From Gekko japonicus (taxonomy: Eukaryota): a stretch of DNA of 64,000 nt. Position 1 is the first letter of the stretch. Every line of letters starts with the position of its first letter. A model generated the notes under the pieces. The model was not told the origin of the DNA and did not search any database. It was given only the letters and a program-made list of their open reading frames with translations. Positions 1-64,000 of the stretch are shown piece after piece. The stretch spans positions 273,292-337,291 of the forward strand of contig NW_015170278.1 of NCBI RefSeq assembly GCF_001447785.1, read 5' to 3'. The position numbers and the translations under genes were made by a program.

Positions 1-385
1 CCCATGATTTTTGAGCTTACTTAGGAGCCTTTGATGAGGAACTTTATCAAAAGCTTTCTGGAAGTCAAGGTAAACAATATCTATTGGATCCCCCTTGTCC
101 ACATGTTTGTTCATCCCCTCAAAGAACATTAACAGGTTAGTGAGACAAGATCTTCCCTTACAGAACCCATGTTGAGTCTGCCTCAATAGGTTTTGTTCAT
201 CTATGTGCCTACTAATTCTTTCCTTAATAATGGTTTCCACCAATTTACCCGGTATCGACGTCAGACTGACTGGCCTGTAATTTCCCGGATCTCCTCTGGA
301 ACCCTTTTTAAAGATGGGAGTGACATTAGCTACCTTCCAGTCCTCAGGAATGGAGGCTGATTTTAAGGAGAGATTACATATTTAC
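1..385 (-). mobile_element. CR1 LINE ORF2 (RT) fragment
   Basis: The minus strand encodes CR1 RT motifs (NYRPVSLTSIPGKLVE, QHGFCKGRSCLTNLL, DIVYLDFQKAFDKVPH). Confidence 0.9.
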
Positions 386-590
386 ATATTCCCTTCCCCT
401 CCCCACAACAGACACCTTGTGAGGTGGGTGGGGCTGAGAGAACTCTGACACAAACTGCTCTTTCAAGAACAGCTGTGACAGAGCTTGTGACTGACCCAAG
501 GTCACATCAGCAGGTGCAAGTGGAGGAGTGGGGAATCAAACCCGGTTCTCCCAGATTATAGTCCGCACACTTAACCACTACATCAAACTG
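386..590 (-). mobile_element. tRNA-derived Squam3-type SINE (tail truncated)
   Basis: Reverse complement of the SINE at 18653 and 43132: tRNA-like head (GGTTAAGTGTGCGGAC...GGTTTGATTCCC) and the same body. Confidence 0.85.
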
Positions 591-1668
591 ACTATGCTAC
601 AGCATTTGATTGTGTGGATCACAACAAACTATGGCAAGTCCTTAAAGAGATGGGAGTACCAGACCACCTCACATGTCTCTTGAGAAACCTGTATAAGGGT
701 CAAGAAGCGACAGTTAGAACCGGATATGGAACAACTGATTGGTTTAGCATAGGCAAAGTAGTACGACAAGGATGTATATTGTCCCCTTGCTTATTTAATT
801 TATATGCAGAGTACATCATGTGAAATGCCAGCCTGGATGAGTCAGAAGCCGGAATTAAGATTGCTGGGAAAAACATCAACAACCTCAGATATGCAGACGA
901 TACCACTCTAATGGCAGAAAGTGAAGAGGACCTAAAGAGCCTCTTGCTAATGGTGAAAGAGGAGAGTGCAAAGGTTGGCTTGAAACTCAACATCAAAAAA
1001 ATGAAGGTCATGGTATCCAGACCCATCACTCCTTGGCAAATAGAAGGCGAAGTAATGAAAGCAGTGACAGACTTCATGTTCCTGGGATCCAAGATCATTG
1101 CAGACGGTGACTGCAGCCATGCAATTAAAAAATGCCTGCTCCTGGGGAGGAAAGTGATGGGAAACCTAGACAGCATATTAAAAAATAGAGACATCACCCT
1201 GCCAACAAAAGTCCATATGGTCAAAACAATGGTATTCCCAGTAGTCATGTATGGCTGTGAGAGTTGGACTATAAGGAAGGCCAAGCGCTGAAGAATAGAT
1301 TATTTTGAATTATGATGCTGGGGAAGACTCTTGAGAGTCCCCTGGATTGCAAGGAGATCAAATCAGTCAATCCTAAAAGAAATCAACCCTGACTGTTCCC
1401 TGGAAGGCCAGATACTGAAGCTGAAGCTCAAATACTTTGGCCACCAAATGAGAAGGGAGCAGTCACTGGAGAAGACCCTGATGCTGGGAAAGATTGAAGG
1501 TCAAAGAAGAAGGGGATGGCAAAGGATGAGATGGTTAGACAGTGTTGTCGAGGCAACGAACATGAAATTAAGCAACTTCCGGAGTATGACGGAAGACAGG
1601 AGGGCCTGGCGTGATGTGGTCCATGGGGTCGCGAAGAGTCGGTCTTGACTGTGCGGCTGAACAACAAA
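591..1668 (+). mobile_element. BovB/RTE LINE, 5'-truncated and inactivated
   Basis: ORFs 614-823, 911-1291 and 1331-1648 are one frame broken by stops, with RTE motifs (RQGCILSPCLFNLY, RYADD, MYGCESWTI, GKIEG.RRRG.QRMRWLD). The 3' end is GGGGTCGCGAAGAGTCGG...CTGAACAACAA. Confidence 0.95.
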
Positions 1669-2524
1669 GCCAGCCAAAGTCCCTTCTTGTAATTTTGTTA
1701 TTGTTTATTATTGTAATTGTGCACTGAATATCCGTTAAAAAGAGCAATGGCTTTGGTAAAGTATTAAGTGAAAAACAAATAATGAAGTTCCTCTTCCACA
1801 TGCCCAGGGAGCAATAGTTGATAATGTTCAATTGATGAATGGGTGCTGAGGAACAGGTGGCCTGTGGGAAAATAGGAAATAATTAATTATGCTGGAAAGA
1901 TTAAAAATGTAAAAGGATATTAGCCCTGGGAAGCCTCAATAGTGCTTTGACTGTCTGTGCAGCACAGCCTGGTACAGTCATATTTAAGGTTTTTAAAATT
2001 AGTTTTATTACATTTAAACATAATGGAACAAATCCAGTCAACCATCAAGATTCAACAATACACATGTGGAACAAGGGAAAAAAATATTTAGGTACATACA
2101 AGTGGGAGATGTATGAGGACTTGCAGGGTCATCTCATTTCCCTGCCCGCATTGTCTCCTCTGTCCTTTCCCTGGCTTCCTTCTCTTTCCTGTGCTTCCTT
2201 CTCTTCTTCCCACCCACCAGCCAACCTAACAATCTGCGCCCCCCCCCCCATTTCAGCTTTCCCTCATATCCTCCCCCCTGGCAGCCACTCCCTTGGAAAA
2301 GTTTGGCTGTATTGTGTTGTGCCAGATGGGCTGTGCTGGGCCAAGTTACACAGCAGGAAGCAGGGAAGAGTTTGAAAGAAGCACTTTATTTTTTCCTATA
2401 TTCCTCTTCCCACACTGCTTTCTCCTCCTAGCAGTTCCCATATAATCAGCTTCTCTCCTTCTCACCCACCCACTCCACCTTTTATCTGCCCTTCATCTTC
2501 AGCTATATTTATTGTTTATTATTT

Positions 2525-2742
2525 ACTTAATTTATGTCCCGCCTTTCTCCCCAATGTTAACCCAAAGCAATTTACATCAATCTTCTCTCCTTTTTACCCT
2601 CACAACAACCCTATTAAGTAGGTTAGGGTGAGAATGTGTGAGTGACCCAAAGTCACCCAGTGAAGATCCGCAGCAGAGTGGGGATTCAAACCTGTGTCTC
2701 CTGGATCCAAATCTGAAACTCTAACCACAGCACCACACTGGC
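2525..2742 (-). mobile_element. older MIR/Squam3-like SINE
   Basis: Degenerate similarity to the Squam3 copies (cacaacaaccct..gtaggttagg..tgacccaaagtcacccag..gggattcaaacc..ctctaaccac). Confidence 0.6.
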
Positions 2743-3564
2743 TTTTGTGGGGTGACTGCTATTGAACAGCAGCAAGCAGCAGCAAGAAGCTGGACTTGAT
2801 TAAGTCATGCACTTGGTAGCACGTCATTCATGAAGGCTACTGGCCCTGGCCATAATGAGTCCTCCCTCAAAGGCTAAAATAGCCCTGGAAAGCTCCTGCC
2901 CCCCATCATTGCTGACAGAAACCAATGCTGGCAATACCTTTGTGGGTGCCTAGCAATTACCCCACTGTTTTTTAAGACACCAGGTTTTTCTGCAAACTTG
3001 GCGGTTTTCTCATGTTTGTAGAAAGATCTGTGCTCTCTGTTCATGGCTCCAGTCTCTAGATTTAAATATCTACCTATGGGACCTTTAAAATTAGTGATAT
3101 TGATATGTAACATAGAAGGGGGGGGACTATATACTAAGTTCTACTCTTAGGCTCACAAAACCCTATATAACTATATATTTTCACATACACAAAAATTACA
3201 CAACTATTAAATTCTACATTTAACTGCAAATCTTGAGTTCAAAAGTCAAGAAAGTTTCCATCCTCAAGTAAAATTGGGTTTTGATAATCTCCCATCCTTT
3301 AATCACATTAATCCTGTTCATATAGTACATTGAACAACTTTTACATTTAAATGTTTTGAGCTGTGTGCATCTTAGGTCTTAGCTTTGTGCATCTTAGCAA
3401 CTGCCATGAAGTATCTAAAGCCATTGCTCTGTACTTTGAAGAAATGGGGTCAGATAGAAGATCAAGTAGTACTGCTTCTAGGTATTATGGAATACTCAGT
3501 CATATGGAATATGTTTCTTAATTTTTTTTTGCCAGAAACCATTTACATAAGGACATGCCACCAC

Positions 3565-3773
3565 CAGTGTTCCCTCTAAGCCGAGTTAATGTGAGCTAGC
3601 ACACCATTTTTTTAGCCTCCAGCTCACACATTTTTGTCTTAGCTCAGGAAGGGATGGCTCCAGAGCAAACTAATTTATGCAGTAGCCACATCGCTCACTC
3701 ACAACTTTAATGCCAGTAGCTCACAAAGTAGAATTTTTTGCTCACAAGACTCCACACCTTAGAGGGAACACTG
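3565..3773 (+). mobile_element. hAT non-autonomous MITE
   Basis: Perfect 16-bp TIRs CAGTGTTCCCTCTAAG/CTTAGAGGGAACACTG and a perfect 8-bp TSD GCCACCAC. Confidence 0.93.
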
Positions 3774-4559
3774 GCCACCACATGTCCAACATATATTTTT
3801 GTGTCTTTTTAATCTTATTCATTTTATGTGGAGTCATACACCATAACTATAGCACCCTATACATCTTTTCTTTCATGCTTACATATGGTGGAAGCTGCCA
3901 GTGACAGGAAAACATCATGCCATTTGTCAATAGAAATGGTATTCTTACATATTCTCTCCCAATTTGTTTTTTTTTTTAAGAAACCCTGGGTCATCTGCAG
4001 GAATTAATTATAAAAGACACAGATGTTACACCTTAAAGTTCTTTCTCATAGAAAATTAAGTTTTTGAAGTTTGTTAATTCTGTCTGAATATGTGACACTG
4101 ATTATCTGGAGTTTATAAAATACCAAAGCTAAAAATATTGAAACCAATAAACTCTAATATTCTTCTGTATCTAAAAATTGCCAAAGATCAAGCCTGAAAA
4201 AATGTGAGATAGCAACACAGATCACTGAACTGGAATGGGTTGCCAACATCTCAATTCCATTAAAAATTAATAAAATAAACTAAGAAGGCATTATTATAAT
4301 TATGACAGTGCGGTGATAAAAGTCATACTCAGCACATGGGACCAAATAAAGAGTAAGCTACACATGAAACCCTGCCTTTAGCGCTGCAGTTACAGACATT
4401 ATATTTTAACATGGTTTAGCTTTTTCCCACTTAAGGAAGTTGGAATCGACTGCAACTAACACATACAGAGATTTAATAATAAATAATAAAATAATATTAT
4501 GTAATGATGTTAAAGGTCATACTAACTGGGATATTTTGGTTTTTTTACTATCAGCAAGT

Positions 4560-5350
4560 CAAAGATTATCTATGTGATGTGTTATGGGAGGTTTTTTTGT
4601 TCGTATTCTGTCAAAAATTGAGAAAACCTTTTTTTCAAATCCATATACGATTTTATTGAATGTATTAATTAAACCTGAAAATTGTTTTCTTATAAGAAGG
4701 CAAAAAGATACTGGTAGCGATTTGGATGAGGAAAGTGGAGATATATATTTACATATGGAACCACCTTTATTATTTGCCTCTTTTATAGAGAAAGTCTGAA
4801 GAAAATGATCCATCAATGGCACTTTCGGGATAGCAAAGAACTATGGAACTGGGAGTAGTAAGTGATGGTTTTGTGAGGTAGAAAAGACAATTTTTTTCCA
4901 TATGTGGTGGACACGTAAAGGGTCAATAGATTAGTGGAAACAAGTGACAGAAATTATATCAATCAGATTGGAGAAACAGATTCTTTATTAAGCTGAGATC
5001 TTATTGGTAAGTTGTGCAGTTGACACTCCTGAAAATCATAAGCAGTGGCTTTACAGTATGATAACTCCAGCCAGATAGTTCTTTGGTAGGAACTGGAAGA
5101 AAAAATAGGCCTGTGGCTGGCTGATTAAAATAAAAGAGACCTCCACATTGGTGAAACTAACTAACAAAACAGAAATACTTACAGATTAGACTCAGTATGG
5201 TCAAGGGTTGTGCAAAGAATGGAACTTGCAACAAAATGTATGAAAGAGAGTTCTTAATTTCATAGGGTTTTAGTGGTTTGGTTAGACACACTTGCCTTGT
5301 ATCTTTTTAGGAAGCATATCTTTTTATTGTATTGAATAAGTTTTTAAAAA
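4560..5350 (+). mobile_element. degraded L1-like ORF2 3' fragments
   Basis: A-rich strand with a remnant FFHMWWT.K zinc-knuckle-region motif (~4895-4920) and W-rich C-terminal remnants. Confidence 0.5.
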
Positions 5351-6438
5351 CTGAGTGACTAAATAATGGCAATTCAAGACCATCACTAGTCTGAAGACCA
5401 TTGTTCATACTTTTTGTGACCTCAGCATTTTGTTGTAATGAGCTGTACATGCAAATGCAACTGATAGTTGATGCAGATTTCATTGGCTCAGCACCCTTTT
5501 GATTGGGAAGGTATGGCAATTGCTGTAAGTATGTTTTTCCACATACATATTTGTAATATTAGTTAAAATAGTGTGATGCAGCTTGAAATATAATCAATTT
5601 TAGATCTGATTGACCCATTTAGATCATGGATTATTATTTGTAATGCTTTTCTTTATGTAATGAAGGATTTATACAACATTAGATTATAAAAATGGCTTAT
5701 AAAACCTTAGGAATGATTTAAAAGTATTGTTGCATATTAAGTAGTAATTTAGGCTTTATAGGTGCTGAGTTTTATTAGCAATAAAATTTACCTGAAATCC
5801 TAATGAGATAATAATCTGTTTTACTATAGTAATATTCCTTTAGCACTAACCACAAGCTGAATGCTATGAATGCCATGGTTGATGCCCTGTGAATTTAACA
5901 GGCTATAGTAAAAACCAGACAAATGTGTTGGGAGTAGCTAGGTTAGAAAATACAATGGGAAAATAATAGTAGTAGAAGAGTTTTCGTGGCATCTTTTTCC
6001 AAATGAAGGCCAACAAACAGAACATAGAGACCAAGGCCTTACATTCATGTTGGCTCCTACCACTGTTCTTCAGAGATTTACTGAATGGGATGTAGATGAA
6101 AAGAACATTAGAAACAGTAAAGGAGTCTGTTTCAGGCAATGGGAGTAGTGAAGGAGCAGGGACAGCAGTTGCTTGAAAATTTCAGTTCGTGGAATTTTTT
6201 GCACTCTGTAATTTGTCCCTTTCTCTGTTTTTCACTGAAATGTTTATGTTGCAGATTACAAACTCCATACACAAGGCAGACTTTAAATGTATATTTCATT
6301 CTGAGGGGCCTAAGAAACTTTCCCTTTATTATCTTTTATCTTAAAGATAAAACACATTTATCAGGCGACATGAAATGTCATGCTGTTGCCGGTCCAAGAT
6401 CTGAAGTGGGAAGGATGAGAGAACACAGAACCTGGAAG

Positions 6439-6633
6439 TTGTCCTGTGTGTGTAAAGTGCCATCAAGTTGCAGCTGACTTATGGCGACCTTAACAAGGGG
6501 CTTGCAAGACAAGTGAGAAGCAGAGGCAGTTTGACATAGCCTTCCTCTACAGAGTCTTCCTTGGTGATATCTCTTCCAAGTATTGACCCTGCTTTGCATC
6601 CAAGATCTGACGAGATCAAGCTATACCATGCCA
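6439..6633 (-). mobile_element. 5S rRNA-headed SINE with RTE/BovB-type tail
   Basis: The minus strand has GATCTCGTCAGATCTTGGATGCAAAGCAGGGTC...TACTTGGA (5S-like) and the tail GGTCGCCATAAGTCAGCTGCAACTTGATGGCAC followed by (AC)n. Confidence 0.8.
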
Positions 6634-6765
6634 ACTTCCCTAGTAGTTGTCCTAGACCAGACACTATTTTGTATGCACCATATTTGTTATGCTTAATCAC
6701 TCAAAGTAACATTTTAACAGCAAGGAGTGAAATTGGGCCAACCAACTCTCATAAATTTCACTATC

Positions 6766-6978
6766 CTAGCCCTGACCTGGATAGCCAAGGGTAGCTCAAT
6801 CTCATCAGATCTCAGAAGCTAAGCAGGGTTGGCCCTAGTTAATCTTTGGATAGGAGACCACCAAGGAATACCAGGATCACAACACAGAGGCAGGCAACAG
6901 CAAACCAACTCTGAATGTCTCTTACCTTGAAAACCCTACGGGGTCACCATAAGTTGGCTGTGACTTGACAGCAAAAAA
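6766..6978 (+). mobile_element. 5S rRNA-headed SINE with RTE/BovB-type tail
   Basis: ATCTCATCAGATCTCAGAAGCTAAGCAGGGTTGGCCCTAGTTAATCTTTGGATAGGAGACC resembles the 5S rRNA internal promoter (A box, IE, C box). The tail is GGGGTCACCATAAGTTGGCTGTGACTTGACAGC. Confidence 0.85.
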
Positions 6979-7116
6979 AGGTTGTTTCTTTATTTCTGCA
7001 AAACATAATTTCAGACATGTTAGAAGAAATAGCACTGTGCCTCTTTAATTGCCACACAAAAAGTAAATTGAAATTAGGTTTCTATCTCAAGGACTACAAA
7101 ATAATATTTACCTATT

Positions 7117-7202
7117 AATGCCATCCTAAATAGTTCCCTCTTTCTAAGCCCATTGACATAAATGGATAAAGAAGGGTATAATTCTTCTTAGGATTGCAGT
7201 GT
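7117..7202. repeat. ~90 bp hairpin MITE-like element (GCAATCCTA...TAGGATTGC family)
   Basis: Imperfect terminal inverted repeats. Related copies lie at about 21498-21587 and 40904-40992. Confidence 0.6.
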
Positions 7203-8962
7203 AAGCAATCATCTATAGAGAAAAAGGAAGCTTGTCTACCAGTCTTGCAGAGGTGCTTATAATCAAAGAATACCCTGAGTCTTGCTTTGAAAGAAAAGCA
7301 TATTGGAAATATTTAAGTAAATTATAGCTATTGTTTACAGAAGAAATCTGAAAACCTAGAACATAGATGGAAGTTACTGTACTGGGACCAAACTGAGGCT
7401 GTATGTGGATTATATGTGCTCCATTCCAGGTTCCCTCTTGTCAGTTGTTAATGCAAATTCTGAAGTTCCACAGGCATTCTTGTGAGACTCTACAGTAACT
7501 CTCAGATGCAATAAGTCCATTTATGGATTTTATTATAGAAATCAGAAGAGCTGCAGGTGAATCAAACTCTTTGACAGTAATGGCAAATAATACAAAATTA
7601 TGATCTATGAGAATTCTGGTTCAGCCCACATTCATACGTCATGGTTACATGTGACAGAGACAGGTTAACAAAGTGCCAACTATAATGGTGTGAACATTTA
7701 TCTGAAATACTTCCTACAAGGCCATGAGAACTTAGAAACGCAAATAATCTCCTGGCCTCCATGTGGGAGGACACTTATACAGAGGTACAAAGCACTCTAT
7801 CTACAATACACATTCAAGCATGTCTCAACCACCCCCCACATCCTGAGAATGTCAGAGGAGGAACTGTGTAAACCAGTTGATACATTGCTAGCAGGTGTTA
7901 CATGAAGGATGGGAACTACAAGCAGGGATGAGAACGCAGAGATAAGCATGCAGAGACAGTTAAGAAGCAAGCAAGCTATGTACATCAGAACACCAGTGTG
8001 CATGTAGTCTGACCTGACACTCCAACCGAGGGCATGACGCTCAGAGATCTGATTCTGACAATTATTGAGGAAACAAAAGGCACAGGCAGTATTTATACTG
8101 GCTCTTAATGGTTCAGAGGATTCATACTGCACGTGTAGTTCTGGTACTATGGCGACCTTAGAGCTGGTGCCAGGCTTGTAGCCACAGTGATGCACAAAGG
8201 GGCGTGGCCACATCAATAATTTTTCATGCCTCTCCAATCAGCACCAATCAGACTGTCACAAGTCTTCTGCCAAAGAGAGAGGGTGTTTCCTTCCCTCCTC
8301 CTACCTCTCTCCCTGGCTTTGCCAATGAGGGAGAGATTCTCCTTCCCTCCCCCGCCTCCTTCTCAGGCTTTCCCTTTGCACTTTTCTTCCTGCACAAAGT
8401 ATTTGATTTGGCTGTGCTCTGAAGCATGTGACAAAGTCATTTTCCCGCCTTAGCTTGCTAGCTCGTGCCAGTCATGGATTCCTCTGATCAGCAGCACAAT
8501 AACACATTAAGGTAGAAACTTTTTTTTGCTCTATTTTAGCCCAGGTAGGGAGTGTTCATAGGTGGCTGGAATTGGGGTGGTGGCAGCAGAAGCAGCCTCT
8601 GTATTCTGCCTTTCACAAGTGGACTCATGGACATTTTACAGTGTGTGCTGGTAACCATGCAGCTGTTTTGGCCCTCTAAAACACTTGGGGTGGAGGGAAA
8701 GCGTTCTGCACCATAAGCCCACAGTGGAGCTCAGCAGTTTAAAGTCACTGTAAAATGACTGGTAATGAATTGGTGCTGGCAACAATTTTGCCTTCTCTTT
8801 TAACTGGGCTCAGCAAGGGGTAGGTTTCAATCTCTGTATCTGTAACAGGGAGCCTCCTCAGCTTCTCTTCCCGTCTGTGTGAAGCAAAAAAGCCACCCTT
8901 CCTCTGCATGCCAGGCAGGCTATAGATGCAAAGGAAAAGTGTGTGCGCGCGCACATACTTGC

Positions 8963-9161
8963 TAGGGTTGCCAACTCCATGCTCGAAAATTCCTAGAGAT
9001 TTGGGGGTTGGAGCCTGGGGAAAGTTGGGGAGGGACATTAATCAGGTATAATACCTTAGAGTCTGTCCTCTAAAGTAGCCATTTTCTCCAGGGGAAGTGA
9101 TTTCTCAGGTATGGTGATCACTTGTAATTCTGGGAGATCTCCAGGCTCCATCTGTAGGTTG
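8963..9161 (+). mobile_element. TAGGGTTGCCA-TIR MITE, right end interrupted
   Basis: Left TIR TAGGGTTGCCA plus the family core (ccattttctccagggga..tgatc..ttgtaattctgggagatctccagg). The same family recurs at about 20402, 32566, 58850-59314, 59696-60468 and 60536, and inside the Helitrons. Confidence 0.75.
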
Positions 9162-9880
9162 TCATGGGCCAGTTTGATGTGCCTGAGTCCAGTGTGGCTG
9201 AAGACTCCCCAGGAGTTGAGGAGCCACATGCAGCCAGCTCTGAACCAGCTAAAGTTAGTGAATTAGAGATACAGGAGCCTCAAGATTCATTGCTGGCAGC
9301 TGACTTTGACTGCATAGCTCTGAAGTAGCCGAGGAGGCTGCAGGAGAGTAGCCCACCAGGCTCCTCTTCATCAATTGAGCAGTGAAGAGAAAGGCTCGGA
9401 CAAGACTTAAGAACATGCAGACGGTGTGCTCACCTCTTGGGTCCGTGCCAGCTGTTTAATGATAGCAGTTTTGAGTAAGTGCAGGAGCACCTCCAAGCAG
9501 ATGGCTGTAAATCAGGCTTCTTAAGGAATGCCTATATAAATCAGACCTGGAGAACTGCAGATTGTGGAAGCAACTTGTCACAAACCTTTAAGCTTTGCGA
9601 CCACAATGCTGGACTCTGCCTGCAACCTTTGCTTTTCGGAGCTGCCTGAACCTTGCTGATTTATTTATTTATTAATTTATTATTTACATTTGTATCCCGC
9701 CCTCCCCGGAGGCTCAGGGCGGCTTGGACTGCCTTGACTCTGCTTTGCTGAACAACCCATGAACTCTGGCTGCTGCTAAACTGGTATTTGACCTCTGGAC
9801 TTGATTGTGATCTTGCTCTGTGGCCTAGCTCTGTTGCCTTACTCTGTTGGTATTCCAGGACACCTATTGTATTCCATCCT
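9159..9880 (+). mobile_element. probable LTR-like insertion, containing an L2 3'-tail fragment at about 9659-9725
   Basis: Begins TGTCATG where the MITE right TIR breaks off and has a TATA-like cctatataaa. The right boundary is unclear. Confidence 0.4.
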
Positions 9881-10064
9881 GAGTGCCTATAGATATCCTT
9901 AAGTCTTCCTATGGCAAGTTATGTGGAGCCAAATCAGAGCAGGGTTTGGGGCTTTTTTTTGGGGGGGGGGTGAGTTCAACAGAAAATGGTGTCAATCAAA
10001 GGGGCAATTTGTCCAAGACAATGGTGGAATAATCTCCCATATGAGATTTTTTAAATCTTTTACA

Positions 10065-10338
10065 GTTCTGCAGGACCTACAAGAGGGCACTCTTTCGCCA
10101 GGCCTTTAGTTGAGGTAGCGGGCGTCCTGTCCCTCTATCAGGCCTCCCCTTCAGCGGGTCAGATCTGTATTACCATCTGGGAACACCAAACTGAAATAGA
10201 CCTCATCTGTTGAGGCGTTGACTAGAAACATAGGAATTTTGTATTTTATCTGATGTATTTTAATTGGTGGAACCTGCCCTGAGCCTGCTATGTGGGAAGT
10301 GTGTGTTACAAATCCAGTAAATAAATAAATAAATAAAT
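10065..10338 (+). mobile_element. L2 LINE 3' end
   Basis: ORF2 C-terminal remnant (LFRQAF), a 3' UTR ctgccctgagcc..gtgggaag and an (AAAT)n tail. Confidence 0.7.
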
Positions 10339-12251
10339 GCACCTTCCTCTGTGATCTGTTAGCAAAGCCTTATTTTATGCTCAGAGGAAGAACCACTCTT
10401 TTATGGTGATACCTTGGTGGGGGGGATTCCCATTCGGCACACTGCAACCCAGGAACGTGGAAATGGGACAATATGGGGGTGGGAATCTTCATGCGTTTAC
10501 AAGTCTCCATTCATCATGTGTAAATAAAGGAAGGGGATATTTGGTTTTAAACAAAATGGATTATCATTTAAACTTCTTTGTAGAATGATCCCTTGTAGAG
10601 ACTTCGCAGTACATCATAGCTCATTAATAATAAAGTAAATAAATAATGATGTGCTCACCACCACTGTACTCATTTGCCCTCCCCCAATAAAAAATTCTGG
10701 CTACAGGCCTGGCTGGTGCTCTTATCAGAGTGCTGGAGAATATTTCTGGTGAGCTGTAAAAGCAGAGGGGGAAGAGAGACTTCAGCTACCACCATCAGCT
10801 TTAGGATGGGTGCAGCTGTTCACTTAATCACAGAGACTCTCAAGATCTGAGTGGTTGCAGGAAAAAAAACTCTGGAGGAAAGTTAAACCTCTCCTTCCTT
10901 CCCTGAGGTAGTGGGACTCTGGAGGTTGAAGGGTATGACTGGATGGTCAAAGATCTGAAGCAGTAACTTATGGAAGACAGAAGAAAATGCAGTTTATTTA
11001 GAGACAAAAGTTTAAGGCATAAAGGAGAAAACACGGTGGTATTTCGAATAAATTCAGTCATAACTGGAGAGTCAGTTGTCTCAGGCAAAACACAAAGGCA
11101 AAGCAAAATGAAAGCAAAAGCACATTGGACTACCAAAACACATTTTCTAGCATAATCTAAAATACTTTAATTGGAGTCCAACCTTCCTCCTTGAGCTGCC
11201 AGCGTAAGGACGGGGACAGATCAAAGAGCCAATGGTTGCATGGCCCTTTTTGTGGATTATTTGAATTCTAGAACCCATATATCCCATAGACTTGTTTGCA
11301 GTGGGAAACAGATTAGATGTATGTCATTCTGGGGCATATCTGGTATCATGTCACCTTGGAAATCTACTGCCACTAGGAGAAGGTACTTTCAGAGGGTGGA
11401 GAAGGTAGTTGCTCTCTTTAGATCTCAGAGAATATTCTCTTGACAAATGCTGTCCATATTGCAGATGTGAAGCTCCTGATCGCAGATATTTTAAATGAAG
11501 GGGTTCGTATAAGCTTCTCATTGTTTCTTTACGTTTTAGGATGATGGCGTATCTCTCTTCAAAAGCAATGCTTATGGGTTAGTATTCAGGCTTATTTCTT
11601 CAGTATTTTTCAAGGGAAGTGCCTGATGATGATGGCTCTTTGTAGATTGTTTCCTAAAATTTCATACTGCAAATCCTAAATAGTATTTTTCCTGAGCCAA
11701 GAAAAGAATTATTGACAGTGTAAAATTATGCCCTAAATGAGACTTATTTTAAAGGAAGTATAGAATGACTTTGCTTTTCATACTGAGAGTTGGTGACAGC
11801 TCTCTTTTCTCTGTTATCTTCCTCCAGGGATAAAAATTGGCTAGCTCTTTCTCTTTTTGCATTAAAATAGCTGTGCAGACTCAAGAGTCAAGAGTATGAA
11901 ATTTAATGGATGTAGAGCATGTCTGTTGGTCTCTGAATTGTTCCAAGTGCAAAAAATTTAACATCTAAAGCTTTTCCTCCCATGTATTCCTGCAGCAGGC
12001 TTTAGAACAGAACAGCCCCATTGGATTCCACTAGGGATCCATTCAGTCCAACATTCTGTTTCTAACTGTGGCCAGCCAACATGTATTTGAAGCCCACAAG
12101 CAGAGCATGAAGGCATAGTTTACCTAAAAAGCTATTGGAAGTCATATGGCCTCAGCTTCTGGAAAATCCAGTAATCTATCATAGCTAGCATCCATAACAG
12201 ACTCTTTGATTAATCCATGGAGCAAATCAGAAATAGGTCTTAGATTGGTAG

Positions 12252-12452
12252 CAATGCTCCCTCTAACCTATGGAGTCCTGTGAGCAAAAATCCTACTTTG
12301 TGAGCTACTGGCATTAAATTTGTGAGCAGGTGATTTGGCCACTGTATAAATTAGTTTGCTCTGGAGCCATCCTTCCTGAGCTAAGACAAAAATGTGTGAG
12401 CCAGAGGCTAAAAAACTGTGAGCTAGCTCACACTAACTCAGAGGGAACACTG
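12252..12452 (-). mobile_element. hAT MITE (same family as 3565-3773)
   Basis: Reverse-complement copy with TIRs CAATGCTCCCTCT/AGAGGGAACACTG and a perfect 8-bp TSD ATTGGTAG. Confidence 0.92.
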
Positions 12453-13420
12453 ATTGGTAGATGAGGAAGTTAGGAACAAATGGGTAGAGAAAGGAAACAA
12501 GTTCTTTTTGAGGAAAAGGAGAAAGAAGAAAGGAATACTCAGGGTCACTGCTTTCCAAAGTGTGTAATACTGCCCCCTTGGGGGCGCTGGAACAATCCAG
12601 GTGCAGATCCACAAATTGCATCTTTTTGTCCACTTCTTGAAGGTAGATGTCGGGGGGGGGGCTGAGTAATTTCCCCCCCGAAAAGGGGTGGTAGGCGAAA
12701 TAAGTTTGGGAACCTCTGCTCATGGTGGTAATGACATTTATGCTAAGTATGCTGTTCCTTGGGTGTACATATTGCATCACACCATTCTGACCCTTGAAAT
12801 CTTTTTTCAAGAGCTCCTTTTTCACCTCTGTGAAACAAGCCAATACAACCTGTGTCCTGAAAAATTCCTATCTTACTACATCAAATCCTACATATTTGGC
12901 TACATACTTCTTGCACAGTGATGACACATAACTTTCCCATAAATCTGGCACATTAGTATTATATTTTGACAGTATCAGTAGTACATGTATTGGAATCTTA
13001 TTTGATTTGTATGGTGTTGTAGGGCTGTAGTTAGTTTGTGACTAGGGCATGACTGAAGAAGATGCTGAAGATCTGCAAATGGAAGTCATTGTCAGGGTGA
13101 CTGAGGGGTGTGTTGGATCAGGCCTGCGGTGTTGAAACTCCTTCCATTTCCTTTTCCAGATACAAATGCATCCTCTAAACCAGGGGTGTCAAACTCATTC
13201 GTTATGAGGGCCAGATCTGATATAAATGAGGCCTTGTTGGGCTGGCCCGTGTGTGTCATAAAATGTAATGCCAGGTACCAGAGATATAAACTTTATACAG
13301 GACACAAACACAAAAGATTTTTTTTACTTAAAATAAAAACATGCTTAAAACATTAGCATTCTTGCAATATTTTGCTTATTTCACAGTGTCTCATAATTGA
13401 CACCTCTTGCTCTGAATTAA

Positions 13421-14444
13421 TGTGTAACGAAATAGTAGTTACCTATGTTCGTAAGATGGCTGCCGTGTGTGGTTGGTAGTTTAAAAATGTTCCCTCATAA
13501 GGTTTAATTGAGCTATAGTTCGGGGGGGGGGGGTTGCAGGGGTCTCACTCACTGGGTTGAATGGAATTCCTCATCTGCTGGGCTACAGTTCCCAGCTGCC
13601 CCAAGGCCAAAAAGTATAGGAAATGAGGGACCATGCCAAGGGGCGGGGCAGCATCAATTTATACTCTGGCCCATCCAGAGAGGAGGCAGTCTTTGTCCCC
13701 CCAGGGGTTAGGAAAGGCTCCTGCTTCCTGTGCTGACCAGGGTGTCCAGACCATAAGCAAGAGATGTGGGGAACCTGGAGAGGCAGCAGAAATTCAGCCA
13801 TTCAACAGACAGCTGGATTGGGGAATGAATGGAGGTTTTCTTGCTCTCTTGGGCAAGAGAGAGAGAGGCTGAAGCAGAACTGGAGAACTGAAGGAGAGAT
13901 CCTCTCCTGAGCCCACAACCTCCAGAGGTAGAGAGTGTAGAGAGTATTGTGTATAGGGAGAGAGGATTGTGTTTAACCTCTGTTGATTTATGCCCTGTTG
14001 GTTCATAGTGTGTGCCTACCCCAACAGTGTGCCTTATTCAATTAGTGTGTGTGTGCTCCATAATTGTGTAAATAGTTAAATAAATCCTTCTGTTTGGGCT
14101 AATAATCTTGTGTCGTGCTCTGACCACATAGTCTCCCCCACTCTGCACAACCAAAAGGGGGGTGGGGTGGGGAGCCCAGGGAGCAAGGGAAGGCCAGACC
14201 CTTGGGTTGCAAATGTCCAGGGCCCCCCCCCCCCAAAGATTGGGGATTCCATCTTCAAATAGGGAGAATCGGCCAGAGGGGTCTCACTGTCCCTCTAAAA
14301 AGGCAGTGACAATTCAGTGAGTGGTGGCAGTGAATTTAAGGATTGATATACGCCCACGAGAAGAGGGTGGGAGGTGAACAGCTGAGTTGTGAATTGCAGT
14401 GAACTGCCAAATGCCCGGGGCTGAAAACTGGAGCCCGTTTCACA
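13421..14444 (+). mobile_element. solo LTR (ERV/Gypsy-like)
   Basis: Termini TGTGTAACG...CGTTTCACA are inverted, there is an AATAAA at about 14079, and it interrupts hAT sequence that is contiguous in the 41.9 kb copy. The TSD is not clear. Confidence 0.7.
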
Positions 14445-14686
14445 ACATGCTGCATCAAAATTTCTGTGCTGTTGCAATCTTGAGTATGCTGTTCAAGTGT
14501 GTATCTGTAAGCTGCAAACCTACTTTTGATTTATTGACATTCACTACAGAAATCTGATGCTCAGAGTTCTGAGCCTAGGACTCAAGGGAAAACATGAAAT
14601 GGCTGGGCATTGAGAGCTTTTGTGCATAAATTGCTTCGTGTGCTGGTCAAGAACATGAGAAGGCACCATGACACAGACTGAGGGCT

Positions 14687-17590
14687 ATTTATTTATTTTA
14701 TTTATTTATTAATTTAATTTATATCCTTCTTTCCCCACAAGCGGGCTCAGGGTGGCTTACATATTTGGTCTGTAAATGAGAATTCATTCACATAAAAACA
14801 GTTTAAAATTCAATTACAATAAAACAAGAGTCTCATGAAGTCCTAGTGCTGAAACATTCAGTACATAAGATGGCATGCTGAAAATACCATATCAACAGAC
14901 AGTTTGCCACTCAATGGTATTCCTGAGCGCGGTGGTAGAGTTCAGATGTTGAAACTATGGGCCGGCTCATTGGTAGCTGCAATCGTAGCTGCAAAGTACT
15001 CTCTCTTCATGGCTTTGACTGCCATCTCATAGGATCTCATAAACGTCCTATAGGATGCTCTTGTAGCTTCGTCACGAGCGCAGCGCCACCGTCTCTATAG
15101 CTGTCTTAGCTCTCACTTCATGAGCCGCAACTCCTGGGTAAACCAGGGAGCAAGCCTAGAGCGAAAGCACAGAGGGCAACGGGGAGCAATCTTGTAAATG
15201 GCTGTGGAGAGTCAGTTGTGCCAGTCCTTCACAAGCTCATCCAACAAGCCACCAGGGAGCATTAGATCCTGTAGAGCCATCAGAAGTTGCATTGGGTCCA
15301 TCTGGCTCCATGGGCGAGCTAAAATATTTGCTTGCTGCCTAAACAGGGTCAGGGCAGCACATTCAGACGGCCCCCGGGACATGGTGGTCTGACCATGGGA
15401 CTGCCGAAGCAGTGACCCAGTCCACTGTTACCCCTGCCGTGAAGATCAAATCGAGCGTGTGCCCGGCTCAGTGAGTTGGGTTCCTTACATATTGAGAGAG
15501 TCCCAGTGCCGCCATGGACGACACCAGGTCTGCTGCCTGAGTGGAGGCTGCGTCATCAGCATGGACATTGAAATCACTCAGGACTATCAATCTAGGGTGT
15601 TCCAGTGCCCAGCCTGATACGACCTCCATCAGGGACAGCAGGCTATTGGCCAGAGCATTAGGCGGTCGGTACACCAGCTAAATCACCAAACTCTCCCCGG
15701 CCTCCCATGCCAGGCCGGCGCACTCAATGCCGGTGATCTTTGATGGTGGGAGCACCCTGAAGGAGTAAGCCTCCCGAATGAACAGAGCCACTCCTCCCCC
15801 CCCGGCCTTTAGTCCATGATTGGTGAAGGACCGAGAACCCAGGAGGAGCCAACTGGGAGAGAGCCACTGTCTCCCCATCTCGCACCCAGGTCTCAGTCAT
15901 GCACACCAGGTCCATGTCCTGCTCCAGCAGTAAGTCACAAAGGACCATGGTCTTATTATTTATGGACCTGGCATTACACAAAACTAGTGACGGAGAGGTG
16001 TTGTTAATCCGAGCCCCACTGCCAACTACCTTTGGGATGGGACATAGGCTGGAAGGGGACCAAGCCTTTCTGTTTCTTAGTCGCTTTCCCTTATATTTAT
16101 GCCTAGTCCCACCGCTATACTTTCCCCTCCTCAGGAGCACTGGTATCCCTTGGCCAGCCATCACCACTAATAGTCTTTGCTAAGGCACAGACCACTAGTA
16201 GCCTGGTAGGTGGGAATGTAGGGGTTCTATAGCAGTTCTCTCTGCTGTAGTAGTTGTCCTAGATAAACTCAAACAAGCCTAATTTATCCTTACATTAATT
16301 AATTCTAATAGTCTAACAATTTGGTACAAAAATCACTCTCATGCACTGATCAGTAAAAAAGTAAAGGCCAGTGATGACATCCCAGTTTGCCCTATAGCTC
16401 TAACTATAAGTTCAACTTCCCAATTTGTTAGATATCAATTACACACAAAAACAACCCGTAGGATAATTAGTCCCTCGGATTCAGTTGATTAATCCCATAC
16501 AATTCATTCCTTTGCTTTAATCTGGTAGGATTTTAAATCTCTATCATCCCTTCAATTAATTTCTCCCACATTTAGCCCTTAATCAATTGCAATAATTACC
16601 CTAATATAGTTGCCTCCAACTAACATCAACGTCAAATTAATTTTGGTCTAACTTTCTAGGCATCCTAACTCCAATATCTTGGTAGCCGCTTGTCACCTTC
16701 TCTACTCTACATGTGCACTCCAGTGCAGAGTCTCTGGTTGCTTTCCTGCGCTGTGGTGAGAGAGTTCCTGAAGTCCTGAAAGTCTTCCTCGGTTGTGGTC
16801 TCCCCTGTCGCTTCTCCAAAACGCCCAGTGGCCCCTGGTCCTGGTTCCTGCCCGCCAAGGCCCTGGTAGATCTTGCTGCCAGCTGGTTGGTAACCTTTGC
16901 ATCCAACTAAGTTGTGTGTGGCTGGGCTAATCCCCAGGAAGAGGGGGAACCTCTCATGAGCCCCCCAGCCTACCATCCTGCTCCGCCAGCCGGGAAGCAT
17001 GCACCACCACGCCCGCGACAATGACTCACAGTAGGCAGGCAAGCAGCAAGAGTGGTCAAAAATGGAGAACAAGGGCAGGCATGGCTGCATCAGCAAGCGG
17101 CCACAGCGTCCCAGGATGGGCACAGCATGGCGGCTGTGGCTGCTACCGTGGCTAGCGAGTGAACTGAAGAGAAACCAGTGGCTGCCACCCAGCCACCGCT
17201 GCCATGCTCACCTAGCAAGTCTGAACAGCCACCCCGCTGGGGCTGGAAGGATGTCACCTCGCTGGGACAGGGAAGGCTGCTGCTGCTGCGAGCAAGCGAG
17301 CGAACCGAGGCAAAGCCAGCGGCTGTTGCTCACTCAGCTGCCGCCGGCACGCTCACCTGGCAAGTCTGAGGAGCCGCCCCACAGAGTGCTCAAAGCTGGG
17401 CCGGTTCCAGTCGCCACAAGATGCCAGGGGACCCTGCGCTGTGCACCTGCCGGGACAAGGAAGGTGTCAGTCTGTAAGTTTTCAGTCTCTGAGCTCGCTT
17501 TCCTGTAGTGCAGGTGGAGGTTAGCAGCTAGCGGCTAGCGAAGAACTGCTCGATTTTGCTGTTTTGGGGCAGAGCCTCTAGCACTAGGCT
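14687..17590 (-). mobile_element. L2-clade LINE with 5' region and endonuclease but lacking RT
   Basis: APE endonuclease motifs (LCNARSINNK, CMTETW, GGGVALF, YRPP, SDFNVH, PTH) lie across frameshifted ORFs 15468-16167. The linker (APWFTQELR) is joined near 14965 directly to the L2 3' UTR and (AAAT)n tail. Confidence 0.85.
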
Positions 17591-18652
17591 CCACTATGTG
17601 TTTGTCTACAAAAGTATAGTCCTCCTCAGTGGTCAGTATCAGCCTACTATCTGAGAAGTCTAAGTTCAAAATTTCCAAACAAAATGTGCTGGGTGAACTT
17701 GGTCTAAACACACACTCTCAGCCTAATACACCTCACTGGCTTGTGGTTATTCCTCATCTAAATAGTTCACATTGCTTTCCTACTGGGGATCATGAGGGTG
17801 TGAATACAGTGAAAAGGGGGAGGGAACCCAGTTGCACCCAGGAGAGCTGCAGCATAACAAGCCCAACAAAACACACACAGTGTAGCAAGACACTCAAAAT
17901 CTCATCCCTTGGATAAAACTTTGTTGATCTTAAAGGTGCTTTGTATTTCTCCTGGGCGATTGAGGCAGCAAATCAGAGCAAGCTCTCCCTCCCTCCTTTC
18001 CTTCCTCCCTTTGGGGAGGAACCTCAGCCAGTGGAGGGGAGGAAAAGTGTTCCTTTGTCTCCTGTGCGATTGAGGCAGTCTGGCCAGGAAACAAACTCTG
18101 GCTCATTCTCTCTCCCCCTGGGAGGGGAGGGGGGCGTCAGTCCTTGCAGGGAACAGAAGTTTGTATATCTATCTCTCCTGAGCGATTGAGAGAATCTGGC
18201 AAAGCAAGCTAGATGCAGAAGCAGCAGAACTGGAAGAAGAAGCAGGAGACAGCCAGTTCTACTGCAGGCCTGGTAGGAGCCCTCCGGGGGCCTGATCTGG
18301 CCCGCGGGCCACATGTTTGACACTCCGCTATAAACTCTCATTAGCATGAACAGAAAGAAAAAGACAGGCAATATGCCTTCATATGGTGAAGTTAATCATG
18401 TATGACTGCTATTGTGTATGGTCTCTGTATTTTCTTTAATTACTTTTGAATTTGACATAATTTAATCTTGCTCTGTAGTTCTTGCATTGCGTGCTCCTTT
18501 AACCCTTCTGTTTATAAAATTTTTCTTCACCACCTCATATATAAATGTTTGCCTTGTGAGAAACACTGCAAGCCTTTGACAAACACTGCATGCTTTTGAC
18601 AAGTGGGCTCGAGACCACAACGGCGCATGTTAAAATAAAAATGTTTTGTTCT

Positions 18653-18945
18653 GAAAGCCAGTTTGGTGTAGTGGTTAGGAGCGTGGACTGTAATCTGGGA
18701 GAACTGGGTTTGATTCCCCACTCCTCCACATGTGGCTGCTCCTGCTGGTATGACCTTGGGTCAATGACAAGTTCTTTCAGAGCTATTCTCTCACAAGCAG
18801 TTCTCGAAAGAGCTCTCTCAGCCCCACCTACCTCACAGGGTGTCTGTTGTGGGGAGGGGAGGGGAAAGGAGATTGTAAGCCACTCTGAGACTCCTTTGGG
18901 TAGTGAAGGGCGGGGTATAAATCCAATCTCTTCTTCTTCCTCTTC
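18653..18945 (+). mobile_element. Squam3-type tRNA-derived SINE, full length
   Basis: A box (TGGTGTAGTGG), B box (GGTTTGATTCC), an L2-like 3' end (GTAAGCCACTCTGAG...GGGCGGGGTATAAAT) and a (TTC)n tail. Confidence 0.9.
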
Positions 18946-20401
18946 ATTAAGGAGCAACAAGACGTCGGATTATTTTAGTGGCAACACACTAAGATCGCTG
19001 CCTCTGTAAAATTATAAGCGTGTATTTGAATTATTGAAAACTTCTGAAAATATGACATTTCATGGTTGTACCTCATTTGTTTATGAGATGGCTATATTAT
19101 TAATCTTAGATTTATTAGATAAAAAGTGAGCTCCAAAGTACAAAAGCTCATGTTGAAATTAATGTTATTAATTGTTAAGGTGCCACTGGACTGTCATTTT
19201 ATTTTGCTACAAAAGACTATCATGCCTATCACTTTATAATTATAAAGACCTAAATCTAGGTTTAGGAAGACCTAGATTTTGCCTGAAATAATAACAAAAG
19301 TTTTTAGGATGTAGGACCATAGAAAGTAAAACAGGATAACATGTGTAGCTTGGTTACACCAATAGCAATGGTAATTCTTTAATCATTGTTTTTTGGGTAT
19401 ATTTGTGTTTGAGAATTGAAGACAATATTAAGAATCAGTTTTGTGCTGCAGCTGTTTTAAAGAAACTTTACTATATTTCTACATATAGTTATTAAATATT
19501 ACAAAGCAAGTTACTGCAAGCTAATATGAAATAGTAATTTGCTTCCATTGATTTAAAACCATCTACACTTAATACAACAGCTGTTCTATATTTATTGAGC
19601 ACCTGTTGCTTTCAGATGTCATAAAACATGGATGTCTGTCCTCTGAAATTGGAATTTGTGGCATGCCTAGATAGTAGCTGGAATACAAGATATGTCATAC
19701 AACCTGTCCCAGTGATCATCTGTGAATGAGATGAGTTTGCTGGTGTCAACTTCCTTGTTTATGAAAACACTTTTCCCTCAAAGCTTTTCTCTATCTCACT
19801 GAAGTGGGAAGTATTTCAGAAGAACCACTGAGGCTTCATTTTGGGGTCTTAATTGCGCACCTATTCAGAAGCTGCTACCCGTATCAGAGGAGGATATTGG
19901 AACCTCACAACATTTTGTAATTGCCCTCCCCATGGCAGCTATGTTTGGTAGTACCTGTCAAGATACATCACAGTAGGGAGGGGCTTTAATGTGCATGTGT
20001 GCGTCTAGGACAGCACTTCCCTACTTCTTTCTCCTGGCCCAAATCATCTTTGGATTGTCACCACCCAAACTGAGCTTTGACCTGTCTTGTTTACCAGTGG
20101 TTTGAGGCACTGGTAAAAGGCTCTCTATGCATGTTTAGAGTACAGAGACCCTCAACTCCCATTTTATGGCCCTTCTCCCTGAGAAAGATCATTATTCCCA
20201 GAGCTTTGGAACCCCTGGATGTAAGGATCAAAACATCTTGCATCTCCTGGACATGACTGAGCAGACTAACTTCCTCAAAATTCCTGATGTGCCCTCAGGA
20301 TCAACTAGGATGAGGACTGCTGATCTACCCTGTGCTCCTGCTTCCCTTTCCTGTGCTGCACTTGTTTGCTTGTTTTGTGCTCAATAGATTAGAGACAAAA
20401 C

Positions 20402-20603
20402 ATAGGCTTGCCAACCTCATATGGGGCCTGACATTCCATCTGACTTCCACACTACCAAAACCAGTTCCTTTGGCAGAAATGGCTACTTCAAAGGACAGAC
20501 AACACTGCAGAGCATTCTTCCTTCCCTAAATTCCACCCTTTCCAGGCATTACCTCGCCACACAATCTCCAGGAAATTGCCTAAACCAGAACTGACAACTC
20601 TAA
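20402..20603 (-). mobile_element. degenerate TAGGGTTGCCA-TIR MITE
   Basis: Termini taggcttgccaacc...ctgacaactcta and the family core on the minus strand. Confidence 0.55.
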
Positions 20604-20944
20604 CATGACTATATCAATTCACAAGGTGCTGAATATGTGCTGCAGCAGCAAACAACAGGTGTTACTGCCTTGTGCTTTGGGACATGACTTGCCACATACC
20701 TGCCAAAACAACTGATCACCATTTTTGAAAGGGTTGACTATTTAATATTGTGAAAGTTTGAGAACATTTAACATGTTGCTTTTCACATAGACGTTAGGCA
20801 TGAATTCACACAAACTGAAAAAATGTAACTATTTCAAAAACGATCCCCATAAAATTATAGAAAGCAATAATTAGTATATCCTAAGCATAGAAGACTAGTT
20901 GTCATAAAATGCAATTAAAACTAAACAACTTCCCTCTCCCCCAG

Positions 20945-20995
20945 GTCCGCACCAGCCTCCTAGCAGAACACAAAGAACCAAGGACAGATATTGGG
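20945..20995 (+). CDS. INPP4B: INPP4B coding exon (VRTSLLAEHKEPRTDIG), 51 nt, phase 0-0
   Basis: cccccag acceptor and gtaag donor. It matches the recalled human INPP4B peptide VRTSVLPEHKDPPPEVG. Confidence 0.9.
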
Positions 20996-22387
20996 GTAAG
21001 ACAATCAAACTGATGGACTAAATAGAATATTTTTGAAGAAATATGACTGTGAAAGGTCTAGCTAATATTTGAAGATAACACAATTGTTAGCATTTTTAAA
21101 ACTTCCTTGTAAATAGAAATTATGCAAACTGCCTCTCTATCCAATAAACTAAATAGTCCACCACACTAGCTCTTGGTAATAGAGCAAGCTCAGTGCCTTG
21201 TAAAGAGGCTATAATAGCAAAGCCCTCCTTGATCCATTGTTTTATAAACCTGTATCAATAAAGAGAAGCTGTCAAATCACGTACAGACCTTGATTTCATA
21301 AACATGAGTGTCCAAGTGTCAGTCCTTGTAAATGCAGTTCTCAATGTAATTATCTTATTTTCCTGTGGCCTTAAAGTAACTTGACTGAAGTGGTTGTCAA
21401 ATATAAAATGACCTTCCTTTGCCAAAATGTTTACTTCCTTATTGTAATAGCCAATTCATACTTTCTGAAGCAGAAACTGGGTATGTCTGTACATTCTACA
21501 GTGCAATCGTATGTAGAATTATTTCATTCTAATCCCCCTGGCTTCAGTAAGGCTAGATCAGAGTAACACTGCATAGGATTGCTCTGTTAAGCATATAAGA
21601 AACCATAGTTATAGAATCTTTTGGGCATATTGATTTAAAAAGTCTAGTTTTAAAGGAAACAAAACCAGTTCATCTCACTGTGAGTCTTTTATTTGTTTAT
21701 TGAGTTTATAACCTACCCTTGCTGCAAGCATTACACAGTCCCCTCCTACAATTTTATTTTCACAACAATCTTGTGAACTAGGTTAATCTGTGAAAGAATA
21801 ACTGGGCCAGGGTCACCCAGTGAACATAATCATCTGAACCCAGGGTTCCTGGTTTAGTGTGATATTCTAACCATTACATCCTAAATTTGGTTCAGCTTTG
21901 TAGAAGCTGATTTGGCCAGTGGTCAGAAGGTAAAACTTCTCTTGAATGGAAAGTGTTTACCCTTACATGAGGAATTTGCGTCCATCATGAATATAGGAGT
22001 GTGATAGTTTAGTAACTAGCTAATATTGTAGGGCTAGTTTATGGTAACATGTTGCACATACCGTTATACCTTTTGATGTTTGGGCGTTTGAAACCATAAG
22101 AATATCCTCTCTATGACGAGTGTGATTTCAAACCCCACTAGGGTTGCCAGGTGCCTTCCTCCTGCCGGCAAGGAAATTTTGGGACTGTTCCAGGAGCCAT
22201 TGCCTTTTTCTGATTTAAAATAAGATCATCACTAGATCAAGGACTTTATAACCAAACCCACAAAAAATTATTGGTGACTTTTCCAGGTGGGAAAAACAAG
22301 ATATCTTTGGTCTTGTACTTTAAACAATTTACCTGGTGCAAATGGCTGCCATTGATATAGAGGCATAGAAGAATATAGGTCAACAAA

Positions 22388-22594
22388 AGGCCTGTAGCTA
22401 CAGTGGGGCATCTCGGGGTCGGGCCCCCCAACTTACCACCCAGGCCTCCCGACTTCCCATCCAACCGGTTTATTTTATTTTTTGTGTGCCACAGCTGCAC
22501 CAAGCTGAGCCGTCACCCTGCCCTGCTTGCTAGCAGTGTACCTCTGGCTGGCTGAAGGAGAGGCATGCCACAGGGCACGTCTGATCCCTACTCC

Positions 22595-22645
<51 letters not shown>

Positions 22646-22743
22646 CGCTTAAAAGAAACTTTTACTCTCTTGTCGTTCCTGGCACAGTGCCCCCCAACTT
22701 ATTTAAATGCCCCATGAAGTCAAAAATCCTGGCTACGGTCTTG
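22388..22743 (+). mobile_element. hAT-like MITE (CAGGCCCGTAGC family) containing a (CT)n microsatellite
   Basis: Termini aggcctgtagcta...ctggctacggtcttg resemble those of 55041-56106. Confidence 0.65.
22597..22642. repeat. (CT)n microsatellite
   Basis: Seen directly as a pure CT run. Confidence 0.95.
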
Positions 22744-23188
22744 TCCTTATATATATATTCTCACCAAGAAGGGCTATACATCTTTATTTTAGTATATTTC
22801 TTTCTTAGAATAGTATATTGGAATAATGATTGTAATGTAATGCAATAAAATTGGAATGTATTTCCCTGGCAGAGGAGACATAACACTGCACAGCCATTCA
22901 CTCCACCTCCTGTTACCTCCATGCTTGAGAGGAGACAACTGTAGTGTAACAACCAGGTCTCAGTTATTTGATCTTAATATTCCACAATTAAGAAGCATAC
23001 ATTTACATATCAGTCTCCAAGACTGACATATTTATTTGATTCTCTGTGTTTTCCCATGGAATTGATTCCAAACAAATGATGACCATATGAACTTAATTTG
23101 TTATCTTTGTTTGGTTTTTGCATCTGTTAAAACATCTTCATTATGTTAAATGGTAACCATATAAACTAAGCTTGCTATTCCTAATTCT

Positions 23189-23873
23189 GGGTATGGTCAC
23201 ATGGCAAGCTTACCATGATTTGTTCCCGCTGTAGATTTGACCGGGAATATTTTTTTCGGGTTGGGATGACCACACATCCCTCCCTGAACTGCTTGCATCA
23301 TGCAATGAGGCTTCGGGCACCATTCAGATAGCCACACCGCTGCTTGGGCAGCATGGCTTGTTTTTTTTTTTGTTTTTTTTAAAAAATTGGCTTTGCACAT
23401 GTACATATACACATGGGCGAATCACCACTCCCACCAGGACTTGCGGTACTCCCTTGTTCTTGCAGGTTCCCCCTCCCAACAAGAAACAAAATTAACCGGC
23501 GATGTACAACTGAGCACTGGAGTCTATATGTGCGTTTGAACACTTATATATTGAATTTATTCAGTGCAGGATTGCTCATGCGCACAACAATGGAAGCTTG
23601 TAAAAAAAACACATCGTGAAAAGGACATTCAGATGACCTAATTGCGATCATTACAAGAGATGACTGTCCAAATCAGCAAAATCGCAGATTCAAAGCGCAT
23701 ATATCTGGAAAGTACTTGATTTTCTGGGTGTAGGAAAACTTGCTAGGGAACAGAAGATTGCGCGAGTGAGCCCACTTTGTTGTGGGAGACGGATGCGGCT
23801 GTCTGATCAACAATTTTAAATGCGAGAGGGAACAGCAGTGAAACCCGATCAAAATGACCGTGTGACTACGGGC
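23189..23873. mobile_element. Harbinger-like MITE
   Basis: Imperfect TIRs ggtatggtcacatgg / ccgtgtgactacgggc and a CpG-rich interior against an AT-rich background. Confidence 0.5.
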
Positions 23874-23944
23874 TCTGATAAATACCTTCATTATTTTGTA
23901 TGTTAATTTACTGCTCAACCTCTGCATATATATATGGACCGATA

Positions 23945-24042
23945 GGTTCCATTTCACTTTATCTGAGGAAATGTGTATGCACTTGAAAGCTCATACCTTG
24001 AATAAAACTTTGTTGGTCTTAAACTGGACTCAAACTTTGTTC
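23945..24042 (+). ncRNA. Penelope-like element terminus with a type I hammerhead ribozyme motif
   Basis: CTGAGGA-stem II-GAAAGCTC followed by ATACCTTGAATAAAACTTTGTTGGTCTTAAA, a terminus shared with other copies in the window. Confidence 0.65.
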
Positions 24043-24456
24043 AGTATAACAGGATGTATCCATTTGGCTTCCTTTGCACTGCCATGAAATTGATTTTTCT
24101 CATAGGGAAATAAATGCTTAAAACATGATGTACTGGGGAAAATGTAACATATTCTATTAATATCTTGCTTTAAGTGCTACATAAATATAGGTTGTGCAAG
24201 CAAATATTCTATTTGGCATATAAAGATGACATTGCCTCCAGGTTTAAGAAATTATTGTAGCAAGAACAACAATGGTAAAAATTCTACAGATTTAACATGA
24301 CATGATAGAAAAGGATGACTGAAGCTTCACACTAAACAAACAAAAAAACACCTGCAGCTGTAGATTTCCAGCATGCTATTTGTCAGGTTGTCATTCTGTT
24401 TTTTTTTTTTTTAATGAAAAAGAGGTTCCTGCACTAGCTTTACAAATTATTGATAA

Positions 24457-25384
24457 CTAGGAAAAAGGCCCGTTGTGGAAATAAATACAACAGCCTCTAG
24501 AAAGAGGCGGGTGCCCCAGCCTTGGACACTCAGTGTCATTTTGCTGTGGCGACCCCAGCAGGGTATAATGACACTGAGTCCACCATTTTCTCCAGAGGAA
24601 CTGATCTCTGCTACCTAAAGAACAGTTGTAATTTTGAGTGCTCTCCAGCCCTCACCTGGAGATTGACAATGATGGTTCCCCAGAAGGGAATGGTTGGTTT
24701 GGAGGGTGGAGTCTATGGCTCTGTACCTGTCCGAGGTCCCACGCCTCCTGAAACCTCACCCTCTCCAGGCTCCATCCCTCACATCTCCAGGAATTTCCCA
24801 CCTGAAGTTGGCAACCCTATCTCCTTCCCAGTCAATCATCAACCTACCTTTATTTTCCCCTCACTCTTCAGCTTTCCATCCCCCACACACCTGCAGCCTC
24901 TCCCGTGCTCTGAAGCCCTGACTGCTGCATCTCATTGGCTGTCATATGGGGGCTACCTCAGCAGCATATAAGGATACAGAGCCCACCATTTTCTCCAGGG
25001 GAACTGATCTCTGCCATCTGGAAAGCAGTTGTAATTCTGAGGGATCTCCAGCCCTCACCTGGAGATTGGACACATTTTACCTCAGAACAGCAAACTGTTT
25101 AGAATGTTAGAGGCAAAAGCCAATCAAGTTGCATATGCAAACGGCCTCTGTGTTCCGAGGCAAAGGCCAATGAGGCTGTATATGCAAATAACCTCTGTGT
25201 TCTGACTGGCTATGGGGGGAGAGGAACAGCAAACTGTTTAGAATGTTGGAGGCGAGACTCAAGCAATGCAGCCAGTGGATAGGGACAGATTCTGAGTGAC
25301 ACACCAGGGTGCCAACCAATTTCGGAGCGTGTGGAATGTTCTAGAGAAGTGCCACCACCATTCGGCTTTTATTTATAAGGGAGA
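24457..25384 (-). mobile_element. non-autonomous Helitron, copy 1
   Basis: The minus strand starts TC (tctcccttataaataaaagc) and ends with a subterminal hairpin plus CTAG. It sits between host A and T with no TSD and has the same boundaries as copy 2. Confidence 0.88.
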
Positions 25385-25578
25385 TGGTGTCACTGATCTA
25401 TGAAGGCATTCAACAGGATAAGAGATCAAGAATACTTATTTAATATTTATGTTGTGCTAACATAAAATTTGCAGGTGTGAAGTTAAACAGAAACTGTTAA
25501 AATCCAGAAATCTAATGAAAGTATATCCTACCTCCCCACCCATCTATCTTCTGCTTTTTTATTCCCTTTGATTTCTAG

Positions 25579-25658
25579 CGAAGTTTTCTGGGTTGTACAA
25601 CCTTTAAAGTAGGCGAGCTGGTGAAATCCAAGGAGCAACAGTTGAGTCTCAGCCTGAG
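25579..25658 (+). CDS. INPP4B: INPP4B coding exon (RSFLGCTTFKVGELVKSKEQQLSLSLR), 80 nt
   Basis: tttctag acceptor and gtagg donor. It matches human [27 protein letters not shown]. Confidence 0.96.
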
Positions 25659-26450
25659 GTAGGTTCTTTTTTCCCCTTGTGTTGATTACAAACTCTGTCA
25701 GATCAACAATCAATGCCATTTAAAGACTCAGTTGTATTTTGAAAGTCAAAATTGCTGTCATTTATCAGATGACCAGTTCATGTGCTAACATTATCAACAG
25801 TGCACAAAGCTAAAGAGTGCACAAAGAGTGTTTAAGACTATTTGGACCATTGTTAGCGGCAGTGCATTTCACTTTGTTTCTATCCCTCACTGGTCCAGTA
25901 TAGAAGTGATGCAGATGATCAGTAAGGCTGATGATTAGATGTGGTTAATACAGACGAACAAGCAGGGAACCATGAGAAACTCATAGGGAAATTCCCGCAC
26001 TGCCCTCCGACTTCTGACATCTACCCCAGGCCATCTTTCGATACCCTTTCCTCCTACTGCCACCTCCTTTTGCCATCTTTTTCCTTCCATACCCTACTTC
26101 TTCTCCCCCCTTACCCCCACAGACACCCCCACCTCCCTCTTGTCCTCCCATTGGCATCTATTTCCTTAGTCTGTTCTCTCCTTCTCGCCACTCTGAGCAC
26201 CCACCCTTCCTTTCAACTCCGCTTTGCCTGTCTTTCGGTCCACCCCCTTCATCAGCGCTCTGACTCAGAGATAACATCTCAGGTAGTATGTGGACCAGGG
26301 TGCTGCCTAATCATCCTTGATGTGCAGGGCCTGAGGAAGAACAGAGTGCTGCCTATGCTTCCGAGCTAATCTAAAAACTACCTGACTCTGCGTCAGCATT
26401 GAGGGCACTGAATATTTTTTCTTCATTGCCACAGTCGTCTAGTAGATGGA

Positions 26451-27356
26451 TAAGAACATAAGGAAGAGCCCTGCTGGATCAGACCAGTGGTCCATCTAAT
26501 CGAGCATTCTGTCTCACACAGTGGCCAGCCAGTTCCTCCGGATGGCCAACAACAGGGCACAGAGGCCAAGACCTTCCCCTGATGTCGCCTCCTGGTTCTG
26601 GGATTCATCGTCTTAGTGCCTCTGAATGTGGAGGTTGCCGTCAGTCACCATGACTAGTAGCTATTGATAGGTTTATCTTCCATGAATCTATCTAATCCCC
26701 TTTTAAAGTTGCTTATTCCTGTGGCCATCACTACATCCTCTGGCAGCAAATTTCACACTTTAATCACTCTCTGTGTAAAGCAGTATTTCCTTTTGACCAT
26801 CCTAAGCCTACTGCCTATCAGCTTCATTGGATGCCCTACAGTTCTAGTATTTTGGGAGAGGGAGAAAAATTTCTCTTTGTTAGCTTTCCAATTTCCCTAC
26901 CCCATACATAACTGTATAAACCTCTATCATGTCCCCCCTTAGTCGTCTCTTTTGTAAACTGAAAAGTCCCTGACCCCTCAGGCTTTCCTCAGAGGAGGTG
27001 CTCCAACCCCTAATAATCTTGGTTGCCCTCCTTCTCACTTTTTCCAGCTCAGCAATGTCCTTTGGAGATACGGTGACCAGAACTGCACACAGTATATCAA
27101 ATGAGGTCGCACCATAGATCTATACAGGGTAGTATAATATCGGACATTTTATTCTCAGTCCCTTTCCTAATAATTCCTAACACAAAGTTTGCCTTTTTCG
27201 CCACTGCAGCACACTGGGCTGACACATTTCACTGAGCTATTGACTATGACCACAAGATCTCCCCCTGCCCCCGTCTCAGCAAGTTCAGACCCCATTCGCC
27301 TATACTTGAAGTTGGGATTTTTTGTCCCAGTGTGTATCACCATACATTTACCAACT
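26451..27356 (-). mobile_element. CR1 LINE 3' portion
   Basis: CR1 tail (ATAAGAACATAAG on +) and ORF2 C-terminal motifs (KCMVIHTGTKNPNFKY). Confidence 0.9.
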
Positions 27357-29332
27357 TTGGTTCTAGGTGATAAGTGGCAGTCTGTGCCATAACCACCTAG
27401 AAACTGGACCTGCTTCCCCATGAATTTGTCACTTACTGTGCAAAATAAAATTGCATATATTTGGCTATACTTTAGAGCTGCTGACTAAAAACAATCAAAA
27501 TTTGAAGAGTTGGAGGCGCAGTCTTGTCGTGCTTTCTTTGAATGAATCTTTCAAGCTCATGTAACCTGACTGATGGAGAGATTAATACATTGGTAGTAAT
27601 AGTGCCAAAATTGGACCTCACTTTAATGTAACCAGGATAGGTATTGGTGTAATTAGCATGAGACTTCTACATGTGTAAATTGTCCAGAAAGAATCTGACA
27701 GAGCTGAACCAGCAGCCACTGGGGCCTTACTTTGCTTTAATTTCAAATAAATTTGCAGCTAAACATTTCATCAGTGTTTGTCTACTTCTTAGCCAAGAGA
27801 GTTGTTGGTACTAATAGACATATTCCATATTTTAAAGAAATATTAGTCTTCTGAGCTATGACATGAAATTGAACTGCTGAAGTCATACAGATTGAAAAGG
27901 CATTCAGACAGCCTGAAATATGAATCACATTTGGCATGCTTAATTGATGACAAGGTATTTGGAAATACTTGTAGAAAGTTTGCTTTGGTATATATTTCTG
28001 CATTCAGAAATACCAAGAATTAATATAGGAATCAGGGAGTTACCTTTCCTTGTAGATTAACCTAATTTGTTCAGTTTTATACTGATACTGCTTGTGACTT
28101 GCCACAATGAGGCAGATGGCTGTCAATTTCACTTCAAAAACTAGGCAAGTCTCCCAAAAAGTGAAAACCTTTGAGAAAGGCTATAATGTAATTATATAAT
28201 GTATAGCGCCCCTTCTTTTTGACCATTCTGTATTTTAGATATACACATCCATCTTAGATATATGTATTACGGTCCCAGGGAAAAATCACACAAGATGCAA
28301 CTATTGCATATAGTATTAGTAAGCATTAACTTGTCCTGCTGCAGCTAGCGAAAGATGATGTTTTGTATTCTGTTTATAATGCTTCTTAACACTGGTGTAT
28401 TTACTGTTGTAACAGAGAGCACTTTCTTTACTCTGAATAGTTGGGGGGATATCCATAGCAGGCACCTTAAAGATAATGAGATGTGGTGATATTTACTCAG
28501 GGCTGTATGGCATGAGAAACACAGAACAACAGTTGAAGTAAAGAAAGTAACGGTGTGGTGTGTTTATATGGTTTTTGTAGTATCCTTTGAACTAGAGAGG
28601 CCTTTTATTTCTGTTATTTAAAATGTACAAATTTATTAGAACTAATTTTGTAGAAAATGAAAAGTTGGAGATTAGCATTTAAGGTTCATTCTATGACAGG
28701 TTGTTGTTGAGTAGACTAGAATAAGTTAGTAGCTATTTAATCAATAATACTTTAAAGTTATTAAGTAGTATATATACTGAAGAATCCTAGATGAAAAATG
28801 TAATATCTATAGATGTTTCTAATATGTTCATTTATATTTTGGGAGTAAGCATTATTTTGTGGATTATTCTACTATTTTTCTAATCCACTAAAAATAAACC
28901 AGCTGATTAATTACATGCTTAAAATGATCAGAACTACCAGTCAGCAAAGGCCAATTTTAATTGATGAAGCTATGAATTAAGATCATGTTTCATTTTTGGA
29001 TTTATTTGGGGGCTGTTTTGGATTTGTTCTGTTGTTGTATGGTAAACATGACATATCTCACAATAATTCAGGTTTTGCTTATTAAATGGAAAGTTCCTAT
29101 ATAGATTTCCCCCCCTCAGTGTTCAAGGTAGTCTACAAAAATGCATATACTTAAAAGCATGTAAATACTTAAAAATCACATACATATACATATAGTAACT
29201 GATTAACTAACAGCAGATGAAATCACTGAAGCCTATAACTGTTACCCCCTTAAAGCCACCTGTATCCCTGTTATTCCTTTGTTTTCTCAAAAAGACGCCT
29301 GTATCAAGGATTTGGAAATGCAGATATGTTTT

Positions 29333-29432
29333 CATAGAATCACAGAGTTGGAAGGGACCATACAGGCCATTTAGTCCAACCCCCTGCTCAATGCAGGAGC
29401 AGCCTAGAGCATCCCTGACAAGCATTTGTCTA
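29333..29432 (-). mobile_element. short CR1 3'-end fragment
   Basis: catagaatcacagagttggaagggacc..tagtccaaccccctgctc is a typical CR1 3' end in reverse. Confidence 0.7.
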
Positions 29433-30179
29433 GGGTTGCTGGTACAATGTGGATCATTTTATATACTTGTCAGTTTTCAGACTCCTGCAATGTGGTGCCC
29501 TCTATACTGTGAGCCATTTTAAACATGGAGATTTCACTGCAGGGAACAGCTCTGCAGACTGCTTGCTGTCTGTGCTTTAAGAAAACATCTGTTTTTGTTA
29601 CTCAGAGTTACATTGGTAGTGTTTTTTTTAAATGAATGCATTACTTCTGATGCCACATTGTCCAATTTACAGTTAAGAGGCTTATCAGCCAAGAAATTAC
29701 AATAAGTGCTGTTTCAGTGGTTCATGTTAGCTGCACTGGTGTAGAACAAAAGGGAAGGGTCCAAATAAACTACATCTTTATGCAGTTCACAGGGTTTTTG
29801 TTTTTTTGCAATTCCACCATTGATAACAAGCAATAACTTTTTGAGAGTGCAATTTTAGAAAATGTATTTCTAAATGTAGATGTTCTAAAAGCATCCAAAC
29901 CCTTGGATATACTGTATATTCATTTATGAAATTTGTGAAAATGCTCTCTAAACGCACCCACAAGGTAGTGTTGTGCTACTTTGAAGCAAGGAATAGGATG
30001 GAGATGATGAGCCGTTCTTGTCTGTTGTTAGGGAAGTTGGCAATCGTAGTTTTCATCATTTGCGAATAAGCATTTTGTCCTGTGGTGGTATTAAGACCAA
30101 AGGGCACAGGTTTAATTCAAGACACAGCCACGCAAACAGAAAATAAAATTCCACATTTACCCCCCTGCGTTTTTTTCAG

Positions 30180-30291
30180 AAGCTCTGATGGTGGAAAGAC
30201 AGTTGGCACTATAGACGTCAGCCTTGTGAAGATGGGGCAGACAGAGGATGGGGAGTCAGATCACAATGCAGCAGATGTGCAGGGACAAAAG
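30180..30291 (+). CDS. INPP4B: INPP4B coding exon ([37 protein letters not shown]), 112 nt
   Basis: ttttttcag acceptor and gtagg donor, phase-consistent with the flanking exons. It matches human [37 protein letters not shown]. Confidence 0.97.
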
Positions 30292-30774
30292 GTAGGAACC
30301 TGGCTCAGTGCACAAATTAAATTAGGATGATCAGAAATGCCAGATGCCTATATTACTATAGTCACGGTGGGATCTAAGTTTGCATTTAAAAAAATAAGAA
30401 TTAGCCCTCTGTAGAATAAAGTACAACGTGCATGCTCAGCTCTCTAATCTAAAAATATATATATCCAGGGATAAAAGATAATTCTGTTGCATTTAATTTG
30501 TGTTTTGCCAGAAATAAAGTATTAATTTTACCATCAAGTGTCCTTTCCTCAGAACTGTCTATGTGGACACCTGCCCTGTGTCCCCTCTCCCCAAGTCCTA
30601 TTCAGTTTTGAAAGGGAACTTTGAATATCACTTTTCAAAGGAAGGATTATAGATTAGCATCTAATTGATACGTATTCATCTGAAAGTATAAGTTCAGATG
30701 TATTGATTTCAACCTGGAAAAGCTGTGTGTTGCATATGGGGGGGGCGGGAGGAAGCGTATGGCACAGAAACAGC

Positions 30775-30937
30775 AGCCCTAATAGCCTGGGCTAGCCTGA
30801 TCTGTCAGAACTTGGAAGCTAAGCAGGGTCAGTACTTGTATGGGAGACCACCAAGGAAGAGGAAGGCAGTGGCAAGCCACCTTTGCTCATCTGTTGTCTT
30901 GGGTCACCATGAGTTGGTTGCGACTTGACAGCACACT
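30775..30937 (+). mobile_element. 5S-headed SINE with RTE tail (degenerate)
   Basis: GGAAGCTAAGCAGGGTCAGTACTTGTATGGGAGACC head and GGGTCACCATGAGTTGGTTGCGACTTGACAGCAC tail. Confidence 0.75.
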
Positions 30938-33426
30938 ATACCTTTACGGCACTGAAACAGCCAAGCCTGAAGATCCCACTCTGTGCAGTGGGCCTTAACT
31001 TGCTTCAATATGTGTTCCATTTTTAAAAGTGGCATTTCTACACACTGCCCCAGTGCTTGTATTTCATTATATGAAAAGTTGGAGAAAGGATCAAACTGAT
31101 TTTGCCCGAGAGATTTTTTTTTCGTGATGGTCATGTTGCCAGAGTGATAAGTTGCTCAGTTCACATTTGCAACAGCAATTCCATGTGGCAGAGGGTAATC
31201 CTTTTTTTATCCTTTAGCCATGCTTTCTCTTTCACACCAGATGTAGATGGCACACACATACACACACCTGCTGCTGTCATGCGGTTGCCCACATTTTTTA
31301 AAAATGGGGTGTATGCATAGCTCTGCTCAAGAATAATACAGTACTACACCGTTAAAAAAACCCTGTGCATTTGGGTAGTGCTCCTGAGGAACACAATACT
31401 TGATTCCCGGAGTCATGCTAATTACTTGAAAGGTACTGGGTATCCCATAGTGGTCATCTACATCAAATAGACTAATTGGTCTCCTACTGCTTGGGGGAAG
31501 GGGAGGAGAGCACTTCAAGAACTTTTCAAATGCTAATCAAGAGAGCAGAGAAAAAACACTTGCCCCTTGCATTGTCTTAATATATTAACAACTTTATAAA
31601 ATTGCCTTGTCCCCCTTCCCATTTAAAAAAAATCTCAATTTTGTTGGTGTCAGCAAGGATACCCAAACAGCTCATACTGAAAATGCAGAGGAAGGGGGAA
31701 AAGGGCTGTTCGGTTTAACAGAAGGAGTAGCTTGCCTTCTGGACATGTGAAAAGGATCATCCCAACAATGTTGTGCCAGGAAAGATAGGTTTTCTTCAGT
31801 TTTTTTTTTAAAAAGCAGAGAAAATAACAGGTTGTTTGTGATTTGAACAGGAATGAAGGATGTCATGTGTTTGGGAGAAATAAAACATGTTACTTGATTT
31901 TTAAAAAGTCTCCATGATTGATTGTATAGTAAGAACTTTACAGAGAAGCATTCTATCTCTTTCGCACACACAAACTCACAAATGAATTATTAGCTCCCAT
32001 CTTCCTAGTGTTCCTGGCTTGAAACAACAGAATGTGAGACACATATATAGGTAGAAGTGTTACACTTTTAAGTTGCTTGAACAGTTTGTTAAAGGAAATC
32101 ACAGCATAAAGCCCAACATGTTGATGTACAGGATATATGTTCACTACATAAGATAAGCTACTTTTTTGTGTCACGGACATTTCAATATTTGAATAAAAAA
32201 GAGAATGGGAAGTATGGAATGGAAATTAACCTTCTTCCCCCCCCCCCAAAAAAAAATAATTGTGCACAAATGAAATACCACTGTTTTTACAGTGCACTAT
32301 TGTAGCCTTTCTCATTAGAAGGCTCTACTTTAGCTGCTTTGAATCAGGGCGGATTTCTGGCTCCCCTCATACACCTTGTGTGGGACTCCTTCTTGCAACC
32401 CTATCTACCTCTTCCCTGCTCATGATGACAGCAGTATTCTTCTACCTGGTCACTGCCTACCCTGGATGAGGCAGAGAAACTGTGTTGCCACTTAAGGGCA
32501 GAGGCCATGCAGCTAGCAGACCTGCTTATCCACCCATCCTTTTCATATCCCTGTTCATGAGAGGACAGGGTGACCAGGTCTACCGCTATCAGGGCTTTTT
32601 GTGTGTGGGAGAGATGTTAGAACTCTCAAGAGGGAAATGAAGTTTTCAGTCTGTATACTGAAAACGCATGAAGTTTTAAACATTTTTAAAAGAATGTTGT
32701 CAAAGAGGTTACGGAACTCCATTCTGGCACGTTCCCCCAGGGAAAAAAACCCTGACTGCTATAGTGAGGGATCTCACACCCCTGGCCCCACCTCTCCCTT
32801 TGCTGCTCGGTGAAGGAGTGGGAGCAAATTTGGGGGAAGAACAGGTATTGTGCAGATGCTGTGGCATCACTTCTGGCATGAACCTGGAAGTGATATCACT
32901 ACATAAGGCAATGCTCTAGGATTCATCCAAAACTCTATGGTAAAACCATAGTGCAGTGCTGCATTTGTTATTTCCCACCCCCAGTCTCCCCCCAGTTACC
33001 AGCATTCAGCTGGCAAGCCTATGAGAGGAGGAGACATGACAGAATTGGAAACTGTATCCTTGGTGCTTTCAGGCAATGGAGGCATTGGGCCCTCAGCAGC
33101 TGCCCAGGCCTGCTCTGATTTCTCCTGAGTTTGGTTTGTGTGGGGCAGATGGGTAACATCAGTTCAGAAAATAGTTTGCAATAACTATCTGCTAGATATT
33201 GCATGTAAAGTTTCCTATGCTCCGGTGTTTCTTATTTAATGTAACAGAACAAATATTATCACTTACTGATGAAACTGATTACCGTGATATGCTGAAGAAA
33301 TCAAGGAAAGTTTGTATATACCAATATACTTTTAAAGTACTAGTTATGCACCTCTTTTATGATTCTGTTAGATTTCATATGGTGAATCTCCCTTCACATT
33401 CAAAATCTTTAACTTTTGTTTTACAG

Positions 33427-33499
33427 TGTGCCTTGGTTTATGAGTGTACATCTCCTGAAAGCAACAGTAGTAAAGACAATTTACCTTTATTAAATGCAG
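33427..33499 (+). CDS. INPP4B: INPP4B coding exon (CALVYECTSPESNSSKDNLPLLNA), 73 nt
   Basis: ttttacag acceptor and gtatgt donor. It matches human CALVCECTAPESVSGKDNLPFLNS. Confidence 0.96.
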
Positions 33500-34054
33500 G
33501 TATGTGTTCTATATCTGTAATGATGGCAGTGATTAAAGGTTAAAGTTGTACTGTATTTAATTAATTAGTGGAAGAGCCAGTACCATGCTGTTATGATTTC
33601 TAACAAGAATCTATCTACATTAATGAATGATTGACCAGAATGGCAAAACTAGACTATACCCCATCCCCAAGTCCACCATTTTAAAGGTTTTTTAAAAAAC
33701 TTTTCAAAATCCCATGGGGCCCCAATCCTGCTGGCAACAATAGCACCAGGGATGAGGGGCTTCTGTCCCCTCCCAACACACCATTCTCAAGAGCTCATAA
33801 AATCCTTGTGGTGAACTTGAGGAAATTGGTTCATCTGATTTGACCTTTATGTAACCAACCTGCATTATGTTGCTTAGCTGTCTCTTACTGAATCATTGTC
33901 CCGCTTGGAAATGTATTAATTCTGACAATATTTGATAAATTAAGATTTGTTATAGCAGTGCAGATCCCTTATGTAATTTGTGCTTTATCTGGATGATCAG
34001 ATACTTCCATTTCTCACTGATGATGCTTTGCCTATAATCTGTATTATAGTCATA

Positions 34055-34989
34055 CTAGGAAAAAGGCCCGTTGTGGAAATAAATACAACAGCCTCTAGAA
34101 AGAGGCTCTGGGCGGGTGCCCCAGCCTTGGACACTCAGTGTCATTTTGCTGTGGCGACCCCAGCAGGGTATAATGACACTGAGTCCACCATTTTCTCCAG
34201 AGGAACTGATCTCTGCTACCTAAAGAACAGTTGTAATTCTGAGTGCTCTCCAGCCCTCACCTGGAGATTGGCAATGATGGTTCCCCAGAAGGGAATGGTT
34301 GGTTTGGAGGGTGGAGTCTATGGCTTTGTACCTGTCCGAGGTCCCACGCCTCCTGAAACCTCACCCTCTTCAGGCTCCATCCCTCACATCTCCAGGAATT
34401 TCCCACCTGGAGTTGGCAACCCTATCTCCTTCCCAGCCAATCATCAACCTACCTTTATTTCCCCCTCACTCTTCAGCTTTCCACCCCCCACACACCTGCA
34501 GCCTCTCCCATGCTCTGAAGCCCTGACTGCTACGTCACATTGGCTGTCATATGGGGGCTACCTCAGCAGTATATAAGGATACAGAGCCCACCATTTTTTC
34601 CAGGGGAACTGATCTCTGCCATCTGGAAAGCAGTTGTAATTCTGAGGGATCTCCAGCCCTCACCTGGAGATGGACACATTTTACCTCAGGACAGCAAGCT
34701 GTTTAGAATGTTAGAGGCAAAAGCCAATCAAGTCACATATGCCAATGACCTCTGTGTTCCGAGGCAAAGGCCAATGAGGCTGCATATGCAAATAACCTCT
34801 GTGTTCTGACTGGCTATGGGGGGGGGAGGAACAGCAAAATGTTTAGAATGTTGGAGGCAGGACTCAGGCAAAGCAGCCAGTGGATAGGGAGACCCTCTGA
34901 ATGACAGATCAAAGAGCGAACTGATTTTTGAGTGTGTGGAATTTTCTAGAGAAGTGCCACCACCATTCAGCTTTTATTTATAAGAGAGA
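34055..34989 (-). mobile_element. non-autonomous Helitron, copy 2
   Basis: Near-identical to 24457-25384. It has the A|TC...hairpin-CTAG|T structure on the minus strand and unrelated flanks. Confidence 0.88.
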
Positions 34990-35732
34990 TGATCAGGCAT
35001 GGATTTCTAAAGAGGATATGTACATGTTTGCTCTCTCACAGTTTTATGATATTTGTACTCTGTATTTCAATACCTTGAGTTTGTTTATTGCATTCTTGCA
35101 GTGCTAGAAAAAGAACAGGGGGGATCCCCCCTGTGAATGATAAAATCTCTAAAGCTAGAGACCTATTGGCATTCAGCTTGAATATTCTTCTTAATATATG
35201 GAGCTCAAGTCCCAAGTGAGTTATGAAGTACTTTGAGTGAGTAGGAATGAAGAATGAATGGCTAATTGATAGATGTTCATCACTGTTCCATTTTTATCTC
35301 AAGAGATTTGAGGTTTATTGCTATTCATATATCAATTGGAACCTTAAAATTAAAATAATTTCTCTTCTCTACAAGTGTTTTATTAAAAGGTGATCTTTTT
35401 CCAGGAAGGTTCCAGGAAGTTCTGTGGCCACATTAAAGGAAATGAAGGCCCTCTGCTTGTCTGTATTTTGCCCCGTTTCTGCTCATTCCCAGAAGACTGT
35501 TGTCTCTGTTATTCCTCACCAGAAAGCTTTATACATCAAATACATGCAGTAGACACAGTGAACCCAGACACTGATGCAGATCACAGTAGTTCCAGATTAC
35601 CTTTTTCTATACAAAGTCATCACATAAAGCAAGCACACTGAAGCTAAAGATGGGCAACACTTTCACACAGTTAAAAGTGCTTAGATAAAAGCCTTGCTTC
35701 CTATGGTTTGTATACCTAGTATCTCTGCCCCC

Positions 35733-36228
35733 ACTGTGGCTTCCTTGATTGAGTCAATCCATCTCATGTTGGGTCTTCCTCTTTTCCTTCTGCCTTCACC
35801 TTTTCCTAGCATCATTGTCTTTTCCAGTGACTCTTGTCTTCTCATCATGTGACCAAAGTACGATGGCCTCAGTTTAGTTATTTGCGTTTCTAAGGAGAGT
35901 TCAAGCTTGATTTGACCTATAAACCACTTCTTTGTCTTTTTGGTGCCCCATGGTATCCATAAAACTCTTCTCTGACGCCACATTTCAACTTTCTTCCTAT
36001 CAGCTGTCTTCATTGTCCAGCTTTCACAGCCATACATACTAATGAGAAAATACCATGGCTTGTATTAACTTGGTCACCAGCAAAAAATCCTTATACTTAA
36101 GAATCTTTTCAAGCTCCTTCATGGCTGCCCTTCTCAGTCTCAATCGCCTTCTGATTTCTTGGTTGCAGTTTCCCTTGTGATTGGTGATGAAGCCAAGGAA
36201 TAGAAAATCTTGAACAATTTGATACATT
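35733..36228 (-). mobile_element. degraded RTE/BovB-like LINE fragment
   Basis: ORFs 35681-36037 and 36039-36227 carry MYGCESWT, YFGHMMRR.ESLEKTMMLGK.EG.RKRGRP..RWID and EIRRRL. Confidence 0.9.
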
Positions 36229-37161
36229 GCAAAATGTTGCTCTTATAGAACATGAGGGGTTCTGAAGTCTCTNNNNNNNNNNNNNNNNNNNNNNNNNNNN
36301 NNNNNNNNNNNNNNCTATATATGAAACATTCTTAATAGAATCTACAATTAAGGTCTTCAAACCATGGGCACAGAGTGGGTTTTAAGTTTGTTTAGACTAG
36401 TGTCCTATGTATGATAGCCATTCTTTTTAAAAAAAGTATGCAGTGTATAATGCAACTGTTAGTAGTCCAGGAATAGTCCTAGGTACTGGGTGCTGGCATT
36501 TCTGTCTTCTTTGTTTTCCCTGTGCAGCCTCTTTACCAGTCTGTCTGTCTGGCTTACTATCTAATCAACATTTGGGTTTTCTTCCTCTGCCTTTTTCTTA
36601 AATGGTCAGTTATGCTTTCCTGCCATTTTATTCCTTGCTGTTGATTTTACCAGTATTAGGGTGATCTTAACTACTTCTGGTTTGGGGTTGGGTGAGGGGG
36701 AATTCCCATGGTTGCTATTGCCTTTCTCTTGAAATGGAGCCAGTTCAGCAGAACAAAGGACTTTGCTGAAGCCTGGAATGGTAATATTGGTTCCAGGTAC
36801 ATAGATGCATGAAAACCAGTTTAAACCTAATGACTTGAATTGATATCTGTCATTTTAATTGATAGGTTATGGTTAGCCGTGTAGTAATAGTCATTGTTAT
36901 AAATAAAGGTACTTTTTGTAGTTAGTTTGCAAATTAAATGTACTTCAATTTGAGGACTATATGTAGGTGAATTGATTTTCTATTTCCGACAGTGTTGATT
37001 CATTCCATCTCATTATACTTCTCAAGTGAGTTGATGAACTGTGTAGCAAGACAGGTCATGCTGCAATTCCAGATTACCCTTACTACTTCCAACAAGGTGC
37101 TGCTTGGCTAGAAACCAACAAAACCTTTCAGTATGCAGTCATATCTATTACTGAATGGTGC

Positions 37162-37293
37162 NNNNNNNNNNNNNNNNNNNNNNNNNNNNNNNNNNNNNNN
37201 NNNNNNNNNNNNNNNNNNNNNNNNNNNNNNNNNNNNNNNNNNNNNNNNNNNNNNNNNNNNNNNNNNNNNNNNNNNNNNNNNNNNNNNNNNNNN
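37162..37293. other. assembly gap (others at 36273-36314 and 45662-45673)
   Basis: Runs of N. Confidence 1.
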
Positions 37294-38880
37294 TCCCTAG
37301 ATAGAGCTCAGGGTGCTGTACACTAGGTACTAAAATCACAAACACTAATCAACAATTTAAAATAATAAATAAACATTTCAGTAAAATTCATAATAGCAAT
37401 ACAATTAAATCAGATGGCGGTCCAATTCCAACATTGCTTCCAACTTGCAGTGGGGAGGGGAGAGAATGAAGACAGTCAGGTAGTCACTGTCCTCAACCAA
37501 ACGCCTGGTGGAGCATCTCTGCCTTAAAGGCCCTGCAGAACTGTAACAAGTCTTGCAGGGCATGGATGTTACTTGGTAGAGAGTTCCACCAGGTTATCTA
37601 GAGTCAGGAGTTGGCACCCCAACCCTGAATCCTCCCTATCCAGCCACAGAACCTGTCTTAGCTGTATTCAGATAACTCTGTTTCAACCATCCCACCACGG
37701 CCTCCAGTCCCTCAGCCAAAACAGTTAGGGCGACATCCAGCTGGCCACCCATCAACAGATATAGCTGGGTGTCATCAGCATACGGGTGGCACCCTAGCCC
37801 AAAACTCTGCACCAGTTGGACAAGGTGGTGCATGCAGATGTTATACAGCATCAGGGAGAAGATTGTTTCCTGAGGGACCCCACACACCAAGGGGTGCCTA
37901 GCAGACACCCTCTCCCCTAGCACCACCCTCTGGCCCCAGCCTTGGAGAAATGAGGTAAACCACTTCAAGACTATCCTGTGGATTCCTATGTCGGCAAGAC
38001 AGTGGTTCAAAAGATCGTGATTGACCATGTCAAACACTGCTGTAAGGTCAAGAAGCAACAGCACCACTGACCCACCTCAATCCAACTGCTTGCGGAGATC
38101 ATCCATGAGGGTGACCAGTGCCATTTCTGTCCCATGGCTAGGGTGGAAACTGGACTGGAATGGGTCCAGAAAATTCTGGAGCTGTTCCACCACCATTCTC
38201 TCAATTGCCTTTCCCAGAAATGAAATATTAGAAACTGAGCAGTAATTGGATGGATCTAAAGGATCCAATGTTGGCTTCTTTAAGAATGCTACAATCACAG
38301 TTTCTTTTAATCCCTCTGGATAGACCCCTGAATGATAATGTCCACCAGAGGGCCCCATGTTCCCTCGCCACTGGCTTTTACCGGCCACAAGGGACACAGG
38401 TCCAAGAGGCATGTAGTCCACCTGACAGCACCTAGAATCCTGTCTACATCGGCCTGGGAGAGTTGGCTGAAGCTTTCAAACACAGAATCCAGAGATGGCC
38501 AAGGGGCCTCCAGTTCACATACTCTACCAATATTGGCTGGGAGATCGTGGTGGAGCAACAAGACTTTATCCACAAAAAAGCTCACAAAGGCCCCACAGCT
38601 GATGGCCGAATTCCTAACATTTTTGATTCTCTCGGTGAGAGAAGTTAAAGATCCAGTTACCCTAAACAATTGTGCTGGGTGTGAGCTAGTGGACATGATG
38701 GAGGTTTTAAATAAAATCTTTTTATCAGCCTTCACCACTACCTCATAGGATTTCATAAACATCCTTACAGCTTCGTCACGAGAACACCGCCAATCTCGCT
38801 CTAGCTGTCTTAAGTTCCTGTTTCAATCCCCTGAGTTCCATAGTATACCAGGGGGACAATTTAGATTGGGAATGTAGAGG
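37294..38880 (-). mobile_element. L2 LINE, 5'-truncated, degraded RT
   Basis: LLLDLTAVFDMVNH, CGVPQ, YADDTQLY and LKKPTLDP..NY motifs, with the 3' UTR next to the assembly gap. Confidence 0.9.
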
Positions 38881-38902
38881 AACACCTAGTTCCTCTGCTA
38901 GC

Positions 38903-38970
38903 ACTATCACCTTGTACTATCACCATCACCTAGTACTATCTACTATCACCTAGTTCCTTACTATCACACC
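38903..38970. repeat. short imperfect tandem repeat (ACTATCACC/TAGT units)
   Basis: Several actatc(acc) units are seen directly at the 5' truncation point of the L2. Confidence 0.7.
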
Positions 38971-39112
38971 TTACCCCACAGGATATCAGCAAGCATGAAA
39001 GCAGAAGCACAGAGAAAAAATGTTTCATTTAAAGAATGTACTACAATTAATCTAATGATACAGTCTGTATTTGTTTAAAGGGAAGATGTATTTGATTTCT
39101 TTAAATGTGTTC

Positions 39113-39312
39113 ATAAGAACATAAGAGAAGCCAATGTTGGATCAGGCCAATGGCCCATCTAGTCCAACACTGTCACACAGTGGCCAAAAATACTAGGTGC
39201 CATCAGGAGGTCCACCAGTGGGGCCAGGACACTAGAAGCCCTCCCACTGTTGCCCGCCCCCCAAGCACCAAGAATACAGAGCATCACTTGCCCCAGACTG
39301 AGAGTTCCTATC
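39113..39312 (-). mobile_element. CR1 3' UTR fragment
   Basis: Reverse complement of the CR1 3' UTR at about 60205-60395. Confidence 0.85.
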
Positions 39313-39758
39313 TATACTGTTCCTAAGCAGTCACCACACATTTTCACTTTCATCTGGATGTGGACCGAAGAGAATATTACGATTCATAGCACATTATCGT
39401 AATGTTATCCCCTGTTTGTTGAGATTTTGCTGTTTATTTCTGAGCTAGGTATTCTTTTATCCTATGAATCTCTGTCAGCAGTCCTGAGCTTTTAATCTTA
39501 TTGCAGCTGAAGTGATAAATCCAGCATGTACTGTACTAAGAAGAATTTAATTGTCTTCTGTTTGGGTAGTGTAACCTGGGACTCTGCCCTTAATTTATTG
39601 GAATACTACTAATAAATTAAAGGTAGAGTAAAATTTATTTGAAGACTTGAATTGTTTAAAAGGAAGGGGGGAAAGATAAATAACTTCAGTAATAAAGCAT
39701 TGTGATAACTTCCAAGCAGCCATAATTAAGCAGTCACATCATTTTTTCCCTTTTGCAG

Positions 39759-39906
39759 TATTAAAAAACCCGATCTGTAAGTTGTATAGATTCCCCTCTT
39801 CTGACAACAAATGGATGTGTGTTCGAGAACAGATGTCTGAGAGCACTCTTTCTTTTCATATTCCCAAGGAACTCATCAACCTACACATAAAGGAGGATAT
39901 GAGAAG
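39759..39906 (+). CDS. INPP4B: INPP4B coding exon ([50 protein letters not shown]), 148 nt
   Basis: ttttgcag acceptor and gtaagg donor, with a strong match to recalled human INPP4B. Confidence 0.97.
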
Positions 39907-41520
39907 GTAAGGGAAACAGACTGAAAAGGTAAAAGTAAGCTATAAAGCGGCTGTTACAACATGGAAAATAGAAATTGGCTGAAATACCTGATAAGAATTC
40001 AGGGGTGCCACTAGTTCAATCTGCTACTCAGAAAGTAAAACTTCCACTTATATGTAAACACTGAGCCATAAATCTGATGATACTGAATAATTTTTACATT
40101 ATAATATCAAACAGAAATGACATGGTATGAATTAGAATCATAAAGTTTAATGTTTGAAAGAATGTATTATTGCAGTCAGAACAGTTGCATAGCATTATCA
40201 AACAAACGCAGTTAATCACTTTTTTGAAATTTACATTTTTAACCCACATCCAGTTTGCTTTCCTTTCTGCAATTGTTTTAAATGGTCCTCTAGACTTGAA
40301 GCATATTATTCTTTTAGCTATTTCAAAACATAAGAATATCTCAATCTAGCAAAGATATAAAACCTCGAAGTTGTCACTGTTCTCCACTTGGGAAATCCCA
40401 ATGCTGTTGATTTCAGTGAAGTTACACAAAGGTCAGATTTAGGCAGTTAACTTCTGTGATATTGGCCATTGTGAATAAATGTTGCAGAGCAGAGATTAAG
40501 ATAATGGAGGTCTTTGGGCAGCTTAATTACATAGCTGCAGCCAGACAGATCATCAATGTTTATTTTGAATGATACTATCTCTGTTAGTAGTTGTAAACAG
40601 GATTTTCTGTTAATCAGTCAATTTGTCTGGCTACAGGCTGATGCTTAAACAGAATGAAATATATTAAGTAATTAAAAGAGATTCATCACAATATTAACTG
40701 TTAATGTGCTGCTTTTTTACCTAAGCTGAGAAACAGAATTATGACACTGTTACAAAGTAACACAAAATAAATAAAACTGTACAGTCCATGCTTAAATATG
40801 AAAAGGCTGATGTCCATTTTAAGTGATGTCTAGAAGCCAATTGAACAAATATACAATAAATTTCAGTTTGGTATAGTGCCAGTTACCTCAACATGGTAAT
40901 TTAGGCTACAATCCTAAACACACTTATTAAAGTCTAAGTTTAATTAACAATGGGATTTATTTCTGAGTGTACATATTTAGGATTGCATTGTTAATTTGGC
41001 AAGCACAGGGTTGAATTCAATGAGCCACCTGCTAGTGAATTGGATCTTTCCTGCCTATTATTTTTTGCTGTAGATCCAAAAAACCAGTTCTGAGATTAGC
41101 CTCATGGGTAATCGCAGTAGGCAGGAGGATATGACGGACCCCCTGTTACTTTCCGCACTGTGAGGTAGATTCTTCCCACCAAAATTCTTAGTTCCCTTCA
41201 GATACTGAGCTAGCCCCCAGTAGTGTGATAAGCTTTATAAATCTGAATGTCCCACCCTGTGAGAGAATCTAATTTGGCTTTTGCCTAGACCAGGAGCTTG
41301 TCAGGAGAAAACAGGAGCCCTCTTTTTAGATTCCATGAAATGGCACTGGAGACTGTGCAACAGTGAACAATAATATTTTATTTAATAAGCAGGGATGGTA
41401 TGCGGTAGTCAGGAACTGGAAAGGCTTATATAAACATTGTTGGTAAAACAGTATATATTTCAGTTGACAGACAAGATGGTGTTGAAGGAGCTTATTTTCA
41501 CAAATTCTTGGTTCATATCA

Positions 41521-41620
41521 GAACAAAGTTAGAACCCAGTGGCACCTTTAAGACCAACAAAGTTTTATTCAAGGTGTGAGCTTTTGTATGCACGCACACT
41601 TCGTCAGACAATAAAATGGA
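41521..41620 (-). ncRNA. Penelope-like terminus with a hammerhead motif (GAAA mutated to AAAA)
   Basis: Minus strand: TTTTATTGT-CTGACGA-AGTGTGCGTGCATAC-AAAAGCTC-ACACCTTG-AATAAAA...CTTAAAGGTGCCACTGG. Confidence 0.65.
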
Positions 41621-41889
41621 ATTACAGCTCATAGTTGTATATATAGATGGTGGCTTGTTAAATTAGCATGCAAAATAGTGAAGATGTTTTTTAACAGATA
41701 AAAAGAATGACAAGCTTGGTTTCTGATTATCATCTGTTTGGGTTCAACTTGGAGGGCGGACAACATAGGTAATAAATATGTCAGAATTGGAGACTGATGT
41801 CCCCTAAATTGTGAGGATTCCGTTATTAGATCCCATCCATCTCCTTTCTAGCATGGAGGCAAACTTTAAAGCATCTTGGCTGTGTAGAG

Positions 41890-42322
41890 CAGGGGTGTCA
41901 ATCATGCAGCCCAGGGGCCGGATCAGGCCCCTGGAGAGCTTCTATCAGGCCCACAGTGGAACTGGCTGTCTTCTGCTTCTTCTTCCAGTTCTGCTGCTGC
42001 TGCATCATCATTAGTTTGCAGCTTACAGATACACACCTGAACAGCATACTCAAGATTGCAACTGCGTAGACATTTTGATGTAATAATTCAGAGCAAGAGA
42101 TGTCAGATATCAGACACTGTTAAATAAACAAAATATTGCAAGAGTGCTAATGTTTCAAGCATGTTTTTATTTTAAGTTAAAAAAACCCTTTGTGTTTGTG
42201 TCCTTTATAAAGTTTATATCTCCACTACCTGGCATTACATTCTATGACACACATGGCCCGGCCCAACAAGGTCTCATTTATGTCAGATCCGGCCCTCATG
42301 ACAAATGAGTTCGACATCTCTG
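41890..42322 (-). mobile_element. hAT MITE (internally deleted relative of 13181-18327)
   Basis: TIRs CAGGGGTGTCAA / TCGACATCTCTG and TSD GTGTAGAG/GTGTAGAT (7/8). Confidence 0.88.
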
Positions 42323-43131
42323 GTGTAGATTATTTTTCTTGTCCCCAGAATAGAGAATTATATAAAGGGAGTCTCTCCCTTCATTCAAAAGGTGAACCTG
42401 TCTGTCAGACTCTTCAGACATCCACTCCTTTAGCTGAACTTTTACTTTACAGAACAGTAACTGCCACTGAACTCAAAACTAATTCACTCTCCCCTCAACA
42501 CATGGCTGATCTTATATTTCCCTCAGTCCACTAGTCTTTCAATAAAGTATATGAGATGGAGGTCTTAAGAACAGGAACCTAGAAGCTGGAATTTGTCTGT
42601 GACTGTCAAACAGTTATTGATTTATTTTTTTAGTGAAAAGGGAACTTTAAGCTCCTGTAGAAAATCTATTGATTCTAAACTAATTTCTCAGAATCAAGTG
42701 GGATTTTTTAAAAATAATAATTCATAGAATAGTTGCAGGAGAATGTTTTGTATTGTTATGCATCCAATTTGTATTTGGGTAATTTCACTACATCACATCC
42801 TGAAGGGGAGTGGTACAGGTACTTGGTCGTTAAGTCTCACTAAAATATTTATAGTTGCAGTATACTAGCTATTAGGTTGGAACTTCTAGTTTTATCCTCA
42901 GTATCTATAGAATTTCTACTAGTATGAGGAAAGTCTGGTCCTCAGAACCTCTAAAATAAGGTAGATCTCTAAGAACATCTCACCTTGACAGTGACTCTGT
43001 CACTGCCTTTAATGAGAGCATCTAAATGTTTCTGGAAATTGCAAATAGGAACTAAATTGACTTAGTTCTTCCTACACACTAGTTTTGAAATTACAGGGTA
43101 TATTATTGTGTTAGCCAGCTCCCCTGGTTTC

Positions 43132-43411
43132 GAGAGCCAGTTTGTGTAGTGGTTAAGTGCACGGACTCTAATCTGGGAGAACCGGGTTTGATTCCCCACT
43201 CCTCCACTTGCAGCTGCTGGATGACCTTGGGTATGCCATAGTTCTGTCAGAGCCGTTCTTGAAAGGACAGTTCTTGAAAGAGCTCTCTCAGCCCCACCTA
43301 CCTCACAGAGTGTCTGTTGTGGGGAGGGGAAGGAATTTGTAAGCCGCTCTGAGACTCTGAGTGAAGGGTGAGATATAAATCCAATCTCCTCCTCCTTCTT
43401 GTTCTTCTTCC
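43132..43411 (+). mobile_element. Squam3-type SINE, full length
   Basis: Same head, body and (TTC/CTC)n tail as 18653-18945. Confidence 0.9.
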
Positions 43412-44459
43412 TCCCGTTTCACCACCTTTAACTTTAAATAAAACTCTGTTTTATGTACATGTCAGTCCAGGTCTGAATAGCACGGCAACAATTCTGTGAC
43501 CACTAATAGCATTATATTATGGCTCTTTGTACTGGCAGGGGTTAAAGCTGAAAGGGTTACAGTAATAATTCATAACTCACATTTTAATGAATTGCCTCTG
43601 GTAAGAAGCAACAGAGGAATGTGTTTGGGAATGGTAATAAAATGTGTATGGGAACAGTAATAAAATGTTCACAAATGCCTATAATTTTTTTACGTGAACA
43701 AACAATTACCTTAAGGGTATTTTTCATACCAAAGGTTGATGATGGATTCCTCAATCTTCAGAATATACTATTTATTCTGTTCTCTTTATTTATGATATAT
43801 GCTAGTGAGGTAAGACATATTCTAAGCACACAAGTTCATCTTGCCCCACTGGGATATGGTATGCAAACCAAACAATCTGTAAACCTTATCTAGTAAAATG
43901 ATCATTGATTTAGGAAATGTGTGTTTTTATTAGATCCTGAAAACTCTCGTTGGCCCTCAGAAATATGTAAATTATTCTCAATAGAAGTTACTGAGAACAG
44001 CATGTTTCTGCATTGAAAGGAGGGTTTAGCACTTATACTTTTCCAAGTTGTTTTCAAGATAAAACCACTTGCTCCTGGTTTCAGATTTAACCTTTAATAA
44101 GGGTGCCTTCTTAGAATGTAATGTCCAGTTCTTAGCAAACTTTGTATAAAACTCACCCTTTGGGGTTTATCCTAAGATGCTCAAACTGTACCTGTGTGTA
44201 GCAGTCAAGCAAGCGTTCAAAAGAACTGGACTGGATTATGAGTCTTTGACATATGGAGATAGTGGGGAAGTGGGCATGTTCAGCAAAAGAGATATTAGCA
44301 GGCTGTTGATTGTATGTTGCAGTAAACTAAAAATCTGGTAAACCGGACATGGGGATGGAGTAGTACCTAACTTTCTTTTTTGTCTGTCCTGATTCTTTTC
44401 TTTTATGGTATTTTTATTTTAATTTCAATTTATGTTGAAATTAATAAATGCGTATGGAC

Positions 44460-44667
44460 TTTGCCCACACATGGATAGCTTAAGCTAGTCCAATCTTGTT
44501 AGCTCTCAGAAGTTAAACAGGGTCAGCCCTGGTTAATACTTGGATGGGAGACCTCCAAGGAAAGCTAGGGTTGCTGTGGAGAGACAAGCTATGGCAGAGC
44601 ACCTCTGAACATCTCTTGGCTTGAAAAACCTATGGGATTGCCATAAATTGGCTGTGACTAGATGGTT
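44460..44667 (+). mobile_element. 5S-headed SINE with RTE tail
   Basis: CAGGGTCAGCCCTGGTTAATACTTGGATGGGAGACC is nearly identical to 5S rRNA, and the tail resembles the 6766 copy. Confidence 0.8.
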
Positions 44668-46695
44668 TAAAATATTATATAAATATAAAAGTATTTTAAA
44701 TGTGATTCAAAATGTAATCTTGTACCTAAACTGCAGGATATTTTTTTCATACTGAACATGAGAAATATAAAAACTTGGCAGACCAGACATGTTTTAAGAA
44801 GTTTTCTCATAATCTCAATAGAGAAAACCTTTCAAATTCCCTGGGGAGGAAATTCCGCAACAGAGCTGGAACCACTGAATAAGGTCCTCTTTTTCCTTAA
44901 TGAATTTTAATTTTATCTCAAATGGGAGCAGCATCCAGAGTAACATTTTTGGGGAAGCATCCCCTGATATTATAGTGAAGATGAAACTGTCATTAGCAGT
45001 CATCTTAATAGAAGAGTGCTACTGTATTCTGAACCAGCTGTAGTTTCCAAAGCTTCTTTAAAGGCAATCCCATGTGAAATTCATTACAATGGTCAAGCTG
45101 AGCGGTCACTACTATAGGTACAATGATGGTTTGTTTGTCTCTGCTGTGAATAGTCAAACTGATAAAAAGCAGTTCTGGCCTCACTTAAAACCTGGATTTC
45201 CAGCAGTAGTCTAGGACTGCTACCAAGCTGTGACCCTGATACTTAAGGGAAATTATCACTAAACTAAATTAAATTAATTAACTACATTAAATTAACTTGG
45301 CAACCTGTAAAGAGGGAACAGGACTGCCGCTGCGGCTGCCACAGCTTCATACACTCTCTCCCTCCCCCTTCCCCACACTTGCCCACATGTCCTTACTTTC
45401 CCCCCCCCCCCCCAACTTGGCTGTATCTCAGAGAGCCTCACCTGCCTGGCCCCTTGCTGCAGTGCTGGCCAAGCAATAGCATGGAGCAGCCGAAGTGCAG
45501 GGAGCAGGAGACAGACTCCCCACCGCAGCAACAACTGTACCGGCATCAGACCTGCTTTGATGCACCTGTCCGGCTCGGCCTACAGGAAGAGAAGTGCCGC
45601 AGCAGTCAGGGAGGGAGGGTCCCGACTCCCTACCATCCCTGGCCCCACAGAGCCTGGTTCANNNNNNNNNNNNCAGCACTAGAGCTCCATGCAACTCAGC
45701 AAGGAAGCCCAGCCGCCCGCCTTGCTGCACCGCCAACCCCCACACAAGAAACCATCAGTCACCCAGGTCAATACAAGCTGGCAGGGGCAGACCCTTCCGC
45801 CCTGCCACATGCTTCCCCACTCAGCCCCCTTCCTCTTCCTCCTCCCCCCCAACCACCTGCCTGGCCAATCAAGAAGCATGCCGGCCTTGCTGTCGTCTCC
45901 AGTAGCCTCAGAGGACTGGGGGAGGGGAGGGGAGGGGGACCAGGAGGGGAGGGGGCAGGGAGGGGAGGGGGCATCACCCAAATAGCTGAGAATCTATGCT
46001 CAGTTGTGTAACCAGATGGAAGGGGGAAATTAGGAGCAGACATTAAAATCTTCTGGAAAAGTTCCATGAAGGAAGATTCCTGATTGGATCCAAGAGACTA
46101 CCTGGTGCTAGAGGGCAAAAGGCTATAATAAGAGTACAGGCGAGAAGGAAGCCCTGCTAACTTTATGTTCATGCCATGCCAGTATGCTTTGATATGCTAT
46201 GCTTTATCATGATGGACTGCAATGTATAGAATGCTTCTTTGCTACGGCTTGGATTTTTATGCTACAAGAAGATATGCCATCACATAACAGGTATTCAGTG
46301 TATTAGATAGAACAGTTAGCTTCTTTATTTTCTCTGTTGCTAAGCTGTAGAGACTTACAACGTAGTGAAATCTTTTTTAACCTTTAAATAAACCATATAT
46401 CAATGTATTTTTTACATTAAATAACAGCTATGTAGGCCTCCAGGTTGGCCTGGGCCACCCTGTTGTTAGAAATCACACACATTCTGAACTGCTATTAGCC
46501 TCAATAAGGAAAAAAACCCAGGTACAATACCGACTTACTTCACAGGGTGATGGTAGTATATGAGTAAATAAAAGACTGCAAAACACTGTATACTTTTTTT
46601 AAAAAGTGGTACTCTGTAAATTGGTATTTGAAATTGTTTTATACTGCTGGACTGATGCTGTGGTTTTATTATTATGATTGTTTCTTCCACTCTAG

Positions 46696-46826
46696 GAATC
46701 AGGACCTTAAAGAACTTGGTGAACTTTCTCCACATTGGGACAATATGCGTAAAACTGTTATTACACACTGTGATCAAATGCTGACCCTCTATCAAGACAT
46801 GCTTGCAGAACTAGAGAAGTACACAG
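46696..46826 (+). CDS. INPP4B: INPP4B coding exon ([43 protein letters not shown]), 131 nt
   Basis: ctctag acceptor and gttag donor. It matches human [43 protein letters not shown]. Confidence 0.97.
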
Positions 46827-47284
46827 GTTAGAAATATGTTCTCACTGAACAAATGAAGTTAAAATTTACTCGTTTTTTGGGTCATGTCTTATCAATTGAA
46901 ATGTCATTTCATTGTATGTGTCTATTCAGATGATATCCAGAGAGATTATTTAAATGCAGGATTTGCCTGAACCTGTAAGTATAGGGCCAATAGTTTTTCT
47001 CTGCCAGAATCTCTTCCTGGGTATGACCTCCAGGCATTGTGTTTCTGTGTGGGAGGACATTGTATGAGCTAGACTAAACAGATACTATTATTCCCAGTGA
47101 TGGTTCATCCATGGCTCCTTTGAAACATCCTGTACCTGGTTCAGATTGAATGTGTATGCATAGATATAATTATCTTTTCTTTTGTATCTTGGGAAGAAAT
47201 AGTTTTATTCAGCAGTAGAGTAGTTGTACAGAAGTATTAGTTTCCTGACAACCTTTATTTTGCAGAATTGGCATTTATAATGCT

Positions 47285-47600
47285 CAGGGGTCGTTTCATA
47301 GAAAAAGAGCTAGGGGAACTCATTAGCATAACTCATTAGCATATGCCACACCCCCTGACATCACCGGAAGTGTGTCATAAGGCCACACACCCCGCCCCCA
47401 ACGGAAAGGTCCTCCCTGGCCCCAGGCAGGCAGGCAGGGGTGGGGAGAGGCAGGGAGGAAGCAACTTACCCTCCCTCTTCTCCTACCTCCTCCTGGCTGA
47501 ATGAGGGCCGGAAGCAGGGTGGCCGGAAGCAAGGGGCGGGGCTTCGTCATGTGCCCCACCCCCCCGTACCTCACCCGGGGGAACTGCGATCCCCCCCTGA
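47285..47600 (+). mobile_element. hAT-like DNA transposon left-end fragment
   Basis: Starts CAGGGGTCGTTTC, has a duplicated actcattagcata and a GC-rich body. No right TIR was found. Confidence 0.45.
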
Positions 47601-48062
47601 AATGACCTCTGATAATGCTCCAGAACTAATACAAACAATACTTGCATGCTTCTCTTCTATATGGGGAAATTGCTTTAATAATATGCCTAAACTTCCTTGG
47701 TAGCTTTTTTCTGTAAAAAAGACCAGATAGCCATCTTACTGGGCGTTGATCTCAAAAAGCAGTGTTCAGATCCCTGCCCAGCCTTTGACTGACGTGATTT
47801 CCTTTATGTGCAAGTAACTTCATTCCCAGGTTCAGATTCCCTAAAGAAATACAGGAATAGCAAGAATATCAGTTTGTATCTGTTAAATAGTGGGTCCCAT
47901 GGATGAACAGACTCCCAGTCTAGTGATCAGCTCTACTTTATTCAGTGATTTCAGCAAGAACAAGACTGTAGACCAGAGCCTCAGCTCAGTTATATTGCAT
48001 GCAATGGCCACACCCCAACACACCCCACTCCCAACGATAGGCTATTTACAAAACTTTACGTC

Positions 48063-48225
48063 TTAATTGGTTACTGCCAGAATCCTGTTGGTCTATTGTT
48101 ATTCTGCTCCAAGCTCACCCTCTCTCTGGCAGCACTGTCCTACACCTTGATTGGTTACTGCCATAATCCTGTTGGTCTATTGTTATTCAGCTCCAAGCTC
48201 ACCCTGTCTCTGGCAGCACAGTCCT
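48063..48225. repeat. two-unit tandem duplication (about 83 bp unit), possibly inside an LTR-like element at about 47881-48417
   Basis: cttaattggttactgccagaatcctgttggtctattgttattc..ctccaagctcaccct..ctctggcagcac occurs twice. Confidence 0.85.
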
Positions 48226-49461
48226 GCAATGTTTCAGTCCCAATACATAACAGTATCCAAACCATGTTTTTTCTATCCATGAGTGCTGTCTATAAATAAG
48301 CTGTGTTCTCCAGTGCGTTTTTCTCATATGTTACACATTTGGTGCCAGCAATAGCTCCCATATATTTCTTTATGTATGTGTTTGCTGTCCCTATTGAATC
48401 CCAACTTTCACTCAACAATACATGTTAAGAGCATAGTATTCAATTGTTGGTTGGGTATCCAGTTATACTCTATGAAGGAGTGTTGGCACTTGGTGCAGTT
48501 AGCTCTTGATTTAAATCTAATCTTAGATCGTCATAATGGCCTACTTTACTAGGCCCTTATAAGTAAGATGAAGTAGCAAATATATAGACTTAATAATGAA
48601 TGTTAATAATATACTTTGGGTCAATATGTGTTTTTGGTGTGCCCTTATGAGTAAGTGGTGTCAGTGCCAAGTACTTAGTGCTATTGCTCTACTATTTGTT
48701 CCCTATCACGTCTCCTTTCCTGAGCCATGCAACTTTTTGCACCATGCTGAGGTCTGCATCGCACAGTATAAAATTCCTGGGACAAAACATTTCTTTGCTA
48801 AAGAACAATTTCTAAACAGTGTGGAAGTGACCAGGTATAAGTCATATGTACCATTATGTAACACCTACTGAGAATCTATAATGGTTTAATGTTTGTATGT
48901 TTTTGAAAAAAATTTAAATAAAATTCTATCCCTCCATGGGGTAGTTAAAAAAAAAAGAATCTATAATGGCCACACTTTCCTGATCCCTGTAGATGCTGCA
49001 AAATACATCTATGTGTATGTCTGCGTGTGATCATTATATATGGTGGTCTATACAGAGGTTGTTTGCAGAAGTGCTTTCTGTGTGACCTGCCCCTGAGATG
49101 TACACCAGTTCCATGATCTAGTGTTGTTTTTAGCATATATAGCTTTATGGCACCATCATTTCAAATATGCTATGGGCTGTTTCTAGGCAGCAGGAACATC
49201 TATCACCAAGCAGGGGACTGAAAAGAAAGAACCCGAGCATTAGTTTGTTCTGTAAATTAAAAGCTATTTTGTCGACTGTGATAGAGGTGCATGCTGAGAC
49301 ACAGTTAGCAAATTGTAGTTGTTGTTTTTTCTTAATACACAGTTACACATTAAAGGTATTTTTAAAATGCTGCTAACATAAGTATTACCCTGACATTTTA
49401 AGAAAAGCAGAACATCTGGAGGGCACTTCAGATAATAATTCTTCAGGATCTTGCTTTCCAG

Positions 49462-49566
49462 GTTCTTCTTTCAAATCAAGCTGTAGTAAAGGGGAAAAGA
49501 CACTAGAATTTGTTCCAGTCAATCTACATCTGCAGAGAATGTATGTGCACAGCCCTCGGTTGAAAG
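49462..49566 (+). CDS. INPP4B: INPP4B coding exon ([35 protein letters not shown]), 105 nt
   Basis: ctttccag acceptor and gtaaaa donor. It matches human [35 protein letters not shown]. Confidence 0.97.
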
Positions 49567-51070
49567 GTAAAATATATTCTGTATACACTTTGGTGCTTGG
49601 AAGTTTGATTCAGACCCTGTCATGAGGCCTGTTTGTATTCCTATTATCTGCAGGGTTTTACACTCATGTGATTATCCTATTTAAATGCCCAGAAGGTAAA
49701 TGTTGCTACTAGAACAAGATGATTAGTATCTAATTAAATGTATCTACAAGTATCTATGGCTGCTTGTGCTACAAAATGTCCTAAAGCATAGTTATGCAGG
49801 TTACTTTCTGTGCATGTATGTGCAGATGGCCAAATATTTGATATCTGGGAATGTGGTAATTCAACATTTTACTTGTCAGCAGTTCAGCATAACTTGCTGG
49901 GCTGGCTTTAGTTCTGTAGTCAGGGCTTTTCCCTAGCTTATATTTGAAATGTTAAGTGTGAGTACTATGTTGTATATGATTTGTAGATGAAGGGCATATA
50001 GTTGCTAATGCTATTTCTGCTGGAGCCCTACATTTTTTGTGGTAAAAATGGTGATTTCCTTTTTCCATATTTCAAAATAACATTTGATCCCCAGTTTCTT
50101 TAAAAAAGAATGTTTCTAAGTACCACTGATATGAATTGGGACCAAACTGTAGACTATGTAAAACAAACAAACCCACACACACTTCTTAATGGCTGTTGAG
50201 ATGCTGCCTGAGGCTTTCGTGACTGTGACTGCCTTGAATTGTGTTTTAAGTCATTTTCAAATAATATTTTTATTAAAGGTATGGCTGTCTTGGGGCTATT
50301 AATGTGCACTTACCCTCTTCCTCATCAATAGTGCAGAGTGGAAAGGGAAAATTTTATCCTTTCTCCATGCCAGCAGGCCCAGGTGCTCAGCCTGTTTGTA
50401 AAACTGATGGGGCATTAGCTAGTCCTGTATTAATAGTGAAGCCTTAACCAATAACACATATTACTAAATCTTAGTGATGGGTTCACAATAAATGATCACT
50501 TCATGAACGCTAGAGCCGATCTGAGGCTAATAAAATTATTTCACTTCTGCCTTTAAATTAGATTTTAGGGACAAACAATGCATCAATGTAAAATTGGTTT
50601 CTATGGATCTATTTTGAATCTCACCCATGCCACTGAGATACAGCCCATTAACTGTTAATCGTTCATACAGTGTTTCTGCTTATAGAGACATTTCTCACTG
50701 GAATAAAAAAAGATTGTTTGTTACATGGAGAGGATTGAATTCTATTTAAATGTGGCACTTTCTAAATGAAAACAAATAGGTTACATCTGGAAGAAGGTAT
50801 GCAGAGAGTACGCTTATGGATGCCTTTTTAAATGACCTCTCCAAGCTGGCCACAGTTTTTCAGCACTAAAATTCATTATGGATAGAAGGATGCTGAAAGT
50901 AGTGAATGCTAATGCAAGTTACAGAAATTATACATTTAAGTACTAGAATGTACAAGTGAAAATTTATATTTATAGATGGGTCACTGGAACAGATTGCAGC
51001 AGAACTCTGTCATCTATACTGTTTGCCTGTTGTTTGAGGAATCCAAAGTACCGGTTTCTACCTAAACAAA

Positions 51071-51597
51071 GGTTGTGTTCAGACTGGCAGTTTGGCCCGA
51101 TAAAGGCATATTTTACAAATTAAACAGGCACAATCACACAGCCACATTTGTCAGGCATTCCCCGGGCGTACTCACCCTGTCCGAGGACGACTTGGAGCCG
51201 GGTTAAAAAGCCACCACCTCCGAAGTGGTGTTTTTGTTTCCCTGCGCATTCATTGCACTTGGCCAGATGTCTGAACACGGGGGAGCGCACGCAGAATGGA
51301 TTTGGCAGTGTGAACCTGCAGATCTATTCTGCCGCTACGGAGGCGTTTTTAAAAAATAATTGCCTATGTGTGCATGTGTGTTCATGCGCACTACGCACAC
51401 ACATGGTTTTTGGATTTGTTTTTGCCGTTCGGTCCGTGGTTGAGGCGCCACAATAATGTGGATGCTTTACCACGGGATGTCTCCATGGGTAACCCACAGC
51501 AGGTTGTGCTGTGTAGCTGATATATCCCACTACACTTTAACCCGGTTCAATTAGAGGCGGCACCATATCGCACCAAGCCACCAGTGTGATCACAGCC
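51071..51597. mobile_element. Harbinger-like MITE
   Basis: TIRs GGTTGTGTTCAGACTGG / CCAGTGTGATCACAGCC, a 3-bp AAA flank on both sides and a CpG-rich interior. Confidence 0.65.
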
Positions 51598-51769
51598 AAA
51601 CAATGACTACTTTAGGTCTAAGAGGCTGCCCGTGATGGTCTAAAATCAGCTGAGAATACTTTCCATTTGACTCCAAATGGGAACAGGTGTCATGTTGACC
51701 ATAGGGATACTTCTGAGAATAGCATCCTTCTGGTGAGTTCTACTCTTCCCCTCCATAAGGTTTATGTAC

Positions 51770-52110
51770 ACTTACCACATGATGTGGATCAGGGTGATCT
51801 AGTAAGTATATATTAGAATTTTTAAAAGGCTTGTTGATAAGCCAGAGACTCTTGAGTAAAAGCAGCAGTCATGAGATAAGAGGACAAATCTGCTTATTGT
51901 TTAAAATTTGGTTAAATTGCAGGAAATAGAGAGCAAGAACATATGGTCAGTTCTCACAGTGGAATGAAGTGAATGCTGTGGTGCCAAAAGGATTGGTGTT
52001 AGAGCTGGTGATATTTACTTTATTCATAATTATCTGGAATTGGGGATAAGCTATGCAGTGGCCAAGTTTGCAGAGATGCCAAATTATGAAGAATGGGAAA
52101 CACCAAAACA
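51770..52110 (+). mobile_element. old CR1 RT fragment
   Basis: Degenerate coding sequence for V.LDF.KA.DK, V.SGVP.G.VL and KFADD motifs. Confidence 0.6.
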
Positions 52111-52208
52111 AATTATGGAGATATTATAGTGGAACCACATAGATGATAGTGAATCTGCACTTCTTGAGTTTGCATGCAAATCTCAATATTTGTCTATTCC
52201 TGTTGCAG

Positions 52209-52317
52209 ATGTTCTGTATGATGTCATTACTATAGGAGCCCCTGCAGCACACTTTCAGGGATTCAAAAATGGTGGTCTTCAGAAACTATTGAATAAGTTT
52301 GAGTTAGAAAGGCGAAA
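52209..52317 (+). CDS. INPP4B: INPP4B coding exon ([36 protein letters not shown]), 109 nt
   Basis: gttgcag acceptor and gtaagt donor. It matches human [36 protein letters not shown]. Confidence 0.97.
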
Positions 52318-52719
52318 GTAAGTACATTATCAGTAACTGATTAAAAATAAACTATAGACTATATTGCTATGTTACTGTCCATTTAAACAAAATTGCTGCT
52401 TATATGTATTTGCATTAAATTAATAATACTTTCCCTATATGTCTGGCAAAAACCTTTAGCAATAGTTATGCTTAGAGAACAGCTAGGAAGAATAATATAC
52501 AAGGTGGGCATGTGATGTTTTTGCTAATGCAATAACCAGTTGCATTCTCACAAGTGTTACACAAATTTGTAGACCAAGGGAACCGAAAGTAAGAGAAAGT
52601 GAATTGTAACATCCCGTCCAATGGACTGAAATGGGTTTGGATCCAAAAATGCCTTCCTCTTGCAGAAAGAGTCTTCCACTCATTTTTCCATAACAGGAAG
52701 AATGTTTTTGATCCTACCA

Positions 52720-53530
52720 ATATTTCAAATGACGGAAAAGTGGCAGAACAGCCCCAAGGCTTCCTGGATGACACATCCTCCCTTGACCCATTTCAATCTG
52801 ATTTCCTGCCTGGGTTTGGTACTGCGAAAGCTTTAATTGTTCTGGTCTATAATCTTCATTTAAAGTTGATAGGGTACAAACTGAAGACAAAACAAACTGA
52901 AGCTGAATCCAGACAAGACAGAGGTCGTGCAGGTTGGAAAAGCTGGTAATTGTAGGGAGATTGTATCCACTTCTCCTGGATGGCGTGAACTTGGCTTTTT
53001 CATGTTAAGAGTTTGGGGTGCTCATGGACTTTGCCTTGCTGTTTGAAAAGCAGATTGGCACGGTGGCCAGGAGTGCCTTCTGTCAGTGCATCTGATTTGC
53101 AAACTCTCTCGTTACCTAAATTTAGCCAATCTGGCCACACTGATCCATGCTTCTGTAACTTCAAAGCTGGATTATTGCAACGTGCTGTACATGAGGTTGC
53201 CCCCAAAGACAACCCAGAAACTACAGTTGGTCCAGAATGCAACAGCCTGACAATTGTCAGGGCCTAGCCACTGGGAAACATACGTTGACCATTTTGAAAC
53301 AGTTACATTGGCAGCCAATATGTTTCCAGGTTCAGTTTAAGGAACTGGTTGTGACCTTTGAAGCTTCACAACCTGGGACCCACATATTTGAAGGACCACT
53401 TCCTTTCATATGTCCCTGTGCTCAAAGTATGATCATCAGGCAGCCATGAGTTGGCTATCCCACTTAGGGTGGCCCATCAGGCATTGACCAGAGCCCTGGC
53501 CTTTCCATTGTGGCTCCGGCTCTTCAGAAT
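52720..53530 (+). mobile_element. degraded L2 fragments
   Basis: LDPFQSDF.PGFGT, LDYCN, LQLVQNA and LKQLHWQPI.FQVQFK remnants. Confidence 0.75.
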
Positions 53531-54614
53531 GTTTCTGTTAGCCTTAATCCAGTGATTTCAATGTAAAAGTAGGAGCTCTGCTCATGCACACAAAGGATAT
53601 GGATGAGTGGACCTTCCATGCATAACATATCCCTCGAATGCTGTAGTGAATAGAGAAGCCCTGCTTATTCAGAACTCGGTGTATATAGCTTTTAATTGTG
53701 TTGATGATGTTTAAAAATGAATTCACTTAGGAAGATGTTTTAATTGACTGAGTTAAGTCTGAGAAATACCATTAAAACGCAAAAGCACAGACTCTTGCTG
53801 TCATAAAGATAGCTGCAATTATCCACATAAGAACTATTTGTGAATCTTATTGGGAACAGATAATACTCATTAAAATGAACATTAAAAGTGGTAGTAATTA
53901 ACAAAGTCTTGTTATTAATTCCAGGCAGATTTGCAGTCCTGAATCTTTTCCAGTAATGGCATACCTTCCCTTCCTTTCCTATCTTTCTTTCAAGTTACTT
54001 TGATTGATCTTGAGCAGCCAATGAGGAGTCTTTATTTCTTTAAGGAAAATATGGTGAAGAGATATTTGGCCACAGCTAGCTAGTCTTTGGATCTCTATCC
54101 ACCAACAAATAAGGGGCTATGTTATCTTTTGATACAGTAGTAGGGAATGTGGTTAAAATAGGGGCAATCCATAGCTCACAATAGAAGTTATGATGAGGAC
54201 ATTCTAATGTCATGTGGGACAGGGAGTCGTCCTTTTTCAAATCACATTGGCAAAGTGTCAGAATAAGGCAAATTACAGTATCTCCCATGTAGGACTGCTG
54301 AAAGGGCAGCATTCAGGCGTGTAAGCATGAATAACAATGAACTGTTTATTTAATGTAGGCATTTAATGTAGGCTGAGATGGTTGAAGGTGGGAGAATGCC
54401 AAAGAACTGGGTGGAGCATACTCTCCGAGCTCATATAACTGAGTTAAAGTAAACTAGGTCTTTTATACATTTTTTGATAATAGAGAATCGCTTTTCCCAA
54501 GTCTCGATATATTGTCCTTTGCTAGGCCAAGACTAGACAACATATCATTAAAGTGATTTGCTTCTGTTGCTTACTGGCTGTTCCTGTTGGTATATCAGTA
54601 ATCATAATAGGCAT

Positions 54615-54706
54615 AACAAAGTCTGAATCCAGTGGCACCCTTAAGACCAACAAAGTTTTATTCAAGGTATATGCTTTCATGCGCATGCATACTTTTTCAG
54701 ACAATA
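54615..54706 (-). ncRNA. Penelope-like terminus with a degenerate hammerhead motif
   Basis: Minus strand: TATTGT-CTGAAAA-AGTATGCATGCGCAT-GAAAGCAT-ATACCTTGAATAAAACTTTGTTGGTCTTAAGGGTGCCACTGG. Confidence 0.6.
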
Positions 54707-55040
54707 GGCATACACATTTAACTAAATGCATATAGATGTTTATTTGTGATTATTAAGAGATTGATAATCTTGAAATTATATTTTACTGTAAAATTTGGGC
54801 ACAAAATTTCACAAAAATGGTATATCAAGCTCAATCATGTAAGAGAATGAAAAACACTAAGCAAGGCAGAAAATTTATTGGACCAATTTCTGCTTGTTAC
54901 AGTATATAATCACCAGCTTTACAAACCTGTAAAGTTCTAATGCTTTTGATCTTTCAAATTTACATAACAAGGAAAAAAGAGTTGTAGCATCTTAAAGACA
55001 AATATGCTTTTGTAGAGTACATGCCACTACACCAGAAGCA

Positions 55041-56106
55041 CAGGCCCGTAGCTATGCTGGGGCCTCTTGGGGTTTGGCCCCCTGACTTACTGCCGAGGCC
55101 CCATGATTTCTGATCCAGTCCAGCCCCCCCCCCCCAAGAGGCTGCGGGTGTGGAAAGGGAAGCTGTGTCTTCCTGTGCATCTGTCTGGCATGAAGGGCCT
55201 GCTGTGGTGACTGCACAGGAGCCGGACGGCTCCTCTCTATTCCCCCTGGAAAGTCTTCCCCTCAGCCATGCTCATGCCCAGCCGCTGCTATCGGGGCCCC
55301 TGTGATGTGTGCTTCTCCAGCAGGAGTCAAAAGCAGAAGTGGCACCCCAAACTGAAAGCCTTGCGCGGGCCTGCCCCCAGCCAAGCTCTGCGGGGCTCAA
55401 TGTAGCTTGCTGCTGCTGCTCCTTGCCATCTGAAACAGCTCTCCTTGGAAGTAAGCACATGTTATTCAATGGGGTTTACTTCCAGGAAAGTGTCTTTGCC
55501 TTGCATATTTCAGATTTTTCCAAGTGATGGGGCGGGTGGGGGGCAGCCTAGCCAGGGAAGGTTTTTCAAGCTGGAGGGTCCCAGCCGGGGGGGATGAACA
55601 AGTTTTCCAACAGTTGCCAGGCTCCTTTCTCCTCCTCCGCAGAGGAAGCTGGCTTTGTTTGCGGAGTCAGGGGAGGGAAGGTGAGAGGGAGGTCTGGGTC
55701 AGTGCCATCACCTCCTCCTCTGTGCCAGGGCTGAGCCAAAAGGGCTTGCAGAGGACCCCATGCATGCATGCTTCACTCTCTTTACCCTCCCCCCAAAAGA
55801 GCCTTCTTTCTCTCTTTCGTGTAGTCTTCTACAGCTCCCTCTCCATTACACTCTTCTGGCCCTTGAGGCCACAATCCCACGTCAGCAGCCACAGCAAAGA
55901 GACACCCCACCCCTGTGCCATTCCCTGCAGCGAAGGCAGTGGCAGAGGTCTGGATGGGGGGGCGCTCCCCAGAGGGAGAGAGGGGAGTCTACTAAAACCT
56001 GGCAGAGACAGAAAGGCAAGTCAATTGAATTACCTTTAATGTAATTAGCCAGTGCCTCCTAAGAAATTTAAATGCCCCCCAGCAGAAAGTTCTGGCTATG
56101 AGCCTG
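55041..56106 (+). mobile_element. hAT non-autonomous element
   Basis: TIRs CAGGCCCGTAGC / GCTATGAGCCTG and a perfect 8-bp TSD CAGAAGCA. Confidence 0.9.
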
Positions 56107-57420
56107 CAGAAGCATGACACCTAAGTTTCTGTGGACAAATGCCACAATGTCTTTAAGGTGTCACAAAACTTATTTTAAATAAATCAATGCTGATACTTAT
56201 CCTCCCCCATTCTATCTGAATGAGAAAAGAGTACCAGGGAAACTCTCCAAAAAGCAATGTCCTGGTTAATTTATTAAAGTATGTGCACCCGACCTTTTCC
56301 AACGAAAGTTTTCCATGGTGTCTCAATGGTTCTTTTCCTCTTGTCAAAGTTTTCCTTAGAGAAAGACAAAGCAGCCCTTAAATAATCACACATGAATTAG
56401 CACTATGGAGAAACTGGGAGACCAGCAGAGAGAGAGCAAAAACTATTTGGCATTAAATGAAGAAAATTATTTCATGGTGGCAGTGACAGCCTCATTTTTT
56501 TGCATGTACATGTTTATTTAACAGTCCAAAGATGCTTGGAGGCCACTTTGTATTTTCCTGGTTTAGATTTTACAATTTAAATTTTCTGTTTTATAATGGG
56601 AGCACCTCTCAGAGGCCTGCCTGGGTTGTGGAAAGAAACAACAATTAGAGACATCAGGAAGAATATAATGTGAATAGATTAAAAAGTGGCAGCTGTTCCC
56701 TGTAAGCAAACGGGACTGAAATTCAAAAAGAAAAAGGTCGCTTTATCAGGTTATCTGGGAAAGTATCTCAAACATTTTAAACTCGTGTCATAACATATTG
56801 CTTTTTTAAAAAGTGTTAATGAAAAAAATTGTGTTATGTATATCTTTTAAGTGTGTGTGTATAAATGTTATCTCCAGTATGAACATTAAAACACTATTAA
56901 AATCAACTGTCCAAGCATCCTAAAATAGATTTTGCTTTAAATAGTTAGCCCAGTTTGATTCCTGTACACGTCTTTAATAGAACTGGTTAAAACAAGCTTG
57001 GAGTTTATGCTCCAGATGATGTATGCATATAAACAAGTTTTTTTTAAAAAAACACAACATACTGTCATCCCAAGCATTGAATTTTTAAAAATGTAACGCA
57101 ATGGTACTCACTCTGCAGCTGATGGAGAGCCACATTTTCAGTTACTATCAACCAAAAGTTTACAAGATTACGGTACGCCCTATGTGCTGCCCCACCTACA
57201 AGAATATAACTACAATATTAAAGATATCATATTTTAAATTATCAGATTACTTCTGAGCATATAGTGTAGCCTATTTTCATTACTGTTGAACCTTAGTTGG
57301 CTCTTTCATATCTGGATTGAGCAGAGGGGCTTCCCTCTCTGTGTTTTCGCACTTTCTTCCAAATGAGACACAGCAGATCAGGCAAGAGAGAGACTGACAA
57401 GTTAGCTGGAAGAGAGCGAT

Positions 57421-58091
57421 CTGGGGCAATTCTGCACTGGCTTTTCCCTCCATTGTTTTACTAAATGCACCTTGGAACAGAAATTCCCATCTGCATTGCA
57501 TGCTGCTTTCACTTTCTTTGATGATCAGATTTTATGGTAACCTCTACACTGCATGCCGCTTTCACTTTCTTTGCTCATCAGGTTTTATGGTACCATCTGC
57601 ATAGATTTATGGCTGTTCAGGGGTGACTTCGTAGTCAGTACGGTGTTGTCCTGGGGTATCTGAATGTGATTTTGAGCTGCTCCTTTCCCTCAATGGACAA
57701 TTCTGCATCTGGCATTTGCTCCACATTTTCTCATCACTGAGATAAAGGTGCAGCTGAAAACTACATTCAAATACCCTGGGGCAACACCATACTGATGGCA
57801 CCTGGTATTTTTGGCCACTGTGTGACAGAGTGCTGGACTGGATGGGCCATTGGCCTGATCCAACATTGGCTCCTCTTATGTTCTTATGGCTGCCAAGTCA
57901 CCACTGAATGGCCATAAATCTATGCAGAAGGTACCATAAAACCCAATGATCAATGAAAGTTAAAGCAACACGCAATGCAGAGGGAAATTTCTGTTGCAAG
58001 GTAGGTTTGGTAAAACAACGGAGGGAAAAGCCAATGCAAAATCACCCAGTGTTGAGAAAATGTGGAGTGAATGTCAGATGCAGAATCCCCC
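57421..58091. repeat. nested long inverted repeat (foldback MITE-like) with a CR1 3' fragment at about 57791-57887
   Basis: 57421-57636 is the imperfect reverse complement of 57889-58049, and there is an inner inverted pair at 57636-57680 / 57750-57794. Confidence 0.85.
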
Positions 58092-58849
58092 CTGGAGAAG
58101 GGAGCAAAACCACCACCATCCCACTGCAGCCGTCTTGTTCTTTTTCTGGGTGACGGCCATGGTGGTGATTGTAGTCTCTTCTGTGCAGCCAGCTTACTCA
58201 CATCCTGGCAGGTGCTGGGATGAGAGTTCAGAGGTTGTAGAGAAGGATTGGAAAGAATGGGTCCTTTATTTTGATCCCTGACACAAGGACCAATGCTCAG
58301 GCTTGCAGTTTACCTATCCTCTGGTCCTTATGGCAGCAGCCAAATACAAGCTCCACTGGGCAATGGCCTTGCCACACTGGGGGGAAATGATTGGAAGAGC
58401 CACAGATAGCATGTCAAAAGAGTCATACGTGGTTCCCAAGCTACTAAGGGAGTATCACTGATTTAAGGCCACAGTGTTATGCATACTAAATCCTGTTGAA
58501 ACTAATGGGAGTCACCTCCAAATAAACATGCAAAGAGTTGAGCTAGGTTTGAATTTCAAATACATGAAGGATAACTATACATACCATTTCTAAGGTTTCT
58601 CGCTTCACTAAGAGTTGGACAAGCGTAAGGACAGGTTGTTTTTTGGGGGGGGGAATCTAACTCTACTTTCTCAAACAATTCTACGCATTAATCTCTGAAT
58701 GTATCCTCTGGGTACCCTCAGATTGTTTCACGTCTAAATATAAACATTGATAGAGATAGGTGGTTTATTAGAGAGATACTCCCCCACCACACCCCACACA
58801 GCAGCAGCGGTGCTCCCAGCCACCCACCTGCTTCCTCTCCCCCTACAGC

Positions 58850-59314
58850 AGCAGTGGCAACTCTCCAGGAATCACAATGGATCTCACAGCTACAGAGATC
58901 AATTCACCTTAGGGCTGCCAGCTCCAGGTTGGGAAATTCCTAGAGATCTAGGGGTGGAGCCTTGGGACATTGAGGGTTGGGGAGGGAAGCAGCCTCAGCA
59001 GGGTATTCAACCCTCCGAACCAGCCATTTTATCCAGGGTAACTGATCACTGTTACCTGGACAACAGTTGTATCTCTTCAATAAACTTTCTCTCTCTGTGT
59101 TCGAGAGTGAGATGACTGACAGTAATTCTGGGTGATCTCCAGCCCTCATTTGGAGGCTGGCAATGGTAGTTCTCATGGAGGAAATGGCTGGTTTGGAAGG
59201 TGGAGTCTATGGCATTATATTAGTCTGAAATTCCTCCCCTCCTCAAATCCCACCCTCCCCAGACTCCACCCCTCAAATGTCCAGGAATTTCCCAACCCGG
59301 AGTTGACAGCCCTA
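58850..59314. mobile_element. two TAGGGTTGCCA-family MITEs, one nested in the other in opposite orientation
   Basis: The + copy at about 58910-59165 interrupts a minus copy that ends agttgacagcccta. Confidence 0.6.
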
Positions 59315-59695
59315 TTGCTTTCCCACCCAACACCCAATCTACCTTTATCTGCCTCTCTGTCTTCAGCTCTCCATCTCCCCATCTCCCCACACCTCCCCCC
59401 ACAGCCTCTGCCTAGGAAGATTACAGTCTTTCTCACAGTGGGAACCAAAGCAGCTTACATTATTCTCTCCTCCTTTTTATCTGCACAACAACCCTGTGAG
59501 GTTGGTTAGACTGAAAGTACATGACTGTTCCAAAAATAACCCCGTCCGCTTCCACTGCAAAATGGGGATCTGAACCTGCGTTTTGCAAACCCTACTTCAA
59601 AGCTTTAACTGCTGCACCACGCTGGCTTTCATACGGTGGCTGCTGTTGAAGAGTAGCAAGCAGCCATGTGAATCAGGTGGTATCAAGTCACCCAG

Positions 59696-60468
59696 AGGGT
59701 GCTGCCTAGAGATGCCAGCCTCCAGGTGGGACCTGGTGACCCCATGGAATTACTGCTCATTTCCAGACTACAGAGATAACTTCACATGGATAAAATTGAT
59801 GCTTTGGAGGGTGGACTCTATGGCATTGTACCTCACTGGACACTTTCCCTATGAGGAAAGGTTAAAGCGCTTAGGGCTCTTTAGCTTGGAGAAAAGACGA
59901 CTGAGGGGTGACATGATCGAGGTTTATAAGATTATGCATGGGAAAGAGCAGGTAAAGAAAGAGGTACTTTTCTCCCTTTCTCACAATACAAGAACTCGTG
60001 GGCACTCCATGAAACTGCAGAGCGGTCGGGTTAGAACGGATAAAAGGAAGTACTTCTTCACCCAAAGAGTGATTAACACATGGAATTCACTGCCACAGGA
60101 AGTGGTGGGTGCTACAAGCATGGACGGCTTCAAAAGGGAATTAGATAAGCATATGGAGCAGAGGTCCATCAGTGGCTATTAGCCACAAGGTATAGCTAGG
60201 GGCTCTGGGGCAAGTGATGCTCTGTCTTCTTGGTGCTTGGGGGGGGGGGTCAACAGTGGGAGGGCTTCTAATGTCCTGGCCCCACTGCTGGACCTCCTGA
60301 TGGCACTGGTATTTCTGGCCACTGTGTGACACAGAGTGTTGGACTGGATGGGCCTTTGGCCTGATCCAACATTGGCGTCTCTTATGTTCTTATGTTCACT
60401 GAGGTCCCTGTCCTCCACAGGGCCCACCCCAAATCTCCAGGAGTTTCCCAGCCTGGATCTTGCAACCT
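59696..60468 (-). mobile_element. TAGGGTTGCCA-family MITE interrupted by CR1
   Basis: The family sequence breaks at 59837 and resumes at about 60397 (cactgaggtccctg...cttgcaacc). Confidence 0.7.
59838..60395 (+). mobile_element. young CR1 LINE 3' end
   Basis: Open ORF2 C-terminus (YEERLKRLGLFSLEKRRLRGDMIEVYKIM...TRGH...FFTQRVINTWNSLP), a (CTTATGTT)n tail and an approximate TSD tcactg. Confidence 0.95.
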
Positions 60469-61584
60469 TCCCCCCCCCCCCATACCCTGCTGGTAGCCAG
60501 GAGGGACCTGGCAACCCTGGACTGATGCCAGGCCTAGGGTTGCCAGCCTCCAAGTGGGACTTGTAGACACCCCAGACTCTAGACAGCAGAGATCCGTCTC
60601 CCTGGAGAAAATGGTTACTTTGGAGGGTGGACTCTGTGGCATTATACCCAGCTGAGGCTCTCTCTTCCCCAAACCCAGCCCTTAGAGACTACTGCAAAAC
60701 CTTTAGGAATTCCCCATCCTGGCACTGGCAATCCTTGTCAGGCCTGGCCCCAAGGCTCCCTCTCTCAAAGGCAAAAATAGGCCTGGAAAGGGGCCTTCCC
60801 CCCCCCCCCAATACCTTTTACTGACAGAGCCAGTTAGAAGCCCCCCCCCCCAATGTTCTAATCTTTCACTGTTGATGCCTGGAGTGACTGGCCCCTGTGG
60901 AGGTTTTGGGGGGAATTCAACCCTTCCCAAGGTTTTTTTGTAGATTTACAGTAACCACTGGGTAACTTTCTGGATTGCCATACAATTTTGAGCAAAGCTT
61001 GACTTGAATGCAGTATTGAGCAACTTTATATATGTACAGTAGACATTTTTACCAGCTTTTCTGCATTAGTGCCTCATATGCTGCAGAGTTATGAAGACAA
61101 TTGATCAGAGCTGCTCTTCATCATGCTGCAGACAAGAGTACATGGTTGTTATGTGATAGAGAATAACAGCCCTTCCCCTCCCTCCCAATAACCAACAAGT
61201 CCCTGTAGGCAGTATAAGAATGTTCATGTGCATATTGATCTACATTGGGGTCCTAGTTAACAAATCCTGGGTCATGTGGGTATGATAGGACAAGAATCCC
61301 ACACAGTCTGAGACACTTTCTCAGTCAAGCAAGTTAGCAACAAACTTTTGGCAGATGTGGGGCATACTTGTTAGAGTTCCCGTGAAACAATGTAAGAATG
61401 CCTATGCTCAAGTTGATTTAGATCTGGACAATTTGCCTGGCATTAATGAACCCTGGGAGGAACAACAGCCATAACATAGCAGCAAGCCACTAACTATGAA
61501 ATGTTAATTTGTGGGGCGCAGTTTTGAAAAGGCAATCAGAAGATGGGCAGGTAGAGGGGCCAGTGAAGAAGGGAGCTGTGGCAA

Positions 61585-61697
61585 AGCAGTATGCAAACTA
61601 CTGTGCAAGGCTCTTAATGACAGGACATTTTTGAGGTCATTAATTCATAGGGTCGCCATAAGCTGGAAACAACATGGCAGCACGCACCACACACAAC
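61585..61697 (+). mobile_element. RTE LINE 3'-end remnant
   Basis: aatgacaggacatttt..attcatagggtcgccataag..cacacacaac. Confidence 0.6.
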
Positions 61698-62745
61698 TGT
61701 TGTGTGGTTCATTGTTGCTGGTGAGTAGTTGCTTGAGGTTGTGGAGATGGTGGTTCGTAATGATTGAGCTTACTCTTTTTTTTTTTTAAGGGTAATATAC
61801 AAAGTATTTGATGCTTGGTTTTTCTGTTCATTTTTTTTTTAAGTGCATAGAATTCACAGAAAGAAAAACATGCTGGCATTTTGAACACTAACTGATTTAT
61901 TATGGCATGAAGCTTTGCTGGCAACAGCTTTCAAAAATGTACACCAACAAGACACAGTAAATTGTCCAGGCTTCATCTTAATTTGTTCTGCAGTGATAAC
62001 ATATAGGCTGTTTCATCTTCTCGTAAATGGAAAGATTCGTCTTTTCACTAGCGTGGATGGCAGTCTAGATTATTATTTTTGAGGCCACATTGTGCAGCGA
62101 CATGTAGAGAAATGAGCTATACGTTAAATTGATGTGTGTTTCAGAGCTTAAAATGTTCATAAATCATTTTCAGAATACACCCAAGACCATCTCATTCAAA
62201 AGCTAATCAGATGAGATGAGTTTTAGCCAAAACATACAAACTTGTTATTAAGAGGTTTTAATGCCCCATTACAACCTGTCATGGGAAGCCAAAGTGTCCC
62301 TGAAGACTTATTATGAACAGACAGGATAGAGCCAGTGAACAAAGTTTTCAGCATACTTGGGTTCAAGTCCCACGTCTGCCATTTATTTTTGTGACCTTAA
62401 GACTAATCACTAGAAGTTAATCAGTTTGTCCTTTTTTTCCTTTGAATGGGGATGAAAATGGCCCATCATAGAGGGTGGGGGTTAAAGCAACTAAGAAAAG
62501 GTTGGGTTGTTGCTCTAAGCTTGAGGTTCAATACAGTCTGAGTAGAAAGCAGACATTCCCTACTTTCTCCTTCCCACAACAATTTAGGGGCTGCCAGGTC
62601 TCCTGCTCCAGATAATCTGGCAGGATACCTCTGTCCTGGGAGCCTTCATCACCCGCCACAGTATCAGTGTGAAGCCTATCCCCACCCCCTTTGGCACCAA
62701 TTTGCATATTCTCTCCCTAAAGCTCCTGCTGGGTTCCAGTATTGG

Positions 62746-63224
62746 TAGGGATGTGCATGGGGGGGAAACCAGTATTTTTTGGGTTCAGGTAAACCAAATT
62801 TAAAAAATATTGGTAAACGCCGATATTCCCGAATCTCAGTATTGGTATTATACTGAGATTCAGGAAATACTCGGCAGTACTTGCCAAGGCAGGCCAGCTG
62901 GGGAAGTGAAGAGAGAAGGGGTTTAAAAGATTTAAACCCCATCTTTCTCCATTGAACCCTATGGGGGCCATAGGATACAGTGGAGAGAATGTGCCACCAC
63001 TACAGTGTGACTCAAGACAGAAGGGTTTAAAGTTTAAACCCCTTCTCTGGAGTGACGTGATCTCTCCATTGTACCCTATGGCTCTTCTCTCTTCACTTCC
63101 CTAGCCAGCCCACCTCTTCCCTTCCCCCGCCAGCACTATTCGAGGAATCCCTATTTGGCCAGTCGAATCAGATCAGAGAATCTGATTCAGCTTTCGGTCT
63201 GCCCGAACCGAATGCACATCCCTA
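62746..63224. mobile_element. TIR MITE (TAGGGATGTGCA...TGCACATCCCTA)
   Basis: Perfect 12-bp TIRs, with flanks gtattgg/gtactgg resembling a TSD. Confidence 0.8.
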
Positions 63225-64000
63225 GTACTGGTCTGGCAATACTGCAACAGATCTCTATGACCCTTGGAAAAGCATCAGGGGACAGGGCCTCCCATGGGGG
63301 GGAGCAGTGCATTGTGAAGCCCTCGGGAGGTATTATCAGGCAAAACTTTCTGCTCCACTGATGGAAGAAGGAGTGGCAGTTTCACCCAGTTCTTCCTGCT
63401 CAAAGCAATTCTTCATGCCTGTTATTTTCTTGCCTGACCCCCTTCTATGCCTTTCTTAAGGGATCACAGAGGATTTCTATCAGAATGGGATGGAGGGGAA
63501 CTATGCTTTGCATTTCATGGGACACAACCTTTAGTTACTTATGTACATTTCATAAATTGATTGGTTAAAACAAATACAATTTCAATCTGTTGCCAGTCTA
63601 ATTTTAATGCAATGTACTCATCAAAAGTTCTTCACAAATGAAATAAAATAGACTGTTTGTTTCCTTTGTAAAAATTTGGAACAAGGGCTTTGGAAAACCT
63701 TCACAGATTAAACTAATCCAGTCAAGATGAAAATACACCTAATCTTCAAACTACTTCTGGATTATCTGCAAACTGTTGAAAAAAATGCTTCTGGGCAGTT
63801 TTCAAAGGCAGTCCAACATTTTAGGTAGTACAGTAATCTACCCTGGATGTGATCAGAGCATCACAGTAGCCAGATCATGCTTTTCAAGGAAGGGACATAG
63901 CTGATATATCAGCCTTTCTCAATCCTAACTATGTATACAGCTATGGAATTGATATCTATGTAAGTGAAAACATTTCCCATCACCTTTATTCAAAGCTCTT

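Follow-up and report, generated by a model that had tools for sequence, protein, structure and literature searches.

Results

Two copies of a Helitron in the window

The window is the whole stretch of Gekko japonicus DNA that was analysed, 64,000 nucleotides long. It holds two copies, A and B, of a family with a 936 bp consensus, and a degraded member of an older family, here called family 2. Their features are the following:

24457..25384, minus strand: copy A, non-autonomous Helitron of subfamily a, 928 bp, inserted between A and T, 2.7% from its own consensus
34055..34989, minus strand: copy B, non-autonomous Helitron of subfamily b, 935 bp, inserted between A and T, 2.9% from its own consensus
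25070..25384, minus strand: family-specific 5′ part of copy A, with the TC terminus, TATA-rich first 20 bases and short internal duplications
24951..25069, minus strand: MITE piece 1, a second copy of the inner-MITE piece that no longer has the terminal repeat
24820..24950, minus strand: non-MITE spacer, common to older Helitron families
24675..24819, minus strand: MITE piece 2, derived from the left part of the outer MITE and alone in keeping an intact terminal repeat (24809-24819)
24548..24669, minus strand: MITE piece 3, from the end of the inner MITE, in the opposite orientation to piece 2 and with a decayed terminal repeat
24457..24547, minus strand: 3′ part, with the inner hairpin (24493-24508), the terminal hairpin (24470-24493) and the CTAG end
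58779..60950, minus strand: degraded copy of family 2, an older Helitron-like element of ~2.3 kb (left limit from BLAST, right limit approximate)

Copies A and B are 94.0% identical over 936 columns, with sharp ends and unrelated flanks, and the two ~930 bp copies with exact shared ends of the original prediction are found where it had placed them. On the minus strand both read A/TC...CTAG/T, the slash marking the limit of the element, without target site duplication, and the second hairpin GCCTCT-AGAA-AGAGGC is borne out at 24493-24508. The terminal hairpin has a 7 bp family stem, CCGTTGT/ACAACGG, located 13 bases from the end; it had been given earlier as GCTGTTGT, because each window copy carries one CpG-type C>T in this stem. 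The family thus has two adjacent 3′ hairpins. For the last 60 bases of copies A and B folding beats shuffled sequences (z of −3.1 and −5.0, with 2 and 0 of 200 shuffles as good), and over three copies z ranges from −2.5 to −5.0. Among 31 copies, whose flanks are unrelated, the 3′ end is CTAG in 27 and CTAA in 2, and the 5′ end is TC in 29 and TT in 2; in a separate set of 30 copies, picked by the 5′ pattern, TC is there by construction.

The 5′ 316 bases of the family (25070-25384 in copy A) had no source or match in the fetched non-family loci. At about 25120-25190 on the minus strand they include short duplicated units with an octamer motif, ATTTGCAT, and a number of ATTGG boxes; judged from sequence, such sites could be spread by thousands of Helitron copies. 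The 936 bp family lacks a coding frame, and Pfam detected nothing in the two element frames tested. Rfam gave a single weak match (mir-459, E 0.3), far under the cut-off. Across the window, a Pfam scan of 44 of the 149 frames of at least 75 aa detected LINE remnants only, with reverse transcriptase and endonuclease pieces at 824-1288, 15727-16179 and 37639-38076, and no host gene domain in these 44 frames.

Copy number, target site and empty site

Searching the genome with copy A gave 7,664 candidates; the 40 that were scored are all full length, and those other than copy A itself are 94-95% alike. A 27-base pattern of the 5′ end has 2,434 exact matches in the genome and a 24-base pattern of the 3′ end has 4,281, the reversed control giving 0 in both cases. 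The 3′ count takes in sister families, the variant of the 936 bp family being present in 38 of the first 100 matches listed. In raw reads of the same species, depth over the 5′ part is 2,500-3,700, compared to ~0.67 expected for single-copy DNA, which suggests roughly 4,000-5,500 copies, a rough figure.

The target site was examined in 45 full-length copies, made up of copy B, the 30 matches that scored best and 14 drawn from a set of 30 unbiased 5′ matches. A length cut of 880-1000 bp removed the remaining 16 of that set, half of them (8) for want of a 3′ end within 1.5 kb and the other 8 for large indels. An A precedes 43 of the 45 copies and a T follows 43 of them. Target duplication is absent in 40; of the others, four show a 2 bp TA overlap and one lies inside a TTTA microsatellite, and these five apparent overlaps are explained by AT-rich flanks. 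When all unbiased copies are taken, A is found before 29 of 30 and T after all 22 with a placed 3′ end. The 3′ side of the target is AT-rich, with A or T at 247 of 270 places (91%) from +7 to +12 past the 3′ end, against 166 of 270 (61%) from −10 to −5.

An empty site was found for copy A, to which this comparison is limited. Record 17 from the relative X3 joins window position 24455 to 25384 (record positions 1110 and 1109), and record 11 from X20 makes the same join (290 and 291); X13 does not span the site. Since 24456 and 25384 are both A, the join amounts to a precise loss of 24457-25384, without a base added or missing. The flanks of copy A are diverged by ~6.4% from the X3 contig and by ~4.6% from that of X20. 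The empty sites place the insertion of copy A later than the separation from these two relatives, which are 4.6-6.4% diverged. Polymorphism within the species was looked for in X21, where read depth at the flanks of copy A is below 1x.

We conclude that the 936 bp family is a real non-autonomous Helitron that has transposed, as its termini, its 2,434 5′ ends, its target between A and T and the empty site all indicate. The genome-wide search of the termini proposed with the original prediction thus gave a numerous family, with A before and T after 43 of 45 copies each and copies 2.7-2.8% from consensus; none of the outcomes that were to refute the prediction (variable ends, target duplications or a missing AT target, homology running into the flanks) was the one encountered. 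Elements of the Helentron/DINE-1 type have a T/T target and subterminal inverted repeats. A T/T target is not that of the present family, which inserts between A and T and ends in CTAG.

Subfamilies and age

The 46 copies compared fall into subfamily a (34 copies, including copy A) and subfamily b (12, including copy B), which are 2.2% apart. They differ at 21 sites, 20 of which lie in the first 151 bases. Copies A and B are in different subfamilies, and therefore neither was copied from the other. Distance to the subfamily's own consensus is 2.7% for b and 2.8% for a, this last figure being biased low by the choice of 30 of the 46 copies for their likeness to copy A; without CpG sites the distances are 2.1-2.2%. 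Four unbiased a-type copies average 3.75% from consensus. The least diverged copy, L116, lies 1.0% from its own consensus, and the closest pair among the 46 copies is 2.8% apart.

Letters typical of subfamily b make up 42-50% of the reads of the species itself. In the contig depth of X3 and X20 their share is mostly larger (24-97% across five sites), contig depth being a poor measure. There is a hint here that subfamily a is the later one. The distances to consensus and between copies agree with a burst that took place at about the time when the nearer relative split off, or later. Lizard DNA accumulates 1-2.5 changes per billion sites per year, and at this rate the burst would be roughly 9-22 million years old; it likely ended millions of years ago. 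The recent activity assumed in the original prediction is not seen, as there are no near-identical copies among the 46. We conclude that the family is moderately young and that nothing shows current activity. A very young subfamily could be present among the thousands of unseen copies.

MITE pieces inside the Helitron and free MITEs

Pieces of a MITE, in both orientations, make up 384 of the 936 consensus bases (41%). The original prediction is upheld as to these pieces, located at 24548-24819 and 24951-25069 in copy A; its estimate of about half the interior was slightly too high. At three mismatches or fewer, copy A contains only two end-like MITE motifs, one intact and one with two mismatches, both on the minus strand, so that they form no inverted pair. 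No unit can therefore be excised.

The free MITE is 219 bp long, with 11 bp inverted ends, and its closest known kind is the Blackjack-like hAT-type MITE with TAGGG-type ends. Its right end has 4,040 matches in the genome. Thirty were examined without bias: none shares a common downstream flank with others, and the left end is present in 20. Twelve of these 20 complete MITEs have an 8 bp duplication matched at 6 or more of 8 places, and they lie 12% from their consensus. No such signal was seen for 7 or 9 bp duplications, save one of 6 of 9. An 8 bp target duplication is the rule for hAT-type elements, and the free MITE is an old family of this type. We conclude that the Helitron multiplies dead MITE sequence and no mobile MITE. 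The claim that a Helitron is amplifying another transposon family holds for inert fragments; as to the family itself it is not supported, given the lack of an inverted-end pair and the 12% divergence of the free MITEs.

Two other probes for free MITEs were discarded. A 31-base left-end motif has 901 genome matches, yet it had been taken from family 2 and favours the Helitron-borne variant: 23 of 30 sampled matches have Helitron-module flanks and only 1 of 30 is a clear free copy, and the right-end motif was used instead. The window MITE at 8963 was unfit for the target-duplication test, its 30 matches having both flanks in common, inside a larger element. This MITE (8963-9170) lies in a repeat of ~1.4 kb (window ~8100-9550; L127-L156), whose consensus ends look like inverted repeats starting from CAGGCC and which is another composite DNA transposon carrying the same MITE. 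A further element, at window 22139, starts with the same 11-base end and has a different interior.

An older Helitron-like family with the same module

Likeness of copy A to the nested MITEs at 58850-59314, also part of the original prediction, is genuine and runs past the MITE: the 936 bp family matches 59122-59379 at 77% over 258 bp, of which ~65 bp are non-MITE flank. The stretch 58850-59400 has itself 6,350 candidate matches in the genome; among the 40 scored, the 39 others are 86-89% alike. It belongs to family 2, of which 19 loci were searched. A TATA-rich start with A/TC was found in 4 of them, and a hairpin followed by a CTTG-like end in 10 (exactly CTTG/T in 7 of the 10, and not CTRR). 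Divergence within family 2, 3.8-21%, comes from a poor alignment and is unfit for dating.

The window copy of family 2 contains the complete MITE-in-MITE nest at 58850-59314. In the family the inner MITE has both its ends and is inserted in the outer MITE at AGGGGAAC of the free consensus, decayed copies of this 8-mer flanking it on both sides. The family (window 58779-60950; L032-L050, L160, L161, L170, L173) carries four or more MITE copies together with a SINE-like piece, and most copies end in a hairpin and CTTG/T. The window copy is interrupted by two later insertions, one of ~50 bp at 59070-59121 and one of ~555 bp at about 59839-60395, which is a repeat with a ACATAAGA tail; this tailed repeat recurs at 39112 and 57792.

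Positions 482-833 of the 936 bp family match family 2 at 79%. Other relatives have the 3′ end of the 936 bp family with other 5′ ends, namely L074 (1,640 bp, matching positions 358-936 at 87%), L080 (1,972 bp) and several of L157-L186. Distance to the free MITE is 12.5% for the family 2 piece and 17.6-18.5% for the pieces of the 936 bp family. A tree built from 19 rows over 133 columns, with a star on one fork only, groups both inverted pieces of the 936 bp family and both of L074 in one clade (97/94) with a common 13-base deletion, and the inner MITE of family 2 adjoins this clade (94/88). One L074 piece is sister to piece 1 and the other to piece 3, and pieces 1 and 3 share the 13 bp deletion. 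This pairing and the common deletion mean that all three pieces go back to a single nest, which was duplicated before the 936 bp family and L074 split. A MITE with a perfect 8 bp duplication also lies inside L074. We conclude that the MITE pieces were likely inherited from older Helitron families and not freshly captured.

A related RepHel protein

A PF14214 profile gave 34 matches in the genome, 16 of which were fetched at first. In one group of RepHel genes (group 1: L071, L072, L074, L077 and L078), the 3′ ends match that of the 936 bp family at 38-40 of 50 and 21-23 of 30 bases. Group 2 was rejected as a partner, with 5-6 of 30. Group 1 proteins have the Pfam domains Helitron_like_N (Rep), PIF1 and Pif1_2B, and align with Helraiser at E 6e-188 over residues 347-874, HUH motif included. 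Stops interrupt 5 of 7 group 1 copies, and L078 shows both a frame change and a long gap. No stop is found in L071 on either side of a 341-base assembly gap, and it has no close dispersed copies. The 3′ end of L183, which bears the module, is nearly the same as the autonomous one. This Helitron lineage is tied to the group 1 RepHel.

A candidate 5′ end, at a repeat boundary upstream of the broken gene in L074, agrees with that of the family at 24 of 30 bases (none of 2,000 shuffles of the first 40 bases is as good). This suggests a candidate parent element of 10.6 kb at G000:C14036:229163-218543, in which we infer the link from the 5′ end to the RepHel gene. At L074:401-2090, the 1,640 bp non-autonomous relative starts 3 bases past the 3′ end of the RepHel element, a head-to-tail layout that could be a source of new ends by read-through.

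Helitrons are assigned to one family when they are 80% identical over their last 30 bases (PMC4224331). An autonomous element reaching 80% or more at each of its two ends was not found, the group 1 3′ ends matching at 21-23 of 30. The search for a Rep/Helicase with matching ends, proposed at the outset, thus led to related ends (24/30 at 5′, 21-23/30 at 3′) but not to the exact driver. A family copy beside a RepHel gene in L086 is on the other strand and is a neighbour only. A tandem 3′ end upstream of L071 was set aside as a clue to the 5′ end of that element, since the downstream flank is in common and points to a local duplication.

In a search of proteins 1,394-3,980 residues long, the closest hits are at most 59% identical and include annotated proteins of Paroedura picta, Zootoca vivipara and Bombina bombina; this search gave no sign of a recent transfer. 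Two observations were made on the surroundings of these genes. The stopless RepHel of L071, L187 and L228 (G000:C11350:29864-39686) lies in a locally duplicated stretch together with Ig heavy-chain V-like segments, and heptamers resembling recombination signals were read there by eye. The region upstream of the group 1 RepHel (L188:41-1500, L190:600-2300, L234) is made of repeated units of ~220 bp with splice-like AG/GT bounds, like an array of small exons.

Discussion

Taken together, it is very probable in our judgement that the 936 bp elements form a non-autonomous Helitron family of more than 2,400 copies, inserted between A and T without duplication, which likely spread by rolling circle with the help of a related autonomous RepHel, and which inherited its MITE nest while its ends changed. 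By analogy with Helraiser (PMC4778049), the RepHel protein, likely supplied by a related autonomous Helitron, would nick the TATA-rich 5′ TC end and peel off one strand, copying would stop at the hairpin before CTAG, and the copy would be joined into a site between A and T with an AT-rich 3′ side. As for the interior, one old hAT-type MITE probably jumped into another, with an 8 bp duplication. The nest would then have entered the Helitron lineage once, been truncated and duplicated, and been handed on while the lineage changed its ends. The 936 bp family may have arisen by fusion of 316 bases of its own, on the 5′ side, to 620 inherited bases on the 3′ side. The nest could have come either by read-through capture or by MITEs jumping into an ancestral Helitron, and the MITE with a perfect duplication in L074 agrees with both.

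Could copies A and B instead be a local duplication, segmental or tandem, or a composite hAT MITE, with no Helitron involved? Two copies within 64 kb are indeed uncommon under a uniform spread (P ~0.002-0.008 per window). However, the flanks are unrelated, the copies are of different subfamilies, and the element has neither terminal inverted repeats nor an 8 bp duplication, and leaves a precise empty site at copy A; we give this explanation practically no credit. The original prediction went further than a Helitron and had it capture host DNA. In a fresh capture, the 936 bp family would have taken a host stretch with MITE pieces by 3′ read-through, from 58850-59314 or similar. Homology does extend beyond the MITE end into non-MITE flank, and read-through capture is described for Helraiser (PMC4778049). 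But 58850-59314 is one of thousands of such stretches inside a larger repeat with Helitron-like ends, which disqualifies it as a host donor, and it is only 77% like a family whose copies are less than 3% from consensus. The module is moreover common to older Helitron families with other ends, and no single-copy donor was found for it. A fresh capture by the 936 bp family is thus largely refuted and very unlikely, one capture in an ancestor being what may remain of it.

The inherited module being the preferred reading, its carrier might still be active, or have been until very recently, driven by an intact RepHel such as L071. The absence of copy A from two relatives, the lack of a stop in either aligned part of L071 (498 and 745 aa, with the 341-N gap between them) and the short distance of L116 from its consensus agree with this idea. 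It is opposed by the 2.8% that separate even the closest pair of copies, by the nearest other copies of L071, which are 89-91% alike save a 96% neighbour with a common flank, and by the 3′ end of L071, which matches at 23 of 30 only. We therefore consider present-day or very recent activity very unlikely.

More broadly, and with less confidence than for the family itself, we lean towards a long-lived lineage like that of vesper bats. A nested hAT-MITE and SINE module would have passed through successive families with different ends, some of them CTTG, well over 10,000 copies together; a real share of annotated MITE DNA would be Helitron cargo, and the nested pieces would be a dated record of end swaps. 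Helitron bursts in amniotes are, to our knowledge, well described in vesper bats only. The lizard lineage, with its thousands of copies, its presence or absence between close species and its chain of chimeric families, adds a second amniote case, one where the order of end swaps and of cargo inheritance can be worked out. Precise empty sites like these can serve as phylogenetic markers. Repeat libraries will mis-call these Helitrons as hAT MITEs or SINEs. With the left-end motif, 23 of 30 sampled matches have Helitron-module flanks; with the right-end motif, none of 30 has a flank in common with others. No gene capture or functional effect is shown.

The mechanism itself is already known, and bat Helitrons carrying other transposons are published. 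The family may also be catalogued already: our literature search found no title or abstract on gecko Helitron families, and it covered neither Repbase and Dfam nor subscription journals and supplements. Gecko repeats are described as poorly classified (PMC5381603), and a squamate review treats Helitrons in passing only (PMC10379679). That Helitrons occur in some lizards, as the original prediction says, agrees with a report on the green anole (PMC2997563) and with RepHel proteins annotated in a gecko and a lacertid.

The closest known parallel is HelibatN of vesper bats (PMC4224331, PMC4778049). It has in common with the 936 bp family the 5′ TC, the 3′ hairpin and CTRR, the target between A and T without duplication and the AT-rich 3′ flank, which is also reported for Helraiser (PMC4778049). 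Its average size (~800 bp), many subfamilies and exemplars with changed ends are similar too, as is its cargo of DNA transposons and retrotransposons, built up sequentially over a long time. Bat Helitrons comprise hundreds of exemplars, active from ~36 to 1.8-6 million years ago (PMC4224331); both read-through and insertion next to another Helitron are sources of new 3′ ends (PMC4778049). Terminal sequences and host are different, the gecko family has two adjacent 3′ hairpins, and its cargo is transposon scrap in which no gene fragment was found. The group 1 RepHel is a relative of that of Helraiser (PDB 7LCC) at the family level only. Compared to hAT-type MITEs with TAGGG-type ends, the Helitron contains only fragments, with end-like motifs all on one strand. 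Finally HeligloriaB is likewise a non-autonomous Helitron in a lizard, the green anole, and no autonomous partner was detected for it in that genome (PMC2997563); it has 667 copies against at least 2,434 in the gecko, where the interior is composite.
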